From NCBI GenBank assembly GCA_037133595.1, contig JBAXNV010000003.1:1-55583 (forward strand): a stretch of 55,583 bases of DNA, given 5' to 3'. The notes below the pieces were generated by a model, which did no database searches, had not been told where the DNA came from, and saw only the letters and a program-made list of their open reading frames with translations. A program made the position numbers and the translations under genes. This document shows positions 1 to 55,583 of the stretch, piece after piece (within the stretch, counting starts at the first letter, position 1; the number at the start of each line of letters is the position of its first letter). Origin of the DNA: a bacterium. GTDB lineage: Bacteria > Patescibacteriota > Microgenomatia > UBA1400 > UBA12108.

Positions 1-29
1 TTTGGAAACAGGTAGTTTCTGCCGGACAA

Positions 30-3000
30 TCAACGCAAAATGCTACTTAAGCTAGGAAGTGGTTCTTTAAATTTTCCCCCGACAGTTGACTCCATATCTT
101 GGCGCATTGATTTCAATGTGGCACGCGTATTAGATAGCTCTACCTCTTCTTCATCTTTCTGCTCACTTGCAGCAAGTGCGTCATTTAGTGCTTTGAGATT
201 TCTTTTAGCTGATATTGCTGGATCGTAGACAAACCCAGGGATATGTACAGATGTTTGCGCCAATATCATACCAATTGATTGCTCTAGATCTCTGAAGTTG
301 CTGCCGTCTCCATATATTCTGTCCTTTGCATTATCTGAAAAACCTCTAGCTGTCATAATTTGAGTTAAAATTTCTCTCGCCTCATCGTCGGTCATCTCCT
401 GCTCTACGACTGGAACAGTAGTTTCAGATGCGTTGGGAGTTACTTCTGGTTCTGGAGCTGGAACTATTGCTTCTGGAGCTGGTTCTGGAGCTGGAACTAT
501 AGGTGCCGGTTCTACGCGTACTATTGGTGCTGGAGTAACCTCAGTTATTGGAGTTTTTGGAGTTACTGGGGGGACTATTGGCAAAACTACTGGAGGGATT
601 GTTGGTGGAGCTTTGGGTGGAGTGTCTTCCTGCCCATGGTCATCACTAGCAGTAGGAACAGTATCAACCACTGCCGTACTTGGAACCTCGGAGTTGCCAT
701 TTGTTTCCAATGCGCGATGCCACTCTGAAACTATCGGAATAATCGGAATGATAGGAGGAATAATTGGAGTTATTGGCACTTCAATAATCTTTTCTTGGAA
801 CATGGTAATAATTGGCGTCATCATATCAGTGTCTACTGTCGTTGTACCACCAGGTTCTGGTACCCAGGTTTTGGCATTTAGGAACATGTCCTTATAAAGA
901 TTATAAGCATCCATCACGTCCTTTTCGGAGCCGCGACCACTAGATACCCACCCCTTCAAATCCAGCATGAGTTGGTCCATTGTATGGCCATTGGCAAGGT
1001 AGTCCTGGGCTTCTTTTGGCAGAGATGTTGCCAGAGGTATGGTTTTGTTATCAACGTAGGCTTCGGCTATAGAATAGAGCTTATTTACTGAGTCTATACT
1101 GGTTAGATAATTGGCTGGAACCTTGGCAACAGAGTCGAGAGCTTGGCCCCCGACAAAATGCTCAGTACCAAATGCTGTGGTTGTTGCGTGTACTGCCTGA
1201 CCACTTTCTCTAGACCAATCTACTAGCCCATCCTTATCCATACCACGGCCAAAATTCTTTACCAAACTGAGAACTGGTGGTCTTGTATTTGGCCTACTTT
1301 CGGAAATAATCTGCCACAATCCACCATCCTTGGTTCCTGGCTTGAGAGAAATCTTGTCGGTGATTGCTGTTGTTTCCCAGTGCCCTCCATCCGCAGTAAT
1401 TGTTCCCGTTTGAATCGTTGGTTCGTGAGCATTATCAAAACCAAACTTGAGTCCATTGGCTAGACCTTGATTGTGGAGCTCTGTAATATTTGTGATTGAG
1501 CCATCTTTGTTGAGCATAATCCCTTGAAGCATTTGTTTGTTGTCTGCTCCAAGAAGATCATATGAACCATCTGGATTATTCATTAGATGTGTGCCCTTGG
1601 GTACGATAGCGTTGAATGGATGTTCTACCCCCGCGGTATCTTTAATGCTTGCAAGACCTGGGATCTTTATGGTATCAGCTGGTGCAACTGATTCGATCTT
1701 TTGCTTGATTGAATCAACGGCTTTGCCGACAATTTCGCTGTGATGCTCATTCCAGTATTGCATGCCAAAAACGGACAGCCCTGAGATTCCACCAGTGATC
1801 AAACCAGATTTTATAGCTTGGCCAGTGCGCCATTTGCTTAATAGAGCTTTACTCTCTGTAATAGTTTCGGCTTCTTTTACCGACACGCAGCCAAGTATGG
1901 CTTGATATTCGGTAGATAGAGTTGAGCTGTCGATAAGCTGCTCTCTCTGCGTCTGCACAACCGATTGGAAAAGTAATTCGACATCTTTGGAATTTGCGCC
2001 TGTGGGAGCTGTAGTGCTTACCCCCAACTTGGTTGCTAGCTCGCGGAAAGTAGTGGGATTGTTACCAAAGTACGTGGTTAGCGCGGTCTTGGCGACTGCA
2101 CGAGACTTGTCGTGTAGCATAACTTCTTGTTGGTAGCTTGTGAGTGTAGCGGCAGAACCATCCATCGGACGAGTAGCTGAAAGTAAATTAATACCATAAC
2201 TATCACCTACTTCTTGGCGAGCATAACTATCTGCAGTTTGAGCAAGAAGCGTAAAGACAGTTGCTAACTCTGGAGCCTCTCCTGCAAGTTTTGTGGTAAG
2301 TTCTGTGAGCGAGCCGATACGATCTGTCATCTTGATGCGTGTGTGATCGCGCTTGGCGAGTTCAATATTTCTTTTGGCTGCTTCGGATTGAGGGCGAGTA
2401 AGACCAAGCGCCTCTGTCATGTCGCGCTCTACAACCTGGCGATTGATCATTGCATATTCGGTAATACCAGATTTGATACCGGTGAATATACCAACTGTAA
2501 GTGGTGCGGCGGCGGCTGAAAGACCCTTAGTAACGCCAACTGCCATTTTGGATCCAACAAGTGCTGCCATGGCCATTGTTGGCGCGCTTGTAGTTACCAC
2601 AGTTGCTGCAAGTAAAAGTCCAGAGCGACCAACACCCCGAGCAATATCTTGTGAGTCAAAGGGGTTGCTTGCTAGATTTGCTTGGGCACGAGCTCTAATC
2701 TTGTCCCAAACTTCTGCATTGAGGTGAACTTTGTTTTCGCCAAACAAGAAACTACTTGGGATTTCACCATTGGGACCAAACTTGGCAGTGCCCAAAGTCA
2801 TCTCGATATTGAGATCAAGTTTTTCGACACTTCGGTAATAGTCTTGGCATTCTTGCACGTTTGGTACTAGGAGCGATTCTGCTTGTTTGATAATATCGGT
2901 TGAATAGGTAAGAGAGTCGTTAATTGCCAGCTGTTGCTCGACAGTAAGCTCACTACTTGTACGCCATTTGGTGAAATCCTCGGTCATAAAGTAGTTTTGC

Positions 3001-4646
3001 AACTTGCGATCAAGATCGAGTCGAAGCTTGGGGTCGACATCTTTGATGTTTGTTTCGCCAGCGTCAACTCTTCTTAGGGTGTCTTTGGCAACAGTGGAGA
3101 AGATCTCTTCGTTGAGGAATTTGAATACAGGTGCACCAAGCTCAGATTCTTTATTGACCTTGATGGATTCTGCAGATCGTTTTTCACCTACGTGGAGTGT
3201 TTCTTGAGCATATTCACCTCCAAAGCGAGACGCAACCGCTTCGCGAGCGGCAACGTCGGAGAGGAAGAGGCGAGTAACAGCATTATCGAGATTGAGAGGG
3301 TCGGCGTCAAAGGAGGCGCGCATCTCCTTCATCACAGCTACACGGTCGGCATGAAGCTGGCCTTGCATCCCAAACATTTCGGTAAATAGCTTCTTGCTAG
3401 CAAAAATTCGCTTCTCAAACCAGTTACCACTTTGGCGCTTGGCCTCGCCGCGCTTGCGAGCCTCGGTGTCAACAATATCTAGCGCGTCTTGGGTAATGTC
3501 ACTTGTCCCAGCACTTGCCATAAGCTCAAGGGCGTGCTTGCGTTCTTTTTCAAAATGAAGTGGCTCGGAGAAAGTGCTACGCCAACCGCGATTGAGAATG
3601 TTTTTGGCTCTAATGCCAAATTTTTCCCAGAAAGGCATTTGCTCTATTGCCTTGGGATCCCATTCGGGGGGTTTGGCGTCGAGTTGACGCTGAGCAAATA
3701 GTTCGGCATTGGTGAGAACAAGTTCTTGTTCTAATATATCTTTGCCATTAGCGCTACCAGTTCGCTCGACCTGACCCTTGGCACCAACAACTGTTGTTTT
3801 AATCTCGGTTAGAGGTTTAGCAACTGAAATTGGTTCTGGGTCTACATGAACTATCTCTATTGGTTCTACATGAACTATTGCTGCTGGAGTTTCTGGTTCT
3901 ACGCGAACTATCTCTGCTGGTTGTGAGGGGACTATTGGTGTAAGACTGGGTAACAGATCCGCCAATTTATTTTTTTCTCCTTGTTGTTTGATTGCCTCAT
4001 TCACGAGTTCCTGTGGAGTTGGAGTTATACCATCCTTCTTAACTGGGGTTGGTTCTGGGACTAGAGTTGGAATGGCACTGTCTTTCTTCCAATCTTTGAT
4101 AGATTTCTCTAGTGCGGCAAGCGCATCTTGACCTACAAGACTACGAAGAGCGCCAAATCCCATATCGGCGTAGTGTTTGCCTTCAGCATTATCAAAGTCT
4201 TTAACAAAAAAATATCTATCAAGTTCGCCTCTTAGATTAGTCAAGACATCTGTGGCAGAGTCATAATCATCAAATGCAATCGTTGGCTTACTCGTACCAG
4301 CAAACACTAGTTCGACTTTTGGCCTAGAGTTAGAATCTTGCTGTAGAGCTTGTTTGTCGAAAACTCTCATTTTGAAGGTGGATTTGTCTGGCTTCTTTGC
4401 GGTGGGATTTTCATCTTCAATAATTTGAAGGAAGTATTTCTCTGGAGTTTGTTTTTGGGTGTTTTCGCTTCCACTGTTGTAAAGCTTGACTTGTTCGGAA
4501 AGCCTATCTATTAAAGAGCTTTTGTTGTCTAGTTTTGAATCAAACTCAATTCTTCTTTTAAATTTAAATTTATCTAACGTTGGCTTGAGCGCCTCCGCAT
4601 GAGCGACTGATTGTATTGAAATCTCAGGCATATACGATTCTCCCAT
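30..4646 (-). CDS. Giant (~1535 aa) hypothetical protein with Pro-rich repeats and central Gly/Ala-rich hydrophobic segments
   Basis: Long ORF. The likely start is ATG 4646 (1 nt after the upstream stop) or ATG 4631 (preceded by GGAG), not the ORF-track start at 4697. It has IVxVEP/PAPEP repeats near both ends and no recognisable catalytic motif. Confidence 0.85.
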   Translation of the reverse strand: MGESYMPEISIQSVAHAEALKPTLDKFKFKRRIEFDSKLDNKSSLIDRLSEQVKLYNSGSENTQKQTPEKYFLQIIEDENPTAKKPDKSTFKMRVFDKQALQQDSNSRPKVELVFAGTSKPTIAFDDYDSATDVLTNLRGELDRYFFVKDFDNAEGKHYADMGFGALRSLVGQDALAALEKSIKDWKKDSAIPTLVPEPTPVKKDGITPTPQELVNEAIKQQGEKNKLADLLPSLTPIVPSQPAEIVRVEPETPAAIVHVEPIEIVHVDPEPISVAKPLTEIKTTVVGAKGQVERTGSANGKDILEQELVLTNAELFAQRQLDAKPPEWDPKAIEQMPFWEKFGIRAKNILNRGWRSTFSEPLHFEKERKHALELMASAGTSDITQDALDIVDTEARKRGEAKRQSGNWFEKRIFASKKLFTEMFGMQGQLHADRVAVMKEMRASFDADPLNLDNAVTRLFLSDVAAREAVASRFGGEYAQETLHVGEKRSAESIKVNKESELGAPVFKFLNEEIFSTVAKDTLRRVDAGETNIKDVDPKLRLDLDRKLQNYFMTEDFTKWRTSSELTVEQQLAINDSLTYSTDIIKQAESLLVPNVQECQDYYRSVEKLDLNIEMTLGTAKFGPNGEIPSSFLFGENKVHLNAEVWDKIRARAQANLASNPFDSQDIARGVGRSGLLLAATVVTTSAPTMAMAALVGSKMAVGVTKGLSAAAAPLTVGIFTGIKSGITEYAMINRQVVERDMTEALGLTRPQSEAAKRNIELAKRDHTRIKMTDRIGSLTELTTKLAGEAPELATVFTLLAQTADSYARQEVGDSYGINLLSATRPMDGSAATLTSYQQEVMLHDKSRAVAKTALTTYFGNNPTTFRELATKLGVSTTAPTGANSKDVELLFQSVVQTQREQLIDSSTLSTEYQAILGCVSVKEAETITESKALLSKWRTGQAIKSGLITGGISGLSVFGMQYWNEHHSEIVGKAVDSIKQKIESVAPADTIKIPGLASIKDTAGVEHPFNAIVPKGTHLMNNPDGSYDLLGADNKQMLQGIMLNKDGSITNITELHNQGLANGLKFGFDNAHEPTIQTGTITADGGHWETTAITDKISLKPGTKDGGLWQIISESRPNTRPPVLSLVKNFGRGMDKDGLVDWSRESGQAVHATTTAFGTEHFVGGQALDSVAKVPANYLTSIDSVNKLYSIAEAYVDNKTIPLATSLPKEAQDYLANGHTMDQLMLDLKGWVSSGRGSEKDVMDAYNLYKDMFLNAKTWVPEPGGTTTVDTDMMTPIITMFQEKIIEVPITPIIPPIIPIIPIVSEWHRALETNGNSEVPSTAVVDTVPTASDDHGQEDTPPKAPPTIPPVVLPIVPPVTPKTPITEVTPAPIVRVEPAPIVPAPEPAPEAIVPAPEPEVTPNASETTVPVVEQEMTDDEAREILTQIMTARGFSDNAKDRIYGDGSNFRDLEQSIGMILAQTSVHIPGFVYDPAISAKRNLKALNDALAASEQKDEEEVELSNTRATLKSMRQDMESTVGGKFKEPLPSLSSILR
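448..524. repeat. Intragenic Pro-rich repeats (20-bp direct repeat ggttctggagctggaactat at 448-467 and 481-500; IVRVEP unit at 508-524)
   Basis: Read directly. The unit at 508-524 matches 3895-3911 at 16/17 nt. Confidence 0.85.
3841..3911. repeat. Intragenic repeats encoding IV(H/R)V(E/D)P
   Basis: tctacatgaactat occurs twice, plus a variant ggttctacgcgaactat. Confidence 0.8.
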
Positions 4647-4647
4647 A

Positions 4648-4965
4648 TTATTCAAGTCCCAGGAATGTTTTTCTAAAACTAATAAGGGTATTGCCAATGA
4701 ATTCGGTGGGATTGCTTAGCTTGCCTTTGATGAATGTTTGAATCTGCTCTTCGGAAGGATTGGTATCGAGCATGGTACTAAATTCTTGAGTGTCTTTTTC
4801 ATTAAGCTCAGCTACCACCTTGGCCATCATGAATTCGTTTAGCCTACGAAGTAGATCATTCCTAAGTTCTACGCGAGCTTCTTCTGTTAGCGTAGTATAG
4901 TTCTTCTCCTTTATGAGAGTATCGGCGTAATCAGAAAGAGAGGGAGATTTAGTTTGATCGTCCAT
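4648..4965 (-). CDS. Small helical protein, DUF5663-like
   Basis: 105 aa with the pattern 'L.E.D..EF..ML...PS.EQI..F...L.N..EFI...L..FRK.FL' that I recall from CPR DUF5663 proteins. It abuts the giant gene. Confidence 0.7.
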   Translation of the reverse strand: MDDQTKSPSLSDYADTLIKEKNYTTLTEEARVELRNDLLRRLNEFMMAKVVAELNEKDTQEFSTMLDTNPSEEQIQTFIKGKLSNPTEFIGNTLISFRKTFLGLE

Positions 4966-5042
4966 GGCAGGCCCCTTTAAAACAAATATCTATATTAATA
5001 ATAGATAAATATTTAGGGCTTGTAAAGAGGGAATTCTAGGAT

Positions 5043-5069
5043 AGATTTCTCGACCATGCTAGAGATGAC
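5043..5069. repeat. Partial REP-like palindromic element (agatttctcgac...gagatgac)
   Basis: Resembles the right half of the element at 47603-47675 and lies immediately after the sod stop codon. Confidence 0.5.
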
Positions 5070-5070
5070 A

Positions 5071-5664
5071 CTAGGCCAGGCGCGAGTTGACATTGTCCCA
5101 GTTGACGAGATTCCACCATTTGTCCACAAACATACCACGATCATTCTTGTAGTCCAAATAGTATGTATGTTCCCAAACATCGAGTACCAATAAAACCTTA
5201 CTATCGACTAGTGAAAGTAAATTGTGATTTTGGATTTGCAATATGTGAAAATCACCCTCACTCTCAACAAGAGCGGCCCAACCAGAACCTTCAACCGACT
5301 TGGCGGCGCCTGCAAACTCTAGCTTGAATGCGTCGAAACTACCAAACTGCTCTGTTAGCTTGGTTGCAATATCGCCAGTTGGGAGATTATTTTCTTTACT
5401 TGCGCGCATATTGGTCCAAAAAATAGAGTGAAGTTTGTGACCATTGAGGTGAAAGGAAAGATCTCTAAGAGTAGCTTTGTAATCGATTTCAAATCCCTCA
5501 CCCGCACGGGCCTTTTCGACCTTATCCATGGCTGCATTGGCACCGGTAACATAAGCTAGGTGATGACGTGAGTGATGAAGTAGCATGATCTCTTCGCTGA
5601 TAACTGGAGAAAGAGCGTTGTATGCGTATGGGAGACTAGGGAGTTCGATTCTTTTGTGCTTCAT
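5071..5664 (-). CDS. sod: Fe/Mn superoxide dismutase
   Basis: LPxLPYAYNAL, HHSRHH, GHKLHSIFW, GSGW and DVWEHxYY motifs. Confidence 0.97.
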   Translation of the reverse strand: MKHKRIELPSLPYAYNALSPVISEEIMLLHHSRHHLAYVTGANAAMDKVEKARAGEGFEIDYKATLRDLSFHLNGHKLHSIFWTNMRASKENNLPTGDIATKLTEQFGSFDAFKLEFAGAAKSVEGSGWAALVESEGDFHILQIQNHNLLSLVDSKVLLVLDVWEHTYYLDYKNDRGMFVDKWWNLVNWDNVNSRLA

Positions 5665-5673
5665 TACCAGATA

Positions 5674-5934
5674 TTATAACACGTCTGGCTTTGAGTCGCA
5701 CGCTCCACAACATTCTCCACAACATTCTTCGTCGTTTGCTATTTCTTCGCGCTCTAACTTTTCGTTGTACTGGTAGAGGCTGTCGGACTTCTCGCCTTCG
5801 ATCTTGTGATGATTGCCGCAGCAGGTACCATCCTCGTTGGTTGTAAGACCACATCGGCATACTGCAACTGTGTCGCCACCTTTGGTTTTGATAATAGCTG
5901 GACCCTTGGCGGTGTGAATGACAACTCTGGACAT
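5674..5934 (-). CDS. CDGSH-type iron-sulfur protein (variant motif) with Cys-rich tail
   Basis: 'GP..I......VAVCRCGLT....TCCGNH' resembles the zf-CDGSH motif. The C-terminus reads CCGECCGAC. Confidence 0.75.
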   Translation of the reverse strand: MSRVVIHTAKGPAIIKTKGGDTVAVCRCGLTTNEDGTCCGNHHKIEGEKSDSLYQYNEKLEREEIANDEECCGECCGACDSKPDVL

Positions 5935-5945
5935 ATGACTCCTTT

Positions 5946-7283
5946 TTATTTTGTATTACTTCGTATTCTATCCCAATACTTGCCTCGGCGACAGAGGCGA
6001 TTTGCATCTTTTTTGTCGGCAAGAAGAACTTCGACCACGCGCTCAAGCAGAATTGTATTTTGGCTACCCTTGATAATGACCCAAGACTTGGCTGGGAGAT
6101 TTTTGGTGAGATGAGCATTAAGTTCTTTGATTGTGTCAAAATGAAAAACAGGGAACTTGGCGGTTACTAGTCTTGGAAGAGTGTAAGCTTTGGTTTCGTT
6201 ACCAAATAAATAACAGATGTCACAATGTTGCATTATTTCATCGGCCAATTTGCGATGAGCGGACTTGCTAATAGTACCAAGTTCCCTAAGGTCGCCAAGC
6301 ACAGCTACTGCCTTACTCCTACCTGCAATGTGCCGTAATAACTCGAGTGCGGCAGATACTGTTTTGGGCGAAGAGTTGTATGAAGAATCGATAAGTGTAC
6401 TACCTTTGATCCCGTCGAAAATTCGCATACGACCTGGGGGGATTATTCGACCAAGATTTTGCGCAGAGCTAAGTGCCTCTACGCCGTGAGCAACAGATAC
6501 ACCAAGACTAGCCCCAACGCCTAGTGCGAGCCCAAAAGTGAGAGCGTAGTTTTTTTCGAGCAAAATAGGCAAGTTGAGAGTATAAACTTGTCCCTGGTAG
6601 CGATATTTGGCGGCAAAGCCAGATTTGTTGATGATCGTCTCGACGAGTTGGAGCGAAGCTTTTCTACTTGTGCCAACCCCAAGTTGCCTGGCCCTTGAGC
6701 TACGCACCAGCTGCCTGATTATTGCATTGTCATAGTAATACACGGCGACCCCACTAGTAGACAAGTGAGTGAGCAGTTTGCCATTTTCACGCACAATTGC
6801 CGCCTCAAGCTTGAGGCTACGACGAGCTGGGTGGTGATCTGTTACCAAATGATCAAAACCGTCGCTATGTACAACACCCGAGCTTACATATACCCCAATG
6901 TCGGGGCTTATTATTGATAGTAAGTAATCCATATTCTTGGGTGATTTGGCTGAATCTGCCTCCATCTCGGCGACATAATAAGCGTAGGATTCGCGAGACA
7001 ACAATCGAAACGGCGCTAGAGCACACATGCGCAACCAATCTAGAGGCGAGTAGTCTGTTGGCGTGAGATTGAGAATATTTAACGAAATACCAGATTCGGA
7101 GTTGGCATGTATCGACTCTTTGACTTGGCCTTTGGTGGCAAGAATCTGTACTATGGCTTTGCGGCAACTCGTCTTACCGGCGCTACCTGTAACCCCGATT
7201 ACGATCGGATGATTCTGGGCAAGCTTGAGATGCGCAAAAAACCGCAGATAATTGAGAATAAGTAAGCCTATTTTTTGACGCAT
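5946..7283 (-). CDS. murF: UDP-N-acetylmuramoyl-tripeptide--D-Ala-D-Ala ligase (Mur ligase)
   Basis: GVTGSAGKTS P-loop, PGRM, IDSSYNSSP, VLGDLRELG and IKGSQ motifs. Confidence 0.88.
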   Translation of the reverse strand: MRQKIGLLILNYLRFFAHLKLAQNHPIVIGVTGSAGKTSCRKAIVQILATKGQVKESIHANSESGISLNILNLTPTDYSPLDWLRMCALAPFRLLSRESYAYYVAEMEADSAKSPKNMDYLLSIISPDIGVYVSSGVVHSDGFDHLVTDHHPARRSLKLEAAIVRENGKLLTHLSTSGVAVYYYDNAIIRQLVRSSRARQLGVGTSRKASLQLVETIINKSGFAAKYRYQGQVYTLNLPILLEKNYALTFGLALGVGASLGVSVAHGVEALSSAQNLGRIIPPGRMRIFDGIKGSTLIDSSYNSSPKTVSAALELLRHIAGRSKAVAVLGDLRELGTISKSAHRKLADEIMQHCDICYLFGNETKAYTLPRLVTAKFPVFHFDTIKELNAHLTKNLPAKSWVIIKGSQNTILLERVVEVLLADKKDANRLCRRGKYWDRIRSNTK

Positions 7284-7294
7284 ATTAATATATA

Positions 7295-8689
7295 TTATTG
7301 CGCATTTAACTCTTTGACCAATGATTCTGCCACATCGGCATCGGCGCTGTCTGCTGCTATTCTAGCCTCTTGTGCTTTGGATAGCCATTTTTTGTTGAGC
7401 ATGGCAGTCTCGACCTCGCTGGCTAGTTGCAACCTTTTGCTGAACAAATCTATTAGTTTGGTCAATTTGGCTTGATCTACCTTGGAGCTACTCTTCCCCT
7501 CTTGCCAGCTAGGCAATACGCTTTCGAGATTTTTGCGCAGCTTGGTCCAGCTCTCAATAATCGCCACATCATAAACTGGGGGAACATACCCACCAAAATG
7601 GCCAACTACTACCTGGGTCGGGCAGTCGTCAACTTCTTTGGAAACAGCGGTAACGCCAATATCTTGATACACAGGGTTGCTTATTTCTTTGGCAGTAGAA
7701 GGATAATAGCTTATGCTAGAAACCCATTCTTCGGGAGTGAAAAATCCATGACTAATCACCTCGCCTGTTGCAATATTGCTGTACCCCGCTTTCTCCATTG
7801 CCTGACTGTAGGTATAGCCTGAGCTTGTTGCAGTTGTTGAAAAGTCGTTGGTTGCAAGCATCACTTCACCTCGACTTTTGGTAGATTTCTGAAGAGTGGC
7901 ATCAAGCTTGAGCTTGCCTACTTTGGCGTCTTGGCGTATTTTATTGATCAGCTCGACAGTTTTATTTACATCAAGTGATGGTTTGCCAGCTGCATCAAAG
8001 TCGTGAGAAGTATCTCGCCAAAGAGATCGATAATTTTGTTGTTTGGAAAGAGGCAAAATTGTTAATAGATCGGAATCCTTTACAACCCCTAGCTCACTAC
8101 GCGAATCATCAGACAGAGGTCGATTGTCCCCCATCACAAAAATAGAATCTGGTGGAACGACCAATGGATTGCAATCTGCCAGAAAGCTACCCCCAAAGCT
8201 ACTGCGAGAGCGAATAATATATGGCTCATCAATCTGTTTGCCATTGAGAATGACATAACCATCGCGAAGCTCAATCTTGTCGCCCTCTAGCGCTATAACT
8301 CTTTTGATAAACCCAGCCTGCGGATCTTTGCCGTTACTTGAAAGAATAGAGATGGTTGCGTTGTTGCGGAAAGCTACGATATCACCTCTATTAATCACGG
8401 TTTTGCCATAAGTGCTACCACGAAAAGAAAAGCCTGGGTAGTAGTGATACATACTCGGCTCAATACGCAGCTGAGGGATTGTAGTGGTTGTAAAATCGTC
8501 CTGACCACCCTCGGATTTGGCCCAGTACAACGAAGGGTACATTGAGCCTGTGCCAGCGAGAGGTACAACAAAGGTAACAAGACCCAGATATTTGCCAATT
8601 TCTCTAACACCCATATACCCGTATGGCATCGACGCAGTCGTGACAACTGCAATTAAAATGTAATGAATGATTTGGAATAATCTTTTCAT
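7295..8689 (-). CDS. lepB: Signal peptidase I (S26) fused to a C-terminal CAP/SCP domain and helical tail
   Basis: GSMYPSL (Ser), RGDIVAF, FIKRVIA (Lys) and FVMGDNR..SDDSR, followed by CAP-like 'LINKIRQ...L..D..L...GEVI...YQDIGV...VVGHFG'. The start ATG at 8689 overlaps the upstream TGA. Confidence 0.85.
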   Translation of the reverse strand: MKRLFQIIHYILIAVVTTASMPYGYMGVREIGKYLGLVTFVVPLAGTGSMYPSLYWAKSEGGQDDFTTTTIPQLRIEPSMYHYYPGFSFRGSTYGKTVINRGDIVAFRNNATISILSSNGKDPQAGFIKRVIALEGDKIELRDGYVILNGKQIDEPYIIRSRSSFGGSFLADCNPLVVPPDSIFVMGDNRPLSDDSRSELGVVKDSDLLTILPLSKQQNYRSLWRDTSHDFDAAGKPSLDVNKTVELINKIRQDAKVGKLKLDATLQKSTKSRGEVMLATNDFSTTATSSGYTYSQAMEKAGYSNIATGEVISHGFFTPEEWVSSISYYPSTAKEISNPVYQDIGVTAVSKEVDDCPTQVVVGHFGGYVPPVYDVAIIESWTKLRKNLESVLPSWQEGKSSSKVDQAKLTKLIDLFSKRLQLASEVETAMLNKKWLSKAQEARIAADSADADVAESLVKELNAQ

Positions 8690-9519
8690 GTTGACGTAGA
8701 TGCAAGATGTTGGCAAACTCCGGTAGCCTCTTTAAGAACATGAGCTCTTTTAACGGGATTTAACACTTGCTGATACTTGGGCGAAAGCACATCAACACAA
8801 GTAACGGCTCCAAGTGCGATTAGCTGCTTTTTTTCACCCAAAGTAAGACTCTCTAAGATGGTAAGTGGATGCAAACCCGTGCTTTCGATAATATCCATAA
8901 TCCCTTTACCCTCTGGGAACCCCCAGCTAGTAACGCGGATGTCGCGACAACGCGCATACTTGAGCGCATCGGTGGAAAACCTGGTATTGGTGACAATCCA
9001 AGGCTTGAGCTCGCCCTCTCCCTGCCAATTGGCCAACAGATCTTCGTAGCGAGCGCGAATATAAAGAGTAATCCTCACATCCGTTCTTTGGTTGGGGGAG
9101 CTATGAAACTTGGCTTCGATTGCGTAGGTAACTCCATTTTTGATCGCCACTACATCCACCTCGTGAGTAACACATTCACCCTGCCATATTTCGTTGGTGC
9201 GAGTTTGGTACCCTGTTGCAGTAAGTAGCTTGGCGACATATTGCTCAAAAGGATACCCCGATGGACCCAGTTGAGAAAGAGCTGTTTTTAGATTGTATTT
9301 GGTTGCAAGGTATGGTGCCTCGGACTGGCTAAGAAAAGACTTGATAATGGTAAAAATATCGGTTGTTGTAATACCATCATAAAGCCTGGCGCGAATTTCC
9401 CCAATCATTTTGTTAAGCAGATTCTCGGGGACCCCTACCCTTGTTGCCGAAGCCCTAATTTTGTTCTCATCATATGGTTCTTTATCCCCACTTTGCTTAA
9501 CTATCATTACTGCACTCAT
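8686..9519 (-). CDS. ATP-cone domain + Mrr-like PD-(D/E)xK endonuclease
   Basis: N-terminal 'IVKQSGDKEPYDENKI' ATP cone; GYPFEQYV, HEVDVVA and IEAKFH nuclease motifs. Confidence 0.85.
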   Translation of the reverse strand: MSAVMIVKQSGDKEPYDENKIRASATRVGVPENLLNKMIGEIRARLYDGITTTDIFTIIKSFLSQSEAPYLATKYNLKTALSQLGPSGYPFEQYVAKLLTATGYQTRTNEIWQGECVTHEVDVVAIKNGVTYAIEAKFHSSPNQRTDVRITLYIRARYEDLLANWQGEGELKPWIVTNTRFSTDALKYARCRDIRVTSWGFPEGKGIMDIIESTGLHPLTILESLTLGEKKQLIALGAVTCVDVLSPKYQQVLNPVKRAHVLKEATGVCQHLASTST

Positions 9520-9588
9520 ACACTTCCCCCTGCGCAAAATTTATGATTATTGATGAACATATACAAAGTATACCGTACAATGTGGTTT

Positions 9589-10284
9589 ATGGATGGAATC
9601 TTGCCAGTATGTAAACCAGTGGGGATTAGTAGCTACGATGTGATCAGAGTTTTTAAGCAAAATAATCCTCCACCACCCGGTCAAAAAAGATGGAAAATTG
9701 GCCACGGCGGCACATTAGATCCATTTGCCGAAGGGGTGCTTTTACTACTATTAGGGAAAGCAACCAAAATGATGAATGAACTTCAAAGTTTGCCAAAGAC
9801 ATATGTTGCAACGGCGATACTAGGAGCAAGCTCAGACACGCTCGATTGCACTGGAGTTGTTACCACGCAGACTAGCGAAATAGATAGCAAGCAGATCGAT
9901 CGGCTGGATCAAATCTTACCTAAGTTTTTGGGGGAGATTGAGCAAAAAGTGCCCGACTTTTCGGCTGCCAAAGTAAATGGCACACCACGATACCTACTTG
10001 CAAGAGAGGGTAAAGTGATGGAAACCAAAATCAAGAAAGTCTTTGTGCACAAACTAAAGATTGAGGAAGTTGCTTGGCCCAATGTAGTTTTGCTTGCAAC
10101 CGTGTCTTCGGGCACCTATATTCGCCAGCTTAGCTATGACATTTTTGCATTACTTGGCATCGAAAGCCATCTTAGCAAACTGGTGAGAACAAAAATTGGA
10201 CAGTATGAGGTGGGGGCGTGCGCTACGATTGAAGAAGTGGAAAATGGTGCATGGCGGCTTCGAATGCTTTCTCGCGGTGAGTAG
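9589..10284 (+). CDS. truB: tRNA pseudouridine(55) synthase
   Basis: KPVGISSYD, GHGGTLDPFAEGVL, SAAKVNG and SSGTYIR motifs. Lacks the PUA domain. Confidence 0.95.
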   Translation: MDGILPVCKPVGISSYDVIRVFKQNNPPPPGQKRWKIGHGGTLDPFAEGVLLLLLGKATKMMNELQSLPKTYVATAILGASSDTLDCTGVVTTQTSEIDSKQIDRLDQILPKFLGEIEQKVPDFSAAKVNGTPRYLLAREGKVMETKIKKVFVHKLKIEEVAWPNVVLLATVSSGTYIRQLSYDIFALLGIESHLSKLVRTKIGQYEVGACATIEEVENGAWRLRMLSRGE

Positions 10285-10828
10285 GATAAACCCCAAGAAT
10301 GTGGCCCAACATCTTTTGATATTGTGGCAGGAAAAAGATTGAATGAAATGGCATCCCCTCATCTCTAAGCTCAAGTGGCTCGAACGCAATCTCGCCTTCT
10401 AGGTACCCATCAAAAGTTTGGATAGGCTTGCCCGAGACTGCAACTGCAAGAACCGTATGAAACTTGGCTTGCCTCTGCCCAACTAGTACCCCCTGCATTC
10501 TTTTAAGACAGTAACTTATTACCTCCTCGTCGGTTAGCTCCTTGTTATGATCAACCCATCTGCGAACATAAATCCCAGGCTCGCCACCAAGCGCTTTGAT
10601 CTCTACTCCAGTATCGTCGCCGATTACAATCGTGCCCTCTGGAACATGAGGGATATATGCCATGGCCTTAAGCTTTGCATTCTCTTTAAGAGTGCTCCCC
10701 TTTTCATCAACCTTGAGATTGAGACCAAAGTCATGTGGACTCAAAAGCTTAACACCAAATGAACTAGCTACCTGAGCCATCTCTTTGAACTTGCCGGGAT
10801 TGGTGGTTGCGTAGAGAACTTGATTCAT
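10223..10828 (-). CDS. rdgB: Non-canonical purine NTP pyrophosphatase (HAM1/RdgB)
   Basis: ATTNPGK, ENAKLKA, DDTGVEIKALGGEPGIY and THR motifs. Confidence 0.9.
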   Translation of the reverse strand: MNQVLYATTNPGKFKEMAQVASSFGVKLLSPHDFGLNLKVDEKGSTLKENAKLKAMAYIPHVPEGTIVIGDDTGVEIKALGGEPGIYVRRWVDHNKELTDEEVISYCLKRMQGVLVGQRQAKFHTVLAVAVSGKPIQTFDGYLEGEIAFEPLELRDEGMPFHSIFFLPQYQKMLGHILGVYPTHREKAFEAAMHHFPLLQS

Positions 10829-11217
10829 TGCAACTTTTTTTCTTCAAGCTTGGCACGAAGAATTAATACTGGGACAAGAACAGCGAGAGTTGATAGGATG
10901 CCTGCAAGTGATTGATTGGCGAGTGCAAGCCCAAAAAACGTAAGTGTAATACCTAAGTACATTGGGTGCTTATATCTCCCATATAGCCCGTGAGTTACGC
11001 GCTTGCGAGTGACTGGCAAAACTCCAAAAGAATGACCAAGCTGAAGGTAGCTAATAATCCAAAATATTACGCCAGTGCCACAAAGAGCAAGACCAAAAAG
11101 CTGGAATACAAGCGGTACGGCAATGGTGCCGCCAAGCCATACTGTATACAAAACTCCAAAGTACAAAAGAGGGATCGCAATAGTACCGTAAAATTCCAAG
11201 ATATACTTCAATTTCAT
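10825..11217 (-). CDS. ICMT/PEMT-family membrane methyltransferase
   Basis: LGHSF, VTHGLYGRYKHPMYLG and RAKLEEK motifs. ATGA-coupled at both ends. Confidence 0.8.
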   Translation of the reverse strand: MKLKYILEFYGTIAIPLLYFGVLYTVWLGGTIAVPLVFQLFGLALCGTGVIFWIISYLQLGHSFGVLPVTRKRVTHGLYGRYKHPMYLGITLTFFGLALANQSLAGILSTLAVLVPVLILRAKLEEKKLQ

Positions 11218-12140
11218 TGTTGCCTCCAGATTTTTCCTAACCAAGCCAGAGATAAACGCAGGTTGGTTCGCCAAACACCCCAGGTATGCCAACCACTTGT
11301 AGCGCGGAACTCGTGCTCGATATTAAGACCCGTAAGTAGTGCGTCAAACTGTTGGTTGACTGGGAGATACTGATTGTCGCTTTGACCAACATCAAAATAT
11401 ATGTGAATGTGTGGAGCACTTGGGAGCGTGGGCAAATATAAGAGCGGGCTATTGTAAAGATATGCCGCTTGATCATCGCCCGAAAGTTTTTTGCTTGCTG
11501 GGTCATTATCTAGGAAGTACCCGCTGTGGCTGATTGCGGAGGAAAAAACATTGGGATTGTGGACCAAGAGATTAACTGCTCCATATGCTCCAGTCGAAAT
11601 ACCGCCGAGTGCGCGACTGGCTGAGCTGGTGCTTGTGTTGAAGGTGGAGTCGATCGCTGGGACAAGCTCTTTAACAATGTGATCTTCCATGGGCTGATTG
11701 ATGAGCGTTGCGTTTTGATACTGGCTATCATTACTTTTTGCTCCATTGCCATCCAAAAGAATTACCAAGAGTGGGGGGATTTGCCCACCTGCTATAAGCT
11801 CGTCGAGTAGCTCTGCCAAGCCAGCATTAATAAGCCAATCTTTGGGACCACCAGCAAACCCGTGCAGCAAATACAAAGTTGGATAGCTATCTTGTTGAGA
11901 TTGATAAAGCGGCGGCAAGTAAACATAGGCTGTACGATCACTACCCAATAATTTGCTATGAAAAGTAAAGGGAGTGACGAGGCCACGAGGGATATCTGCC
12001 GACTTGTTGATTACCTGACTAGCGCGATTTAGATAACCATACCAAAGATGGTTGATAACAGTTAAAAATTCTCCAAAATATTGAACAAAAAAAACGATGA
12101 TAATAATAATAAGAACAACTACGCGCGCAATTTTTTTCAT
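11214..12140 (-). CDS. Membrane-anchored alpha/beta-hydrolase esterase (Fes/antigen-85-like)
   Basis: N-terminal TM segment; VYLPP.Y, YPTLYLLHG, GISTG nucleophile elbow, DVGQSD and HTW motifs. Confidence 0.9.
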   Translation of the reverse strand: MKKIARVVVLIIIIIVFFVQYFGEFLTVINHLWYGYLNRASQVINKSADIPRGLVTPFTFHSKLLGSDRTAYVYLPPLYQSQQDSYPTLYLLHGFAGGPKDWLINAGLAELLDELIAGGQIPPLLVILLDGNGAKSNDSQYQNATLINQPMEDHIVKELVPAIDSTFNTSTSSASRALGGISTGAYGAVNLLVHNPNVFSSAISHSGYFLDNDPASKKLSGDDQAAYLYNSPLLYLPTLPSAPHIHIYFDVGQSDNQYLPVNQQFDALLTGLNIEHEFRATSGWHTWGVWRTNLRLSLAWLGKIWRQQ

Positions 12141-13750
12141 GCCACATTACCCATGTGTAGTCGTAGAATCGACAACAGAACAGCAGGCAGCTCATGATTG
12201 TTTTGATAGACCAAATACTTGGGAACCCAAACTGGAGCAAACTTGTTCTTAAATGCCCTTAGTGGCAAGAATTTGTACCACTTCTCGATTCGTTTGAGAA
12301 TGCTAGCTTGAGCACGATTTTGATCCGTACTAGCAAGTGGCACGAGGCTGAGATTGAGCTTGGTATAACCTGCTTTGCCAAAGTAGTTAATGGCTTCGAC
12401 GATTGCAGATTCCATAATCCCATTTGGGGCAACCTGGCTTTTGAGCATAAGATCCAATACGCACTTTTTTTGACGTGCATAAGAAAAAAATGATAGTGCG
12501 CAAACTAGCTTGTCTTGCTGATACCCAGCCAAAACGTACCCTTCCTGAGAGGTTGGGAAGGGGAAGTACTCGACTGAAAAATGCATGGGGGGGATATTTT
12601 TGGCAGCTATCCACTCGGCGTGAAGAACCTCGATTTGTTTGAGTAGATGCCAGGGTATATCACCAAAATGATACCAAACAAAACAAATACCACTTTTGAG
12701 GATTTTGGTATTGGCATTGCGCACGTCTTTGAGATTTGAGCCAGACAAAGCAAAACTGGGGATATCGATTACAGCCTCTTCACCAACTGAGATAAGACGC
12801 AAATTGTGCGATTGATAAATCTCCTTATTGTCGCCGTCTGCGTTGTACCACACAGCCTTGAGCCCACAAGTATGGCAGTAGTCGATAAAATTTTGGATGA
12901 TTGGGGCTATCTCTTCGTGATACCCAATTGGATCACCGAGAACCACGGCATAATTACTATTGATTGCGTAAGCTATAAAAGCTGTTTTGTCGGCATTAAA
13001 AAATAATTTCTTGTCGCTCATCAAGCACAGAGGTGAGACAGAGTTGGTGCTGAGTCGACTTACTAGTGAGGATGCAACCCCCCAGGCTTCACTACTCTGT
13101 GACTGACGGCTGACAAAAGGAGCAAAGAAGGCCGAGAAAATAAATATGAGGCTGGCAGTTTCTAGGACAGAGATAGATTGGTGGAACCAGCGCGCCCTAG
13201 CAGTAGTTGGCGTTAGTACGTGCCTCCCATAACCGGTACTTAGATACATCGACTCTTGCGCTATCAAAGACGGAGTTGGAGCAGTATGAAAGCCCGATGA
13301 TAAAGCATAGTACCCGACAACAATATAACCAAGTGTAACAAATAACGTAATTGCGATTGTTTTGAGAATGCCCTTGTTGGTAATAGCACTACTTTTGACA
13401 TAAAAAAGATGCCTGGTGCGGACAAGAACAACAAGAGCCATGATATTGATAACTGTTTCTTCGATATCGAGGCCTTTGATAAGGTGAGTAATTAGCGAAG
13501 GAACAAGTAAGAGAATTGCAATAAACCACGCTCTCCCTTTGCGCTCGTACAGCTCTTTGGAAACGAGAATTAAGAGAATGCCGATAATTACTGTGATTGT
13601 GCGAGACAAGTTGCTAACTTGGAGGGGTATAAACTGCGCCAAAAAGACTATACGAGTGGGGGCCTGCGCCCAGAGAGAAGAGATGATGTTGATCACTCCA
13701 GCTATAAAAATGAATAAGGCAATAAAACTTACCAGGCGCGAACTACGCAT
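12137..13750 (-). CDS. MprF/LysX-like aminoacyl-phosphatidylglycerol synthase (TM region + DUF2156 catalytic domain)
   Basis: HLIKGLDIEE TM motif; VVLGDPIG, GEEAVID, DLM....APNGIME and LRAFKNKF.P.W.P.YL motifs. Start placed at ATG 13750, downstream of TATAAT. Confidence 0.88.
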   Translation of the reverse strand: MRSSRLVSFIALFIFIAGVINIISSLWAQAPTRIVFLAQFIPLQVSNLSRTITVIIGILLILVSKELYERKGRAWFIAILLLVPSLITHLIKGLDIEETVINIMALVVLVRTRHLFYVKSSAITNKGILKTIAITLFVTLGYIVVGYYALSSGFHTAPTPSLIAQESMYLSTGYGRHVLTPTTARARWFHQSISVLETASLIFIFSAFFAPFVSRQSQSSEAWGVASSLVSRLSTNSVSPLCLMSDKKLFFNADKTAFIAYAINSNYAVVLGDPIGYHEEIAPIIQNFIDYCHTCGLKAVWYNADGDNKEIYQSHNLRLISVGEEAVIDIPSFALSGSNLKDVRNANTKILKSGICFVWYHFGDIPWHLLKQIEVLHAEWIAAKNIPPMHFSVEYFPFPTSQEGYVLAGYQQDKLVCALSFFSYARQKKCVLDLMLKSQVAPNGIMESAIVEAINYFGKAGYTKLNLSLVPLASTDQNRAQASILKRIEKWYKFLPLRAFKNKFAPVWVPKYLVYQNNHELPAVLLSILRLHMGNVA

Positions 13751-13775
13751 ATGTGGTTTATTATACTCAACTTCG

Positions 13776-15092
13776 TCACTTACATACAAACTGGTACACG
13801 TGCCATGAAAATCGGACAAAACACTCGCCTTCTGGGCGAAAATTTACTGGCCTTTGATTGTCGCCGAGATAGATATAGAGCGGCTTGGGGAGTTTTTTTA
13901 ATAGATCAAGCTCGATAGTACGGTTGCCACTAAGCCAAAATTGGTCCCACTCATTGTACGACCAGTAGATGTCGTACTCACCGAACCCCGGAGTAATGGG
14001 CTTGCGCAAAGAATATCCATAAACCCAGGGAGTGTATTCATTATCGGCGACGAGAATATATGAGCCTGGCTCGGTTGTACGCAAGAGCGCTATTTCCTTG
14101 AATTCATCTTCCTGGATAAGAGTTTTAGAGGCTTTGAGGAACTGCATACAGAAAATTAAGGCAAGAGCCATAAAATATATACAAAGTGTTTTTACCTTTA
14201 ATTTTGCGAGTGTTGCCGAAGCAAATATTATTAGAAGAATATCAAGCATGGGGATAAACCTTCGAGAAAGAAAGACTCCAAAAGCAAAGAAGGCGCTAAC
14301 CAAAAGCGTGCGTGCTAGTTCGGGATATTTGCGAAAGTTGTTCCACACCCCGACAACTGCAAGGGGGAGGTATGGCAACATATACCAAATAGATTCTTTG
14401 ACACTATAAAATGTACCAGACTCTTGCCCATACTTGCCAGACAGAAATCCAGGTACGATACTCGTTGCAAATGCTGGCAAAAATGGTAATAGAGTGTGAG
14501 CAAAATTGGGGAGATAGTAGGCAGCAAAAGTAAGTGCTACTACGGCAATTACCTTGTAGTTAGCGCGAGCCATTAATAGCACTCCCATGAGGATTGCGGT
14601 AGGCTGGTGAAGAAGAACTAGCGCGGGGGCAATAAGATATATCCATTTACTTTTGCGCCGCAGCATTACTGCAAGTACTAGTAAAAGCGATACGGCAAAA
14701 ATATTCTTGACGTAGTAGTACCAATAAAAGCGATACTGAATAATAGAGAGGGAGAGGAGAGCCACGGCGATCGTTGCGGCTTTGGTGTTAAAGAAGTTTT
14801 TGACAAGAAAATATGTAGCTGCAAAAAGTGAGAGAGCGGCAAGAAGAATAAGAGGGATTAAGATCTGTTCGGGAGTAAAGATGGGGGTAACGAGCCAAAC
14901 AAGGAATGGCAACAGTGGGGGATATACCTCGACAAGCCAACTAGGGAGACTGGTAAACGAAAATGGTGAGATATGGGAGTAGATGCGAAAGAGGTAGAGA
15001 TAAAGACCTGGATCGTAGCCAAGGGGCACGACCGAGGAGAAGTAAGGGAAAATGCGGATCAAAAGATAAGCGATAAATATAATATAAATCAT
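13776..15092 (-). CDS. Polytopic membrane protein, probable GT-C glycosyltransferase
   Basis: 'PLGYDPGLY' loop after TM1, YPPL motif, about 11 TM segments and a soluble C-terminal domain. Confidence 0.65.
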   Translation of the reverse strand: MIYIIFIAYLLIRIFPYFSSVVPLGYDPGLYLYLFRIYSHISPFSFTSLPSWLVEVYPPLLPFLVWLVTPIFTPEQILIPLILLAALSLFAATYFLVKNFFNTKAATIAVALLSLSIIQYRFYWYYYVKNIFAVSLLLVLAVMLRRKSKWIYLIAPALVLLHQPTAILMGVLLMARANYKVIAVVALTFAAYYLPNFAHTLLPFLPAFATSIVPGFLSGKYGQESGTFYSVKESIWYMLPYLPLAVVGVWNNFRKYPELARTLLVSAFFAFGVFLSRRFIPMLDILLIIFASATLAKLKVKTLCIYFMALALIFCMQFLKASKTLIQEDEFKEIALLRTTEPGSYILVADNEYTPWVYGYSLRKPITPGFGEYDIYWSYNEWDQFWLSGNRTIELDLLKKLPKPLYIYLGDNQRPVNFRPEGECFVRFSWHVYQFVCK

Positions 15093-15874
15093 TGTGCACT
15101 AGCCTCACCCAAGATCACAATTATCTGGTGCGCGCCGCCTGTTGCTAGAGGAGCAGTAAGCACAACACTATATGTCTGGCGCAGAATATCTGCAACCTGA
15201 TTACCCGCACCCGCGTCCCCTTCCCCGAACATAACTGTTGTACTTGTAATCCCTGGATCTGGATCGACTGCCCCGCCGACTATTACGTAGCCATGACCGG
15301 ACAAAATTTGTTTGTAACTATTGATATAGCTTGCACTCCCCGAATGATTGTAAAGAACAATCTGGTAGTCGGCTGGATTGATACTAATTGCTGTAGTTTC
15401 TAAGCTAGGAGAGAACTTGATTTTATTTAACCCCCAGATGCCTGTAGGTACGAGAATAATGAGTACAAGCACCAGATACTTGCGAGAAATTTTGGGAGCG
15501 TGCCACTCGTAGTCCTCTGGCAATACAACTAAAACAGAGGTTAGTAATATTAGGATACCCGACAAGCCGGAGATGATTTGGCGAAGAGGCGGCTCAAGAT
15601 CGATCTTGTAGTAGATAAGCCCGGCACCCAAGAAGCTAAGTATGAGAGCTACCAAGAGATCGGACTTGTGGAATGGTTCTTGCTTGGGCTCAACCTCGGG
15701 GAGCGGGAAGATTGCACTGCCGATGCCAAAGATAAGAACTGGGTAGAGAAAGTAGTTGAGCGAGAAAACTGAGGAAACAACTCCCGGCACTACACTTTCG
15801 AGCAAAAATAAGATGAGATACAACACCAAACTAAAGGAGAAAAGAATGGACAATAATTGGCGCCACATGGACAT
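15089..15874 (-). CDS. Membrane protein with C-terminal LytR_C-like domain
   Basis: 5 TM segments followed by 'IVLYNHSG...L..HGY.IV...TTVMF...IIVILG'. Confidence 0.65.
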   Translation of the reverse strand: MSMWRQLLSILFSFSLVLYLILFLLESVVPGVVSSVFSLNYFLYPVLIFGIGSAIFPLPEVEPKQEPFHKSDLLVALILSFLGAGLIYYKIDLEPPLRQIISGLSGILILLTSVLVVLPEDYEWHAPKISRKYLVLVLIILVPTGIWGLNKIKFSPSLETTAISINPADYQIVLYNHSGSASYINSYKQILSGHGYVIVGGAVDPDPGITSTTVMFGEGDAGAGNQVADILRQTYSVVLTAPLATGGAHQIIVILGEASAQ

Positions 15875-15879
15875 ATTAT

Positions 15880-17304
15880 TTACTTGGAAATAAGCGTGAG
15901 GTCGAGCGCACTAATCTCGAGTGTGCCGCCGTGCTTGTCGAGCTCTGGGATAGCTAACTCAAAGAAGATTTTATCACCCTTGAGTTGATAGTCGGAGGAG
16001 CTAAGTAGTAGATCGGATACAGTCCAGTCGCCATCTTTGGTGGTTGGGGGGAGAGTTGTTAGGATGTAGTCAAAGTTCTCTGTAATACTAGTTGGGGTTT
16101 CAAAGCTATTAAGTGCCTGTGACCGAGAGATTGTACTTGGATCAAAATAGCTTTCCTGGGAGAAACTAAGATAGCCTGTAGTGGATAAGCTCATGTTACC
16201 TTTGGGGACCGCGATCTTGTAGAGCTCACCTTGCTTTTTGCCGGGGGAGAGTTTGTTTAGGTCAAATTCGTACTTTGTTTTGATTTCTTTAACCGGTAGA
16301 TCTGCCTTGTCGTCGAGACGAAGATCTTGAACGGAAGATTCCCAGCTAGTGTTGGCCGTAAGCTTGGGAGAGTCGGCGTAGACCGTGGTTGCAACGCCAC
16401 CATAAGCCAAGAACCCACCGGCAAAGATCACCCTCTTTTGGTTGATTTCTATCCTACTTACGTAGCTATCGGCCCCCTGACTATCATATGCAAGCTCGAG
16501 CTGGTAGACCCCGGGTTTGGCCGCTGTTACAGTGATTTCACCTTGCTGAGGAGCTGTTTTGCTACTACTTTTATCTTTTATGCCATCATCGCCGATTGTT
16601 GCTTCCTTGACCTTGGTGCCATTGAGCGTGAGCGTGAGGTGGAGAATATCCTCCCCTTCGTACATATTTATGTCTTGCTTGTTGAGCTTGATGCGTAGAT
16701 CCCCTCCCGTATGGAGGATTTGTATCGTGGCACCACCTCGGATAGGGGTAGTGATTATTGTGGCTACTGGCTTGGCTTCTTTGGGATAAATTGCCTGGAT
16801 TATGGTAGCAGGATCGACCATGTAAGTGCCTAGCTTTTTGTCTTGGCTGAGATTTTTTAACATGTCACCAATTTTGGTAAACTGCCTATTCTTTTGGTAC
16901 AACATGAGCCCATTCTCCTCTACCTTGTCCCAAGATATGCCCACAAGCGGAGCAAAGTAGAGACTACGATAGACAAAAGGACTAGATTCGTCGCCTCTTA
17001 CCCCGAGCTTGATCTCGGACTGGCCAGATTTGTAGGCCATGTGGACCTTAATATTCGATAGATTCTTGGGGATTGGGAGCGAGAAGCGAGTGGACTTGGT
17101 CTTGATGATAGTACCTTGCATGGTAAGCTTGTTGGCAGAGCGATCGAGGGAGATAAACGAGTCGGTAGTTGGGAGGTCTTGCGTGTACTTGTAGGTTAAA
17201 GCCTTGCCAAAAGGGGCAATATAGCTAAAAGCAAGTTTGCCAACAATATAGACAATGACAAAATATAGTACTGCAAAGAGAATATTCTTTTTGTTAGTAG
17301 GCAT
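15880..17304 (-). CDS. Membrane-anchored exported hypothetical protein (beta-rich)
   Basis: The start MPTNKK at 17304 follows TGaTACAAT. Single N-terminal TM segment. The longer ORF-track start overlaps the flippase gene. Confidence 0.75.
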   Translation of the reverse strand: MPTNKKNILFAVLYFVIVYIVGKLAFSYIAPFGKALTYKYTQDLPTTDSFISLDRSANKLTMQGTIIKTKSTRFSLPIPKNLSNIKVHMAYKSGQSEIKLGVRGDESSPFVYRSLYFAPLVGISWDKVEENGLMLYQKNRQFTKIGDMLKNLSQDKKLGTYMVDPATIIQAIYPKEAKPVATIITTPIRGGATIQILHTGGDLRIKLNKQDINMYEGEDILHLTLTLNGTKVKEATIGDDGIKDKSSSKTAPQQGEITVTAAKPGVYQLELAYDSQGADSYVSRIEINQKRVIFAGGFLAYGGVATTVYADSPKLTANTSWESSVQDLRLDDKADLPVKEIKTKYEFDLNKLSPGKKQGELYKIAVPKGNMSLSTTGYLSFSQESYFDPSTISRSQALNSFETPTSITENFDYILTTLPPTTKDGDWTVSDLLLSSSDYQLKGDKIFFELAIPELDKHGGTLEISALDLTLISK

Positions 17305-17362
17305 GTGTGGTATTGTATCAGAATATGTCATTAATGCAATTATATAGGATATAATGTTTTGT

Positions 17363-18634
17363 ATGAAAAAGATTAGAGAACTCTTACTACAAAATGTCAG
17401 CACAAGCCAGATCCTGGTAAAAAATTCCCTGTGGCTTGGGATGGTAGAGGTTGTTGCCAAGATCATTATGTTCTTTGTGACGATATCGGTTGTGCGCTAC
17501 TTTGGCGCAAGCGACTTTGGACGACTCAACTATGCCCAATCGTTCGTGGGCATTGTTATGCTACTTTCGGACTTTGGGATCAACACTATCCTGATTCGAG
17601 ATATTGCCAAGGACAAAAGACATGTAGCTGCATACCTGACAAGCGCTCTCTTTGTCAAACTAATTTCGACTCTTCTGGTTGTACTTTTGCTTGCCCTTAT
17701 TGTACCCAATCTTTCTAGTACTAGAGCTGATATTGCACTGTTTTTGTGGGTGGGGGCATTCTTGCTTATGCAGAGCTTAGGCGGACTTTTTAATGGGGTC
17801 TTAACGGCATATGAGCGAATGCAAGATATTTTTGTTACCCGTGTTATCTACTACCTATTGATCTTAGCTAGTGTAGTGACTGTTACCTATTTTCACCTCG
17901 ATTTGCATGCATTGCTATCGGCCTATACGCTGAGTGCCATTGCCGCGGCACTGGTTGCTACTATATTTTTGCGCAAACTTGCGATTGGATTGCTACCCAG
18001 AGTCGATATGGCGCTAACCAAAAGACTGCTACTGGAGAGCTTGCCCATATTTGGACTTTTGGCGATTAACCAGATATACCTCAACCTTGATACAGTGCTA
18101 ATCCGCATGAGCCACGGCGCTATTACGGTTGGATACTACCAGGCAGCATACAAGATACTTTTTGCATTCCAGGCCATCAACCTTATTTCGACTGCTACCT
18201 TCCCTCGCATTGCCGCGCTATATCACATGGGCGAGATGGCACAGCTAAAGAAGCTGGCCAAGCTGGTGTTAATTGGGACTAGCGCCGTATTTGTACCCTT
18301 TATTGCATTTGTCTTTGTTTTTGCACCTGCACTTATTAGCCGTATTTATGGTGCGAGTTACCTACCATCTGCAACTGTATTACCCATCTTATTAACGGCA
18401 GGCGTGATCATGTTTTATCGCACATTTATTGGCAACTTCTTTTTGGCTGCACATAGGCAGAGCTTGGTCTTCCGCGCCTCTTTGATAGGGCTATTCATAA
18501 ATGTTGCCCTCAACTATCTTCTCATCCCTCGTGTGGGGCTTGTACAGGGTGGGATATCTCTCGTTGTCAGTGAGAGTGTGATGCTTGGGATATTGGGTAG
18601 TTCACTGACACTTAAAAAGACTATCAGTAATTGA
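17363..18634 (+). CDS. wzx: Polysaccharide flippase (Wzx/MOP family)
   Basis: KNSLW, 'RYFG..DFG', DFGINTILIRDIA, 'VGYYQAAYK' and 'NYLLIP..G..G' motifs; about 12 TM segments. Confidence 0.88.
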   Translation: MKKIRELLLQNVSTSQILVKNSLWLGMVEVVAKIIMFFVTISVVRYFGASDFGRLNYAQSFVGIVMLLSDFGINTILIRDIAKDKRHVAAYLTSALFVKLISTLLVVLLLALIVPNLSSTRADIALFLWVGAFLLMQSLGGLFNGVLTAYERMQDIFVTRVIYYLLILASVVTVTYFHLDLHALLSAYTLSAIAAALVATIFLRKLAIGLLPRVDMALTKRLLLESLPIFGLLAINQIYLNLDTVLIRMSHGAITVGYYQAAYKILFAFQAINLISTATFPRIAALYHMGEMAQLKKLAKLVLIGTSAVFVPFIAFVFVFAPALISRIYGASYLPSATVLPILLTAGVIMFYRTFIGNFFLAAHRQSLVFRASLIGLFINVALNYLLIPRVGLVQGGISLVVSESVMLGILGSSLTLKKTISN

Positions 18635-20461
18635 TTTATTGAGTTTGTATAGAACCAAGTAATTGACTGATTGGTCAATTGTGTGAGGCAATCTATCACA
18701 ATATGACAAGACTTCATTCGTGTTTAAATGGGCCATTTCATGAAATGCAAAATCTGGTGTTAGCCGGAATATCTCACACTCTTTATGCAATTGATCGTAT
18801 TTGATCACTTCATTGAAAGTTGGTTCCATCTCGCCAAAAAGATCGTCATAGTATGCGATTGGATTGGTTAGTAAATATATTTGCTTGTATTTGCAGATAT
18901 CGTCTGGAATTGAGAATGATCCACTGGAATATAGTGCTTGGCTGACTTGGCCATCATTCGTTGAATAGTCAACTAGAGATTGATGAGTCACTGCAATTGT
19001 TGAATAGTCGTATATAAAGTGAAGTGGTTCAGCTAGCTTATAATTCCCTACGTTGTTATAGTCAACCATTATTAGATCACGCGATTTGTCTAGGGGTAAC
19101 TTGTTAAATTCCTCTAATTGATTGTATATTCCCTTATATTCTGAAAATAACATAATTGGAGATGAAATTAATAGATTGATCGTGATTAAAAGTGCAGTAA
19201 TAACAAGAACGATTTTTTCATTAAACTTGATCGAAATAAGATAATAAAAAGCAGTCACACTTATGGGAATAATTAAAGGATAAAACCGTCGTAAGAACCA
19301 TGGTTGATCAAGCGTTATCATGGGATTGAAAAGATAGAACAGCTGAGGAAGAGATAGAAATATAATCAGAGCCAGATTTTGAGATTTGACTTGCTTCAAT
19401 TTACTTATTGCAACAAATAAGGCAGGAACTATAAAAATATAGAATATTTGATTGTACTTAATTAACAAAAAATTTGTTACTTCTGGAATGTGATATTCTA
19501 AAGCATTCTTGCTTAGAGCGACTGCATTCTTTATTGATAACGCTGAGTTACTTATCGTACCTTTGTTTAATATATTGCTTATGATATTGTCTGTCATAGA
19601 AATGAGTTGCGAAAGATAGTGCCGATCTACTTGAGTGTAATAAGCGGCGACTATCCCAATACATAGCAAAATTAGCAACATGTGCGAAACCTTTAACTCT
19701 AGCTGCTTTTTTAGTAATGAATAAATAGCTAAAGGTAATAGCATGCCAATAAATAATACTGACTCGATTCGGACGCAAATCAAAAGTGTCGACGCAATTA
19801 TAATGTAAGCAAGTTCTCGACTTAGCACTGAATTAAGAATAAACATGAATAACATGAATGCAATGTTTTCGCTGTAAGTGGACCTAGTAAACCAAAAAAA
19901 TGGAAATGAAGTAATTGTAACTAGCAATGGAGCTAGAGGATTAGTATTTACAATTTTTTTCAAAAGGGCATATAAATTAATAAGGCCAAAGAAGAGTAAT
20001 ACCGAATTAGCAAACATGATATTTTGATACCCAAATATAAGTATGAATACTGATAACCAGCTTATATATCCCAAAAAGAAAGCCGGTTGGTATACTGATC
20101 CGTTATTTACTTCGTAACCAGGATATGAACCAATGAGTTGACTATCAATCTTGTAAGTTTTTGTTTTCACGATAGATAAAGCACTATTAGCGTATACCCC
20201 ATTATCTCTCCCGCCGAAATATGTTTCATGATTGAACAATGATAGAAAAATTACAAAACTGGCAATAAATGCAACTGGAATTATCTGACTTAAGCTGGGT
20301 AAGCGAAAATTATTTACAGGAGCGATGAATAGACAACCAATGCCAAGCAATACCATCGCCGGGATAATTGTGTAAAACGAGAATACGCCAATGATCGCTG
20401 TCAACATCGCAGCAATATTTGTCATTATTAAAAATATATTTATTTTTGATAGTATTTTCAT
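18602..20461 (-). CDS. Polytopic membrane protein, probable GT-C glycosyltransferase
   Basis: 'GGRDNGVYAN.A', 'WFTRSTYSE' and 'PWFLRRF.P' motifs; many TM segments; AT-rich. Confidence 0.7.
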   Translation of the reverse strand: MKILSKINIFLIMTNIAAMLTAIIGVFSFYTIIPAMVLLGIGCLFIAPVNNFRLPSLSQIIPVAFIASFVIFLSLFNHETYFGGRDNGVYANSALSIVKTKTYKIDSQLIGSYPGYEVNNGSVYQPAFFLGYISWLSVFILIFGYQNIMFANSVLLFFGLINLYALLKKIVNTNPLAPLLVTITSFPFFWFTRSTYSENIAFMLFMFILNSVLSRELAYIIIASTLLICVRIESVLFIGMLLPLAIYSLLKKQLELKVSHMLLILLCIGIVAAYYTQVDRHYLSQLISMTDNIISNILNKGTISNSALSIKNAVALSKNALEYHIPEVTNFLLIKYNQIFYIFIVPALFVAISKLKQVKSQNLALIIFLSLPQLFYLFNPMITLDQPWFLRRFYPLIIPISVTAFYYLISIKFNEKIVLVITALLITINLLISSPIMLFSEYKGIYNQLEEFNKLPLDKSRDLIMVDYNNVGNYKLAEPLHFIYDYSTIAVTHQSLVDYSTNDGQVSQALYSSGSFSIPDDICKYKQIYLLTNPIAYYDDLFGEMEPTFNEVIKYDQLHKECEIFRLTPDFAFHEMAHLNTNEVLSYCDRLPHTIDQSVNYLVLYKLNKSITDSLFKCQ

Positions 20462-21516
20462 TCGAACAAATCTTTCGGAATACTAACTTCCATGAATTTC
20501 TTGCACTGCCTTGATTGTTTCACAATTACATCATTTCGGTATACTCTATTGGTTATTAGTTCGTATATCTCACTTGATAACCCCTCTACATCATCAGGGT
20601 CAATTTTTTTGCATGAATTTCCGACTACTTCTGGCATACTGGAAACGTTGGTAGTAATTACTGGACATCGATAATACATTGCTTCTAGTGGTGGGATCCC
20701 AAATCCCTCGTAAAGTGATGGATAAACAAACACATCTGCATGCGTGTATAAATACTTTTTTTCTTCGTTACTAATATAACCAGTAAAAATGACTTGAGAG
20801 TCCAAGCCAAGTTGATGAACCAATTTGTAAGTACTTTGATATTTCCATCCGTTTTTACCTGCTATAACCAGTTTATGCTGAATTTTATTAGCTAGGTATA
20901 GTAAGGAGTATGCTTTTATTAGAGTGTTTATATTTTTCCTGGGCTCTATTGTACCGACATATAATATGTAATTATTTGAAATATCCGACGATGGCTTCTT
21001 TTCCGCTGATGGTGGCTTAGGTAAGTTGGGATAGATGATACGTATTTTATCCTCAGGGACATGATAATACTTGATTAAATCATTCTTAGTATTTTGAGAT
21101 ATTACGGCAATTTTGTAACATGAAGTGACCGTTTTACGAAAAAATAGCAAATTAAAAATTACCCTTGACAATGGGTGTGTCCACCAAAATAAGAGCCATG
21201 AAATATCATAAACGAAGAATACTTCTTTTTGATTATATTTTAAATAATGAGGAATGCCAGTTAGATTTATGACATATTCAACTTCAGTTTTCCTAATGTT
21301 AAATGGCAAAAGATGAGCCCAACTATACGTTTTAAAATACCTCGTAAATAGTGGTATTAGCAGCAGATTTAATTTGTTAAACGAATTACGCTGGTAATCT
21401 ATATATAGTATATTTGGGTAATTGATTTTGATTTGTTTTGCGACTTCTCGAGCATAATAGCCTATACCAGTTGATTGATCTCTTATCGAATCTGAAATAA
21501 TTCCTATTTTATACAT
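20458..21516 (-). CDS. Glycosyltransferase family 4
   Basis: YVGTIEPRKN and PSLYEGFGIPPLEAM motifs. Confidence 0.95.
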   Translation of the reverse strand: MYKIGIISDSIRDQSTGIGYYAREVAKQIKINYPNILYIDYQRNSFNKLNLLLIPLFTRYFKTYSWAHLLPFNIRKTEVEYVINLTGIPHYLKYNQKEVFFVYDISWLLFWWTHPLSRVIFNLLFFRKTVTSCYKIAVISQNTKNDLIKYYHVPEDKIRIIYPNLPKPPSAEKKPSSDISNNYILYVGTIEPRKNINTLIKAYSLLYLANKIQHKLVIAGKNGWKYQSTYKLVHQLGLDSQVIFTGYISNEEKKYLYTHADVFVYPSLYEGFGIPPLEAMYYRCPVITTNVSSMPEVVGNSCKKIDPDDVEGLSSEIYELITNRVYRNDVIVKQSRQCKKFMEVSIPKDLFE

Positions 21517-22513
21517 ACTGCTTGTATATTAGTTCGTAATTATGAATAGCATTCATAGTTGATTTATCTTTCTTAGATGTTCGTAAGAAGTCGAGATTAT
21601 TGCCACCACAAGCGCCTTTACCGAGCAGCTTAACGATGCTGACTATAAATAATTTTACTTGATTAGTCTTGCATAATATACCATTATTTTCTGGAGTGAC
21701 TATTTCAGTTATTGATGAATTGTTCGAGGCAATAACTGGTATGCCACATGCTATTGCCTCAGCGACTGCATAACCAAAACCTTCTAACCGCGTAGGGAAA
21801 AGTAGTGCGTCGCACTTGTTATATTCCTTAGCTAGCTGAGCTGTTGTCAACTTGCCCAGCGGGATCATGTTGGGTAGATCGAAGCCCCTGGGAGGTGTAC
21901 TTCGGAGACCACTTGTGTAGTGAAGGACATAACTATCTCCCAACCCCTTCATTATCTTAGGGAGAAGGTCTGCACCTTTTCTGCTAATAAGATTACCAAC
22001 GAAAATTAAGTGGTGTCTACCATCTGTATTGTATTTATTTATTCGAAGCGGCTTAAAGATGGCAAGATCGATTCCGTTATATATGACTTCTACATTACTC
22101 GCATTTTTGAATACTCGATAAATTTCGTCACGAGTATATTTGCTGACTGCAATAATTTTTTCTGATGCATTGATTGATAAATATGTACTTGGCAGTAGCA
22201 CTAGATAGTGAGATATTTTCTGCCATACTGATGTATATTTTTGAAATTCTTTATCAAACACCAAATGATGTGCTGTTGAGACGAGTGGCTTACCATTCTC
22301 TTTGACGGCCCATGCATACTCGATGTTTGAATGGATTATGTCTCCGTCCGTCTTACGATTTAGTAATAGCATAATGATGGGGAAATATTGGCAAATTTTG
22401 GGGTAGTAATAGTAAGCAACACTTATCCCACTTCTCTTAAGACCTTCTCCTAGTGTCGTAAAGTAGGTGTCGTTTCCAGAGCCAGTTTTTATAATTTTGA
22501 AGGATATTTTCAT
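21509..22513 (-). CDS. Glycosyltransferase family 4
   Basis: VIYNGID, FVGNL..RKG and PTRLEGFGYAVAEA motifs. Confidence 0.93.
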   Translation of the reverse strand: MKISFKIIKTGSGNDTYFTTLGEGLKRSGISVAYYYYPKICQYFPIIMLLLNRKTDGDIIHSNIEYAWAVKENGKPLVSTAHHLVFDKEFQKYTSVWQKISHYLVLLPSTYLSINASEKIIAVSKYTRDEIYRVFKNASNVEVIYNGIDLAIFKPLRINKYNTDGRHHLIFVGNLISRKGADLLPKIMKGLGDSYVLHYTSGLRSTPPRGFDLPNMIPLGKLTTAQLAKEYNKCDALLFPTRLEGFGYAVAEAIACGIPVIASNNSSITEIVTPENNGILCKTNQVKLFIVSIVKLLGKGACGGNNLDFLRTSKKDKSTMNAIHNYELIYKQYV

Positions 22514-23613
22514 AGTAGATTAATAACTCGCTTTGATATTGCACTTGTGCTTGTAGACCTGATTAAGTCTTCTTTCCTAATGATATCCCCTATACCACCA
22601 ATATTGGTCGCAATGACTTTACACTCTGATGCAGTTGCCTCTGCGATCGTAAGACCGTAACCTTCCGTGTCTCCATCATCTGTTTGAATCGAAGGTGCAA
22701 TAAATATATCTGCTGTTGCAAAGTATGGTGGGAGATCTGAATGTTTGATTGCACCAGTGAATACTATATTACTATCTACTTTGAGACTTGATGATAACGA
22801 CTTGAGTTCATTCTCTAATGGGCCAGAGCCGATTATTAATAATTTTGTTTTTGGATGCTTCTTTAGTATTGCTGGCATTGCTTCTATCAGGTACCGAACA
22901 CCTTTCTTTTCCACGAGCCTACCTACAAAGAGCAAGAAGGGGCCAGTGATGCCGTATCTTTCCTTTAGCTTTTGATCGTATTTATTTGGATTAAATAATT
23001 TGGTATCTACACCCATCGGAATTATTTCAATTTTTGATTCTAGTTTTGGATTAATTTTGAGAATCTCGTTCTTGATTGCAGAGCTTACTACCGTTATTGA
23101 CTTGGCGTTTTCTAAGATGAGTTTCTTTAACTGAGTTAATAGTTTCCCCTGCAATCCAAAAATATCACCACCGTGTGATGTCACTATGTACGGCGTTTTG
23201 TTTACGAGAAAGTTGATATAGGCGGCGAGGCCCTGGGGAATTATCCAATGGGCGTGGATTGTGTCGGGTTTGAGTTTATTTACCAGCTTGATGGTAGCTA
23301 TGATCTCGGCAAGGAGAAAGAATGGGACTAATAGATAGTAAAACTTGTTGGACTTGAGCACGGGGAGAATTCCACCATTGCCAGCGAGCTTTTCCCACTT
23401 TGAAAAAAAGTAATGGAAACGATGGACTTTGAGGCCACTCATAATTTCATCATCTTTGGCACCAGGATAATGTGGGGCAAGTACCGTGATATCCATGGTC
23501 TTAGTGAGGCCACGACAAAGATCGAAGACAAAGGGGGGATTGGTATCTTCGACCCAACGAGGAAAGGTGGAAGCGAGTACCAAGACTTTTTTCTTATTTT
23601 TCGAACTTGGCAT
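22510..23613 (-). CDS. Glycosyltransferase family 4
   Basis: STFPRW, HAHWIIPQG, FVGRLVEKKG and EGYGLTIAEA motifs. Confidence 0.95.
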   Translation of the reverse strand: MPSSKNKKKVLVLASTFPRWVEDTNPPFVFDLCRGLTKTMDITVLAPHYPGAKDDEIMSGLKVHRFHYFFSKWEKLAGNGGILPVLKSNKFYYLLVPFFLLAEIIATIKLVNKLKPDTIHAHWIIPQGLAAYINFLVNKTPYIVTSHGGDIFGLQGKLLTQLKKLILENAKSITVVSSAIKNEILKINPKLESKIEIIPMGVDTKLFNPNKYDQKLKERYGITGPFLLFVGRLVEKKGVRYLIEAMPAILKKHPKTKLLIIGSGPLENELKSLSSSLKVDSNIVFTGAIKHSDLPPYFATADIFIAPSIQTDDGDTEGYGLTIAEATASECKVIATNIGGIGDIIRKEDLIRSTSTSAISKRVINLL

Positions 23614-24547
23614 ATTTCTCTCTTTTCTGGTTGAGAAGTACTTGTTCGATAAGTTTGCGATTGCCTGCTATTAGGTCAGAGACAAGGCCAAGGACCCAGA
23701 TCTGGAAGCCCGCAAGAAACATGATAGATCCAAATACGATAGATTGTAGGTGGCCAGAACCGTTGCCTAGTAGATAGAAGTATCCAAAGCGGGCGAGGAA
23801 GAATGTGCCAATAAGGATGAATATTGTGCCGAGATGAAAGAAAGTCTTGAGTGGCTCAAACATCGCAAACACGCGTACCATAGTAGAGCCTGTCATCTTG
23901 ATGTGCTGAGCCATGTTCTTGAACAGACGAGATTCGCGAGTCTTGGGGTTGGTAATTACGGGTACTGACTGGACTTTGAGCCCTATTTTGCCAGCTTGGA
24001 TAATGGTCTCGGTAGCATAAGAGAACTCGGTAACCACATTTAGCTCCATTGCAGCAGCACGAGAATATGCGCGAAAGCCAGACACAGCATCTGGTACATA
24101 GATACCTGCGAGGTTGCAGACGACAGAAGAGCCAATGTACTGCATGAGTTTTTTGAGTGGGGAGAAGTGAGCGATCTTGGCGGTCTGCCTATCGGCTATT
24201 ACAATATCTGCCCTTCCATTGAGAATTGGCCAAACAAGCTTGCCAATGTCTCCCTGGGGGTACTGATTGTCGCCATCGGTGTTGACTATGACATCAGCAC
24301 CCATTAAGAGTGCTGCATCTAGTCCATCCACAAAAGACTTGGCAAGACCACGAGTTTTTTGGTGAATAATAATCTTGGTTACATTATGCTTTTGGGCAAC
24401 CTGGATGGTTGCGTCTGTACTCCCGTCGTCGATGATCATGGTTTCGATTGTATCGATACCAGAAATTTTCTTGGGGATACTACCAAGTACGAGAGGAAGA
24501 GTCTCTTGTTCGTTGAGACATGGGATCATTACAACTAGTTTTGTCAT
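23594..24547 (-). CDS. Glycosyltransferase family 2 (polyprenol-phosphate glycosyltransferase-like) with 2 C-terminal TM segments
   Basis: IPCLNE, IDDGSTD, NTDGDNQY and DAVSGFRAY motifs. Confidence 0.93.
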   Translation of the reverse strand: MTKLVVMIPCLNEQETLPLVLGSIPKKISGIDTIETMIIDDGSTDATIQVAQKHNVTKIIIHQKTRGLAKSFVDGLDAALLMGADVIVNTDGDNQYPQGDIGKLVWPILNGRADIVIADRQTAKIAHFSPLKKLMQYIGSSVVCNLAGIYVPDAVSGFRAYSRAAAMELNVVTEFSYATETIIQAGKIGLKVQSVPVITNPKTRESRLFKNMAQHIKMTGSTMVRVFAMFEPLKTFFHLGTIFILIGTFFLARFGYFYLLGNGSGHLQSIVFGSIMFLAGFQIWVLGLVSDLIAGNRKLIEQVLLNQKREKYAKFEK

Positions 24548-24696
24548 ACTTTCTCTGTCCTATAATCTTTGGATTATATTGCTTATTCGACTAATATACA
24601 ACCCCTGTAATCTACTATCGAAATAGCTTCACTTTAATATCGCCCTATATATTTTGGTTATTGCGCTTGCTTGTTGAGATGTTATAATTTCGGAAT

Positions 24697-25317
24697 ATGA
24701 AAAATTCAAACCAAATTGCACAGATTGCGCTTACAAGTGTTGTCGCTATGGCACTATCTGCCTCACCAGCTCTTGCTGGTTATGGCTCTACTCCATCCAA
24801 TACAACAGGTACCCCAGCCTGCAATGACGAGGCACCAGCCAAGCCAACCTTCTCATATGTACGCAAATCCGGTGCTAGTGAGATCGAGATCGGCTGGAAT
24901 GCTGCTGATCGTGCTACCAGGTGGACTGTTGCTTATGGTAATGAATCTGGCAAATATATCTATGGCTCCGCCGACTTTGGAGACTCCGCTAGTCGCTCAA
25001 TCAATATCTCCATGTTGCCAAAAGGTGTTTACTACGTTGTAGTAAAAGCTAGTAATGGCTGCAAGCCTGGTCCCTTCTCCGACGAGCGCAAAGTTACCGT
25101 AACTGCCGATGGATCGGTACTTGGCACCAAAACATTCCGACCTTTCTCTGGACTAGTTCTTGGTACTAAAGTTACTTCCTCCCCTACACCAGCCCCTAGT
25201 GCTACACCAGAAGAAACTGTTTCATCCCCTACCCCAAGTGCTAGTGGCACTCCAGCAACTTCTGAGAGCCAATTGAATTGGTTTCAGAAATTGATCAAGT
25301 ACGTTTTTGGAGTGTAA
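24697..25317 (+). CDS. Secreted fibronectin type III domain protein with Pro/Ser/Thr-rich tail
   Basis: Signal peptide ending in ALA; 'P.KP...IGW...Y.YG...YYVVVKASNGC.PGPFS'; VLG motifs; amphipathic 'WFQKLIKYVFG' end. Confidence 0.8.
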   Translation: MKNSNQIAQIALTSVVAMALSASPALAGYGSTPSNTTGTPACNDEAPAKPTFSYVRKSGASEIEIGWNAADRATRWTVAYGNESGKYIYGSADFGDSASRSINISMLPKGVYYVVVKASNGCKPGPFSDERKVTVTADGSVLGTKTFRPFSGLVLGTKVTSSPTPAPSATPEETVSSPTPSASGTPATSESQLNWFQKLIKYVFGV

Positions 25318-25329
25318 GAATAAGAAACA

Positions 25330-25347
25330 TGCGCTAGGTGGAGCGCA
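25330..25347. terminator. Possible terminator hairpin between convergent genes
   Basis: tgcgct-aggtgg-agcgca, flanked by aagaa/ttctt. Confidence 0.35.
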
Positions 25348-25351
25348 ATTC

Positions 25352-26290
25352 TTACATAATTGGGTTATAGCTAGAGGTTCTGGTAAAGTTATCTGCAACC
25401 TCACCATCTATTTCTAGTATCCTGTTAATTCTAATTTGACCATCTTCGTTTGGTAATACATCCACCTTGGATCGCCACTCTGGGACAGTTGATTTATCCG
25501 TCATGGGCCAAAATCGTATGGCAGTAGAAACTCTTCTGTCGGCAAATTTGGTAGGGAAATATCCATCTTTTATTGGAACTTCTACTTGTTGTAAGACTTC
25601 TATATATTTTTGCCACAATCCCATCCCCATATCCACATCATCTAGTGGATGATTCATTACTGCCTCTTCGTCTAGTGGTTGGCCATCTTTGCCAAATAGC
25701 TTGTATTGGAGAGTTATTGGAAATTTCCATGGATTGTGAATAACAAGATCAATCTTGGTGTTGCTTGGAGGATCAATGTAGATTGAATCATCTGTGCCGT
25801 ATGGAAAATTAGTAAAGAGAGGATTATTGTGATGCATTGAATAATGAGTTGATGATTGTTCGACGACCATGGGGCCATAAAGCGCAGCACGGAAAATATC
25901 AGTCGAAGCTTTGCAAATACCAGAAGCAGGAAATTTGGCCCAGGGCTGATCAAATGATTTGCCGACAACAAAACCTTTTTTTGGATCAACGTTGTCTGGA
26001 TCACATGTTCCATCTGGGAACAATTTGTCAACTATTCCCAGACTTTCTCCTGGCTGGAATACCAAACCATCCAAAAGTCTTCGTGCAATAACCACATTAG
26101 CCAAGGTCCATGCCACAAACGGATAATCTCGGTCGATAAAAATTCCCAGAGGATTTTCACTTTTATTAACTATTGGTTCTTTGCTTTCTGGCGTTGTTGT
26201 TAGTAGGGCATATTTATTTATCTCAGCGGCAATTTTAAAAGCACCAACTGCACCAATAAGTTTAAGTACATCTCTTCTACTTGTAGTCAT
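25352..26290 (-). CDS. VanW-domain protein with twin-arginine-like N-terminus
   Basis: 'LDGLVFQPGE', 'GICKASTDIFRAAL' and 'HYS...GTD..I...DL...NP' motifs; N-terminal SRRDVLK. Confidence 0.75.
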   Translation of the reverse strand: MTTSRRDVLKLIGAVGAFKIAAEINKYALLTTTPESKEPIVNKSENPLGIFIDRDYPFVAWTLANVVIARRLLDGLVFQPGESLGIVDKLFPDGTCDPDNVDPKKGFVVGKSFDQPWAKFPASGICKASTDIFRAALYGPMVVEQSSTHYSMHHNNPLFTNFPYGTDDSIYIDPPSNTKIDLVIHNPWKFPITLQYKLFGKDGQPLDEEAVMNHPLDDVDMGMGLWQKYIEVLQQVEVPIKDGYFPTKFADRRVSTAIRFWPMTDKSTVPEWRSKVDVLPNEDGQIRINRILEIDGEVADNFTRTSSYNPIM

Positions 26291-26354
26291 AACGCTGCTT
26301 ATTCTTAATGTGTAATGATTTAAATTATACCGTAAAGTGTGCTAAAGTTGATTA

Positions 26355-27248
26355 ATGAGCACTAATAAACAATCTTTTGATGATCTGTATATCAAAATTA
26401 TCGATCAATTCCCCAATCCTATTTGGAGATCTGGGTTAGATACCAAGTGTGATTTCTTTAACAAGTCGTGGCTAACGTTTACTGGTCGAACAATGGATCA
26501 GGAAATGGGTAATGGGTGGGTAGAAGGAGTTTTTAAAGAAGACTTGGATGCTTGTGTTAAGACATACCTCGATGCCTTTAAAGCTCATGAGCCTTTTAGC
26601 ATGAAGTATCGACTAAAATACAACGATGGGACTTATCACTGGCTACTTGATGCTGGGGCACCATTTTTTGATGACGACAACAAATTCTTGGGATATATCG
26701 GATCTTGTTATGATATCAACGAGGAAGAAGAGCGCTTGATTAGTAAGAATATTGAATCCATCGTGCTTCAGGCAATTCACGACGGAATCTGGGACTGGGA
26801 CGTATCTTCGGGAAATGCCAGTTTCTCAAAAACGTTTTACGAAATACTTGGTTTTGATAATAATGAGTTTGTAGCCAACTATAGTAATTGGCTGGCTCTT
26901 GTTAGCCCAGAAGACAAGGAAAGGGTAGAAAGAGAGCTGGTGGAAAGCACGAAGTCGGCGAATAGCTTTGATATCGAGCTTCGAATAAAAAATAAAAAAG
27001 GTGATTGGTTTTGGGCCTTAACGCGCGGCAAAGTTATCGAAAATAACCCTGATGGCAGCGCTAAAAGAATGATTGGCACATTTTCGGACATATCTAAGCG
27101 CAAGCAGATCGAAACCGAACTATCGAATACTCAGGAAAACTATAAACAAAAATTGAAAGAGGCAGAAAAACTTAATGCGCTAACTGTCGAAAGAGAGTTG
27201 AAGATGATAGAGTTGAAAAAGAGAATCAAAGAGCTTGAAGCTAAATAG
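26355..27248 (+). CDS. Tandem PAS/PAC sensor protein with C-terminal coiled coil and no output domain
   Basis: 'FFNKSWLTFTG...GNGW...D...YRL...DG.YHW...G.P', 'DGIWDWD...RGKV...G...DIS.RK' and 'ERELKMIELK' motifs. Confidence 0.88.
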   Translation: MSTNKQSFDDLYIKIIDQFPNPIWRSGLDTKCDFFNKSWLTFTGRTMDQEMGNGWVEGVFKEDLDACVKTYLDAFKAHEPFSMKYRLKYNDGTYHWLLDAGAPFFDDDNKFLGYIGSCYDINEEEERLISKNIESIVLQAIHDGIWDWDVSSGNASFSKTFYEILGFDNNEFVANYSNWLALVSPEDKERVERELVESTKSANSFDIELRIKNKKGDWFWALTRGKVIENNPDGSAKRMIGTFSDISKRKQIETELSNTQENYKQKLKEAEKLNALTVERELKMIELKKRIKELEAK

Positions 27249-27831
27249 AATCGATGCTGCTGATATAAACAGTGTATGAGTACTTGCATGGGCAGGTGCA
27301 CCCACCCATATCACAACTAGCTGTTCTTGCCTCGAAATTAATGAATGCTTCCTGAGCTTTGTTGTCGATAACCCCAGTGAATCTATCTAGTGATCCAGAA
27401 GGCCCATTTGCAATACCCTGCGCAGCCCAGTTGAGCTGGGAAAACTGGCGTTTGTATATATCGTATACACCATCAAAATAATACTTATTGTTGTCTGGCT
27501 TGCCGGATTGTTGAATAACCGATGCTTGCCAGGTCTCGTAAGACTTGTGTTTGTGTAAGGGAGTTAGATCCAGTGGCTTAGGAATCTTGACCTTTTCCCA
27601 TTGTATGCTGGGAGATGAGAATGGCGTTGTAATAAATTTTGTTGCGGTTATTGGAGCTTGTGGTACTGCATTAGTTGTTGGTACGGTTGGTATAGCTGAT
27701 GACTGAATGTAAATCTTTTGCGAAGTATTGCCACCTTGATAGTACAACATTGCTACATACCCAACAACAATTACCAAAATTACTAGCCTTGCCACTTTCT
27801 TTATTTTTGATCTATTTTTATCAACTGGCAT
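27241..27831 (-). CDS. Membrane-anchored hypothetical protein with Cys-rich C-terminus
   Basis: N-terminal TM segment; C-terminal CDMGGCTCPC. Confidence 0.7.
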   Translation of the reverse strand: MPVDKNRSKIKKVARLVILVIVVGYVAMLYYQGGNTSQKIYIQSSAIPTVPTTNAVPQAPITATKFITTPFSSPSIQWEKVKIPKPLDLTPLHKHKSYETWQASVIQQSGKPDNNKYYFDGVYDIYKRQFSQLNWAAQGIANGPSGSLDRFTGVIDNKAQEAFINFEARTASCDMGGCTCPCKYSYTVYISSIDSI

Positions 27832-27845
27832 ATTACCGATCCTTA

Positions 27846-29480
27846 TTAATCAATTTGCAGAGTACGCTTTTCTATGAGATTGGAGAAGTCGCTAAGCTCT
27901 AGATATGTTGTAATCGTGCCCTTTTGAGTCCCGATCGGGAAGGTTACTTCTCCTTTATAAACCTCTTGTTTGTAGCTATTGATCACAGTGTATGTTTTGT
28001 CTGGGAAAAGAATTAGCAACTTGTACTTGATCCCACTTCTTGGCTCGGCATTGGCAAAGCTAGCCGAATTAAAAGTGGGGAAATGATAAAGAGTTTCAAA
28101 AGTGACTTGGGCCACAGTATCGCTAATTTTGGAAAGCGTATAGTTTTTGGCGCTGAGGATATTAACATCATTGGTCGCGGTAATGGCTGGAATAGTCGAA
28201 ATAAATTTGACGTTTTGCGTGTAGTATTCTTGAGGATTGGATTTGTTGGGATTAAGGACCAGCTTGCCTGATTCATCTGTTTTGGATTTATCCATCCCAC
28301 CAGTCCCTTCAAAAACCCAAACTGGCATGAGATATTCGAATGCGCGAGGATTGGTATCATTTATCTCTTGATAGCTTAGGCTAGGCAAGCTATTGTTCCA
28401 GTAGTAGCTTAGCTCGGCTTTGGTAATAACAGCATCGTGTACACTGCACTTACTTTCTGCACAAGCGAAACCGATTTTGGAACCGCCAACCTCTACAATA
28501 TTTCGAATATGCCCGCCATAATTCTTGAGCTCATCAATTGCCTCCTTGAGCGAGCGACTATTTGTGGTAACTGGAGCTTTTCCCAGGGATTGCCCGTAGT
28601 CGGCAATCTGGATACGCGTTACTTTGCCACCACCCGTAATAAGGACAGTGATAATCGGAGAGAGTGAGACGCCGTATGGATTGTTGTTAAAAAAGTTCAT
28701 ATCTCCAATTACAACTTGGTTGCCAGATCTTTCGCGAAGATAATTGACTGCTAATGCCTCATGAGTTGAAACAAAATTCTCGTATTGTGAAGAGATCCCC
28801 GACTTGATAACCGAAGGCTTTAGTCCGTCGAGTGAGAGCCCAAGCGATAGTAGTGTAGTAGTTGCGATGGTTTGTGCTTCGGACACGCTTGGTAGATCTC
28901 CACTACCTGGCATGGATTCGAAGCTAAGAGGAACGGCGCTGGTTGAGTTGTATCTTAATTCGGCATCGCTATCGGAATAATTTACCTGATATTTTTGCTG
29001 ACTATCGGGATAAGCTGGCTCTGCCTTAATACCTAGTACCTTTGCCATTGCACTCAAAGTTGAGATTTCTGGATTTTGAAGATAAATCGGATACAAAGTC
29101 TGCATCTCGGCGGCAAATGCTGGCTGAATAAATAAGTTGGATTGTCCTGGAATTTTTATTTGTAAATTGGAATTGTCTAGGGTCGATCCAGAATTATCTT
29201 GGTAATCGACTGACTTGTTAGTGTAACCACTTGTTGAAATAATCTCGTCGATTGAGGTTGAGACTGGGGAGGAGACTGGAGATGGGGATGAGCTGGGGCG
29301 TGGACTGGCGATATTTTGGGCTGTAGTTACTCGTTCTGGCTGGCGCTTGATGAGTCCAAAGAAAGTAGCGGTAATTATCCCAATTAATACTATTGCCGCC
29401 AAAATAATTAGTAGCTTGTTGGGTGGTTTTGGAGCGGGAAGATTGGCGACTGACAGATCTTGTGTATTTGTTGGGTCCAT
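27846..29480 (-). CDS. Membrane-anchored exported hypothetical protein
   Basis: N-terminal TM segment, Ser/Pro linker, large extracellular region. Confidence 0.75.
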   Translation of the reverse strand: MDPTNTQDLSVANLPAPKPPNKLLIILAAIVLIGIITATFFGLIKRQPERVTTAQNIASPRPSSSPSPVSSPVSTSIDEIISTSGYTNKSVDYQDNSGSTLDNSNLQIKIPGQSNLFIQPAFAAEMQTLYPIYLQNPEISTLSAMAKVLGIKAEPAYPDSQQKYQVNYSDSDAELRYNSTSAVPLSFESMPGSGDLPSVSEAQTIATTTLLSLGLSLDGLKPSVIKSGISSQYENFVSTHEALAVNYLRERSGNQVVIGDMNFFNNNPYGVSLSPIITVLITGGGKVTRIQIADYGQSLGKAPVTTNSRSLKEAIDELKNYGGHIRNIVEVGGSKIGFACAESKCSVHDAVITKAELSYYWNNSLPSLSYQEINDTNPRAFEYLMPVWVFEGTGGMDKSKTDESGKLVLNPNKSNPQEYYTQNVKFISTIPAITATNDVNILSAKNYTLSKISDTVAQVTFETLYHFPTFNSASFANAEPRSGIKYKLLILFPDKTYTVINSYKQEVYKGEVTFPIGTQKGTITTYLELSDFSNLIEKRTLQID

Positions 29481-29501
29481 ATTGCGTTCTCTAGACTTAG
29501 T

Positions 29502-30080
29502 TTATCTTGTTATCCGGATACTATCAATGCGATCAGTGAGAGTCCATGTGCCGTTTGTATATATAAACCCGTCGATACGATATTGCTCGGATTGCCCCGA
29601 AATAAATGCTGGAGAAATGATACTTGTAGAGGCTTTGACATTCTCGGATGCGCCCTGCACCTTGGTATCCTTGGTTGTACCAAACTGTACTGTCTTGTTG
29701 TTCTGATCACAGACTTCCATAATCTTGCGCGTTTCGCGAGGGAGATCGGCTCTAGGATCCATCTCAATTCGATAATACACATTACTTGTTTCGGTATGAT
29801 CAAACAGTTTGGATGTAGAGTAAGAAGCTTGGAGATCTGTCTTACTCTCTGGGTATGGCATAGGGCTCGCTGGGACTGCGGGATAAAGCCAAGTTTTCCA
29901 GCCCTTTACACTCTCTGGCTTGGAATCAAGATTTGCTGTACAGTCGACAAGAATCTTGCTCGAAGTTGCAACTTTCTTGTTGCCGGTAAAAAATCTCCAG
30001 CCCAATAATAAAATTATAATTACAATAAAAATAATTATGAGAATTAGTATGCTGTCCTTTTTCTTTTGTTCTTGTTCCAT
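29502..30080 (-). CDS. Membrane-anchored hypothetical protein
   Basis: Ile-rich N-terminal TM segment; collinear with its neighbours. Confidence 0.75.
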   Translation of the reverse strand: MEQEQKKKDSILILIIIFIVIIILLLGWRFFTGNKKVATSSKILVDCTANLDSKPESVKGWKTWLYPAVPASPMPYPESKTDLQASYSTSKLFDHTETSNVYYRIEMDPRADLPRETRKIMEVCDQNNKTVQFGTTKDTKVQGASENVKASTSIISPAFISGQSEQYRIDGFIYTNGTWTLTDRIDSIRITR

Positions 30081-30084
30081 ATAT

Positions 30085-31680
30085 TTACTTGGTATAAACA
30101 GTCATTTTGGCTGACATGCCATTTTTGATTGCAGGATAAGCGTTTGCGTCAAATTTGGTATAAACACTAAATTGCTGAGTAGTGCGCTCGGTCGAGGTAG
30201 AGAAAGAGAAAGCCGAAGTCCTGGCGCTAGGAGAGATTTCGTCGAGGTAACCCCAGAAAGTTTTTCCTGGTAAAGCATCTACTGTAAAAGAAACTACTTG
30301 CCCAACCTCAAGTTTGCTTAAACCCTTGTTTTCGTCGATTGTCCCAGCTACCCGCATACTACTAGGTCTAATCATTTGAATTAATTGAGTGTTTGGGCTA
30401 ACTGTGGATCCAGTTAGATCGGGAGCCGAGATGATGAGCCCATCTGTATCGGTACGAATAGTTTCGGAGCCAACTACTGCCAAAGTGTCTCCTTGCTCTA
30501 CCAGCTGTCCTTCTTTGGCATCGATACTTTGGACTTTGCCTTGTACTGTAGGTGAGATCGTAATTACTGGAGCTTGAATCTGTGAGTTGTCGATATGAGT
30601 ACGAGGAGAGCTAAAGGCAGATAAATAACCGCCAGTTAGAGATGTAAGGTATTTGGGGTCGATAATAATACGATCGCTAGATGAAAGCCCACTTATAATC
30701 TCGATTTGGTTATCGTGAGATTTGCCAACAGTGACTGCCCGCAGCTCTGAACCGTTCCCACTACTTAGCCAAATGTATTTGCCCCCGAGCACAATCCATG
30801 CTGGGACTAGCGCTACATCCTGTGAGTTGGTGCTAATGATAGCAGTTCCAGTGACATCGAGCTTACCTTGCTTGGCTAGCTCATCACTATAAATATCAAC
30901 TTGGTAAACAACACTCCCACTCGCCATGGTGACTTTGGAAGGATAGATTTTGGTGACTGTACCACTTAATTTATTTTCAATTCCGTCTATAGCTAAGCTA
31001 ACCTGGCCTCCCTCTTTTATGTAAAAAATACTACTGGTTGGGACGTTTGCACGGAAAACCATGCTAGCGGGATCGGCAACGGTAAATGAGGTAGAGGGGG
31101 TAATATTGACTCCACTTACACTAACATCCTCGTGGGTTACAATCCCACTAAGGGGTGATGTAAGAGTGGAAAGATCTAGTGCATACTTGGCCAGCTCAAC
31201 ACTGATAACAGAGTTGTCTAACCCTGCTTGAGTCTGGTCTAGTAGGCGTTTGAGCGCGGCGTTGACTGCGTCTGTATTGCTTGCAGAGAGCGTGGGTTTT
31301 AAAACGCTATCGGCATTATTGACTACCGTTTGATCAAAATTGTCGCGGGTAGAGCGATAGGTATTGAGCGATGCAGTAAGTTGCTTTTGCAAAGAAGATG
31401 AATCTAGACGAGCGATAACTTGGCCTACCTTAATCTTGTCCCCTTCTTTGAATGGGAGGTAAGTTAACTTGCCTGGAATCTGGAAATTGAGCTTGACTTG
31501 GACTACTGCAGTAACAGCGCCACTTGCGGTGATAGTAGAGTTGACAAATCCAACTGACGAAGTGGTGGTCGGGGCACTACTGGGCCGAGAGGACTGAACG
31601 ACTCGATAGGCTAGGAAGGCGAGTACAAAAATAAGAATAGTAATAACGACAATGGTGATTGTTAACAGCTTCTTTTTCAT
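30085..31680 (-). CDS. Tandem fusion of two membrane-fusion (HlyD/efflux adaptor) proteins
   Basis: Two lipoyl-type motifs ('GKL..LP.KEGD.IKVGQVIA.LD' and 'GKV.SI..KEGQ.V.QGD.LA') and two beta-barrels (GQVSLAIDG, GQVVSFTVDA...GMSAK). Confidence 0.85.
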   Translation of the reverse strand: MKKKLLTITIVVITILIFVLAFLAYRVVQSSRPSSAPTTTSSVGFVNSTITASGAVTAVVQVKLNFQIPGKLTYLPFKEGDKIKVGQVIARLDSSSLQKQLTASLNTYRSTRDNFDQTVVNNADSVLKPTLSASNTDAVNAALKRLLDQTQAGLDNSVISVELAKYALDLSTLTSPLSGIVTHEDVSVSGVNITPSTSFTVADPASMVFRANVPTSSIFYIKEGGQVSLAIDGIENKLSGTVTKIYPSKVTMASGSVVYQVDIYSDELAKQGKLDVTGTAIISTNSQDVALVPAWIVLGGKYIWLSSGNGSELRAVTVGKSHDNQIEIISGLSSSDRIIIDPKYLTSLTGGYLSAFSSPRTHIDNSQIQAPVITISPTVQGKVQSIDAKEGQLVEQGDTLAVVGSETIRTDTDGLIISAPDLTGSTVSPNTQLIQMIRPSSMRVAGTIDENKGLSKLEVGQVVSFTVDALPGKTFWGYLDEISPSARTSAFSFSTSTERTTQQFSVYTKFDANAYPAIKNGMSAKMTVYTK

Positions 31681-31735
31681 AACTTACCTTTGTAATATAC
31701 TTTAGTGTATCAGATTATAAGCGTAAGATGTCTCC

Positions 31736-33475
31736 ATGATAAAGTTACTAAGATTTTTAAACCCTTATCGCTGGCTACTCGTGTTGATTGTGCTACTTGC
31801 GATCGGCCAAGCATCGGCCAACTTGTACCTACCCAATCTCATGTCGGATATTGTCAACAAAGGGATAGCTGGCTTTGATATTAATTTTATCTGGAGAACC
31901 GGTGCAATCATGTCTATTGTGGCTATCGCCGGGACTATTTGTACGCTAATTGGGACTTACTTTGCCTCGCGGGTAGCAACTGGAATGTGTAAGATACTTA
32001 GAGCTGAGATATTTAATAAGGTGCAGCACTTTTCCCTACACGAATTTGACACGGTGAGTACAGCTTCTCTTATCACTCGCACAACCAATGACACAACTCA
32101 AATACAGCAAGTAATGGTAATGATATTGTCGATGTTGATTACTGCCCCAATCACACTTGTTGTGGGCGTGATTATGGCGCTTAAACAAGATGTTTGGCTC
32201 TCGTGGATCCTCGTTGCGATTATGCCGATTCTGGTTGGAGTGATTGTACTATTGCTGATGAAGGCCGTGCCATTATTTACAGTAATACAAGTAAAACTAG
32301 ATAAGCTAAACCTTATATTGGACGAAAATTTAACTGGCGTAAGAGTAGTGCGGGCCTTTAATCGTATTCAGCACGAAGAGCAACGCTTTGATGTTGCCAA
32401 TCACGATGTGACTGATGTTGCCATCAAAGTAAACCAGCTTGTAGCTGTGATGATGCCTATGATGATGTTTATGATAAATCTTTCTAGCGTTTCTATTATT
32501 TGGTTCGGGAGTTTGAGGGTAGCTGGTGGGCATCTGCAGATAGGTTCTATGTTTGCTTTTTTGCAGTACGCCGCTCAGATACTATTTTCCCTTCTTATGG
32601 TGGCTATGCTATTTATCATGATCCCTCGCGCGGAGGCTTCGGCAAAACGTATCAATGAAGTGCTTGATATGGAGCCAGAAATCGTGGATCCAAAAGACAA
32701 AAAAAGAGTGACAAAACAACAAGGATATATAGATTTTAATAAAGTGTACTTTGGTTACCACGGGGCAGAAAACCCAGCATTAGCTAACATATCTTTCAAA
32801 GCACGACCTGGGCAAATTACAGCGATCATTGGCGGTACTGGTTCGGGCAAATCGACACTAGTCAACTTGATCCCACGTTTTTATGATGTAAGCAAGGGCA
32901 GTATTGTAATAGATGGAGTAGATATCCGAGAAATGTCCCAGGATGACTTGCGCATTAGGATTGGTTTTGTGCCCCAAAGAGCAGGGTTATTCTCGGGGAC
33001 GATTAATGATAATATCCGCTATGGCAAAGCTGATGCGAGCGAAGCAGAGATATTGCATGCGGCAGAAATTGCGCAAGCGAGCGAGTTTATTGGCAAGATG
33101 GAAAAGGGATTTGAATCCCAAATTGCACAAGGTGGAACAAACGTATCGGGTGGGCAAATGCAACGTTTATCGATTGCGCGAGCACTAGTTCGTAAGCCTA
33201 ACATATTTGTGTTTGATGATACTTTTTCTGCACTAGATTTTAAAACTGATGCCAAACTTAGAGCGGCACTTAAGAAGGAAACAAGGCAAGCGACAGTAAT
33301 AATTGTGGCACAGCGTGTTAGCACTGTGCTTGATGCGGATCAGATTATCGTGCTCGAAGATGGAAGAATTGTGGGCATTGGAAAACATAAAGAACTTATG
33401 AAAACTTGCGAGGTGTACCGAGGGATTGTGTCTTCGCAACTAACCACATCCGAAATAGCCGAGGAAAATAAATGA
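31736..33475 (+). CDS. Heterodimeric multidrug ABC exporter, subunit A (TM287-like)
   Basis: TM domain plus GGTGSGKST, VSGGQ and the degenerate Walker B VFDD. Confidence 0.95.
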   Translation: MIKLLRFLNPYRWLLVLIVLLAIGQASANLYLPNLMSDIVNKGIAGFDINFIWRTGAIMSIVAIAGTICTLIGTYFASRVATGMCKILRAEIFNKVQHFSLHEFDTVSTASLITRTTNDTTQIQQVMVMILSMLITAPITLVVGVIMALKQDVWLSWILVAIMPILVGVIVLLLMKAVPLFTVIQVKLDKLNLILDENLTGVRVVRAFNRIQHEEQRFDVANHDVTDVAIKVNQLVAVMMPMMMFMINLSSVSIIWFGSLRVAGGHLQIGSMFAFLQYAAQILFSLLMVAMLFIMIPRAEASAKRINEVLDMEPEIVDPKDKKRVTKQQGYIDFNKVYFGYHGAENPALANISFKARPGQITAIIGGTGSGKSTLVNLIPRFYDVSKGSIVIDGVDIREMSQDDLRIRIGFVPQRAGLFSGTINDNIRYGKADASEAEILHAAEIAQASEFIGKMEKGFESQIAQGGTNVSGGQMQRLSIARALVRKPNIFVFDDTFSALDFKTDAKLRAALKKETRQATVIIVAQRVSTVLDADQIIVLEDGRIVGIGKHKELMKTCEVYRGIVSSQLTTSEIAEENK

Positions 33476-35373
33476 GCGAAATAAGCAAACTAAAGGATAA
33501 ATCTCCACAGGTTGGAATGGGTGGACCAATGGGGCGCGGAATGGGTGCGATGGGGAGGCCTGTCGAAAAGGCCAAGAATTTTAAAGGAACCCTGCGGCGC
33601 CTACTTCGATATTTTGTGCCAGAAAAAAATCGCTTGGTGATTGTAGTGGTAGCAGCAATCCTGGGAACTATTTTTAATATAGTCGGGCCCAAGATCCTTG
33701 GCCTGGCCACAACTAAACTATTCAACAATTTAATCGCTAGCTTCGCCGCACAAGCGATCAATTTTCAAAACCCTTTAGCTTCTGTCCTAGTACCAGGGAT
33801 TGAGTTTGGCTATATCGGGAGGATCATGCTGATCCTTTTGGGTCTATATGTTTTGAGCGCTATTTTTATTTTTGTACAACAATATTTGATGGCCGGAATA
33901 TCGCAGCGAGCTGTCTATGCACTACGTAAAGATGTAGATAAAAAACTTTCAATACTACCACTAAAATATTTCGATGGGCGAACTCACGGCGAGATATTGA
34001 GCCGAGCAGTAAATGACGTAGACAATATTAGTTCCACATTACAGCAAACTGTTACTCAACTGATTACTTCAGTTGTGACAATCATTGGCGTGATGGTTAT
34101 GATGCTCTCTATCAGTTGGTCACTGACCCTAATAGTACTAGTTACCCTGCCGCTAAGTGTTGCAATAATAACGGGGATTGCGAAGCAATCGCAAGATTTT
34201 TTCAGACGACAACAAAAGTCGCTCGGCGATATAAATGGCCATGTAGAAGAGATGTTTACTGGGCACAAAATCGTGAAAGTCTTTGGGCATGAAGGTGATG
34301 CAATAGCAAAATTTGCGATACTCAATGATGCACTTTACGATGCAGGGTGGAGAGCGCAGTTTGCATCGGGCATTATCATGCCACTTATGCGATTTGTTGG
34401 CAATGTGGGATATATTTTGGTTGCAATAGCTGGGGGGATAATGGCGGCGGATGGCCTTATCTCGATTGGCGACGTACAGGCATTTATCCAATATTCGGCC
34501 CAGTTTACTCAACCTATTACCCAGCTAGCGAATATAGCCAACGTAATACAATCAGCAATTGCCTCAGCTGAGCGAGTCTTTGAACTTTTGGATGAAGAGG
34601 AGCAGGTAAAAGAAGTAAATAACCCAATAGTGATAAATGAACCCAAAGGGTTGGTTGAGTTTCGCCATGTGAAGTTTGGCTATAGCAATGACAAGATCCT
34701 GATACGCGATATGAATATCAATGTGAAGCCAGGGAATATGATCGCGATTGTGGGCCCAACTGGCGCAGGTAAAACTACCCTCGTAAACCTTCTCATGCGC
34801 TTTTACGAGGTAAATAGTGGCCAGATATTGATCGATGGCGTTGATATTTCCAAAATGAGAAGAGCGGATTTGCGTAAAATGTTTGGAATGGTACTGCAAG
34901 ATACATGGCTTTTCCATGGCACTATGCATGACAATATCGCCTACGGTCGAGAAGATGCAACAGATGAAGATATTACTCTTGCCTCCAAAGAGGCTTACGC
35001 CGACCACTTTATTCGAACTTTGCCCGATGGATACAAAATGGTTCTAAATGAGGAAGCGACGAATATTTCGCAGGGCCAAAAACAACTCCTAACGATTGCG
35101 CGAGCATTTTTGGCTGATCCGAAAATATTGATTCTCGATGAAGCAACGAGTAGCGTTGATACGCGAACCGAGCTGCTTATCCAAGAAGCTATGAGTAAGT
35201 TGATGGAGGGTAGGACTAGTTTTGTGATTGCACACCGGCTGTCTACTATACGTAACGCCGATCTAATTTTGGTAATGAACCAAGGTTCTATCATAGAACA
35301 AGGTACGCATGAGGGGCTGCTAAAAAAGAAAGGTTTCTATGCCGACCTTTACAACAGCCAATTCCAGGAATGA
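33472..35373 (+). CDS. Heterodimeric multidrug ABC exporter, subunit B (TM288-like)
   Basis: GPTGAGKTT, ISQGQ, ILDEATS and IAHRLST motifs; ATGA-type overlap with subunit A. Confidence 0.95.
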   Translation: MSEISKLKDKSPQVGMGGPMGRGMGAMGRPVEKAKNFKGTLRRLLRYFVPEKNRLVIVVVAAILGTIFNIVGPKILGLATTKLFNNLIASFAAQAINFQNPLASVLVPGIEFGYIGRIMLILLGLYVLSAIFIFVQQYLMAGISQRAVYALRKDVDKKLSILPLKYFDGRTHGEILSRAVNDVDNISSTLQQTVTQLITSVVTIIGVMVMMLSISWSLTLIVLVTLPLSVAIITGIAKQSQDFFRRQQKSLGDINGHVEEMFTGHKIVKVFGHEGDAIAKFAILNDALYDAGWRAQFASGIIMPLMRFVGNVGYILVAIAGGIMAADGLISIGDVQAFIQYSAQFTQPITQLANIANVIQSAIASAERVFELLDEEEQVKEVNNPIVINEPKGLVEFRHVKFGYSNDKILIRDMNINVKPGNMIAIVGPTGAGKTTLVNLLMRFYEVNSGQILIDGVDISKMRRADLRKMFGMVLQDTWLFHGTMHDNIAYGREDATDEDITLASKEAYADHFIRTLPDGYKMVLNEEATNISQGQKQLLTIARAFLADPKILILDEATSSVDTRTELLIQEAMSKLMEGRTSFVIAHRLSTIRNADLILVMNQGSIIEQGTHEGLLKKKGFYADLYNSQFQE

Positions 35374-35527
35374 TTCATGAGCCAGATAATTATGTCAGCC
35401 AAGTGTGTGATAGTGGCAGTACTTGCTTTTACAAGAAGTAATTATCTATTGCAAATTGTTGCTGTTCCATAAATATTTACTTTAAAAGGTGTAGATATTT
35501 TAATAGATTGGGTTGTCTAGGATTAAC

Positions 35528-35572
35528 TTGCGTATCATTCATGTGCATCTGGCGTATCATAATGATACGCAA
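35528..35572. promoter_or_regulatory. Palindromic operator-like site (three GCGTATCAT half-sites)
   Basis: ttgcgtatcatt (35528-39) is the reverse complement of aatgatacgcaa (35561-72); gcgtatcat-a-atgatacgc (35552-70) is a perfect palindrome. Confidence 0.55.
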
Positions 35573-35591
35573 AGAGCAATAATGAAACAAT

Positions 35592-35618
35592 CTAGCCGAG
35601 GGCGGGGTAGCGGGATTT
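35592..35618 (-). repeat. Relic copy of secA 3' end (reads K-S-R-Y-P-A-L-G-stop)
   Basis: cta gcc gag ggc ggg gta gcg gga aligns with secA tta tga aat atc ggg gta gtg aca, with the same spacing to the stop codon. Confidence 0.6.
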
Positions 35619-36470
35619 TCAAATGACTAGAAGAGCTCCAAGGACAACTACAACGGCGCCTATGATTTTTTTGACTAGATTTTTCCTTTCATCCAGTAAA
35701 ATAATGGAGATTAATACCGAAGATATGGTTGTGAGCCCCAAGATGACCGTGATTTGGCCAACTGTCCCGCCTACCTTGTAAGCCAAAAAGGTAAAAGCAG
35801 AGCCAACCGTACTTGAAAGTGCAAGCCAAACCAATACCATGATCCGCTTGGGTTGAAAAAATACTTTCAGCTTGGGGACAGAACTTGGCTTGGCAATAAT
35901 CATGATAATCACTGGGAGAAAATACAAGTAAACCATAAATGATAATGGATCCATTCCTCGTACTAGATAGAATGAGAGCAGATCGGATATCGAATATAAA
36001 AGAGCGGCTGCAAAGGCTAATAATACTCCCTGGTTAAATTTCAATTTCTTATTTTCCCAGATACTGATGATTATCCCAGCGACTATTAGAATGGTGCCGA
36101 GCGCGGTTTTTATGGAAAATATTTCACTAAGAAATAGAAACGAGCCAGCGACTGTCCATAGCTTTTGACTAGACTGAATAATCGCATTTTCGGAAGCCTC
36201 GACAGTTTGAAATGATTTGAAGAGGAGGACCAATCCAAGAGTGGCGATAAAAGCTAGGGGAATAAAGAGAAGCAACTGCTCTAGCGAAAGCTCATACTGA
36301 AACCCACCATTAAAGAGCGAAATGATGAGTGCAATACAGCCCCCAAAAATATAATAGACAATTGAGTGGAGGTAAGGGTCTGACTTTTCCTCCTTCATTA
36401 AGATTCGTTGGAAAAGATTCTTGGTGGAATATATTAGAACGCTGATGAGGGCAAAGAATAACCAATTCAT
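35619..36470 (-). CDS. EamA/DMT family transporter
   Basis: 10 TM segments in two repeats; 'LFLSE' and 'ILLDERKNL.KKIIG' motifs. Confidence 0.9.
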   Translation of the reverse strand: MNWLFFALISVLIYSTKNLFQRILMKEEKSDPYLHSIVYYIFGGCIALIISLFNGGFQYELSLEQLLLFIPLAFIATLGLVLLFKSFQTVEASENAIIQSSQKLWTVAGSFLFLSEIFSIKTALGTILIVAGIIISIWENKKLKFNQGVLLAFAAALLYSISDLLSFYLVRGMDPLSFMVYLYFLPVIIMIIAKPSSVPKLKVFFQPKRIMVLVWLALSSTVGSAFTFLAYKVGGTVGQITVILGLTTISSVLISIILLDERKNLVKKIIGAVVVVLGALLVI

Positions 36471-36475
36471 AGATT

Positions 36476-37471
36476 TTATATTTCTGATTCCATTGCTATA
36501 TCCAAAACCCCTCCTGGAGTGAAATTACTGAGAAGGTAGCCAAAGTTAATTTCATCGTCTGAACCTTCTAGTTCGCTACCAAAGATATCATCCCCAAATA
36601 ATACAATGTCTTCTAATACGCGGCGACAGCGGAAATACGCAATCGCAGTCTTACTAATAGAGGTACTGCCATAGCCTTGGTAGAATGACTCGGTTTCTTG
36701 GCTTGAATCCGTATTAATTACCCCTCCCCCAACAAACATAAGATCGCGTTCCTTGGGAGCTAGAATTGGCTCGTCAAAATCAATTATTCGAAATTCTCCC
36801 TGGTTACTGATAAAACGATTGCCGGCATGGATATCGCCATGGCAAAGAACAAGAGGGAGTGATTGGGCCAGGACAAACTCTCGACAATTGTTGGTTTTTG
36901 CGATTAAAGCATCTATTTTACTACTCTGTTCATTTATGACTTTGGCAGACTTTGCAGCAACTTTCTTTAGATAAGATTGACCTTTGATCTTAGAGAGCAG
37001 CTCCAAGGCGGCGGCGGGATATTTTGAAGAATATGTTTCTATCTGCAAGCTGCTATGGATAGTTTCAGGGATTTTCATTGCATGAATTCGGCGCATGACT
37101 TGGCCAAAGACTACCCAGTTCTCAAGCGACATAGGAGCCTCAGCAGTACTTTTTCCGACAATAAATGGATAAAGGACAAGGTTGTATGCCCCGCTTGTAG
37201 CTGCGATGCGATGATCAAGTGTTGTTATGGGTGCGCGAACTTCAACAATCCCCTTGTTATGCAAATATTGTTGGATCAAGAGTGGTTTTTCGTCATAATC
37301 ACCTTGCCTTAGCTTTAGCAGGTACGAGGTGTCGGCAGTAGTAACGTGATACACGGACGCGTTTTGATCGGCTCCCCCTTCTAGTGGGAGAATGTTGGTG
37401 GGGGTAATACCATACTGCTCGGTAAGGCATGTCGATATTGTATTGTTACCGAAATCAGAAGGAGCGCTCAT
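36476..37471 (-). CDS. Aminoglycoside phosphotransferase family kinase, APH(9)-like
   Basis: GAD.NA.VY, LCHGDIHAGN, IIDFDEP and APKERDLMF.GGG motifs. Confidence 0.85.
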   Translation of the reverse strand: MSAPSDFGNNTISTCLTEQYGITPTNILPLEGGADQNASVYHVTTADTSYLLKLRQGDYDEKPLLIQQYLHNKGIVEVRAPITTLDHRIAATSGAYNLVLYPFIVGKSTAEAPMSLENWVVFGQVMRRIHAMKIPETIHSSLQIETYSSKYPAAALELLSKIKGQSYLKKVAAKSAKVINEQSSKIDALIAKTNNCREFVLAQSLPLVLCHGDIHAGNRFISNQGEFRIIDFDEPILAPKERDLMFVGGGVINTDSSQETESFYQGYGSTSISKTAIAYFRCRRVLEDIVLFGDDIFGSELEGSDDEINFGYLLSNFTPGGVLDIAMESEI

Positions 37472-37505
37472 ATGAGAATGATTATAGCAATTATCTGGGG
37501 TGTAT

Positions 37506-37529
37506 TTAGCAGGAGGCGGGGTAGCGACA
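37506..37529 (-). repeat. Relic copy of secA 3' end (reads C-R-Y-P-A-S-C-stop)
   Basis: tta gca gga ggc ggg gta gcg aca vs secA tta tga aat atc ggg gta gtg aca. It shares ggcggggtagcg with 35601-35612. Confidence 0.65.
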
Positions 37530-37628
37530 ATAGTTCGATCTTTTTAATGGCTAGTAGGAGTATTGGTGAATAGCGAATGGCATGATGCTAGAGATAATGA
37601 AGATTGCTATATGTTAAAATTTAATGAT

Positions 37629-38879
37629 ATGACGAAAGATGGTGATAATATACTTTTTGTGTCAGCCGATGGCATCCCCTTTGACCGCCCACGCCGTGCA
37701 AATCATACCTCCAAACCCTCCTTTATAGAAATATTTGAACGAGTTTCGTCATCAACTGCAGAGGAAGGTGGTGTAACTATTTCAGGCATTACACAAGATA
37801 TTTACGATTTACGAGATGGTGATGATGCGGTTGCAATTAGTGCCCAAGCAAAACTTGTTTCTTTGGGAGTAGCGGTAGTACCTGCGCTTGTGCGATGCTT
37901 TGAATTAACTGTTCCTCCCGGATTGGAAGATTTTGGAGTTTCTTCTATCGATGATGAGTATGGCAAAGTAATTGAAATAATTGGCGCACCAGCGACAGAT
38001 GAACTAGTTGATGCAACAGAGATTCCAAATAGATACATGGTTAGACTGAGAGCGATAAATGCATTAGGGAGAATTAAAGATGGTGATGCGACTAAAATAA
38101 TTCCAGGAGTTCTAGGTGCAATGGAAGAGGTCGCGAGCGAAACAGCTGATACTAATATTTATAGTACGAATGGTTTATTAATCAAAGAGGCTGGTAATGT
38201 TTTAAAAAATCTAAAAACTACAGACCCATTAAGTCATTCACGCATTTTGGCTTTGTTATCGCATCACGATGGATTGATTAGAGAATGTGGCTACCAGGCT
38301 ATTTCACATCACGTGAATGCACAGACTGCTGTTCCAGCACTTATAAATAATTTTAATGAAGAAGAAAAGAGAAAAAACGGAGAATATAATGTTCACATAG
38401 AAATATTACAAGGGTATATCCTGCACGCCTTGGCAAGATACGGTAAGGAAGACTCTAGAGTTGCCCCATTTCTTATTGACCAAGCTCTAAATAACATCTT
38501 CGCTGAAAGTGATGCTCGTCAAGTGATCGAGCCAAAAAATTGTAATGCCGAAGATGTTGTCCCATTTATGATTGCTGAGTTGAAAAATCCAACTGGCAAA
38601 ACAGGGCCTGCCTTACATATTATACAAAATTATGGAACTGCAGCGAGTGAAGCTGTCCCACTTATTATTGAAATGATTAATCAAAAACAGCTTGATCAAA
38701 AGAATTGTGATGAGGAAGTAATCGCATTAGGTGTCATTGCGTTAAAACTAGCTGAACCATTACAAGGACAAGCAAAAGAGGCTTTAGAAAAATACAAAGA
38801 TGTATATCTTTATCGTGGTTGGATTGATATTGTGGAAAAACTCTACTCTGATTCTGACTTGCCATTATCAGACAATTAA
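37629..38879 (+). CDS. HEAT/PBS-lyase-like repeat protein
   Basis: Repeats of 'AVVPALV', 'VRLRAINALG.I', 'AVPALI' and 'A.EAVPLII'. Start placed after TGtTAAAAT. Confidence 0.75.
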   Translation: MTKDGDNILFVSADGIPFDRPRRANHTSKPSFIEIFERVSSSTAEEGGVTISGITQDIYDLRDGDDAVAISAQAKLVSLGVAVVPALVRCFELTVPPGLEDFGVSSIDDEYGKVIEIIGAPATDELVDATEIPNRYMVRLRAINALGRIKDGDATKIIPGVLGAMEEVASETADTNIYSTNGLLIKEAGNVLKNLKTTDPLSHSRILALLSHHDGLIRECGYQAISHHVNAQTAVPALINNFNEEEKRKNGEYNVHIEILQGYILHALARYGKEDSRVAPFLIDQALNNIFAESDARQVIEPKNCNAEDVVPFMIAELKNPTGKTGPALHIIQNYGTAASEAVPLIIEMINQKQLDQKNCDEEVIALGVIALKLAEPLQGQAKEALEKYKDVYLYRGWIDIVEKLYSDSDLPLSDN

Positions 38880-38902
38880 ACTGAACTAAGCTAATAAAAT
38901 TA

Positions 38903-41539
38903 TTATGAAATATCGGGGTAGTGACATTTTTTGAATTTTTTTCCGCTCCCACACCAGCACGGATCATTGCGGCCCAAACTGGTTGCGACGATTGGAGTAA
39001 TAGTTCCCTGACTAGAGGATTTGAGAACTACCCTTGGTGGCTTTGGGGCTGGCTGAGCGGTGGGATTGATACGGAAAATCTTAGCAACAACCTCACTCTC
39101 GATCGCACCAATAAGCACGCCAAAAGTGGTGTAAGCCTCTTGCTGATATTCTACGAGCGGGTCTTTGTTGGCATAGCCACGCAGACCAATGCCATCGCGC
39201 AAGCTCTCCATATTGTCGAGGTGGTCCATCCATTTGGCATCAATTGTTGTTAGATAGATATATTTCTCTATCTCACGCACAAGCACCCCACCTAGATTTT
39301 GCTCTCTAGTTTCGTAAGTAGAAGTGGCAATATCACCGAGTGATTTGATAATAAGATCCCCATTTTTGGTTTTCTTTAGTTCGTCGGCAAGCTTCTTTTG
39401 AGAGCCGTCGTCGAAGGGAATAATCGTGACAAACTCTTTGATAATGGCATCATGTTCAACCTTACTTATCCCTTCGGTGATACGAGAATTGACGATTAAC
39501 TCGATCTCATCATTTAGTAAATCCAAAATTCTAGTTTTTAATTTCTCTGGAGTCGACTCGGCTTCGGCAAGAATACCATTGCGGAGCTCATAGATAACAC
39601 TACGTTGCTTGTTCATGACGTCGTCATACTCGACAACTCTTTTGCGCATATCAAAATAAAATCCTTCGACCTTGGTCTGGGCGGTTTCTAGGGCCTTACT
39701 TACCATACTATGTTCGATGGCTTCATCCTCTGGGATGTTGAGCGCAGTCATAATGCTTGCGATACGATCGCCGCCAAAAATGCGCATAAGATCGTCTTCG
39801 AGACTAACGTAGAAGCGAGAAGACCCTGGGTCACCCTGGCGCCCTGAGCGGCCACGAAGCTGGTTGTCGATACGCCTGCTGTCGTGTCTCTCACTACCGA
39901 TAACGTGGAGTCCGCCGGCGGCAATTACTTTGTCATGATCTTTTTGCCAATCCTTCTTTTCCCTACCCTCTTTGGTTCCACCAAGAATAATGTCAACTCC
40001 GCGGCCCGCAATGTTGGTAGCAACCGTGATAGCTCCTGGGCGACCAGCCTCGGCGATGATGTGAGCCTCGTTCTCGTGATTTTTGGCATTGAGTACTTGG
40101 TGAGGGAGATTTTTTCTTTTGAGATATTTGGAGATTATTTGATTGTTATCAATACTTTTGGTACCTATTAATACAGGCTGGCCTGCGGCGTAACATTCTT
40201 CTACTGCCTTGGCAATTGCCTGGTACTTGGCACGGGTTGTCTTGTAAATGAGATCAGACTTGTCTGTTCTTTTGATTTGCTGGTGAGTGGGGATAACCAA
40301 AACCTCGAGCTTGTAAATCTTTTTAAATTCTTCGGCCTCTGTCATTGCAGTTCCAGTCATACCTGCAAGTCGCTCGTACATGCGGAAGTAATTTTGCAAA
40401 GAGATAGTCGCGAGAGTTCTACTCTCCTCTTTGATCTCGACCCCTTCTTTGGCCTCGATTGCCTGATGCAAGCCGTCGCTGTAGCGCCTGCCAAACATCA
40501 TTCGCCCGGTGTGTTCGTCAACGATTATTACCTCGCCCTCTTTGACAACGTAATCTTTGTCGCGTTCAAAAAGTGTTGCTGCTTTGAGCGCAGTCTCAAC
40601 ATGATGAACGGTGTCGTAGCTTTCTTCGTACAGATTTTTTATCCCAAGACGCTGCTCCAGCCTTCGCACCCCATAATCGGTAAGGGTTGCTGTGCGCAAC
40701 TTCTCATCTACCTCATAGTCGCTACCTTTGGTTAGTGTTGTTACCAACTTGGCCATCTCAAAATATTTATCTGTTGGTTCGGCATCGGGGGCACTAATAA
40801 TCAGGGGGGTACGCGCCTCGTCGATCAAGATCGAGTCGACCTCGTCGACAATTGCATAGTAGTGGCCGCGCTGCACCTTCTGTGGAAGCGTCTGCACCAT
40901 ATTATCGCGCAGATAATCAAAACCAAACTCATTGTTGGTGCCATAGGTAATATCGGCGAGATATGCCTCCTGGCGAGGAATATGGCGAAGGTGAATCAAG
41001 CGCTCGTCATCTTCTGCTGGGTCGATGTGGGACATGTCGAGGATACTCGCTGGCTGGTCGCCCATACCAGAATATATAACGCCGACTGAAAGACCAAGAA
41101 GAGTGTGTGCACGCCCATACCAACCGGCGTCGCGACGGGCTAGATAATCATTGACTGTAACAATGTGAACACCGCGCCCCATAATGGCCGCGGCATAAGC
41201 GGCGAGTGCTGCGGATAGAGTCTTGCCCTCACCGGTTTTTTGCTCGGCAATAACGCCACCATGCAAGGCAAGTGCAGCAATAAGCTGTACATCGTAGGCG
41301 CGCTCACCAGTAATGCGGCGAATTCCCTCTCTTATAGTTGCAAGAGCTTCGGGAAGGATAGATTCTTCACTTTCACCCTCTTGGAGTCTTTTTTTGAGCT
41401 CGGCGGTCTTGCCTGGAAGTTCTTTGTCTTTGAGATTTTTAATACTCTCTTCGAAAGAGTTAATCTGCTCCACAATAGGGGCAAACTTCTTGAGTTCTTT
41501 GGCGTTGGTGTCGAAGAGCTTGGTAATGAAATTTAACAT
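38903..41539 (-). CDS. secA: Preprotein translocase subunit SecA
   Basis: KTGEGKT, VTVNDYLA, DEVDSILIDEARTPLIIS, QLRGRSGRQGDPG and the SEC-C motif GRNDPCWCGSGKKFKKCH. Confidence 0.99.
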   Translation of the reverse strand: MLNFITKLFDTNAKELKKFAPIVEQINSFEESIKNLKDKELPGKTAELKKRLQEGESEESILPEALATIREGIRRITGERAYDVQLIAALALHGGVIAEQKTGEGKTLSAALAAYAAAIMGRGVHIVTVNDYLARRDAGWYGRAHTLLGLSVGVIYSGMGDQPASILDMSHIDPAEDDERLIHLRHIPRQEAYLADITYGTNNEFGFDYLRDNMVQTLPQKVQRGHYYAIVDEVDSILIDEARTPLIISAPDAEPTDKYFEMAKLVTTLTKGSDYEVDEKLRTATLTDYGVRRLEQRLGIKNLYEESYDTVHHVETALKAATLFERDKDYVVKEGEVIIVDEHTGRMMFGRRYSDGLHQAIEAKEGVEIKEESRTLATISLQNYFRMYERLAGMTGTAMTEAEEFKKIYKLEVLVIPTHQQIKRTDKSDLIYKTTRAKYQAIAKAVEECYAAGQPVLIGTKSIDNNQIISKYLKRKNLPHQVLNAKNHENEAHIIAEAGRPGAITVATNIAGRGVDIILGGTKEGREKKDWQKDHDKVIAAGGLHVIGSERHDSRRIDNQLRGRSGRQGDPGSSRFYVSLEDDLMRIFGGDRIASIMTALNIPEDEAIEHSMVSKALETAQTKVEGFYFDMRKRVVEYDDVMNKQRSVIYELRNGILAEAESTPEKLKTRILDLLNDEIELIVNSRITEGISKVEHDAIIKEFVTIIPFDDGSQKKLADELKKTKNGDLIIKSLGDIATSTYETREQNLGGVLVREIEKYIYLTTIDAKWMDHLDNMESLRDGIGLRGYANKDPLVEYQQEAYTTFGVLIGAIESEVVAKIFRINPTAQPAPKPPRVVLKSSSQGTITPIVATSLGRNDPCWCGSGKKFKKCHYPDIS

Positions 41540-41542
41540 GAC

Positions 41543-42172
41543 TTAGAGTATATCACGGAGGAAGGTAGCTAGCGCTTGGGAAGACTCTTCGTAGTTGCGG
41601 GGATCGTAGAGAAAGGTAGTCCACCCTAGGCTTTTGGCTGGTTCAAGATTTTCTGAGAGGTTGTCGATAAAGAGAATCTCGTTGTGGGGAACCCCAGCGG
41701 ATGCCTGAGCAATATTATAGATCTCGAGCTCTGGCTTGTAGGCATGAGCAATACTACTATCTACGATTTGATCCCAAACAGTAGAAGGGAGTAGGCCACG
41801 CTCCTCGATTCCAACGAGTAAATTGGGGTACATATTGGTGAGCAGGCCCAATTTGTACTTGGGTTGAAGAGAGTCGAGAATGGGCCAAAGCGAAAGGTTG
41901 GGGGAAAACTTGGAGGTCATATAACCACGCAGGGAAAAGTTTGGTGGAAACTTGATATCTAGTTTTTGCTCGAGCTCGGGCATAAGCGAGTCAATGTCGA
42001 TCTTGCCCTCATTGGCAGCTGGCTCATACTTGTCATAGAGTTGGTCGCAAAGTTGGTCTTTGTCGGGTGGTACACCAAGAAACTGTTTCATCTCCTGCCA
42101 TTTATTGGTCGCAGAAAAGTCTTTAATAAGTACCCCGCCGACGTCGAAGTAGACAAAAGATATTTTATTCAT
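41543..42172 (-). CDS. HAD-superfamily phosphatase (YihX-like)
   Basis: FDVGGVL, LLTN, KP..IY and FIDN motifs; overlaps the serS stop. Confidence 0.9.
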   Translation of the reverse strand: MNKISFVYFDVGGVLIKDFSATNKWQEMKQFLGVPPDKDQLCDQLYDKYEPAANEGKIDIDSLMPELEQKLDIKFPPNFSLRGYMTSKFSPNLSLWPILDSLQPKYKLGLLTNMYPNLLVGIEERGLLPSTVWDQIVDSSIAHAYKPELEIYNIAQASAGVPHNEILFIDNLSENLEPAKSLGWTTFLYDPRNYEESSQALATFLRDIL

Positions 42173-43430
42173 TGGATTTGACGCTGATTTTGTCAAAACC
42201 TGTGTACTTGACTAAACATTTGGGGATCTTTACTGAGCCGTCATCTTGCTGGAAGTTTTCGTAGATCGCAATCATGGCACGGCCAAGAGCAAAGACAGTG
42301 CCATTGAGCGTGTGGAGATACTCAGTATGCCCGCCGCGATTGAGCTTGATACCAAGCGCGCGACTTTGAAAATCTGTAGTGTTACTGGTACTGGTTACCT
42401 CGCGGTACTTGGTTTGCGATGGCATCCATGCTTCGATATCGTACTTGCGAGTTGCAGCATTGCCAAGATCGCCGGTTGCCATTTTGATTACCTGGTAAGG
42501 AATACCAAGTTGTTGCCAAAGACCCTCTTCGATGGCAAGTAGTTTGTCGTGCCAAACATCAGACTCTTCGGGTTTGCAAAAAACAACCATTTCGACTTTG
42601 CGAAACTCGTGGACGCGTAAGATCCCGCGAACATCTTTGCCATAACTACCTCGCTCTTTGCGATAGCACGAAGAATAGCCTGCGTATGCTTTGGGGAGTT
42701 CTTTCTCAACAAAAGTTTCATTCTCATGCATGCCAACCAACGTGATCTCAGCTGTTGCAATCAAATCCAAATCCTCGTCTTCGATATGATAAACTTGGCG
42801 CTCTTTGTCGCTTCTAGCCTGAAAGCCACAGCCGACCATGTTCTTTTCTTTGGCCATATTTGGAGTAATTACGGGGGTAAAGCCCTGTTTACCTAGCTCG
42901 CTAAAAGCAAAGTTGATAAGCGCCATTTCCAAGAGTGCTCCCTTGCCCTTGAGGTAGTAAAAGCCAGATTGAGAAACTTTGGCGCCGCGTTCTATGTCGA
43001 TTGTATCTGTGAGCTCACCTATCTCCACGTGATCCTTTACGGGGTAAGAAAAATTGGGTACTTGTCCAACAGTTTTTACTACTTCATTGTCTTCAGGAGT
43101 ACCTACTCTGACATCGGGAGCCGATGGATTGGGAATCCGGAGCATGAGAATGGCGAACTGAGATTCGAGCTCTGCGAGAGAGGCTTCTAGTGACTCCAAT
43201 GAATTTTTGAGATCTTTGCTACGCGCAATCATCTCGTCACTACGACTTGTTTTGAGCTCAAGATTTAGCTTGTTTCTCTCGGCTCTAATTGCTTCTACCT
43301 GGCCGATCAACTGCCGACGGTTTTTGTCGACATTTAATAGATCATCGATGACTGCTGCGTCAAATCCCTTGGCTTTTGTAGCCTTTTTTATAATCTCTGC
43401 GTTATCTCTAATATATTGAATATCTAGCAT
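42165..43430 (-). CDS. serS: Serine--tRNA ligase
   Basis: MLDIQYIR, ATAE, CYRKE.G, RVHEF.KVE, YREVTS.SN.TDFQ and HTLNGT motifs. Confidence 0.99.
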   Translation of the reverse strand: MLDIQYIRDNAEIIKKATKAKGFDAAVIDDLLNVDKNRRQLIGQVEAIRAERNKLNLELKTSRSDEMIARSKDLKNSLESLEASLAELESQFAILMLRIPNPSAPDVRVGTPEDNEVVKTVGQVPNFSYPVKDHVEIGELTDTIDIERGAKVSQSGFYYLKGKGALLEMALINFAFSELGKQGFTPVITPNMAKEKNMVGCGFQARSDKERQVYHIEDEDLDLIATAEITLVGMHENETFVEKELPKAYAGYSSCYRKERGSYGKDVRGILRVHEFRKVEMVVFCKPEESDVWHDKLLAIEEGLWQQLGIPYQVIKMATGDLGNAATRKYDIEAWMPSQTKYREVTSTSNTTDFQSRALGIKLNRGGHTEYLHTLNGTVFALGRAMIAIYENFQQDDGSVKIPKCLVKYTGFDKISVKSNE

Positions 43431-43451
43431 AGTGACTCCTTTTAATGATTA

Positions 43452-44087
43452 TTATAGTGCATGTAAGGCAAGGTTGGTGCGAAAGTATCGAAGATGTGAA
43501 TCTTCATTGATTTTTTCGATTGTCGCAATACCTTGGTCGATACTGATCGTCGTAATACCTGCAGGATGAAGGTGGAAATCCCAAAAATGACTGGAGGGAA
43601 GATTTATTAGATTTGCCACAGCCATGCGAATAATGTTGTCGTGGGTAACAAATACAGTATTAGCTTTGACTTGAATAGCTTCTTGGAACCATTCATCCAC
43701 CCTTTTACTAAGCAAGACGAAAGACTCTCCATTGGGAAAGGAGACACTGCCCGGATCATGATTCCAGCTATTTAAGATGCTTGCCCACTTACTCTCTATT
43801 TCTGACTTGGACTTGCCCTCCCAATCCCCATGGTTTGTCTCCAAGAGCCGAACGTCGATTTGGATTGGAATCTTGGTAGTTAGACTGATTTGCTCGGCAG
43901 TTTTGTAGGTACGCGTAAGAGGGCTGGCAAAGATAGCCCCAAGCTGCTTGTCGGCAAATACGGCGGAAAGAGTTTGGATCTGGTGATAACCTAAAAGAGA
44001 AAGATCGGTATTGTACGTTTGTCCTTGATAGATTCCCTGAGTATTTGCGATAGACTCGCCATGCCGAATTAGATAAATTTTTACCAC
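43452..44087 (-). CDS. Histidine phosphatase, probable metal-independent phosphoserine phosphatase (PspA/iPSP-like)
   Basis: RHGES, YQG, SPL.R, E..HG.W.G, GES and THD motifs, with a C-terminal extension ending HAL. GTG start with SD AGGGGG. Lies upstream of serS and downstream of a Ser T-box. Confidence 0.8.
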   Translation of the reverse strand: MVKIYLIRHGESIANTQGIYQGQTYNTDLSLLGYHQIQTLSAVFADKQLGAIFASPLTRTYKTAEQISLTTKIPIQIDVRLLETNHGDWEGKSKSEIESKWASILNSWNHDPGSVSFPNGESFVLLSKRVDEWFQEAIQVKANTVFVTHDNIIRMAVANLINLPSSHFWDFHLHPAGITTISIDQGIATIEKINEDSHLRYFRTNLALHAL

Positions 44088-44230
44088 TATTACCCCCTGT
44101 CCTGCTCACGGCCTTTTGGGAGGTGCCACCTTGCGCTAATTCTTGATTGTACTGCGATCACGGGCTTACCCGGAAGAGTTATTACCCTCTCCAGCTTGTT
44201 TTGGTGGAAATCCAAAACTTGTAACGCTGT
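44088..44230 (-). promoter_or_regulatory. T-box riboswitch, Ser-specific (UCC), ultra-short Stem I, probably translational
   Basis: Minus strand: CAGC..GUUUUGG-AUUUCCA-CCAAAAC..GCUG (Stem I with UCC in the terminal loop); hairpin GGAGAGGGU-AAUA-ACUCUUCC (Stem II); GGG-UAAG-CCC-GUGAUC (IIA/B-like); AAGG-UGGCACC T-box bulge (44122-44128). ACCUCC can pair with the SD GGGGGU. No U-tract terminator. Confidence 0.82.
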
Positions 44231-44246
44231 TATTTAATTTAGAGAT

Positions 44247-44255
44247 AGTATAGCA
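44247..44255 (-). promoter_or_regulatory. Extended -10 promoter (TGcTATACT) for the T-box leader
   Basis: Sits about 17 nt upstream of Stem I. Confidence 0.6.
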
Positions 44256-44283
44256 CTTTTGGTTAAGCAGGGAGAGAATTATA

Positions 44284-45729
44284 TTATTTTAACTGGGGGA
44301 GTACATCATGTTGGGATGACATGCGATGACGAAGTAAAAATGTAGTATCAGTACCCATACGACTTGAGTTAATCGTTTTGACAAATTGAGTACTAGAATT
44401 TTGATATTGTAGTGAGGTATACAGATCTACAATATCTCTGGGAAGATTCTCTGATCCCCACCCATATACCAAATCTTCTGGGGAACAAATATGAATACTG
44501 TTAATAAATTGTTCCGGAGCAATTCCACTATGAGACTCTAGATACATCTCTCCAAAATTCTGGGTATCTGGTACTGAATAGTATTTGTACTGAAACCCTC
44601 CTTTTTTTGTAGTAAGTCTGTAAATGTCCTGAGAATCGATAATTTTTCTCCTACGCGCAGGTCCTTGCCATTTGCTTTTTGGTGGTGGAGCATCTGGATC
44701 TGGCTCGTATACAATTCTTTTGTTCGGTTGTGAAAACAACAGATCCCCATTTTTGTCCATCCCAATGCGAAATATCTTTTCACTTTCATCTTCATGATTC
44801 TGAATTACTAATTCTAGATCATGATGGGCTTCGACATCTCTTTTCATCAACAAGAGGAGTTTTTTTTGAAGTGAAAAGTTGATATTATGAGACTGCTCTA
44901 CTGAGGCACCGTCAATATACCCATCTAGCTCGATTAGTTCTTGTATTAGCGAGTAACGAAGCAAATGCTGTGTCTCGGTAATATGCTGCGTAAATATTTG
45001 TTTTAATAATGCGGGCGAAGAGAATAAGCGCGTCGTGAGCTCGCTATTTCTTTCTGGATCCGTTACAACAAAGCGCTTGGATAAATCTGGTGTACGTAAA
45101 GCAGATATCTGCCCAATGAGCGAGCTGTCGTTTACATCTAAAGCATAAATTGACCAGCACTTCTGGCCATCGATAGTAATAATCTCAAAAATTGAGTTAT
45201 GGATCAGCTCAGATAGTTGGGTGCTGTCTCTAAGGATTTGTTCTGGATCCTGAGTTTGAGTATCATCGCAAACGGCAACATCTGTTCGAAGGAGTATCGC
45301 CTCGATTAATTCACTGTATTCTCTTTGCAACTCTAGATTTGACTTGGTTTCCTCAGAAGATGAGTTATCTTTTGTAACATATTCTTGTAGCTCTGAGATT
45401 CGCAATTCATTTTCTTCTGGCAATGAAAGTTGATCCGCGACTTGTAGTACTTGATCAAAATCGCCAACATCTACTGGCGCAGGGAATTCGTCAACAATGC
45501 CATCTAGAGCCTCCAACTTGAGTGAGTCTCCCAAACGCAACATCCTTATGAAGTAATCCTCGAACTGCTCCTCAGGAGATATTATATGTGAATGCCTAAG
45601 ATGAGACTCGACTAGATCGATGTGTCGAAATGGATTATGACTAGACAAACTCTTGGCGATAAGTTGCGGCAATATTTGCTCAAAGGCACCTGAGTTGTCT
45701 GGTTCTGGCAAGGATTCAATCTTAGACAT
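44284..45729 (-). CDS. Acidic hypothetical protein
   Basis: Long ORF; the start MSKIESL overlaps the Nudix stop. No motif recognised. Confidence 0.75.
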   Translation of the reverse strand: MSKIESLPEPDNSGAFEQILPQLIAKSLSSHNPFRHIDLVESHLRHSHIISPEEQFEDYFIRMLRLGDSLKLEALDGIVDEFPAPVDVGDFDQVLQVADQLSLPEENELRISELQEYVTKDNSSSEETKSNLELQREYSELIEAILLRTDVAVCDDTQTQDPEQILRDSTQLSELIHNSIFEIITIDGQKCWSIYALDVNDSSLIGQISALRTPDLSKRFVVTDPERNSELTTRLFSSPALLKQIFTQHITETQHLLRYSLIQELIELDGYIDGASVEQSHNINFSLQKKLLLLMKRDVEAHHDLELVIQNHEDESEKIFRIGMDKNGDLLFSQPNKRIVYEPDPDAPPPKSKWQGPARRRKIIDSQDIYRLTTKKGGFQYKYYSVPDTQNFGEMYLESHSGIAPEQFINSIHICSPEDLVYGWGSENLPRDIVDLYTSLQYQNSSTQFVKTINSSRMGTDTTFLLRHRMSSQHDVLPQLK

Positions 45730-46192
45730 GTAGGTTGATACTACCAGCTTTGGAGATTTGCGCAAATACTGCTTCAACCGTTTCCTTGGTCTGAGGAAGA
45801 CAGTCGAGAGTATCTAGCTCTGAAAGGGTAAACCAGCGGTAGCTAGCGGTCTCGTGCTCTGGATCGCGAGTGAGATCAATCGCCTGGTCACCGATATCAA
45901 CAGCATAAGTGAGCAAGAGAATGTGAGCTGTTTCCCAGAGCGCTGTCACGGGGACTGGGTACTTGGAGATATAGCCTAGAGGTCCGTCCCCTAGGGTGAC
46001 GCCAAGCTCTTCTTTGAATTCGCGGATTAATGTTTCTTCTGGTTTCTCTCCCCATTCCATCCCACCGCCTGGAATATTCCATTTGAGATGAAAAAGAGGA
46101 TCGGTTGGTTCGTTGCGCTGTGTAAGTAAAAATGATCCATCTTGCCTAACTGCAAGACCCGTTACTCCAACGGTAATAAATTTTTTACTCAC
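45722..46192 (-). CDS. Nudix hydrolase
   Basis: Nudix box GGGMEWGEKPEETLIREFKEELG; GTG start in a GTGA overlap with the HD gene. Confidence 0.9.
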   Translation of the reverse strand: MSKKFITVGVTGLAVRQDGSFLLTQRNEPTDPLFHLKWNIPGGGMEWGEKPEETLIREFKEELGVTLGDGPLGYISKYPVPVTALWETAHILLLTYAVDIGDQAIDLTRDPEHETASYRWFTLSELDTLDCLPQTKETVEAVFAQISKAGSINLHV

Positions 46193-46743
46193 AGTCCAAG
46201 ATCCACTGCGATAGATTGCATGGCGGTGAGTACCAGGGGGATGTGTTCCTCCCACAAGTCTACGCCAAGCTCTTTGGCACCTTCTTCGACTTCTTGGCGA
46301 TTGACGCCAGCGGCAAAGGCTTTGTCTTTCCACTTTTTTTGGATACTTTTTACCTCGACATCCGCTATCTTTTTACTGGGCCTGACAAGTGCGGTTGTGG
46401 TGATAAGACCAGTGAGCTCATCGACGGCAAAAAGAGCTTTGGCAAGTTGGGTTGTACGTGGTGTGCCAGTGTGACTGCCGTGGCCCATGATGGCGTCTAA
46501 AATCTCCTCGTCAACTCCTACTTCACGCAAAATTGGGATACCAAGAACGGGGTGCTCTGCAGCTGTTGGGTGGATCTCCCAGTCGAAGTCATGGAGAAGT
46601 CCAGCTACTCTATATGTCTCCTCACTCTCGCCGAGCTTTTTGGCATAAGCAGCCATAGCTACTTCGACCGCTAGCATGTGGCGGACTAGATTCTCGTTCT
46701 TAACATACTTTCTGACAATTGTTAGGGCTTCGTCGCGAGTCAT
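46189..46743 (-). CDS. HD (HDIG) domain phosphohydrolase
   Basis: LVRHMLAVE, GLLHDFD, AIMGH, DELTGLI and FAAGVNR motifs. Confidence 0.9.
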   Translation of the reverse strand: MTRDEALTIVRKYVKNENLVRHMLAVEVAMAAYAKKLGESEETYRVAGLLHDFDWEIHPTAAEHPVLGIPILREVGVDEEILDAIMGHGSHTGTPRTTQLAKALFAVDELTGLITTTALVRPSKKIADVEVKSIQKKWKDKAFAAGVNRQEVEEGAKELGVDLWEEHIPLVLTAMQSIAVDLGL

Positions 46744-46745
46744 AG

Positions 46746-47573
46746 TTACCTTTCTTTTGATTCTAATTGTTTGATTGATTTATTACCTACTAAGGAATGC
46801 ATTTGAGATATTGCAGTACTATTAAGACTCATCAATCTCTTTGCTTGAGTTATCCCTTGATTAATGTATAGGGCATTCAAGGATTCTAGATTGGCGAGTA
46901 CCACCAGCTGTGTCACATCTGCGTAGTCCCGAATGTTCCCTGTGAGATTCTTGTGAGAATCGCGCCAATCCCTGGCCGTCTGACCAAATAATGCAACGTT
47001 GAGGACGTCGGCTTCGCTGCCGTAAATTATATTTTCTTGTGATTTGGCGATTGTCTTGGGGATCAAGTTTTCCTTAATTGCATCTGTGTGAATACGATAG
47101 TTGATCTTGGTAAGCTGTCTTTTTACATCCCAACCTAAGGATAGTCTTTCATTTTCAATTTCTTTAAGCCGCTGAAACTCTTTAATTAAATAAAGTCTAA
47201 ATTCTGGGGATATCCAAGTGGCAAACTCAAACGCGATATCTTTGTGGGCAAAAGTCCCCCCGCCATTCCCCGATCTTGAGATTATGCCAATTGCCCCCGT
47301 TTTTTCAATCCACTTTTGTGGTGAAAGGACAAAATAATTTTCTCCGGACTCGGAGCGAAAGGAGTCGAATTCGACCCCTTTGAAATTGGGATTATTGATT
47401 TTTTCCCATGCACCCAAAAAATTAATTGTTGTTCTGGATCTCATCCAGTTCTTTACAATGTCCTTTGGCTCATCTTGATTTTTGTATCGAGCAATATCTG
47501 TGAGCGAAATATAATCTTTGTCATTTTGCACAAAGGTATATATTTCTAGTCCTTGAGTCGCAATTTTCTTCAT
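46746..47573 (-). CDS. KilA-N domain DNA-binding protein
   Basis: DYISLTDIA, NWMR...T..FLG.WE..NNPNF, GGTFAHKDIAFEFA.WISPEF and KINYRIHTDAIK motifs. Confidence 0.9.
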   Translation of the reverse strand: MKKIATQGLEIYTFVQNDKDYISLTDIARYKNQDEPKDIVKNWMRSRTTINFLGAWEKINNPNFKGVEFDSFRSESGENYFVLSPQKWIEKTGAIGIISRSGNGGGTFAHKDIAFEFATWISPEFRLYLIKEFQRLKEIENERLSLGWDVKRQLTKINYRIHTDAIKENLIPKTIAKSQENIIYGSEADVLNVALFGQTARDWRDSHKNLTGNIRDYADVTQLVVLANLESLNALYINQGITQAKRLMSLNSTAISQMHSLVGNKSIKQLESKER

Positions 47574-47602
47574 AGATTATCTAATAATACCTAATTCAAG
47601 CC

Positions 47603-47675
47603 GTCATCCCGAGCATAGTCGAGGGATCTTTACAGAATAAATCTCTCGATTTCACTTCGTTTCACTCGAGATGAC
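47603..47675. repeat. REP-like palindromic element GTCATCCCGAG...CTCGAGATGAC
   Basis: Terminal inverted repeats gtcatcccgag / ctcgagatgac with inner tcgagggat / atctctcga. Confidence 0.75.
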
Positions 47676-47708
47676 ATAACTTATTGTATAGTCATGTTAA
47701 TGTTATTG

Positions 47709-47743
47709 AATCCCATAACATTAAATCCCATAACATTAAATCC
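47709..47743. repeat. 15-bp tandem repeat aatcccataacatta x2.3
   Basis: Read directly. Confidence 0.85.
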
Positions 47744-47767
47744 AAGTGCGTTGATTTTCTTCATAGA

Positions 47768-49981
47768 TTATTTTACTACTTGGATTTCTCCAATCTCGCC
47801 ACCACAGAACTTCTTAATATATTCGGCGCCTTTTTGGAGAGCAGAGACAACTTCTTCTTGTGAAAGTCCTGGCGCGCCATCGGCGTAGAGAATAATATCT
47901 TTTGTTTTTTCAGTGATTTTAGTTGCGTCGATGTCTCTGTAATTTAGATCGAGTGTAATCAACTTTTCGGCGTCGGAATATGCAATCTCACCTTCCAAAA
48001 CTATTGTGAGAGCATCGTCTCCAAGGAGCTGCATTTGCTCACCCGACTTGGTTAACGTGAGAGTTACTGGAAAGCTCATTTTGCTTAGATCAAATCCGCC
48101 GAGACCTACGGCGGTCTCAATAACTGCAAGGTTGTACGCGTCGACGGCAGTGTTAATGTTGTAGATACCCTTGCCTGTTGCAAGGCGACGAAGTAGGGCT
48201 TCGGGAGATGGTTTACGACTTTGTTGCCATGCGCCTGTTGCTTTGAAAAGTTTTCGATATTCACTAATTGGTTTGAGCTCACCGATTGCCTCAACATCGT
48301 GGGTGTTTACCGCAATAATTTTGTCTGATAGTTCTTTTAGTTCTGGGTTCGACTTTTGGATATCTACACCTTCGATTGTCGTGAATGCATAGAACATGCC
48401 AGGAAATTTGTCTTTGATCGTTTGATCAATAGTTCCAGAGACTTCACCAGCGACAGCTTTTTTGGCTGGGGCTTCTTCTTTGAGCCCATAAATCTCACGA
48501 GTGAGGGGATCGATGTGACGCTTCATCTGTGGGAACAAAGTACCCTCGCGCGCGGTAACTCCCTCCAAGAACCAAAACAGGCGCTCTGATATCCCAACAC
48601 CTGATGTGGGAGGCATTCCATACTCAAGCATTTCGACAAAATCAATATCTAACATCTGACTCTCAGCGTCACCACTGTCGCGCGCAGATTGTTGCTCCTG
48701 GAAGCGAGCGAGCTGATCCTGCGGGTCATTGAGCTCACTATAGCCGTTGCCAAGCTCACTGCCGGCCAAGATTACGTGGAAGCGCTCGGTTAGCCTCTCG
48801 TCCCCTGGCTTACTTTTGGCAAGCGGCGACATAAACTTGGGCTCGTTGACGAGGAAGGCGGGGCCAGCGATGGTTTTCCTGATTATTTTCCAGAGATTGT
48901 CTATTAGGCGGCCTTTACCACTGCCTGGCTCAAGTTTTATTTTGTGGTCTTTGAGCACGGATAACATTTTTTCTTCGGAATCAGTATAAATGTCGACGCC
49001 CAGTTTTTCTTTAATAACATTGCCAAAGTCGATTTCTGGCCAATCAGCGGCTAGATCGAAAGCGTGTTCTTCGCGGGTGAAGGTGGTTGTGCCATAGACC
49101 TCTTGTGCTATCTTGCGGAACAAGTCGCGAGTAAAAAGCATATTGTCTCGGTAGTCGGCATAAGCCCAGTACCATTCGAGCTGGTAGTATTCTTGGAGAT
49201 GCTCGTCGTCTATGCCTTCGTTTCTAAAGTTGGGGGCAAGGGTAAAGATCTTTTCGTAGCCGCCGCCGATCAGGCGCTTGAGATAGAGCTCGGTACTAAT
49301 GCGCAAGTAAAAAGTTTCATCGAGGGCGTCGTGATGGGTAACAAAAGGCTTGGCATCGGCACCGCCTGTTACATGTTCGAGTACTGGAGTCTCAACCTCG
49401 ACAAAGCCATGGCTAGCCATAAAAGAGCGAGATACAGACCAAAACTTGCTCTTGCGCATAAACATATCGCGACGATCCCGGTTGAGTGTAAGGTCAAGGT
49501 AGCGGCGACGAAACATGAGATCTTTGTCCTCTAGGCCATTCCAGCTATCGGGGAGTGGTCGAAGGGATTTGGTTAACAGATGCACTGCTTTGGCAGCGAT
49601 CGAGATGGCACCAGTTTTGGTTTTGAGTATCGTGCCATCAATCTGAACAAAGTCACCAACATCAAGAAGATTGAGATTGGAAAACCCAATAGTATTATCG
49701 GAAGGATTAGTTGCTACAAGCTCACCATCTTTGACAAAGATTTGAAGCCGCCCGCTCTCGTCTTCGAGATCGCCAAAAATTAGTTTGCCGTGCTCGCGCA
49801 GCGCCATGAGGCGGCCGGTAAGGCTGACTGTTTGGTTTTCGTACTTGTCGAAGTTGGTAATAACTTCTTGGTTGTTGACAGTTTTTTGACTATGGGCAGG
49901 GTAGCCAGAGAGACCCAGAGCTATAAGCTTATTGAGCTTGTCGATCCTAACATTTCGTATTTCTTGAAGTCTAGATGCCAT
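47768..49981 (-). CDS. lysS: Lysine--tRNA ligase (class II) with C-terminal B3/4 domain
   Basis: OB fold, GGADAKPF.THH, YLRISTELYLKRL, FRNEGID, ELGNGYSELNDP and GMPPT.G.G motifs, then 'KPSPEALLRR...INTAVDAYN...G.FDL...YRD...TKI' B3/4. Confidence 0.96.
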   Translation of the reverse strand: MASRLQEIRNVRIDKLNKLIALGLSGYPAHSQKTVNNQEVITNFDKYENQTVSLTGRLMALREHGKLIFGDLEDESGRLQIFVKDGELVATNPSDNTIGFSNLNLLDVGDFVQIDGTILKTKTGAISIAAKAVHLLTKSLRPLPDSWNGLEDKDLMFRRRYLDLTLNRDRRDMFMRKSKFWSVSRSFMASHGFVEVETPVLEHVTGGADAKPFVTHHDALDETFYLRISTELYLKRLIGGGYEKIFTLAPNFRNEGIDDEHLQEYYQLEWYWAYADYRDNMLFTRDLFRKIAQEVYGTTTFTREEHAFDLAADWPEIDFGNVIKEKLGVDIYTDSEEKMLSVLKDHKIKLEPGSGKGRLIDNLWKIIRKTIAGPAFLVNEPKFMSPLAKSKPGDERLTERFHVILAGSELGNGYSELNDPQDQLARFQEQQSARDSGDAESQMLDIDFVEMLEYGMPPTSGVGISERLFWFLEGVTAREGTLFPQMKRHIDPLTREIYGLKEEAPAKKAVAGEVSGTIDQTIKDKFPGMFYAFTTIEGVDIQKSNPELKELSDKIIAVNTHDVEAIGELKPISEYRKLFKATGAWQQSRKPSPEALLRRLATGKGIYNINTAVDAYNLAVIETAVGLGGFDLSKMSFPVTLTLTKSGEQMQLLGDDALTIVLEGEIAYSDAEKLITLDLNYRDIDATKITEKTKDIILYADGAPGLSQEEVVSALQKGAEYIKKFCGGEIGEIQVVK

Positions 49982-49997
49982 GGCTGAATTATAACAG

Positions 49998-50465
49998 CTA
50001 GTTAATCTTTTTTATTTTGTAGATCACTTTGCCGGCGGGAGCTTCGATCTCGACAGAATCTCCCTTTTTCTTACCTAAGAGTGCCAAGCCGAGAGGGCTT
50101 GTGTGGCTGATCTTTTTCTTCATGGGATCTGCCTCCCACTCGCCAACAACCTCATATGTATGCTGTTTGCCAGATATTTCGACTGTAACGCGACAGCCTA
50201 TACCAACGCCATCTTTGGGACTGGCGTCTTCTACAACCTCAGCTTTGCCTACTAGCTCTTCGAGCTCTTCAATACGACCTTCGATAAAGCTTAGTTCTTC
50301 CTTGGCACTGTGATACTCGGCGTTTTCGGAGAGATCGCCAAAGTCGCGGGCACGAGCTACACGCTCAATCGCAACTGGAAGTTTTTGGTTTTTGAGCTCG
50401 TCAATTTCGCTATGAATCTCGGATATTCCCGATTTGGTAAATTGAATTTTGGTGTTGGTGGTCAT
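49998..50465 (-). CDS. greA: Transcription elongation factor GreA
   Basis: GDLSENAEYH.AK and ISHTSPLG.ALLG motifs. Confidence 0.98.
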   Translation of the reverse strand: MTTNTKIQFTKSGISEIHSEIDELKNQKLPVAIERVARARDFGDLSENAEYHSAKEELSFIEGRIEELEELVGKAEVVEDASPKDGVGIGCRVTVEISGKQHTYEVVGEWEADPMKKKISHTSPLGLALLGKKKGDSVEIEAPAGKVIYKIKKIN

Positions 50466-50479
50466 GGGACCTCCGTATA

Positions 50480-50509
50480 AGAATAAAGAGCCCTCTGAAT
50501 GAGGGTCTC
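50480..50509 (-). terminator. Intrinsic terminator-like hairpin between pgk and greA
   Basis: Minus strand: GAGACCCUC-AUUCA-GAGGGCUC-UUUAUUCU. Confidence 0.6.
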
Positions 50510-50513
50510 GAGA

Positions 50514-50541
50514 ATGATATCAAACCTAATACTTTAGTCAA
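50514..50541 (-). promoter_or_regulatory. Putative sigma70 promoter for greA-lysS
   Basis: TTGACT-16 nt-TATCAT with a TG extension. Confidence 0.5.
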
Positions 50542-50567
50542 TATGCATATAGTATGTCTGTATAAGC

Positions 50568-51653
50568 TTAGCTAGTTGTGAGTGGAATAAGTGCAGGAAG
50601 AGTGCCCTTTTCGATAAGCTCAAGCATTGCCCCCCCGCCAGTACTAATAAAGTCTATTCGCTCCAAATGAGTGTGGTCTTTGATGGCGGTTAATGTGTCG
50701 CCACCGCCTACAATAACCATGGCTGGCTCATTGCTGGTAAGAGCCTCATAGATACTATCTGTACCCAAAGCAAAGCGCGAATCTTCAAAAATCCCCATTG
50801 GTCCATTCCAGATTATTGTTTTGCCGCTAGCAATAACGCGTGCAAATTCCTGACGCGTATTTGGCCCAATATCAACAATGCGATCATTGTCCCAAACATA
50901 ATCTGATGGAAGAATAATCCTCGCTTTCCCAACGCCACCTTCGAGCAATTTTTCGGCAACGCCAATTTTGTCTTTTTCGACGAGACTATTTTTGATATCA
51001 ACACTGCGGGCTGCAAGAAAAGTATTGGCCATGCCACCACCAATAAGAATGATATCGGCCTTAAGTGATAGCACTTCCAAGAGACCAATCTTGTCTTTGA
51101 CTTTGGCTCCACCAATAATGACAACAAAAGGGCGAGTAGGCGACTCTAGATTCTTGAGGATTGTATTAACTTCTTCGATAAGCCCAAACCCAGCAAAACT
51201 AGGAAGAATCTTGGGGAGATAGGTTATTGAGGTTGCGTCTCTATGGCTTTCGCCAAAAGCCTCGTTTACATAAATGTCTTGGTCTTTGGCAAGCTCTCTG
51301 GCAAACTCCTCACTACCCTCCTCTTCGCGCGAATCAAAACGTAGATTCTCTAAGAGACTAATCTTCCCAGGAATGTTAAAGGCAACTGGTTCCCCCAATA
51401 GCTCGCTTAGGTGGGCTGCGACTGGAGACAGAGACTTGGCAGGATCTACCACACCAGCTGGTTTGCCAAAATGTGCGATGAGAGTAATGCTCTTAACCTG
51501 ATGCGCAAGAAGATATTCTATTGTAGGGATAGTGTGGCGGATGCGCGTATCATCGACTACTTTGAGGGTACGGCCAAGCGAAACATTGTAATCGACTCGC
51601 ATAAGTATGCGCTTGCCTGTAACATTTGCCGTTTCGATACTTTTTAGTTGCAT
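50568..51653 (-). CDS. pgk: Phosphoglycerate kinase
   Basis: RVDYNV, LLENLRF, GGAKV.DKI, WNGPMG.FE, GGGDT and STGGGA motifs. Confidence 0.97.
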   Translation of the reverse strand: MQLKSIETANVTGKRILMRVDYNVSLGRTLKVVDDTRIRHTIPTIEYLLAHQVKSITLIAHFGKPAGVVDPAKSLSPVAAHLSELLGEPVAFNIPGKISLLENLRFDSREEEGSEEFARELAKDQDIYVNEAFGESHRDATSITYLPKILPSFAGFGLIEEVNTILKNLESPTRPFVVIIGGAKVKDKIGLLEVLSLKADIILIGGGMANTFLAARSVDIKNSLVEKDKIGVAEKLLEGGVGKARIILPSDYVWDNDRIVDIGPNTRQEFARVIASGKTIIWNGPMGIFEDSRFALGTDSIYEALTSNEPAMVIVGGGDTLTAIKDHTHLERIDFISTGGGAMLELIEKGTLPALIPLTTS

Positions 51654-53002
51654 TAGTCTCCTTGATATTCTCGATAAGTATGTACGCGATTTTCGATTAG
51701 CGCATAGTAGCTGGTAACGGAAAGAGTATGAGCGATATTGAGTGCAGAAAATATTTTGTCGGCTTTTTTGGCGATACTATCTCGCAACTTGGCTTTTGTA
51801 TCGGTATCGATATCCCATATTTCTTGCTTAAAATCGCCCCAAGCCCTTTTGCGAGATTTGTAGATATGCTGAGCATCGGTTTGAGTGTTATCTTTTTTGG
51901 TTGTTAATAAATGGGTATAAATTTTATTCTTAAGATCTTTGGGGAAATTGGGGCTATCAAAAAGAATATTTTGCCAGCCTGTTGCGAGATGAATCTCTAA
52001 TGTTTTGGCTTTGGGAAAAAGATGAAACTCAGAATCTGGGAGAGTTGAGGCCCCGTGCTGGACACTCCCCCCAACCTCATATTTTTTGCCTGCAACAGTA
52101 ATGTCTTTTAGAACATCAAAGTCTATTGTCATCTTGGCTAGTGTGCCATCTTTATTTACAACCCCACCATGACTAGTGCCAGTTTGTACACTTACTTTAC
52201 TTATCCCTTCCATGTTTTTGCCGAGTATCTCATTAACACCTGTGATGAAGGTACTAAAATCTTCAACGGTCGAGTTTTTGTCGCCAATGTGGCCGATCTC
52301 GCCGCCTATTGATATGGAGAGACCTACAGGCTGAGAATCCCTTACATAGCGAGCAAGCCGTACTGTCCAATCTACATTGGCTTGTTGTTGAGCTACTATG
52401 GAAGGTAACGTGGTGTCAACGAGCGTGCTTGCATCGATATCGATATTAAAAAATCCCGCACGAATGCAACGCTTGATATGATGCTGTAGACGAGATTTTT
52501 CATTTTCTTGTGCAACCCCAGCAGAACTGGCGCGAAGCTGTGTGTGATCAGCCTGCAGGAAAACTGGCCCGCGAAACCCCTCTCGGACAGCTGCTGCAAG
52601 AACCACTGTTGCATACTCTTCGGGGGTTTGAGCAGTATATTCCATTTCACCTGCAGAAAGCTCAAAAATCACTGCCCCAATTGCATGTTTATTCATGGTA
52701 GAAAAGATGGCGCGGGCACTGTCGTATACCAAACCCCTAAGATTAATGGCTGGCACTGTAAAGTTGTCGTCCAACTCTTGGCGAGCACGAGCTTTGTAAA
52801 GTGCATTGATGCTCGCAACTCTAACGCCGCGCAAACGCGCAACCTCGCCGATTACCCAACGAGTTTGAATCTTGGTTTCGCGATCACCAAAAACGGCAGC
52901 GTAAATGATTGCATCCCAACCACGCGAGCGAAGCTTGGTGGGCTCGACAATAACAACGTGATTATTCCTAATTTTCAGCCCTGCGTCAGCATATGAAGTC
53001 AT
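51653..53002 (-). CDS. Class II fructose-bisphosphate aldolase family protein (long form)
   Basis: VPAIN, QADH, IDIDAS, GGEIGHIG, GTSHGG and VQHGAS motifs; coupled to pgk. Confidence 0.88.
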   Translation of the reverse strand: MTSYADAGLKIRNNHVVIVEPTKLRSRGWDAIIYAAVFGDRETKIQTRWVIGEVARLRGVRVASINALYKARARQELDDNFTVPAINLRGLVYDSARAIFSTMNKHAIGAVIFELSAGEMEYTAQTPEEYATVVLAAAVREGFRGPVFLQADHTQLRASSAGVAQENEKSRLQHHIKRCIRAGFFNIDIDASTLVDTTLPSIVAQQQANVDWTVRLARYVRDSQPVGLSISIGGEIGHIGDKNSTVEDFSTFITGVNEILGKNMEGISKVSVQTGTSHGGVVNKDGTLAKMTIDFDVLKDITVAGKKYEVGGSVQHGASTLPDSEFHLFPKAKTLEIHLATGWQNILFDSPNFPKDLKNKIYTHLLTTKKDNTQTDAQHIYKSRKRAWGDFKQEIWDIDTDTKAKLRDSIAKKADKIFSALNIAHTLSVTSYYALIENRVHTYREYQGD

Positions 53003-53030
53003 ATATTAAGTCGTGTACAATGATATCTCT

Positions 53031-54236
53031 ATGAAACCACAAAAATCGGCAAATGACAAAGCCCTATTCACCATCTTCTTGGTCGTACTTATCGACCTCT
53101 TGGGCTTTGGGATTATTTTGCCACTATTGCCATATATTGCCGAGCAGTACAGCGCCAGCCCCCTACAGATAGGACTGCTGGCTGCAAGTTACTCATTTTT
53201 TCAGTTTATCGCTGGGCCAATACTAGGTAGATTGTCGGATCGATATGGCCGCAAGAAACTCTTGGTTATCTCGCAGTTTGGTAGCGTACTTGGCTATATT
53301 ATGCTTGGGCTAGCCAACTCGCTGCCTCTACTTTTCTTGTCCCGAATTATTGATGGCATTACTGGTGGCAATATCTCGATTGCTCAGGCATATGTGGCCG
53401 ATGTCACTACCAAGGAGAATAGAGCCAAAGCGATGGGAATGATTGGAGCGGCGTTTGGACTTGGATTTATGCTTGGGCCAGCTATCGGTGGTTACCTTTC
53501 GCGCTTTGGATACTTTGTTCCGGCTTACTTTGCTGCTGCAATTGGGCTTGTGACCACCTTTATGACAGCGTTTGTGCTTAAAGAAACTGTCAACCTAAGA
53601 GACGCCGCCAAAAACCCCAAGAGCGCGCTTACTTTGGAAAGATTTAGAGAAGTATTTCAGATTCACCCAATGGGATTGTTGATTGTGGTTTATTTTTTGG
53701 TCAACCTAGGATTTTCTGTGATGCAAGGGGTTTATGCGCTTTGGTCGCAAAAACAGTTTGGTTGGGGGCCAACGCAGGTTGGGAGTTTGTTTGCATTTAT
53801 TGGGATCATGTCGATTATTGCCCAACTTAAGATATTGCCATGGTTTTTGAAAAATTTTGGCGAGCGAATGTCTCTAAAGATGGCACTACCCCTTATGGCA
53901 ATCGGGTTTTTGCTTATCCCCATTAGTACTATTTTTGGTGGGCTTGCTGTACATCTTCTTGCCAATGTTTTTATCTCGCTTGGCAATAGCCTTAGCAACC
54001 CTACAATCACCGCCATTGCCTCGGAGAACGTGCCCAAGGAAGAATATGGCGGAACACTAGGGATACTACAGTCGGCAGCCTCTGTTGGGAGGATTGGGGG
54101 GCCAATTCTTGGAGGGTGGCTATTTACCATGCTTGGAGTAGACTCGCCTTTTGTTGTTTCGGCGATACTTTTTGTGGTTGCTACTTATATGGTGGTGACA
54201 CAACTTGAGCACACAAGACCAAGTAGTGGCAAGTGA
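53031..54236 (+). CDS. MFS transporter, TetA/DHA1-like
   Basis: GRLSDRYGRK motif A, RIIDGITGG and AFGLGF.LGPAIGG motif C; 12 TM segments. Confidence 0.92.
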   Translation: MKPQKSANDKALFTIFLVVLIDLLGFGIILPLLPYIAEQYSASPLQIGLLAASYSFFQFIAGPILGRLSDRYGRKKLLVISQFGSVLGYIMLGLANSLPLLFLSRIIDGITGGNISIAQAYVADVTTKENRAKAMGMIGAAFGLGFMLGPAIGGYLSRFGYFVPAYFAAAIGLVTTFMTAFVLKETVNLRDAAKNPKSALTLERFREVFQIHPMGLLIVVYFLVNLGFSVMQGVYALWSQKQFGWGPTQVGSLFAFIGIMSIIAQLKILPWFLKNFGERMSLKMALPLMAIGFLLIPISTIFGGLAVHLLANVFISLGNSLSNPTITAIASENVPKEEYGGTLGILQSAASVGRIGGPILGGWLFTMLGVDSPFVVSAILFVVATYMVVTQLEHTRPSSGK

Positions 54237-54418
54237 GATATTCAATAATAATAAATTGGTTGTTAGTGAGCTAAGATAGTTCTTGCACAGAACCCACTCT
54301 TATTACTGGTTTAATGGCTATGTTTAATTGATTTTAATCTTGCGATCGAACTATGTCAGTAGAACGCAAAAGAAAAACTCCTCGTCGTTTTGGCAATACT
54401 TTTTGTGGTTGCTACTTA
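54151..54418 (+). repeat. Direct repeat of the MFS 3' region (exact 23 bp at 54165-54187 and 54396-54418)
   Basis: atactttttgtggttgctactta occurs twice; the similarity extends about 14 nt upstream with mismatches. Confidence 0.85.
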
Positions 54419-55583
54419 ACATAAAGGGTAGATGCATTTTGAACCTGTCCAACCCACTGGAGATACGAATTTGCAATGTCATTTTGTCCTGTGGATTGGT
54501 AAAATTTTGCGTTAAATACTTTTTGCCTAATCTCAGTTGCCCATACATCACTCAAACCCAACTCCATCCAATCATAGCCGTGGCCAATTTCATGACCTAG
54601 CTTTTGCAACATTATTTGTTTCGTTTCTGCGGTAGTTGCATTTGGGTATAATGTCGCATATCCAGATGGGGTCATTACATATACCGTGGACGTTTTTTTT
54701 GTTTTTAAACCTAAAAAACCTGTTTTACATATATCGTTTACACAAGCCCCCCCCGTTATTTTATCCCCCGGGAATTTAATTGCCATTTCGTCTGGAGTCA
54801 GCACTTTAATGGTTAAATCTGGATTTTCAGCAAATTGTTGCATGTATGATGCGATATCTTTGTTATTAATCCCTGGTTTTGTCGCAAGATTAATTGCTTC
54901 TTCTTGAAAGGAATATAACTGATTAGGATGTTGAATTACATTCATATCTGCTGGCGGACGACCGTATGCTCTAATATAATCTTGGTAATTTTGATAGGCA
55001 TCAAAACTTTCGAATTCGTATAAAGTTTTTGCTGAAGTGGATATTGGTGTCGCCACACTACTAGCAACGCTTTCAACAGCTGCTGCTGCTCCAGAATCGG
55101 CAACTGTGGCCGAAGTTGGCAATTTGCCCTGCTTGTAATCCAATAAACCAAAGCCAACATCTGCTACAACCCCCGCAGATGCAGCTCCGCACTCTAGTGT
55201 ATAGACTCCGCTCTGGCTACAAGTATTGTACGCAGCTGGCACATCTACTAATAAATTGACTCCAGTTACTGCCATGTTTAAATTTTTCGCATTTATAACC
55301 GCCTGTGCTGTGGATAGTGGAGAAGCTAGTACATCGGCCGTACCCATACTTGCCCAACTTAGGGCGGCTTGACCTGTCTTAAACCAAGCATCTGGAGATC
55401 CTGGGTCTTGATATTGAGCAACAGCAGCGTTACTTGTTTGATTTAAGGTGGATACTCCAGCTAAAGTAGTAAAACCAACGCCAACTGCAGCCCCAAAGCT
55501 CCCTACTGCAACTAATGGAGCTGCCATTACAGCACCAGCAACAACTGCAGCATTAGCTACGTAAGTTGTGCCAAGCTTGGTGG
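54412..55583 (-). CDS. C-terminal part of a large protein ending in an HEXXH zincin-like domain (5'-truncated by the window)
   Basis: The frame stays open to the window edge. An Ala/Gly-rich hydrophobic linker precedes 'KLGHEIGHGYD...WATE'. Confidence 0.75.
   Translation of the reverse strand, partial: TKLGTTYVANAAVVAGAVMAAPLVAVGSFGAAVGVGFTTLAGVSTLNQTSNAAVAQYQDPGSPDAWFKTGQAALSWASMGTADVLASPLSTAQAVINAKNLNMAVTGVNLLVDVPAAYNTCSQSGVYTLECGAASAGVVADVGFGLLDYKQGKLPTSATVADSGAAAAVESVASSVATPISTSAKTLYEFESFDAYQNYQDYIRAYGRPPADMNVIQHPNQLYSFQEEAINLATKPGINNKDIASYMQQFAENPDLTIKVLTPDEMAIKFPGDKITGGACVNDICKTGFLGLKTKKTSTVYVMTPSGYATLYPNATTAETKQIMLQKLGHEIGHGYDWMELGLSDVWATEIRQKVFNAKFYQSTGQNDIANSYLQWVGQVQNASTLYVK

Follow-up and report, generated by a model that had tools for sequence, protein, structure and literature searches.

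Translational T-box riboswitches are 'mostly identified in Actinobacteria' (PMC7583486), where the ileS leaders of Mycobacterium and Nocardia are reported to be translational T-boxes with a short or ultrashort Stem I (Sherwood, Grundy and Henkin 2015, PMC4313828; the same leaders are cited in PMC7583486 and PMC7778990). In the literature that we searched, which was mostly open-access, no paper linked T-boxes to CPR bacteria and none described non-Ile translational or short-Stem-I transcriptional T-boxes; the TBDB class II list may hold relatives.

Here, we analyse a leader upstream of a histidine-phosphatase gene and serS on the minus strand of a 55,583-nt stretch of DNA (the window) from a CPR bacterium of the Microgenomates group. 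Like the actinobacterial ileS T-boxes, it carries a specifier that precedes a purine in the apical loop of a shortened Stem I, lacks a distal tRNA-elbow platform, places Stem II and a IIA/B-like element after Stem I, and combines a UGGN bulge with a proposed output through sequestration of the Shine–Dalgarno (SD) sequence. Unlike them, it reads as Ser (UCC, UGGC) and not Ile, belongs to a CPR host, has a minimal and not an expanded helix A2, would regulate a phosphatase and has sister leaders of the terminator type. Its Stem II also differs, being a plain 5-bp hairpin without a recognisable S-turn; the Ile and Val leaders of CPR bacteria do contain GAAGAA...AGUAGA.

The leader, its detection and the genes behind it

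The elements of the leader and of the two genes that follow it are collected in Table 1. Transcription probably starts about 7 nt 3' of the TATACT hexamer, an inference from sequence alone. TGnTAnAnT occurs at a like spacing (19–22 nt) from the leader AGCG in 11 of the 12 family leaders with 5' sequence, as judged by eye, and a -35/-10 promoter scan, which requires a -35 box, returned no full promoter at the leader. An independent metagenome contig (run X2, record 2) that spans 43820–44280 has 0 differences from the window, as do the contigs of four DNA runs over 43400–44500; with no variation among the latter, there is no natural test of pairing.

Table 1. Features of the Ser leader and its operon, in window positions.
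Feature	Position	Strand	Sequence and basis
Extended -10 promoter	44247..44255	-	TGCTATACT, hexamer TATACT at 44252..44247; sequence reading
T-box leader RNA	44088..44241	-	approximate 5' end, inferred from the -10 element
Stem I, ~38 nt	44192..44229	-	sequence reading and covariation of both helices
Stem I base helix	44229..44226 / 44195..44192	-	CAGC / GCUG
Stem I internal loop		-	GUUACAA/AA, degenerate K-turn position
Stem I hairpin, 7 bp	44218..44198	-	GUUUUGG/CCAAAAC; 7-nt terminal loop AUUUCCA
Specifier	44208..44206	-	UCC, then conserved purine A44205; in Stem I terminal loop
Stem II hairpin, plain 5 bp	44174..44191	-	GAGAG-GGUAAUAA-CUCUU; covariation
Stem IIA hairpin and F-box-like element	44156..44172	-	CGGG-UAAG-CCCG, CCGUGA and next bases; near-invariant in relatives
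IIA/F-box-like region as read	44172..44156	-	CGGGUAAGCCCG, then UGAUC
T-box bulge, 7 nt	44122..44128	-	UGGCACC; UGGC complementary to G73-C-C-A of tRNA-Ser
Anti-SD	44119..44124	-	ACCUCC; overlaps 3' half of T-box bulge, pairs with GGGGGU in minimum-energy fold
Proposed 3' strands of antisequestrator helices A2 and A1	44104..44113	-	GGCCGUGAGC; by eye
Proposed A2 3' strand		-	GG; by eye
Proposed A1 helix	44136..44129 for GCGCAAGG	-	3' strand CCGUGAGC with GCGCAAGG, two purine–purine mismatches; by eye
SD of phosphatase gene	44092..44097	-	GGGGGU, 5 nt before GUG; 3' strand of sequestrator helix
Start codon of phosphatase gene	44087..44085	-	GUG
Histidine-phosphatase gene	43452..44087	-	211 aa, GUG start; PF00300, 163 bits; first gene after leader
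Possible second promoter	43451..43456	-	TATAAT; overlaps phosphatase stop, 20 nt before serS start
serS	42165..43430	-	421 aa; second gene, 21 nt behind phosphatase

A covariance model built from the serS leaders of nine relatives (R2), from which the window leader and its two closest homologues were excluded, has a single match in the 55.6-kb window, at 44104-44237(-), with 67.3 bits and an E value of 3.1e-16 (rough, as the calibration was shortened), and a further model, R1, gives the window leader 95.4 bits. Searching the whole window with Rfam at gathering scores (93 bits for RF00230) gave no match, and RF00230 was absent at the leader even at E ≤ 10; an E-value search of 43950–44400 returned only Plastid-rps12, on the opposite strand and with E 6.3, which was taken as chance. 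Aligned end to end, the leaders of three relatives reach 36.7 (E 1.1e-4), 29.7 (E 0.007) and 24.9 bits (E 0.12) with RF00230, all far under the gathering score, with 82–86 positions of the distal Stem I deleted and with their IIA element on the IIA/F-box positions of the family. Because R2 scores the window leader at 67.3 bits, it is linked to these RF00230-matching leaders. The fold of the whole leader is no more stable than that of shuffled sequences (z -0.09), which is uninformative. We consider it very likely that the leader is a T-box specific for tRNA-Ser, with tRNA binding itself inferred.

Among NCBIfam profiles, the phosphatase scores 132 bits with PspA (NF045917) and 134 bits with CobC, both under cut-off; its residues 1–202 of 211 align to positions 1–203 of NF045917, whose equivalog cut-off of 350 is not reached. 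Of the PDB structures, 4ij5 ('Phosphoserine phosphatase 1') matches the phosphatase best, with E 1.3e-24. The protein is probably a PspA-like phosphoserine phosphatase, its substrate being inferred from this match and from operon context. The order Ser T-box, phosphatase, serS occurs eight times with two unrelated phosphatase folds, other Ser T-box operons holding a SerB-like HAD phosphatase in the equivalent position. A further genome (G024, locus L100) shares its leader and SerB-like gene with the L079 contig. The histidine-phosphatase was found in only 2 of 23 family genomes. Neither serC (TIGR01364) nor PGDH (TIGR01327) was found in this genome, so the source of phosphoserine is obscure.

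The second gene, which we take to be serS (seryl-tRNA synthetase), a name given by sequence recognition, is 45–67% identical to its full-length family homologues, with all matches at E 2e-79 or better; identity to a second copy in G008 is 37%, and the match in G004 is partial. The TATAAT in front of it lies in a region, CATGCACTATAAT, that is conserved in G000, G004 and G014 and that also encodes the conserved C terminus HAL-stop, and it can be regarded as a promoter only tentatively, on its letters. Co-regulation of serS by the leader is likewise inferred and no more than possible.

Specifier, covariation and spread in CPR relatives

The triplet that precedes the purine in the Stem I loop matches the downstream gene in every class examined, and this match is shown. 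Ser-type leaders carry UCC (24/26) or AGC (2/26), each followed by a purine, and all 26 stand before serS or a phosphatase gene; elsewhere in the clade, we read GAC before aspS (three of three leaders), AUC before ileS (five of five), UGG before trpS (two of two) and GUC before valS (one of one). The count of 26 leaves out G022, whose 5' part is cut by a contig end, and the later-found L100, L102 and L103, and the loops of G020, G010 and L079 were read by eye and not by automatic hairpin parsing. The bulge of 25 of the 26 Ser leaders has UGGC, which fits because the tRNA-Ser(GGA) of this genome (C27, 5969-6053) has G73; every tRNA-Ser gene there reads G at the discriminator. Within the clade, the bulge deviates in some Ile leaders (UGGC or UGGA) and Asp leaders (UGGU).

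Homology to a covarying family is also shown. In alignment A3 (31 sequences), 21 of the 27 modelled pairs have double changes and 91.3% of cells are paired, with a covariation score of 0.62 that compares with at most 0.12 when partners are slid and that was reached by none of 500 shuffles. Because the model guided the alignment of A3, the counts are biased towards the modelled structure, and only 30 loci of the order-wide leader matches were retrieved. Double changes affect three of four pairs of helix 1 and all six of helix 2 in Stem I, and both sides change at all five pairs of Stem II (helix 3). The IIA hairpin and CCGUGA of the window are nearly invariant across relatives. A K-turn exists in the family and is degenerate in the window member: the 5' GA is present in 20 of the 31 sequences, the 3' A in 25 and both in 16, and the window leader lacks the consensus ...GA/(G)A. 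Inspection of the Ser leaders by eye identified no IIB pseudoknot partner, Stem III or S-turn.

Homologous leaders precede serS at 13 of 22 family serS loci, the other nine having no leader of any kind; of 151 genomes sampled from the order, 114 have such leaders. The window leader is one member of a large clade of CPR T-boxes with an ultrashort Stem I, which covers at least five amino acids, and its reading as an ultrashort-Stem-I Ser T-box is strongly supported by the comparative data. A strict 30-nt T-box-core pattern was met in 3 of 286 genomes of the order, and a pattern scan of genome contigs gave 15 loci, of which 13 are chance occurrences inside coding DNA of high-GC genomes and two are G004 and G014; the scan of metagenomes gave three loci. 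An order-wide scan for CCCGT..GGTGGCACCTCC was met in 7 of 286 genomes, among them L100, L102 and L103, which are of the terminator type and all have U-runs, and L101, which is probably a chance match judging by the matched sequence. TGGCACC also occurs at -373 and -421 from serS in G005, G007 and G006, where it is located in the upstream gene.

The sequence-only reading had proposed a Ser-sensing T-box with an ultrashort Stem I in a CPR-like genome. All the sequence elements it named are present on the minus strand where it had placed them, and T-box identity, Ser specificity, the ultrashort Stem I with a terminal-loop specifier and the CPR host held and are strengthened by the comparative data. 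It had suggested a search with RF00230, which found nothing on the window and 25–37 bits on relatives, and a covariation test of homologous leaders, which came out positive for 21 of 27 pairs; it would have been refuted by homologues that do not conserve the UCC loop, UGGC and the helices, and this was not the case (UCC in 24 and UGGC in 25 of 26, with helices that covary). Its caveats of a degenerate K-turn, no clear S-turn and a weak antisequestrator were correct. Its view of the leader as a non-Ile, non-actinobacterial member of the ultrashort class needs the correction that it is no isolated case but part of the large clade described above, and its claim of a downstream serS held in part, as the gene directly under the leader is the histidine-phosphatase and serS comes second.

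Expression platform and competing explanations

A U-run follows the T-box in 25 of the 26 Ser leaders, with the window as the sole exception. All 12 family leaders that we folded form a terminator hairpin overlapping the T-box, its 5' strand beginning inside UGGCACC or just upstream in each of these U-run leaders. On the evidence of the U-runs and folded terminators, most clade members look transcriptional, which we regard as likely, and as most carry U-runs, 'ultrashort' does not imply 'translational'. The window leader is different: a simple terminator scan found no terminator-like site in it on the minus strand, the helix ACCUCC/GGGGGU is followed by GGGGGUAAUAGUG without a U-run, and the minimum-energy fold pairs ACCUCC with GGGGGU at -11.7 kcal/mol, compared to -6.3 with the SD forced open. 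Both the missing U-run and, for the predicted fold, the pairing with the SD are shown. For this leader, the sequence-only claims of no terminator and of anti-SD:SD pairing held, by the terminator scan and the minimum-energy fold; its reading as translational rests on structural logic only, and the other Ser leaders, with their U-runs, look different.

Four leaders share this subtype of platform. In the three closest homologues (G004, G014 and L080), U5–7 is kept directly after the equivalent helix, and these may possibly act on transcription. All four have the SD as the 3' strand of the helix and a start codon within 4–7 nt; the helix is short (6–8 bp, with a loop of ~20 nt). The platform is 76–98% identical among them and GGCCGUGAGC is invariant, compared to 64–70% identity for the adjoining coding DNA, and because they are near-identical there, no covariation could be obtained for the antisequestrator or SD helix. 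Compared to G004 and G014 (AGGAGGU/ACCUCCU), the SD helix of the window has lost one pair and is altered on one side only at another (U-A to U-G); a reading of ACCUCCC/GGGGGU as compensatory to ACCUCCU/AGGAGGU was rejected by a register check. The window antisequestrator is weak, with only ~2 bp in A2 and the two mismatches in A1, as judged by eye. Across 286 genomes of the order, the scans brought up no second case of ACCUCC:SD pairing without a terminator.

We propose the following mechanism. The Stem I hairpin, set on the internal loop at the K-turn position, would show UCC-purine to the anticodon GGA, with Stem II and the IIA element placed beside it. The UGGC bulge, whose fit to G73 is shown, would pair with the free G73-C-C-A end of uncharged tRNA-Ser. 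Without uncharged tRNA, ACCUCC would pair with the SD and block translation of the histidine-phosphatase; with it, ACC and flanking bases would be held in the antisequestrator, leaving the SD free. We give this explanation as a whole, a Ser T-box that hides the SD of the phosphatase gene, a probability of roughly 0.65, which is set by its weakest step. That SD sequestration is the working output in this genome is likely on structural logic only, translational control being inferred. The loss of the terminator could conceivably be recent decay and not a designed translational switch.

The strongest rival accepts a real Ser T-box but makes its output transcriptional or dual, with ACCUCC/GGGGGU as a decayed or non-canonical terminator, a pause or a Rho-entry site, and SD occlusion as incidental. 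It is favoured by the U-runs of all other counted Ser leaders, by the terminators that end there in every family leader folded and by U5–7 right behind the equivalent helix in G004, G014 and L080. Against it, the window has neither a U-run after the helix nor a terminator-like site, and the helix is only 6–8 bp with a loop of ~20 nt. Such a helix is atypical of intrinsic terminators. Moreover, because the SD forms the 3' strand of the helix near the start codon in all four subtype leaders, helix formation must also block initiation. We therefore consider this rival unlikely.

Still less probable is a decaying remnant, in which the phosphatase gene was inserted between leader and serS, the terminator was lost and regulation is gone. 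The degenerate K-turn, the minimal A2, the fact that no other Ser leader lacks a U-run and the nine family serS loci without a leader speak for it. However, the helices, the UCC-A loop, UGGCACC, the IIA element and the promoter are all intact, the platform is conserved above coding DNA and complementarity to the SD is retained. That AT-rich intergenic DNA merely resembles a T-box by chance, for which one could cite the missing Rfam match on the window and a fold z-score of about 0, is practically ruled out by the R2 E value, the covarying homologues and a specifier that follows the gene in every class examined.

Significance and comparison with known systems

A bolder reading, which we could as readily accept as reject when taken as one joint claim, is that CPR/Patescibacteria hold a large clade of minimal T-boxes (Ser, Asp, Ile, Trp, Val), with the specifier in the terminal loop and no tRNA-elbow platform, which are unannotated at Rfam thresholds and act mostly via intrinsic terminators; that the window is a natural conversion from terminator to SD sequestration and the first non-Ile, non-actinobacterial translational T-box; and that the shared Ser regulon marks the histidine-phosphatase as a phosphoserine phosphatase where SerA and SerC were not found. 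If the terminator-type truncated leaders work, elbow recognition is unnecessary for co-transcriptional sensing, which would speak against the view of a long Stem I as required for transcriptional T-boxes, and speed or affinity would have to come from elsewhere, perhaps from the Stem II loop or from slow CPR transcription. The window, as the Ser version that seemingly switched to SD sequestration, would complete a matched natural pair of terminator and sequestrator types. Standard Rfam annotation overlooks these T-boxes in CPR genomes. Their specifiers can also help to assign functions to genes where a genome is poorly understood, as with the probable phosphoserine phosphatase here.

The phosphatase resembles PspA, a metal-independent phosphoserine phosphatase of the histidine-phosphatase superfamily (NF045917; PDB 4ij5), in its full-length alignment and in context, as its place behind a Ser T-box is taken in other CPR genomes by a SerB-like HAD phosphatase. 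It differs in scoring 132 bits against an equivalog cut-off of 350, with CobC equally good (134 bits).

Class II ultrashort T-boxes are defined by a truncated Stem I without elbow-binding loops and by a sequestered SD with no terminator. Inferred from sequence alone, the window meets both criteria; the second is failed by 25 of the 26 Ser leaders of the clade, in which a U-run follows the T-box. The criterion of exclusive helices that share the 3' side of the T-box is met through terminators in all 12 folded relatives and through ACCUCC:SD in the window, there with a weak antisequestrator and no covariation.

Like canonical transcriptional RF00230 leaders (for example, Firmicute serS and tyrS), the leader has the K-turn position, Stem I, Stem II and the IIA/F-box CCGU.A in order, followed by the T-box AA..GGUGGNACC in an antiterminator-like helix, and the terminators of its relatives overlap the T-box. 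Unlike them, it has no specifier internal loop, AG bulge or distal loops, which amount to some 82–86 Stem I model positions in the alignments of relatives, and the window has no terminator. The glyQS T-boxes (PMC7583486) likewise have a reduced architecture, but whereas these keep a long Stem I and drop Stem II and the IIA/B element, the CPR class shows the opposite reduction.

Comparative evidence for a serine T-box leader

The leader at 44088..44241 (-) is very likely a real, serine-specific T-box with a minimal Stem I in a CPR bacterium (probability of a serine T-box about 0.95), and the decisive evidence is comparative rather than an Rfam score or a fold energy. All of the elements listed by the sequence-only reading were found on the minus strand where it had placed them.

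Features of the leader and its operon in the window
Feature	Position	Strand	Remarks
497-aa ORF	44284..45777	-	other flank of the intergenic stretch; no family match found
Intergenic stretch holding the leader	44283..44088	-	196 nt, flanked by the 497-aa ORF and the histidine-phosphatase gene
TGCTATACT (extended -10)	44255..44247	-	read in sequence
Stem I base helix CAGC/GCUG		-	read in sequence
Stem I hairpin	UCC 44208..44206, A 44205	-	7 bp, loop AUUUCCA; read in sequence
Stem II hairpin		-	read in sequence
CGGGUAAGCCCGUGAUC (IIA element)		-	read in sequence
UGGCACC T-box bulge	44128..44122	-	read in sequence
ACCUCC, complement of GGGGGU		-	GGGGGU 5 nt upstream of GUG; read in sequence
Histidine-phosphatase gene	43452..44087	-	211 aa, GUG start
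serS	42165..43430	-	starts 21 nt after the histidine-phosphatase gene

An Rfam search of the window returned no match at the gathering score, the Rfam T-box model RF00230, whose use the earlier reading had proposed, found none on the leader region even at E ≤ 10, and the fold energy of the leader is ordinary (z -0.09 against shuffles). R2, a covariance model trained on nine serS leaders of the family, leaving out the window and the two homologues nearest to it, gave exactly one match in the 55.6-kb window, at 44104..44237(-), with 67.3 bits and an E value of 3.1e-16 that is only rough because calibration was shortened. RF00230 aligned to the leaders of three relatives from first to last model position (36.7, 29.7 and 24.9 bits, all under the gathering score of 93) with 82-86 Stem I positions deleted, the aligned parts being the Stem I base, Stem II, the IIA/F-box element and the T-box with antiterminator. 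The sole RF00230 match with a significant E value in the window's own genome lies elsewhere, on contig C12 at 5963-6180 (+) (L001:1501-1718; 53.1 bits, E 3e-11, below gathering 93); its Stem I is long and looks canonical, Stem II and a IIA element are present, the 21 model positions with the T-box bulge are missing from the alignment, and the match precedes a 375-aa ORF without a Pfam match (L001:1776-2903).

Collecting the regions upstream of serS in 24 genomes of the family revealed a clear homologous leader at 13 of 22 loci. The other nine (among L026-L044) have none, and five genomes (G009, G005, G007, G002 and G021) carry a -10-like element, CATGAGATAATAT, where the upstream gene ends; as it lies only a few nucleotides before the serS ATG, these mRNAs may be leaderless or near-leaderless. 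A second leader model, R1, matches in 21 of 23 family genomes, in 114 of 151 sampled genomes of the order (often 2-5 times per genome) and in 17 of 151 sampled phylum-wide, a count that includes the window's genome and two others of the same order. A Stem I hairpin of 3-7 bp with a loop of roughly 4-9 nt is seen in 51 of the 31 + 22 aligned matches; the two weakest are L096, without a clear Stem I hairpin, and L088, without a T-box. The helices covary in the 31-sequence alignment: 91.3% of cells are paired, 21 of 27 pairs show both-sided changes, and the covariation score is 0.62 compared to at most 0.12 with partners slid by 1-3 columns, values attained by none of 500 shuffles. These figures come with the reservation that the alignment had itself been fitted to the model.

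The specifier, the triplet preceding a purine on the 3' side of the loop, tracks the downstream gene. It is GAC in three of three aspS leaders, AUC in five of five ileS leaders, UGG in both trpS leaders and GUC in the valS leader (aspS, ileS and trpS named with NCBIfam). Among 26 Ser-type leaders, followed first by serS (18), a histidine-phosphatase (5) or a SerB-like HAD phosphatase (3), it is UCC in 24 and AGC, the other serine codon box, in two, while UGGC occurs in 25 and UGGU in one. The window's genome encodes a tRNA-Ser(GGA) whose discriminator is G and whose gene does not include the CCA end, so that both UCC:GGA and UGGC:GCCA fit. Thus, the proposed serine T-box with an ultra-short Stem I held on the R2 match, covariation and specifier tracking, as did its discriminator fit and the conservation of the UCC loop and UGGC, loss of which would have counted against it.

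The N of UGGN departs from the usual discriminator in three of five ileS leaders (UGGA/UGGC; L062, L074, L075) and two of three aspS leaders (UGGU; L063, L069); tRNA-Ile usually has A73 and tRNA-Asp G73. An odd-looking ARAGORN call in the window's genome is a CCA-encoding tRNA-Ser with anticodon ACT (contig C13, 2217-2304), between tRNA-Ser(TGA) and tRNA-Ser(GCT).

The genome (0.95 Mb, 42% G+C, 99% complete) was claimed to be CPR-like, which we accept because a same-family genome is labelled 'Microgenomates group bacterium'. The record L016, from G014, is titled 'uncultured Pseudomonadales bacterium', likely a mislabel since its leader and operon are of the same CPR type as in the Microgenomates-group MAG.

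Expression platform

A U-run (at least 5 U, within 140 nt of UGGN) is found in 25 of the 26 Ser leaders, the window's leader being the sole exception. For all 12 family leaders with a U-run, the minimum-energy fold is a hairpin ending at it (-14 to -27 kcal/mol), whose 5' strand begins within UGGCACC or just 5' of it, predicting the classic T-box competition between terminator and antiterminator.

At the window leader, a terminator scan of the minus strand found nothing, as had been claimed, and in the minimum-energy fold ACCUCC pairs with the SD GGGGGU, at -11.7 kcal/mol compared to -6.3 with the SD forced open. The pairing in the sequence-only reading is thus present in the predicted fold; translational control by SD sequestration remains an inference, which we rate as moderately likely. 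In the three closest homologues (G004, G014 and the metagenome locus L080), ACCUCCU pairs with AGGAGGU or GGGAGGU and U5-7 is retained between helix and start codon; there, one helix could end transcription as well as occlude the SD. Identity among the window's leader and these three is 76-98% in the platform compared to 64-70% in adjoining coding DNA, and within the platform GGCCGUGAGC is invariant; from sequence alone, this would supply the 3' sides of two helices, a short A2 and an A1 that is extended and mismatched.

The rival reading, transcriptional or dual output at the window leader, appears unlikely. It is left open, and sequestration rated as no more than moderately likely, because the four leaders of this subtype offer no covariation with which to test the sequestrator or antisequestrator. 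The reading as a translational member of the ultra-short class in a CPR bacterium held only in part: the window's leader appears to be SD-type, the sister leaders mostly terminator-type.

With the SD forced open, GGCCGUGAG pairs with UUUUAUGGCC across the start codon in the G004 and G014 leaders (L045, L041), a helix missing in the window.

The phosphatase–serS operon

The order Ser T-box, phosphatase, serS was seen eight times. The phosphatase is of the histidine type in five (G000, the window's genome; G004; G014; L080; and L081, from another order, 40% identical to the window protein) and a SerB-like HAD-IB protein in three (L079, L083 and L090). L079 scores 92.7 bits with the SerB model (cut-off 144) and above the HAD-IB cut-off; L083 and L090 we take to be SerB-like by eye, from a DxDST-type N-terminus only. 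G024 (L100) has the L079-type operon again, beyond these eight.

The window phosphatase matches PF00300 (163 bits) and, about equally, the NCBIfam models for PspA phosphoserine phosphatase (132 bits) and CobC (134 bits), both under cut-off; its top solved-structure match is 4ij5, 'Phosphoserine phosphatase 1' (E 1.3e-24). As two unrelated phosphatase folds occupy the same operon slot, phosphoserine phosphatase activity is a likely inference, without assay data on activity or substrate. Searches of G000, G004 and G014 found SHMT and did not find serC (TIGR01364) or PGDH (TIGR01327).

A second phosphatase-like gene of this gene string, a 217-aa HAD-type hydrolase ORF (41543..42196, -; top match TIGR02247, 72 bits, under cut-off), overlaps the serS 3' end. 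A TATAAT that overlaps the stop codon of the phosphatase gene, within CATGCACTATAAT (43451..43460, -), might be a promoter of serS's own, judging from sequence alone; CATGCACTATAAT is kept in three genomes (the window's, G004 and G014) and also codes the conserved C-terminus, HAL-stop.

Comparison with known T-boxes

No paper on T-boxes in CPR groups was found in the open-access literature searched, which was incompletely covered and did not include supplements. Among described T-boxes, the translational ileS leaders of Actinobacteria, whose Stem I is short or ultrashort, come closest (PMC7583486, PMC7778990); the class II model of the T-box database TBDB was applied only to Actinobacteria and to class I matches with truncated Stem I. 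Several Ile/Val-type CPR leaders have the start codon 0-30 nt past the T-box helix without a clear U-run, and this type (L062, L065, L072, L074, L075, L087, L089, L098, L099, L093, L095) has a Stem II with an S-turn-like GAAGAA...AGUAGA; it is nearer the actinobacterial class than the Ser leaders are.

The wider clade, widespread minimal T-boxes of CPR bacteria that are mostly terminator-type and missed by Rfam thresholds, probably outweighs this one locus in interest. The earlier description as a non-Ile, non-actinobacterial ultrashort-Stem-I T-box held as to amino acid and phylum, its translational output being inferred only. Like the actinobacterial ileS T-boxes, the window leader has an apical-loop specifier with a purine after it, lacks an elbow platform, and has a Stem II, a IIA/B-like element, a UGGN bulge and, as proposed, SD sequestration, whereas it differs from them in amino acid, phylum and regulated gene, in a plain Stem II without a recognisable S-turn, in a minimal A2 helix and in its terminator-type sister leaders.

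What the first reader, a model, noticed from the sequence alone, without database searches (positions are those of the whole stretch)
47768..49981. LysRS fused to a B3/4 tRNA-editing-type domain
Seen: a complete class II LysRS (~490 aa), a linker EEAPAKKAVAG, then ~220 aa with stand-alone B3/4 motifs. Known: B3/4 is the editing domain of PheRS-beta, and stand-alone members include the canavanyl-tRNA deacylase CtdA; LysRS-II normally has no editing domain. Inference: cis-proofreading of mischarged tRNA-Lys (ornithine or lysine analogues), or a tethered trans-editor for another tRNA.
Basis: partly seen in the sequence, partly recalled or inferred. Interest (0 to 1): 0.75.

Follow-up and report, generated by a model that had tools for sequence, protein, structure and literature searches.

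The report
Lysyl-tRNA synthetase with proofreading-type domain
The only lysine-charging enzyme of this tiny-genome bacterium carries a tethered domain of the kind that strips wrong amino acids off tRNA, which suggests that some microbes proofread lysine tRNA, something this enzyme is not known to do.

Summary
ORF 47768..49981 (-) encodes 737 aa: a complete class II LysRS (residues 7-488), a poorly conserved, disordered linker, and a ~225-aa B3/4 module. It is the genome's only LysRS, and contigs from an independent run bridge the junction.

The module is a CtdA-type deacylase fold rather than a PheRS-beta type (Foldseek TM 0.82 to CtdA against ~0.62; profile E 2e-32 against ~1e-15). CtdA's two essential residues are kept (N617, G628). 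The four specificity residues are changed (F630, T676, D683, Y699). The module is more conserved than the synthetase core.

Relatives form a clade fused to both unrelated LysRS classes, with repeated partner switches, in CPR bacteria and DPANN archaea. The fusion is rare: 10 of 401 sampled genomes of the phylum.

The HD hydrolase gene at 46189..46743 is fused or adjacent in 28 of 36 related loci. Here a KilA-N insertion unique to this genome separates it from LysRS.

Best reading (~0.55): post-transfer editing of tRNA-Lys mischarged with a cationic near-cognate amino acid. The substrate is unknown. I found no paper describing the fusion. Verdict: new variant of a known kind, interest 0.68.

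The parts
48512..49981 (-). Class II lysyl-tRNA synthetase part (residues 1-490): N-terminal helix, OB anticodon-binding domain 52-135, catalytic domain 153-486 with motif 2 FRNEG (252-256) and the motif 3 arginine R467
   Evidence: Pfam and NCBIfam above their cutoffs. The best solved relatives are Geobacillus LysRS 3a74 (E 9.7e-110) and E. coli LysU 1e1o (E 5.9e-107), and the LysU positions E240/R262/E278/Y280/N424/F426/E428 align to E231/R253/E269/Y271/N412/Y414/E416. It is the only LysRS in the genome.
48437..48511 (-). Linker (residues ~491-515, includes EEAPAKKAVAG): poorly conserved and predicted disordered
   Evidence: Mean top-residue frequency is 0.20, against 0.58 for the catalytic domain and 0.65 for B3/4. 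pLDDT is below 50 at residues 507-512 and pTM is only 0.68 for the whole chain.
47771..48436 (-). CtdA-like B3/4 module (residues ~516-737). Predicted aminoacyl pocket: N617, G628, F630, T676, D683, Y699. Other invariant residues in the fused clade: N610, D614, Y668, D670, R682
   Evidence: Pfam B3_4 at 70.7 bits. Domain model pLDDT 95.1, pTM 0.91. Foldseek gives CtdA 9f7e/9mkl at TM 0.82 over 229 of 231 columns, and PheRS-beta at ~0.62. Profile E 1.9e-32 and 9.8e-31 to CtdA.
47768..47770 (-). Stop codon of the fused gene
46746..47573 (-). KilA-N domain gene (275 aa), low-GC insertion between the LysRS-B3/4 gene and its HD partner. Not part of the module
   Evidence: Pfam KilA-N at 77.2 bits. 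GC is 0.37-0.40 here against 0.44-0.51 in the flanking genes. It has 0 homologues among the ORFs of 80 related loci.
46189..46743 (-). HD/HDIG metal-dependent phosphohydrolase (184 aa), the split-off third component of the module
   Evidence: Pfam HD at 35.6 bits and NCBIfam HDIG at 40.8 bits. It is 42% identical (E 5e-33) and 32% identical (E 9e-30) over its full length to the HD modules fused after B3/4 in P0039 and P0091. An HD is fused in 6 and lies within 4 kb downstream in 22 of 36 LysRS-B3/4 loci. 43 of 56 long relatives are LysRS2-HD fusions. The metal ligands H22, H51, D52 and H88 are invariant.

Best explanation
The gene encodes the cell's housekeeping class II lysyl-tRNA synthetase. 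A flexible ~25-residue linker attaches an aminoacyl-tRNA deacylase domain of the CtdA branch of the B3/4 fold to it.

Most likely mechanism. LysRS charges tRNA-Lys. When the tRNA has been loaded with a near-cognate, probably positively charged amino acid, its 3' end is captured by the tethered B3/4 pocket before EF-Tu takes it. Candidates are arginine, ornithine or another short diamino acid, or a lysine analogue taken up from the host or environment. In the pocket, N617 positions the hydrolytic water, G628 makes room, and D683 with aromatic F630/Y699 reads the side chain. The ester bond is then hydrolysed. Cognate lysine would be excluded by pocket size or chemistry, and protected by LysRS and EF-Tu, as shown for Arg-tRNA with CtdA.

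The separate HD phosphohydrolase two genes downstream belongs to the same functional unit. Its reaction is unknown. A nucleotide product of LysRS such as Ap4A, or a tRNA 3'-end phosphate, is a guess.

Shown: the architecture, the fold, the kept essential residues, strong purifying selection, the recurrent fusion to both LysRS classes, and the HD linkage. Inferred: catalysis, tRNA-Lys as the carrier, the kind of amino acid removed, and any cis action.
For: 1. Fold and family. The domain model has pLDDT 95.1. Its best structural matches are CtdA 9f7e and 9mkl (TM 0.82, E 4e-16, full length), ahead of PheRS-beta at TM ~0.62. The profile scores E 1.9e-32 and 9.8e-31 to CtdA against ~1e-15 to PheRS-beta.

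2. Catalytic residues. CtdA N105A and G116H/W are inactive (PMC12449066 section 25). Their equivalents N617 and G628 are N in 155 of 156 and G in 148 of 156 fused-clade domains.

3. Pocket under selection. 4 of the 6 positions equivalent to the CtdA pocket are >=90% conserved, against 44 of 223 domain positions (hypergeometric P 0.015). The other two are 81% Thr and 80% Phe/Tyr.

4. Purifying selection. The module is more conserved than the synthetase core: 0.65 against 0.58 mean top-residue frequency, median identity to the window 56% against 41%, higher in 54 of 64 rows.

5. Link to lysine.
- The same domain clade is fused C-terminally to class II LysRS (93 proteins) and to the structurally unrelated class I LysRS (48 proteins).
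- The two partner types interleave in the domain tree, with at least 13 switches forced by starred branches.
- 13 of 48 class I-fused domains have their closest domain on a class II enzyme, up to 78% identity.
- N-terminal fusions to both LysRS classes also exist in the sister clade (P0270, P0272).
- A stand-alone copy sits directly after a class I LysRS in L074.

6. The family goes with tRNA machinery generally. Sister-clade members are fused to ArgRS (CtdA's own client), to a YbaK-type domain plus a class I Trp/Tyr-type synthetase, and to tRNA_bind domains.

7. The enzyme is essential here. It is the sole LysRS of a 99.25%-complete genome. The only paralogue is EpmA, and there is no class I LysRS.
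Against: - No activity has been measured for any member of this clade.
- Four of the six CtdA pocket residues differ (E118->F, C166->T, Q173->D, I189->Y), so substrate and even chemistry could differ.
- The window has T642 where 142 of 156 fused domains have Arg and 6 have Lys. CtdA has Val at this position, so it is probably not catalytic, but this copy is atypical.
- LysRS cores with and without B3/4 show no systematic active-site difference that would explain a need for editing (93 against 24 sequences).
- The fusion is rare: 10 of 401 sampled genomes of the phylum at E<=1e-30, and 0 of 5 in the same order. Most relatives manage without it.
- The full-length model gives no confident placement of the B3/4 pocket relative to the LysRS active site (pTM 0.68, disordered linker).
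- Mutation of the equivalent Asn in PheRS leaves almost full activity, so conservation of N617 is not proof of catalysis.
- An earlier scan report on a similar archaeal fusion was marked 'part of it fell' on later checking, and I cannot see which part.
Confidence: 0.55

Rival explanations
1. The B3/4 module is a non-catalytic tRNA-binding or hand-off appendage. It raises affinity for tRNA-Lys, or holds the acceptor end, in the way other synthetases use added domains such as Trbp111/EMAPII-type domains, without hydrolysing anything.
For: Some relatives also carry a tRNA_bind domain (P0150, P0171, P0268), which shows selection for extra tRNA contacts in these lineages. The window lacks the widely conserved Arg at position 642. 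No LysRS-core change suggests a need for editing. PheRS N254A keeps almost full activity, so the conserved Asn need not be catalytic.
Against: The positions equivalent to the CtdA aminoacyl pocket are among the most conserved of the domain (4 of 6 at >=90% against 44 of 223). That is not expected for a mere RNA-backbone binder. Both residues whose mutation kills CtdA are kept. The whole family's only characterised members are hydrolases.
Confidence: 0.15
2. The module is an active deacylase that works in trans on another aminoacyl-tRNA, for example canavanyl- or other analogue-tRNA-Arg as CtdA does, or D-aminoacyl-tRNAs. LysRS merely serves as an abundant scaffold.
For: The closest characterised enzyme acts on tRNA-Arg and reads the amino acid rather than the tRNA. 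The linker is long and disordered, which is compatible with trans action. The D-aminoacyl-tRNA deacylase family PF02580 was not found in this 99.25%-complete genome.
Against: The clade is attached to LysRS of both classes and in both orientations. It stays with LysRS through at least 13 partner switches. In the sister clade, ArgRS fusions exist separately (P0209, P0281). A generic scaffold role would not predict this exclusivity. The CtdA specificity residues C166 and Q173 are replaced.
Confidence: 0.1
3. B3/4 and HD together act on a non-tRNA product of LysRS, for example an aminoacyl-nucleotide or dinucleoside polyphosphate (lysyl-AMP, Ap4A and relatives). The module would then be metabolic or regulatory rather than proofreading.
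For: The HD partner is linked to LysRS even without B3/4: 43 of 56 long relatives are LysRS2-HD, and the family occurs in 160 of 401 phylum genomes, with 49 of the 150 listed matches in open frames of >=680 aa. Its best solved relatives are YqeK-type symmetrical Ap4A hydrolases (8jja E 3.2e-4, 2ogi, 2o08). A Nudix hydrolase follows the HD gene here and in 7 related loci.
Against: The HD-to-YqeK match covers only the N-terminal ~53 residues around the HD motif, and the NCBIfam YqeK model scores far below its cutoff (17 against 70 bits). HD genes also follow class I LysRS-B3/4 genes (L026, L027, L031, L034, L037, L038). No B3/4 protein is known to act on anything but aminoacyl-tRNA.
Confidence: 0.1
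4. The fusion is an assembly or gene-calling artefact that joins two separate genes.
For: The genome is a 43-contig metagenome-type assembly. The run with full coverage may be the source of the DNA.
Against: The DNA is in frame and clean. A contig of an independent study bridges the linker with 0 differences, and no indel or joint is listed. The same architecture is present in 93 class II and 48 class I fusion proteins from many assemblies and in 34 named-genome loci.
Confidence: 0.01

Closest known systems
CtdA, canavanyl-tRNA(Arg) deacylase (stand-alone B3/4 protein; PDB 9f7e, 9mkl; PMC12449066, PMC10018355, PMC12268091)
   Same: Same fold over the whole length (TM 0.82) and the best sequence-profile match (E 1.9e-32). 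The CtdA-specific helical insert is included in the 229-column match. The essential N105 and G116 are kept as N617 and G628.
   Different: It is not free-standing: it is fused to LysRS, not associated with ArgRS. Identity to the solved CtdAs is only 18-21%. The specificity residues are changed: C166->T676, Q173->D683, E118->F630, I189->Y699. It forms a separate clade from most stand-alone proteins. The organisms are CPR/DPANN, which the published survey table does not list.
CtdA-2 clade (archaeal, Chloroflexi and Bacillota stand-alone B3/4 proteins of unknown function; PMC12449066 section 29)
   Same: The nearest stand-alone relatives of the window's domain in named genomes are archaeal proteins of 222-290 aa (Hadarchaeota, Bathyarchaeia and others) at 32-38% identity. 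A Bathyarchaeota B3_4 protein is listed among CtdAs in the paper's Table S2. As described for CtdA-2, N105 and G116 are kept and C166 is not.
   Different: Membership of the fused clade in CtdA-2 was not tested with the paper's own sequences. CtdA-2 proteins are described as free-standing, and no LysRS link is mentioned (0 occurrences of LysRS, lysyl, fused, fusion).
B3/B4 editing domain of bacterial PheRS beta subunit (Tyr/m-Tyr-tRNA-Phe hydrolysis)
   Same: Same B3/4 core fold (TM ~0.62, E 1e-9 to 3e-12). The shared Asn (PheRS N254) is present. It sets the precedent for this fold proofreading in cis within a synthetase.
   Different: The relationship is much more distant (profile E ~1e-15) and the inserts differ. 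The PheRS specificity residues are not shared, according to the paper's comparison with CtdA. The genome's own PheT B3/4 domain gave no phmmer match to the window's domain even at E 10.
LysX / MprF-LysRS fusion (lysyl-phosphatidylglycerol synthase fused to LysRS, mycobacteria)
   Same: It is the one well-known case of a LysRS carrying a second catalytic module that uses Lys-tRNA-Lys. The LysRS part scores 423 bits on that NCBIfam model.
   Different: The score is far below that model's cutoff of 742, and the match covers only its LysRS part. There is no MprF domain here. LysX is an extra copy, whereas this is the sole housekeeping LysRS. The description of LysX biology is recalled, not checked here.

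Membership tests
Class II lysyl-tRNA synthetase (LysS type) | Full-length match to curated LysRS models above their cutoffs | tested here: met
   NF001756 at 505.7 bits (cutoff 468) and TIGR00499 at 457.9 bits (cutoff 427.6), residues 6-488.
Class II lysyl-tRNA synthetase (LysS type) | Class II motifs 2 and 3 and the residues aligned with the E. coli LysU active site | tested here: met
   FRNEG 252-256 and R467 are invariant in 65 aligned fusions. LysU E240/R262/E278/Y280/N424/F426/E428 align to E231/R253/E269/Y271/N412/Y414/E416. That these LysU residues bind lysine and ATP is recalled from the literature.
Class II lysyl-tRNA synthetase (LysS type) | Aminoacylation of tRNA-Lys | not testable with these tools
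   Inferred from its being the only LysRS in a 99.25%-complete genome.
B3/4 fold (Pfam PF03483) | Match above the gathering score, and the B3/4 fold itself | tested here: met
   70.7 bits against 29.3. Model pLDDT 95.1. All significant structural matches are CtdA or PheRS-beta B3/4 domains.
CtdA family (canavanyl-tRNA deacylase) | CtdA-type topology with the helical insert, matched full-length to a solved CtdA | tested here: met
   229 of 231 columns aligned to 9f7e, TM 0.82.
CtdA family (canavanyl-tRNA deacylase) | Essential residues N105 and G116 | tested here: met
   N617 and G628, mapped through the profile alignment to 9mkl (SEQRES index = paper numbering + 2). Conserved in 155 of 156 and 148 of 156 fused domains.
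CtdA family (canavanyl-tRNA deacylase) | Specificity residues C166 (strictly conserved in CtdA-1) and Q173 (Q or E) | tested here: not met
   T676 (Thr in 127, Asn in 13, Cys in 11 of 156) and D683 (Asp in 155 of 156). It should therefore not be filed as a canavanyl-tRNA deacylase (CtdA-1).
CtdA family (canavanyl-tRNA deacylase) | Free-standing protein of ~230 aa | tested here: not met
   It is the C-terminal domain of a 737-aa LysRS. Nearly all short close relatives are contig-end fragments of fusions.
CtdA family (canavanyl-tRNA deacylase) | Hydrolysis of canavanyl-tRNA-Arg | not testable with these tools
PheRS-beta editing domain | Specificity and catalytic residues R244, N254, Y255, H265, F267, A312, G318, E334 (E. 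coli) | tested here: inconclusive
   Only the Asn (N254 = N617) was mapped with confidence. The CtdA paper reports that the others differ between CtdA and PheRS. The window-to-PheRS alignment is too weak to map the rest.
YqeK-type HD Ap4A hydrolase (for the partner gene 46189..46743) | Match to the curated YqeK model above its cutoff | tested here: not met
   TIGR00488 at 17 bits against a cutoff of 70.15. The profile match to 8jja (E 3.2e-4) covers only ~53 N-terminal residues. It is an HD/HDIG-superfamily member only.

The most novel reading that the evidence does not exclude
Lysine decoding in many ultra-small-genome bacteria (CPR) and archaea (DPANN) is served by a previously unrecognised quality-control unit built on LysRS. 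It has a dedicated HD phosphohydrolase and, in a subset, a CtdA-2-like B3/4 deacylase that performs post-transfer proofreading of tRNA-Lys. This would give LysRS, long held to lack an editing domain, a true editing site. It would also assign a first function (tRNA-Lys editing) to the uncharacterised CtdA-2 branch, and it would imply a specific lysine look-alike that these scavenging organisms must keep out of their proteins.
Probability: 0.35. Interest if true: 0.8.

Novelty: new variant of a known kind. Interest (0 to 1): 0.68.

Why it matters
LysRS is one of the synthetases for which no post-transfer editing domain is known. Its error control is thought to rest on the active site and on pre-transfer cyclisation of homocysteine, homoserine and ornithine (recalled knowledge, not checked here). 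A conserved CtdA-type deacylase welded onto the sole LysRS challenges that picture, because it was recruited repeatedly by both structurally unrelated LysRS classes. It is a natural experiment pointing to a lysine-specific fidelity problem in organisms that live on scavenged amino acids.

It also gives a concrete, cheap experiment: deacylation assays with a panel of mischarged tRNA-Lys, plus N617, G628 and D683 mutants.

It offers a functional lead for the uncharacterised CtdA-2 branch.

It exposes a much more common LysRS-HD association of unknown function (the HD family occurs in 160 of 401 sampled genomes). I found neither association in print (searches; word look-ups).

Tried and rejected
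- Complex prediction of full-length LysRS-B3/4 with the HD protein: no verdict (score 0.00, mark 0.32). This is no evidence either way.
- RNA evidence: no RNA holder was listed for the stretch. Only contigs were available, so nothing can be said about expression.
- Full-length fold as a test of cis geometry: both modules are confident, but pTM is 0.68 and the linker is disordered, so pocket-to-active-site distance could not be judged. Model coordinates are not exposed to scripts, so no pocket volume or electrostatics were computed.
- The own-genome PheT B3/4 domain as tree outgroup: phmmer found no match even at E 10. It sat on a 4.3-long branch and joined another long branch, so the root of the domain tree is not trustworthy and I make no claim on gain versus loss.
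It was repeated with 15 closer rows.
- Search for a relaxed LysRS active site in B3/4-bearing enzymes: no position separates the groups. There is only more variation at 271 (Tyr in 77 of 93), 412 (Asn in 62 of 93) and 414 (Tyr in 56, Trp in 37 of 93), against 24 of 24, 23 of 24 and 23 of 24 in the 24 HD-only enzymes. The groups are not phylogenetically independent, and the window itself is canonical.
- Idea that B3/4 replaces a missing D-aminoacyl-tRNA deacylase: PF02580 was not found in the genome, but this does not explain the exclusive link to LysRS. It is kept only as part of a rival.
- Earlier scan notes: word and sequence look-ups found nothing. One search returned a related archaeal report, used as a lead only.
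- tRNA scan of the window: 0 genes.
- Promoter and terminator scans were at chance level for promoters (8 found against 7.7 expected) and are not used.
Full report
OBSERVATION

The window holds an uninterrupted, ATG-started ORF of 737 aa at 47768..49981 on the minus strand. Pfam finds an OB anticodon-binding domain (52-135), the class II D/K/N catalytic domain (153-486, E 2.6e-65) and a B3_4 domain (587-727, 70.7 bits against a gathering score of 29.3). NCBIfam places residues 6-488 in lysine--tRNA ligase above both curated cutoffs. Between the two parts lies a ~25-residue stretch containing EEAPAKKAVAG.

The junction DNA is clean. Contigs of four public runs were laid on 48000-49000. One run, which may be the source, covers the whole stretch with 0 differences. 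A contig from a different study (X3, record 8) covers 48193-48535 with 0 differences and so bridges B3/4, linker and the LysRS C-terminus. No indels or joints were listed.

THE HOST AND THE GENE'S ROLE

The genome is 947 kb in 43 contigs and is scored 99.25% complete. Named relatives are Microgenomates, WWE3, Paceibacterota, Saccharimonadia and similar CPR groups. The fused gene is the only LysRS:
- The only other hit to the LysRS model is a 346-aa catalytic-core paralogue that is EpmA (330 bits, cutoff 286.9).
- No class I LysRS reaches its cutoff.
- The only other B3_4 domain is in PheT.
- A YbaK-type editing protein is present. The D-aminoacyl-tRNA deacylase family was not found.

The LysRS part looks canonical. 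Motifs 2 and 3 are invariant in 65 aligned fusions. The residues aligned with the E. coli LysU active site are conserved. That these LysU residues are the substrate contacts is recalled, not checked here.

WHAT THE C-TERMINAL MODULE IS

The single-sequence search against solved structures puts CtdA first (9f7e, E 4.9e-5) and PheRS-beta second. A profile of the domain with stand-alone relatives gives CtdA 9f7e at E 1.9e-32 and 9mkl at 9.8e-31, against about 1e-15 for PheRS-beta. The AlphaFold model of residues 507-737 is confident (pLDDT 95.1, pTM 0.91). Foldseek matches it to both CtdA structures over its full length (TM 0.82, 229 of 231 columns), and to PheRS-beta B3/B4 domains at TM ~0.62. 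So the module belongs to the CtdA branch of the B3/4 fold.

Residues were mapped with the profile alignment to 9mkl, whose SEQRES index is the paper's numbering plus 2 (checked on N105, G116, C166, Q173, A95 and I189). The CtdA pocket residues N105, G116, E118, C166, Q173 and I189 (PMC12449066 section 24) correspond to N617, G628, F630, T676, D683 and Y699.
- In that paper, N105A and G116H/W abolish activity, C166 tunes specificity and is strictly conserved in CtdA-1, and Q173G is inactive (sections 25 and 27).
- In 156 LysRS-fused domains, N617 is Asn in 155, G628 is Gly in 148 (Ala in 8) and D683 is Asp in 155. F630 is Phe in 144 and Tyr in 11. T676 is Thr in 127, Asn in 13 and Cys in 11. 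Position 699 is Phe in 79 and Tyr in 45.
- Four of the six pocket positions are >=90% conserved, against 44 of 223 positions domain-wide (hypergeometric P 0.015).

The catalytic framework is therefore kept, and the specificity-determining positions are replaced by a different but equally conserved set: an Asp with aromatic walls. This fits a different, probably cationic, substrate side chain. That last step is inference.

The module is under stronger constraint than the synthetase core:
- Mean top-residue frequency is 0.65 against 0.58.
- Median identity to the window is 56% against 41%.
- The module's identity is the higher of the two in 54 of 64 rows.

One oddity is that the window has Thr at 642, where 142 of 156 fused domains have Arg and 6 have Lys. 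CtdA has Val there.

DISTRIBUTION AND ARCHITECTURE

A word-index search with the C-terminal 243 residues found 152 proteins at E<=1e-3 in the 405-1290-aa range. An exhaustive search of 1.84 billion representatives found 1761 at E<=1e-3, 554 at E<=1e-10 and 40 at E<=1e-30.

Classified by phmmer with session queries (spot-checked with Pfam), the 284 retrieved proteins comprise:
- 93 LysRS2-B3/4
- 48 LysRS1-B3/4 (plus 1 scored K1-K1-B3/4)
- 10 LysRS2-B3/4-HD
- 2 LysRS2-HD-B3/4
- 3 LysRS2-B3/4-DUF2000
- 120 with B3/4 only, many of them contig-end fragments
- a few others

Pfam also shows the related stand-alone-type domain at the N-terminus of other proteins:
- ArgRS (P0209, P0281)
- class I LysRS (P0270)
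- class II LysRS (P0272)
- a YbaK-domain plus class I W/Y-type synthetase (P0260)
It is also joined to tRNA_bind domains (P0150, P0171, P0268).

In a FastTree of 246 domain rows, the C-terminally LysRS-fused domains form one group (162 rows, support 88; inner clade of 154 rows, 95*). It is separate from a 70-row, mostly stand-alone clade (support 93) that contains the N-terminal fusions. Within the fused group the class I and class II labels interleave: 27 changes for the class I label, at least 13 of them forced by starred branches. By pairwise identity, 13 of 48 class I-fused domains have their closest domain on a class II LysRS, up to 78% identity.

Caveats on the tree: it is FastTree only, the outgroup branch is very long and joined another long branch, so the root is unreliable. 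'Stand-alone' rows inside the fused clade are mostly fragments.

In an even sample of 401 genomes of the phylum, 41 matched at E<=1e-5, but most of these are partial matches that look like PheT. Ten genomes, including this one, matched at E<=1e-30. All but one contig-end fragment were in open frames of 753-953 aa. None of the 5 genomes of the same order matched. The fusion is thus rare (about 2-3%) and patchy.

In named genomes, 398 of 429 pattern hits encode a relative. Of the best 80 loci:
- 34 are LysRS fusions (23 class II, 11 class I).
- 2 are contig-cut B3/4 genes.
- 1 is B3/4-DUF2000.
- 43 are stand-alone genes of 222-332 aa (one cut at a contig end), nearly all archaeal (Hadarchaeota, Bathyarchaeia, Asgard-like and others).

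Four fusions are in archaeal records: Woesearchaeota L052, an unnamed archaeon L054, Nanoarchaeota L073, and a record labelled Methanosarcinales, L069. In L074 a stand-alone copy lies directly after a class I LysRS gene.

A THIRD COMPONENT: THE HD HYDROLASE

Two genes downstream of the fusion, at 46189..46743, lies a 184-aa HD/HDIG protein. It is 42% identical (E 5e-33) and 32% identical (E 9e-30), over its full length, to the HD modules fused behind B3/4 in P0039 and P0091.

Among the 36 LysRS-linked loci, HD is fused in 6 and encoded within 4 kb downstream on the same strand in 22, often abutting or overlapping the stop codon. It was not found in 8, one of which ends 96 bases after the gene. 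None of the 43 stand-alone loci had it.

The HD family is linked to LysRS even without B3/4:
- Of 56 long relatives, 43 are LysRS2-HD without B3/4, including the five closest at 68-76% identity.
- In the same 401-genome sample the family occurs in 160 genomes at E<=1e-10. By my count of the table, 49 of the 150 listed matches lie in open frames of >=680 aa. I did not verify each of those as a LysRS.

The metal-binding H...HD...H pattern is invariant. The best solved relatives are YqeK-type symmetrical Ap4A hydrolases, but only over ~53 N-terminal residues (8jja, E 3.2e-4), and the curated YqeK model is far below its cutoff. Its reaction therefore remains open.

In this window the pair is split by a KilA-N gene (46746..47573). 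That gene has lower GC (0.37-0.40 against 0.44-0.51) and no homologue in any of the 80 related loci, so it is a lineage-specific insertion. GreA precedes the fusion in 23 related loci, and a Nudix gene follows HD in 7.

MECHANISM

The full-length model has confident modules but a disordered linker (pLDDT below 50 at 507-512) and pTM 0.68. The B3/4 module is therefore best seen as tethered, not docked.

The CtdA precedent shows that this fold reads the aminoacyl moiety, and that the cognate product is protected by its synthetase and by EF-Tu (section 26). The most economical reading is that the tether raises the local concentration of a deacylase at the place where tRNA-Lys is released. A mischarged tRNA-Lys is then hydrolysed before it reaches EF-Tu.

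The evidence ties the module to lysine/tRNA-Lys (both LysRS classes, both orientations, partner switches) and to catalysis (essential residues and pocket conserved). It does not identify the substrate. I found no systematic change in the LysRS active site that would create a special need for editing (93 B3/4-bearing against 24 HD-only enzymes).

I put the editing reading at about 0.55. The rivals are:
- a non-catalytic tRNA-binding appendage (0.15);
- a trans-acting deacylase for another tRNA (0.10);
- a non-tRNA, nucleotide-related role together with HD (0.10);
- an artefact (0.01).

COMPARISON WITH WHAT IS KNOWN, AND NOVELTY

The module works like, and is structurally a relative of, CtdA. 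It fails two defining features of the characterised CtdA-1 enzymes: C166/Q173 and the free-standing form. It should not be called a canavanyl-tRNA deacylase.

Its nearest stand-alone relatives are archaeal proteins of the kind the CtdA paper places in the uncharacterised CtdA-2 clade (section 29; a Bathyarchaeota entry in Table S2). I did not test membership with that paper's sequences.

Papers:
- PMC12449066: I read the abstract and sections 24-29, and searched the text and the one held supplementary file. It has 0 occurrences of LysRS, lysyl, fused, fusion, Patescibacteria or Candidate Phyla in the text. Table S2 has 0 occurrences of lysine, Patescibacteria or Microgenomates.
- PMC12268091: searched by words only. 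It has no LysRS or fusion mention.
- PMC10018355: seen only as a search listing.
- PMC8464048: passages read. It concerns a degenerate HD domain in GlyRS-beta, not LysRS.
- Full-text searches for the fusion found nothing relevant.

An earlier report of this scan (e1-968311) describes a LysRS-B3/4-HD fusion in a small archaeon, also gives about 3% frequency, and names CtdA as closest. A later check marked it 'part of it fell', without saying which part. I used it as a lead and re-derived the points independently.

VERDICT

This is a real and conserved but rare architecture: a new, LysRS-dedicated variant of the CtdA-type deacylase, part of a wider and unreported LysRS-HD association in CPR and DPANN organisms. 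The function is plausible but untested.

Noticed in passing
window 46189..46743 (-), and loci L020-L047, L073: An HD/HDIG hydrolase family is tied to LysRS across CPR. It is fused directly to class II LysRS without B3/4 in 43 of 56 long relatives. It is present in 160 of 401 sampled genomes of the phylum. It is fused or adjacent in 28 of 36 LysRS-B3/4 loci. Its function is unknown, and I found no description of it in print.
   Followed up: partly
window 46746..47573 (-): A KilA-N domain gene of lower GC (0.37-0.40) is inserted between the LysRS-B3/4 gene and its HD partner. It has no homologue in 80 related loci. Relatives carry other, unrelated ORFs of 250-330 aa in the same gap, so this intergenic spot seems to be a hot spot for insertions.
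   Followed up: partly
proteins P0044, P0045, P0148, P0157, P0340; locus L053: DUF2000 (PF09391) is a further add-on found behind LysRS-B3/4, or together with HD. I recall that DUF2000 has a peptidyl-tRNA-hydrolase-like fold, but did not check this. If true, it would be a second tRNA-ester hydrolase type on LysRS. It was not found in this genome (where the control genomes also gave no hit).
   Followed up: no
proteins P0209, P0281, P0260, P0270, P0272: Stand-alone-type CtdA-like domains occur at the N-terminus of several synthetases: ArgRS (once duplicated), both LysRS classes, and a YbaK-domain plus class I W/Y-type synthetase. The ArgRS fusion would be a cis version of the known CtdA/ArgRS partnership.
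   Followed up: partly
window 45725..46180 (-): A Nudix hydrolase gene follows the HD gene here and in 7 related loci (L020-L025, L027). The longest ORF call for it (GTG at 46333) would overlap the HD gene by about 145 bases, so the true start is probably further downstream.
   Followed up: partly
own genome, contig C18:3762-4799 (locus L004): An EF-P lysine aminoacylase EpmA paralogue (330 bits, cutoff 286.9) is kept in this 947-kb genome. The D-aminoacyl-tRNA deacylase family PF02580 was not found.
   Followed up: partly
window 51653..53002 (-): A 449-aa protein matches class II fructose-bisphosphate aldolase only weakly (60.6 bits over residues 79-351). It is much longer than the 277-position model, so it may be a divergent or extended aldolase, next to PGK.
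   Followed up: no
protein P0038 (457 aa): A protein made of two tandem B3/4 modules of the LysRS-fused clade, without a synthetase part.
   Followed up: no
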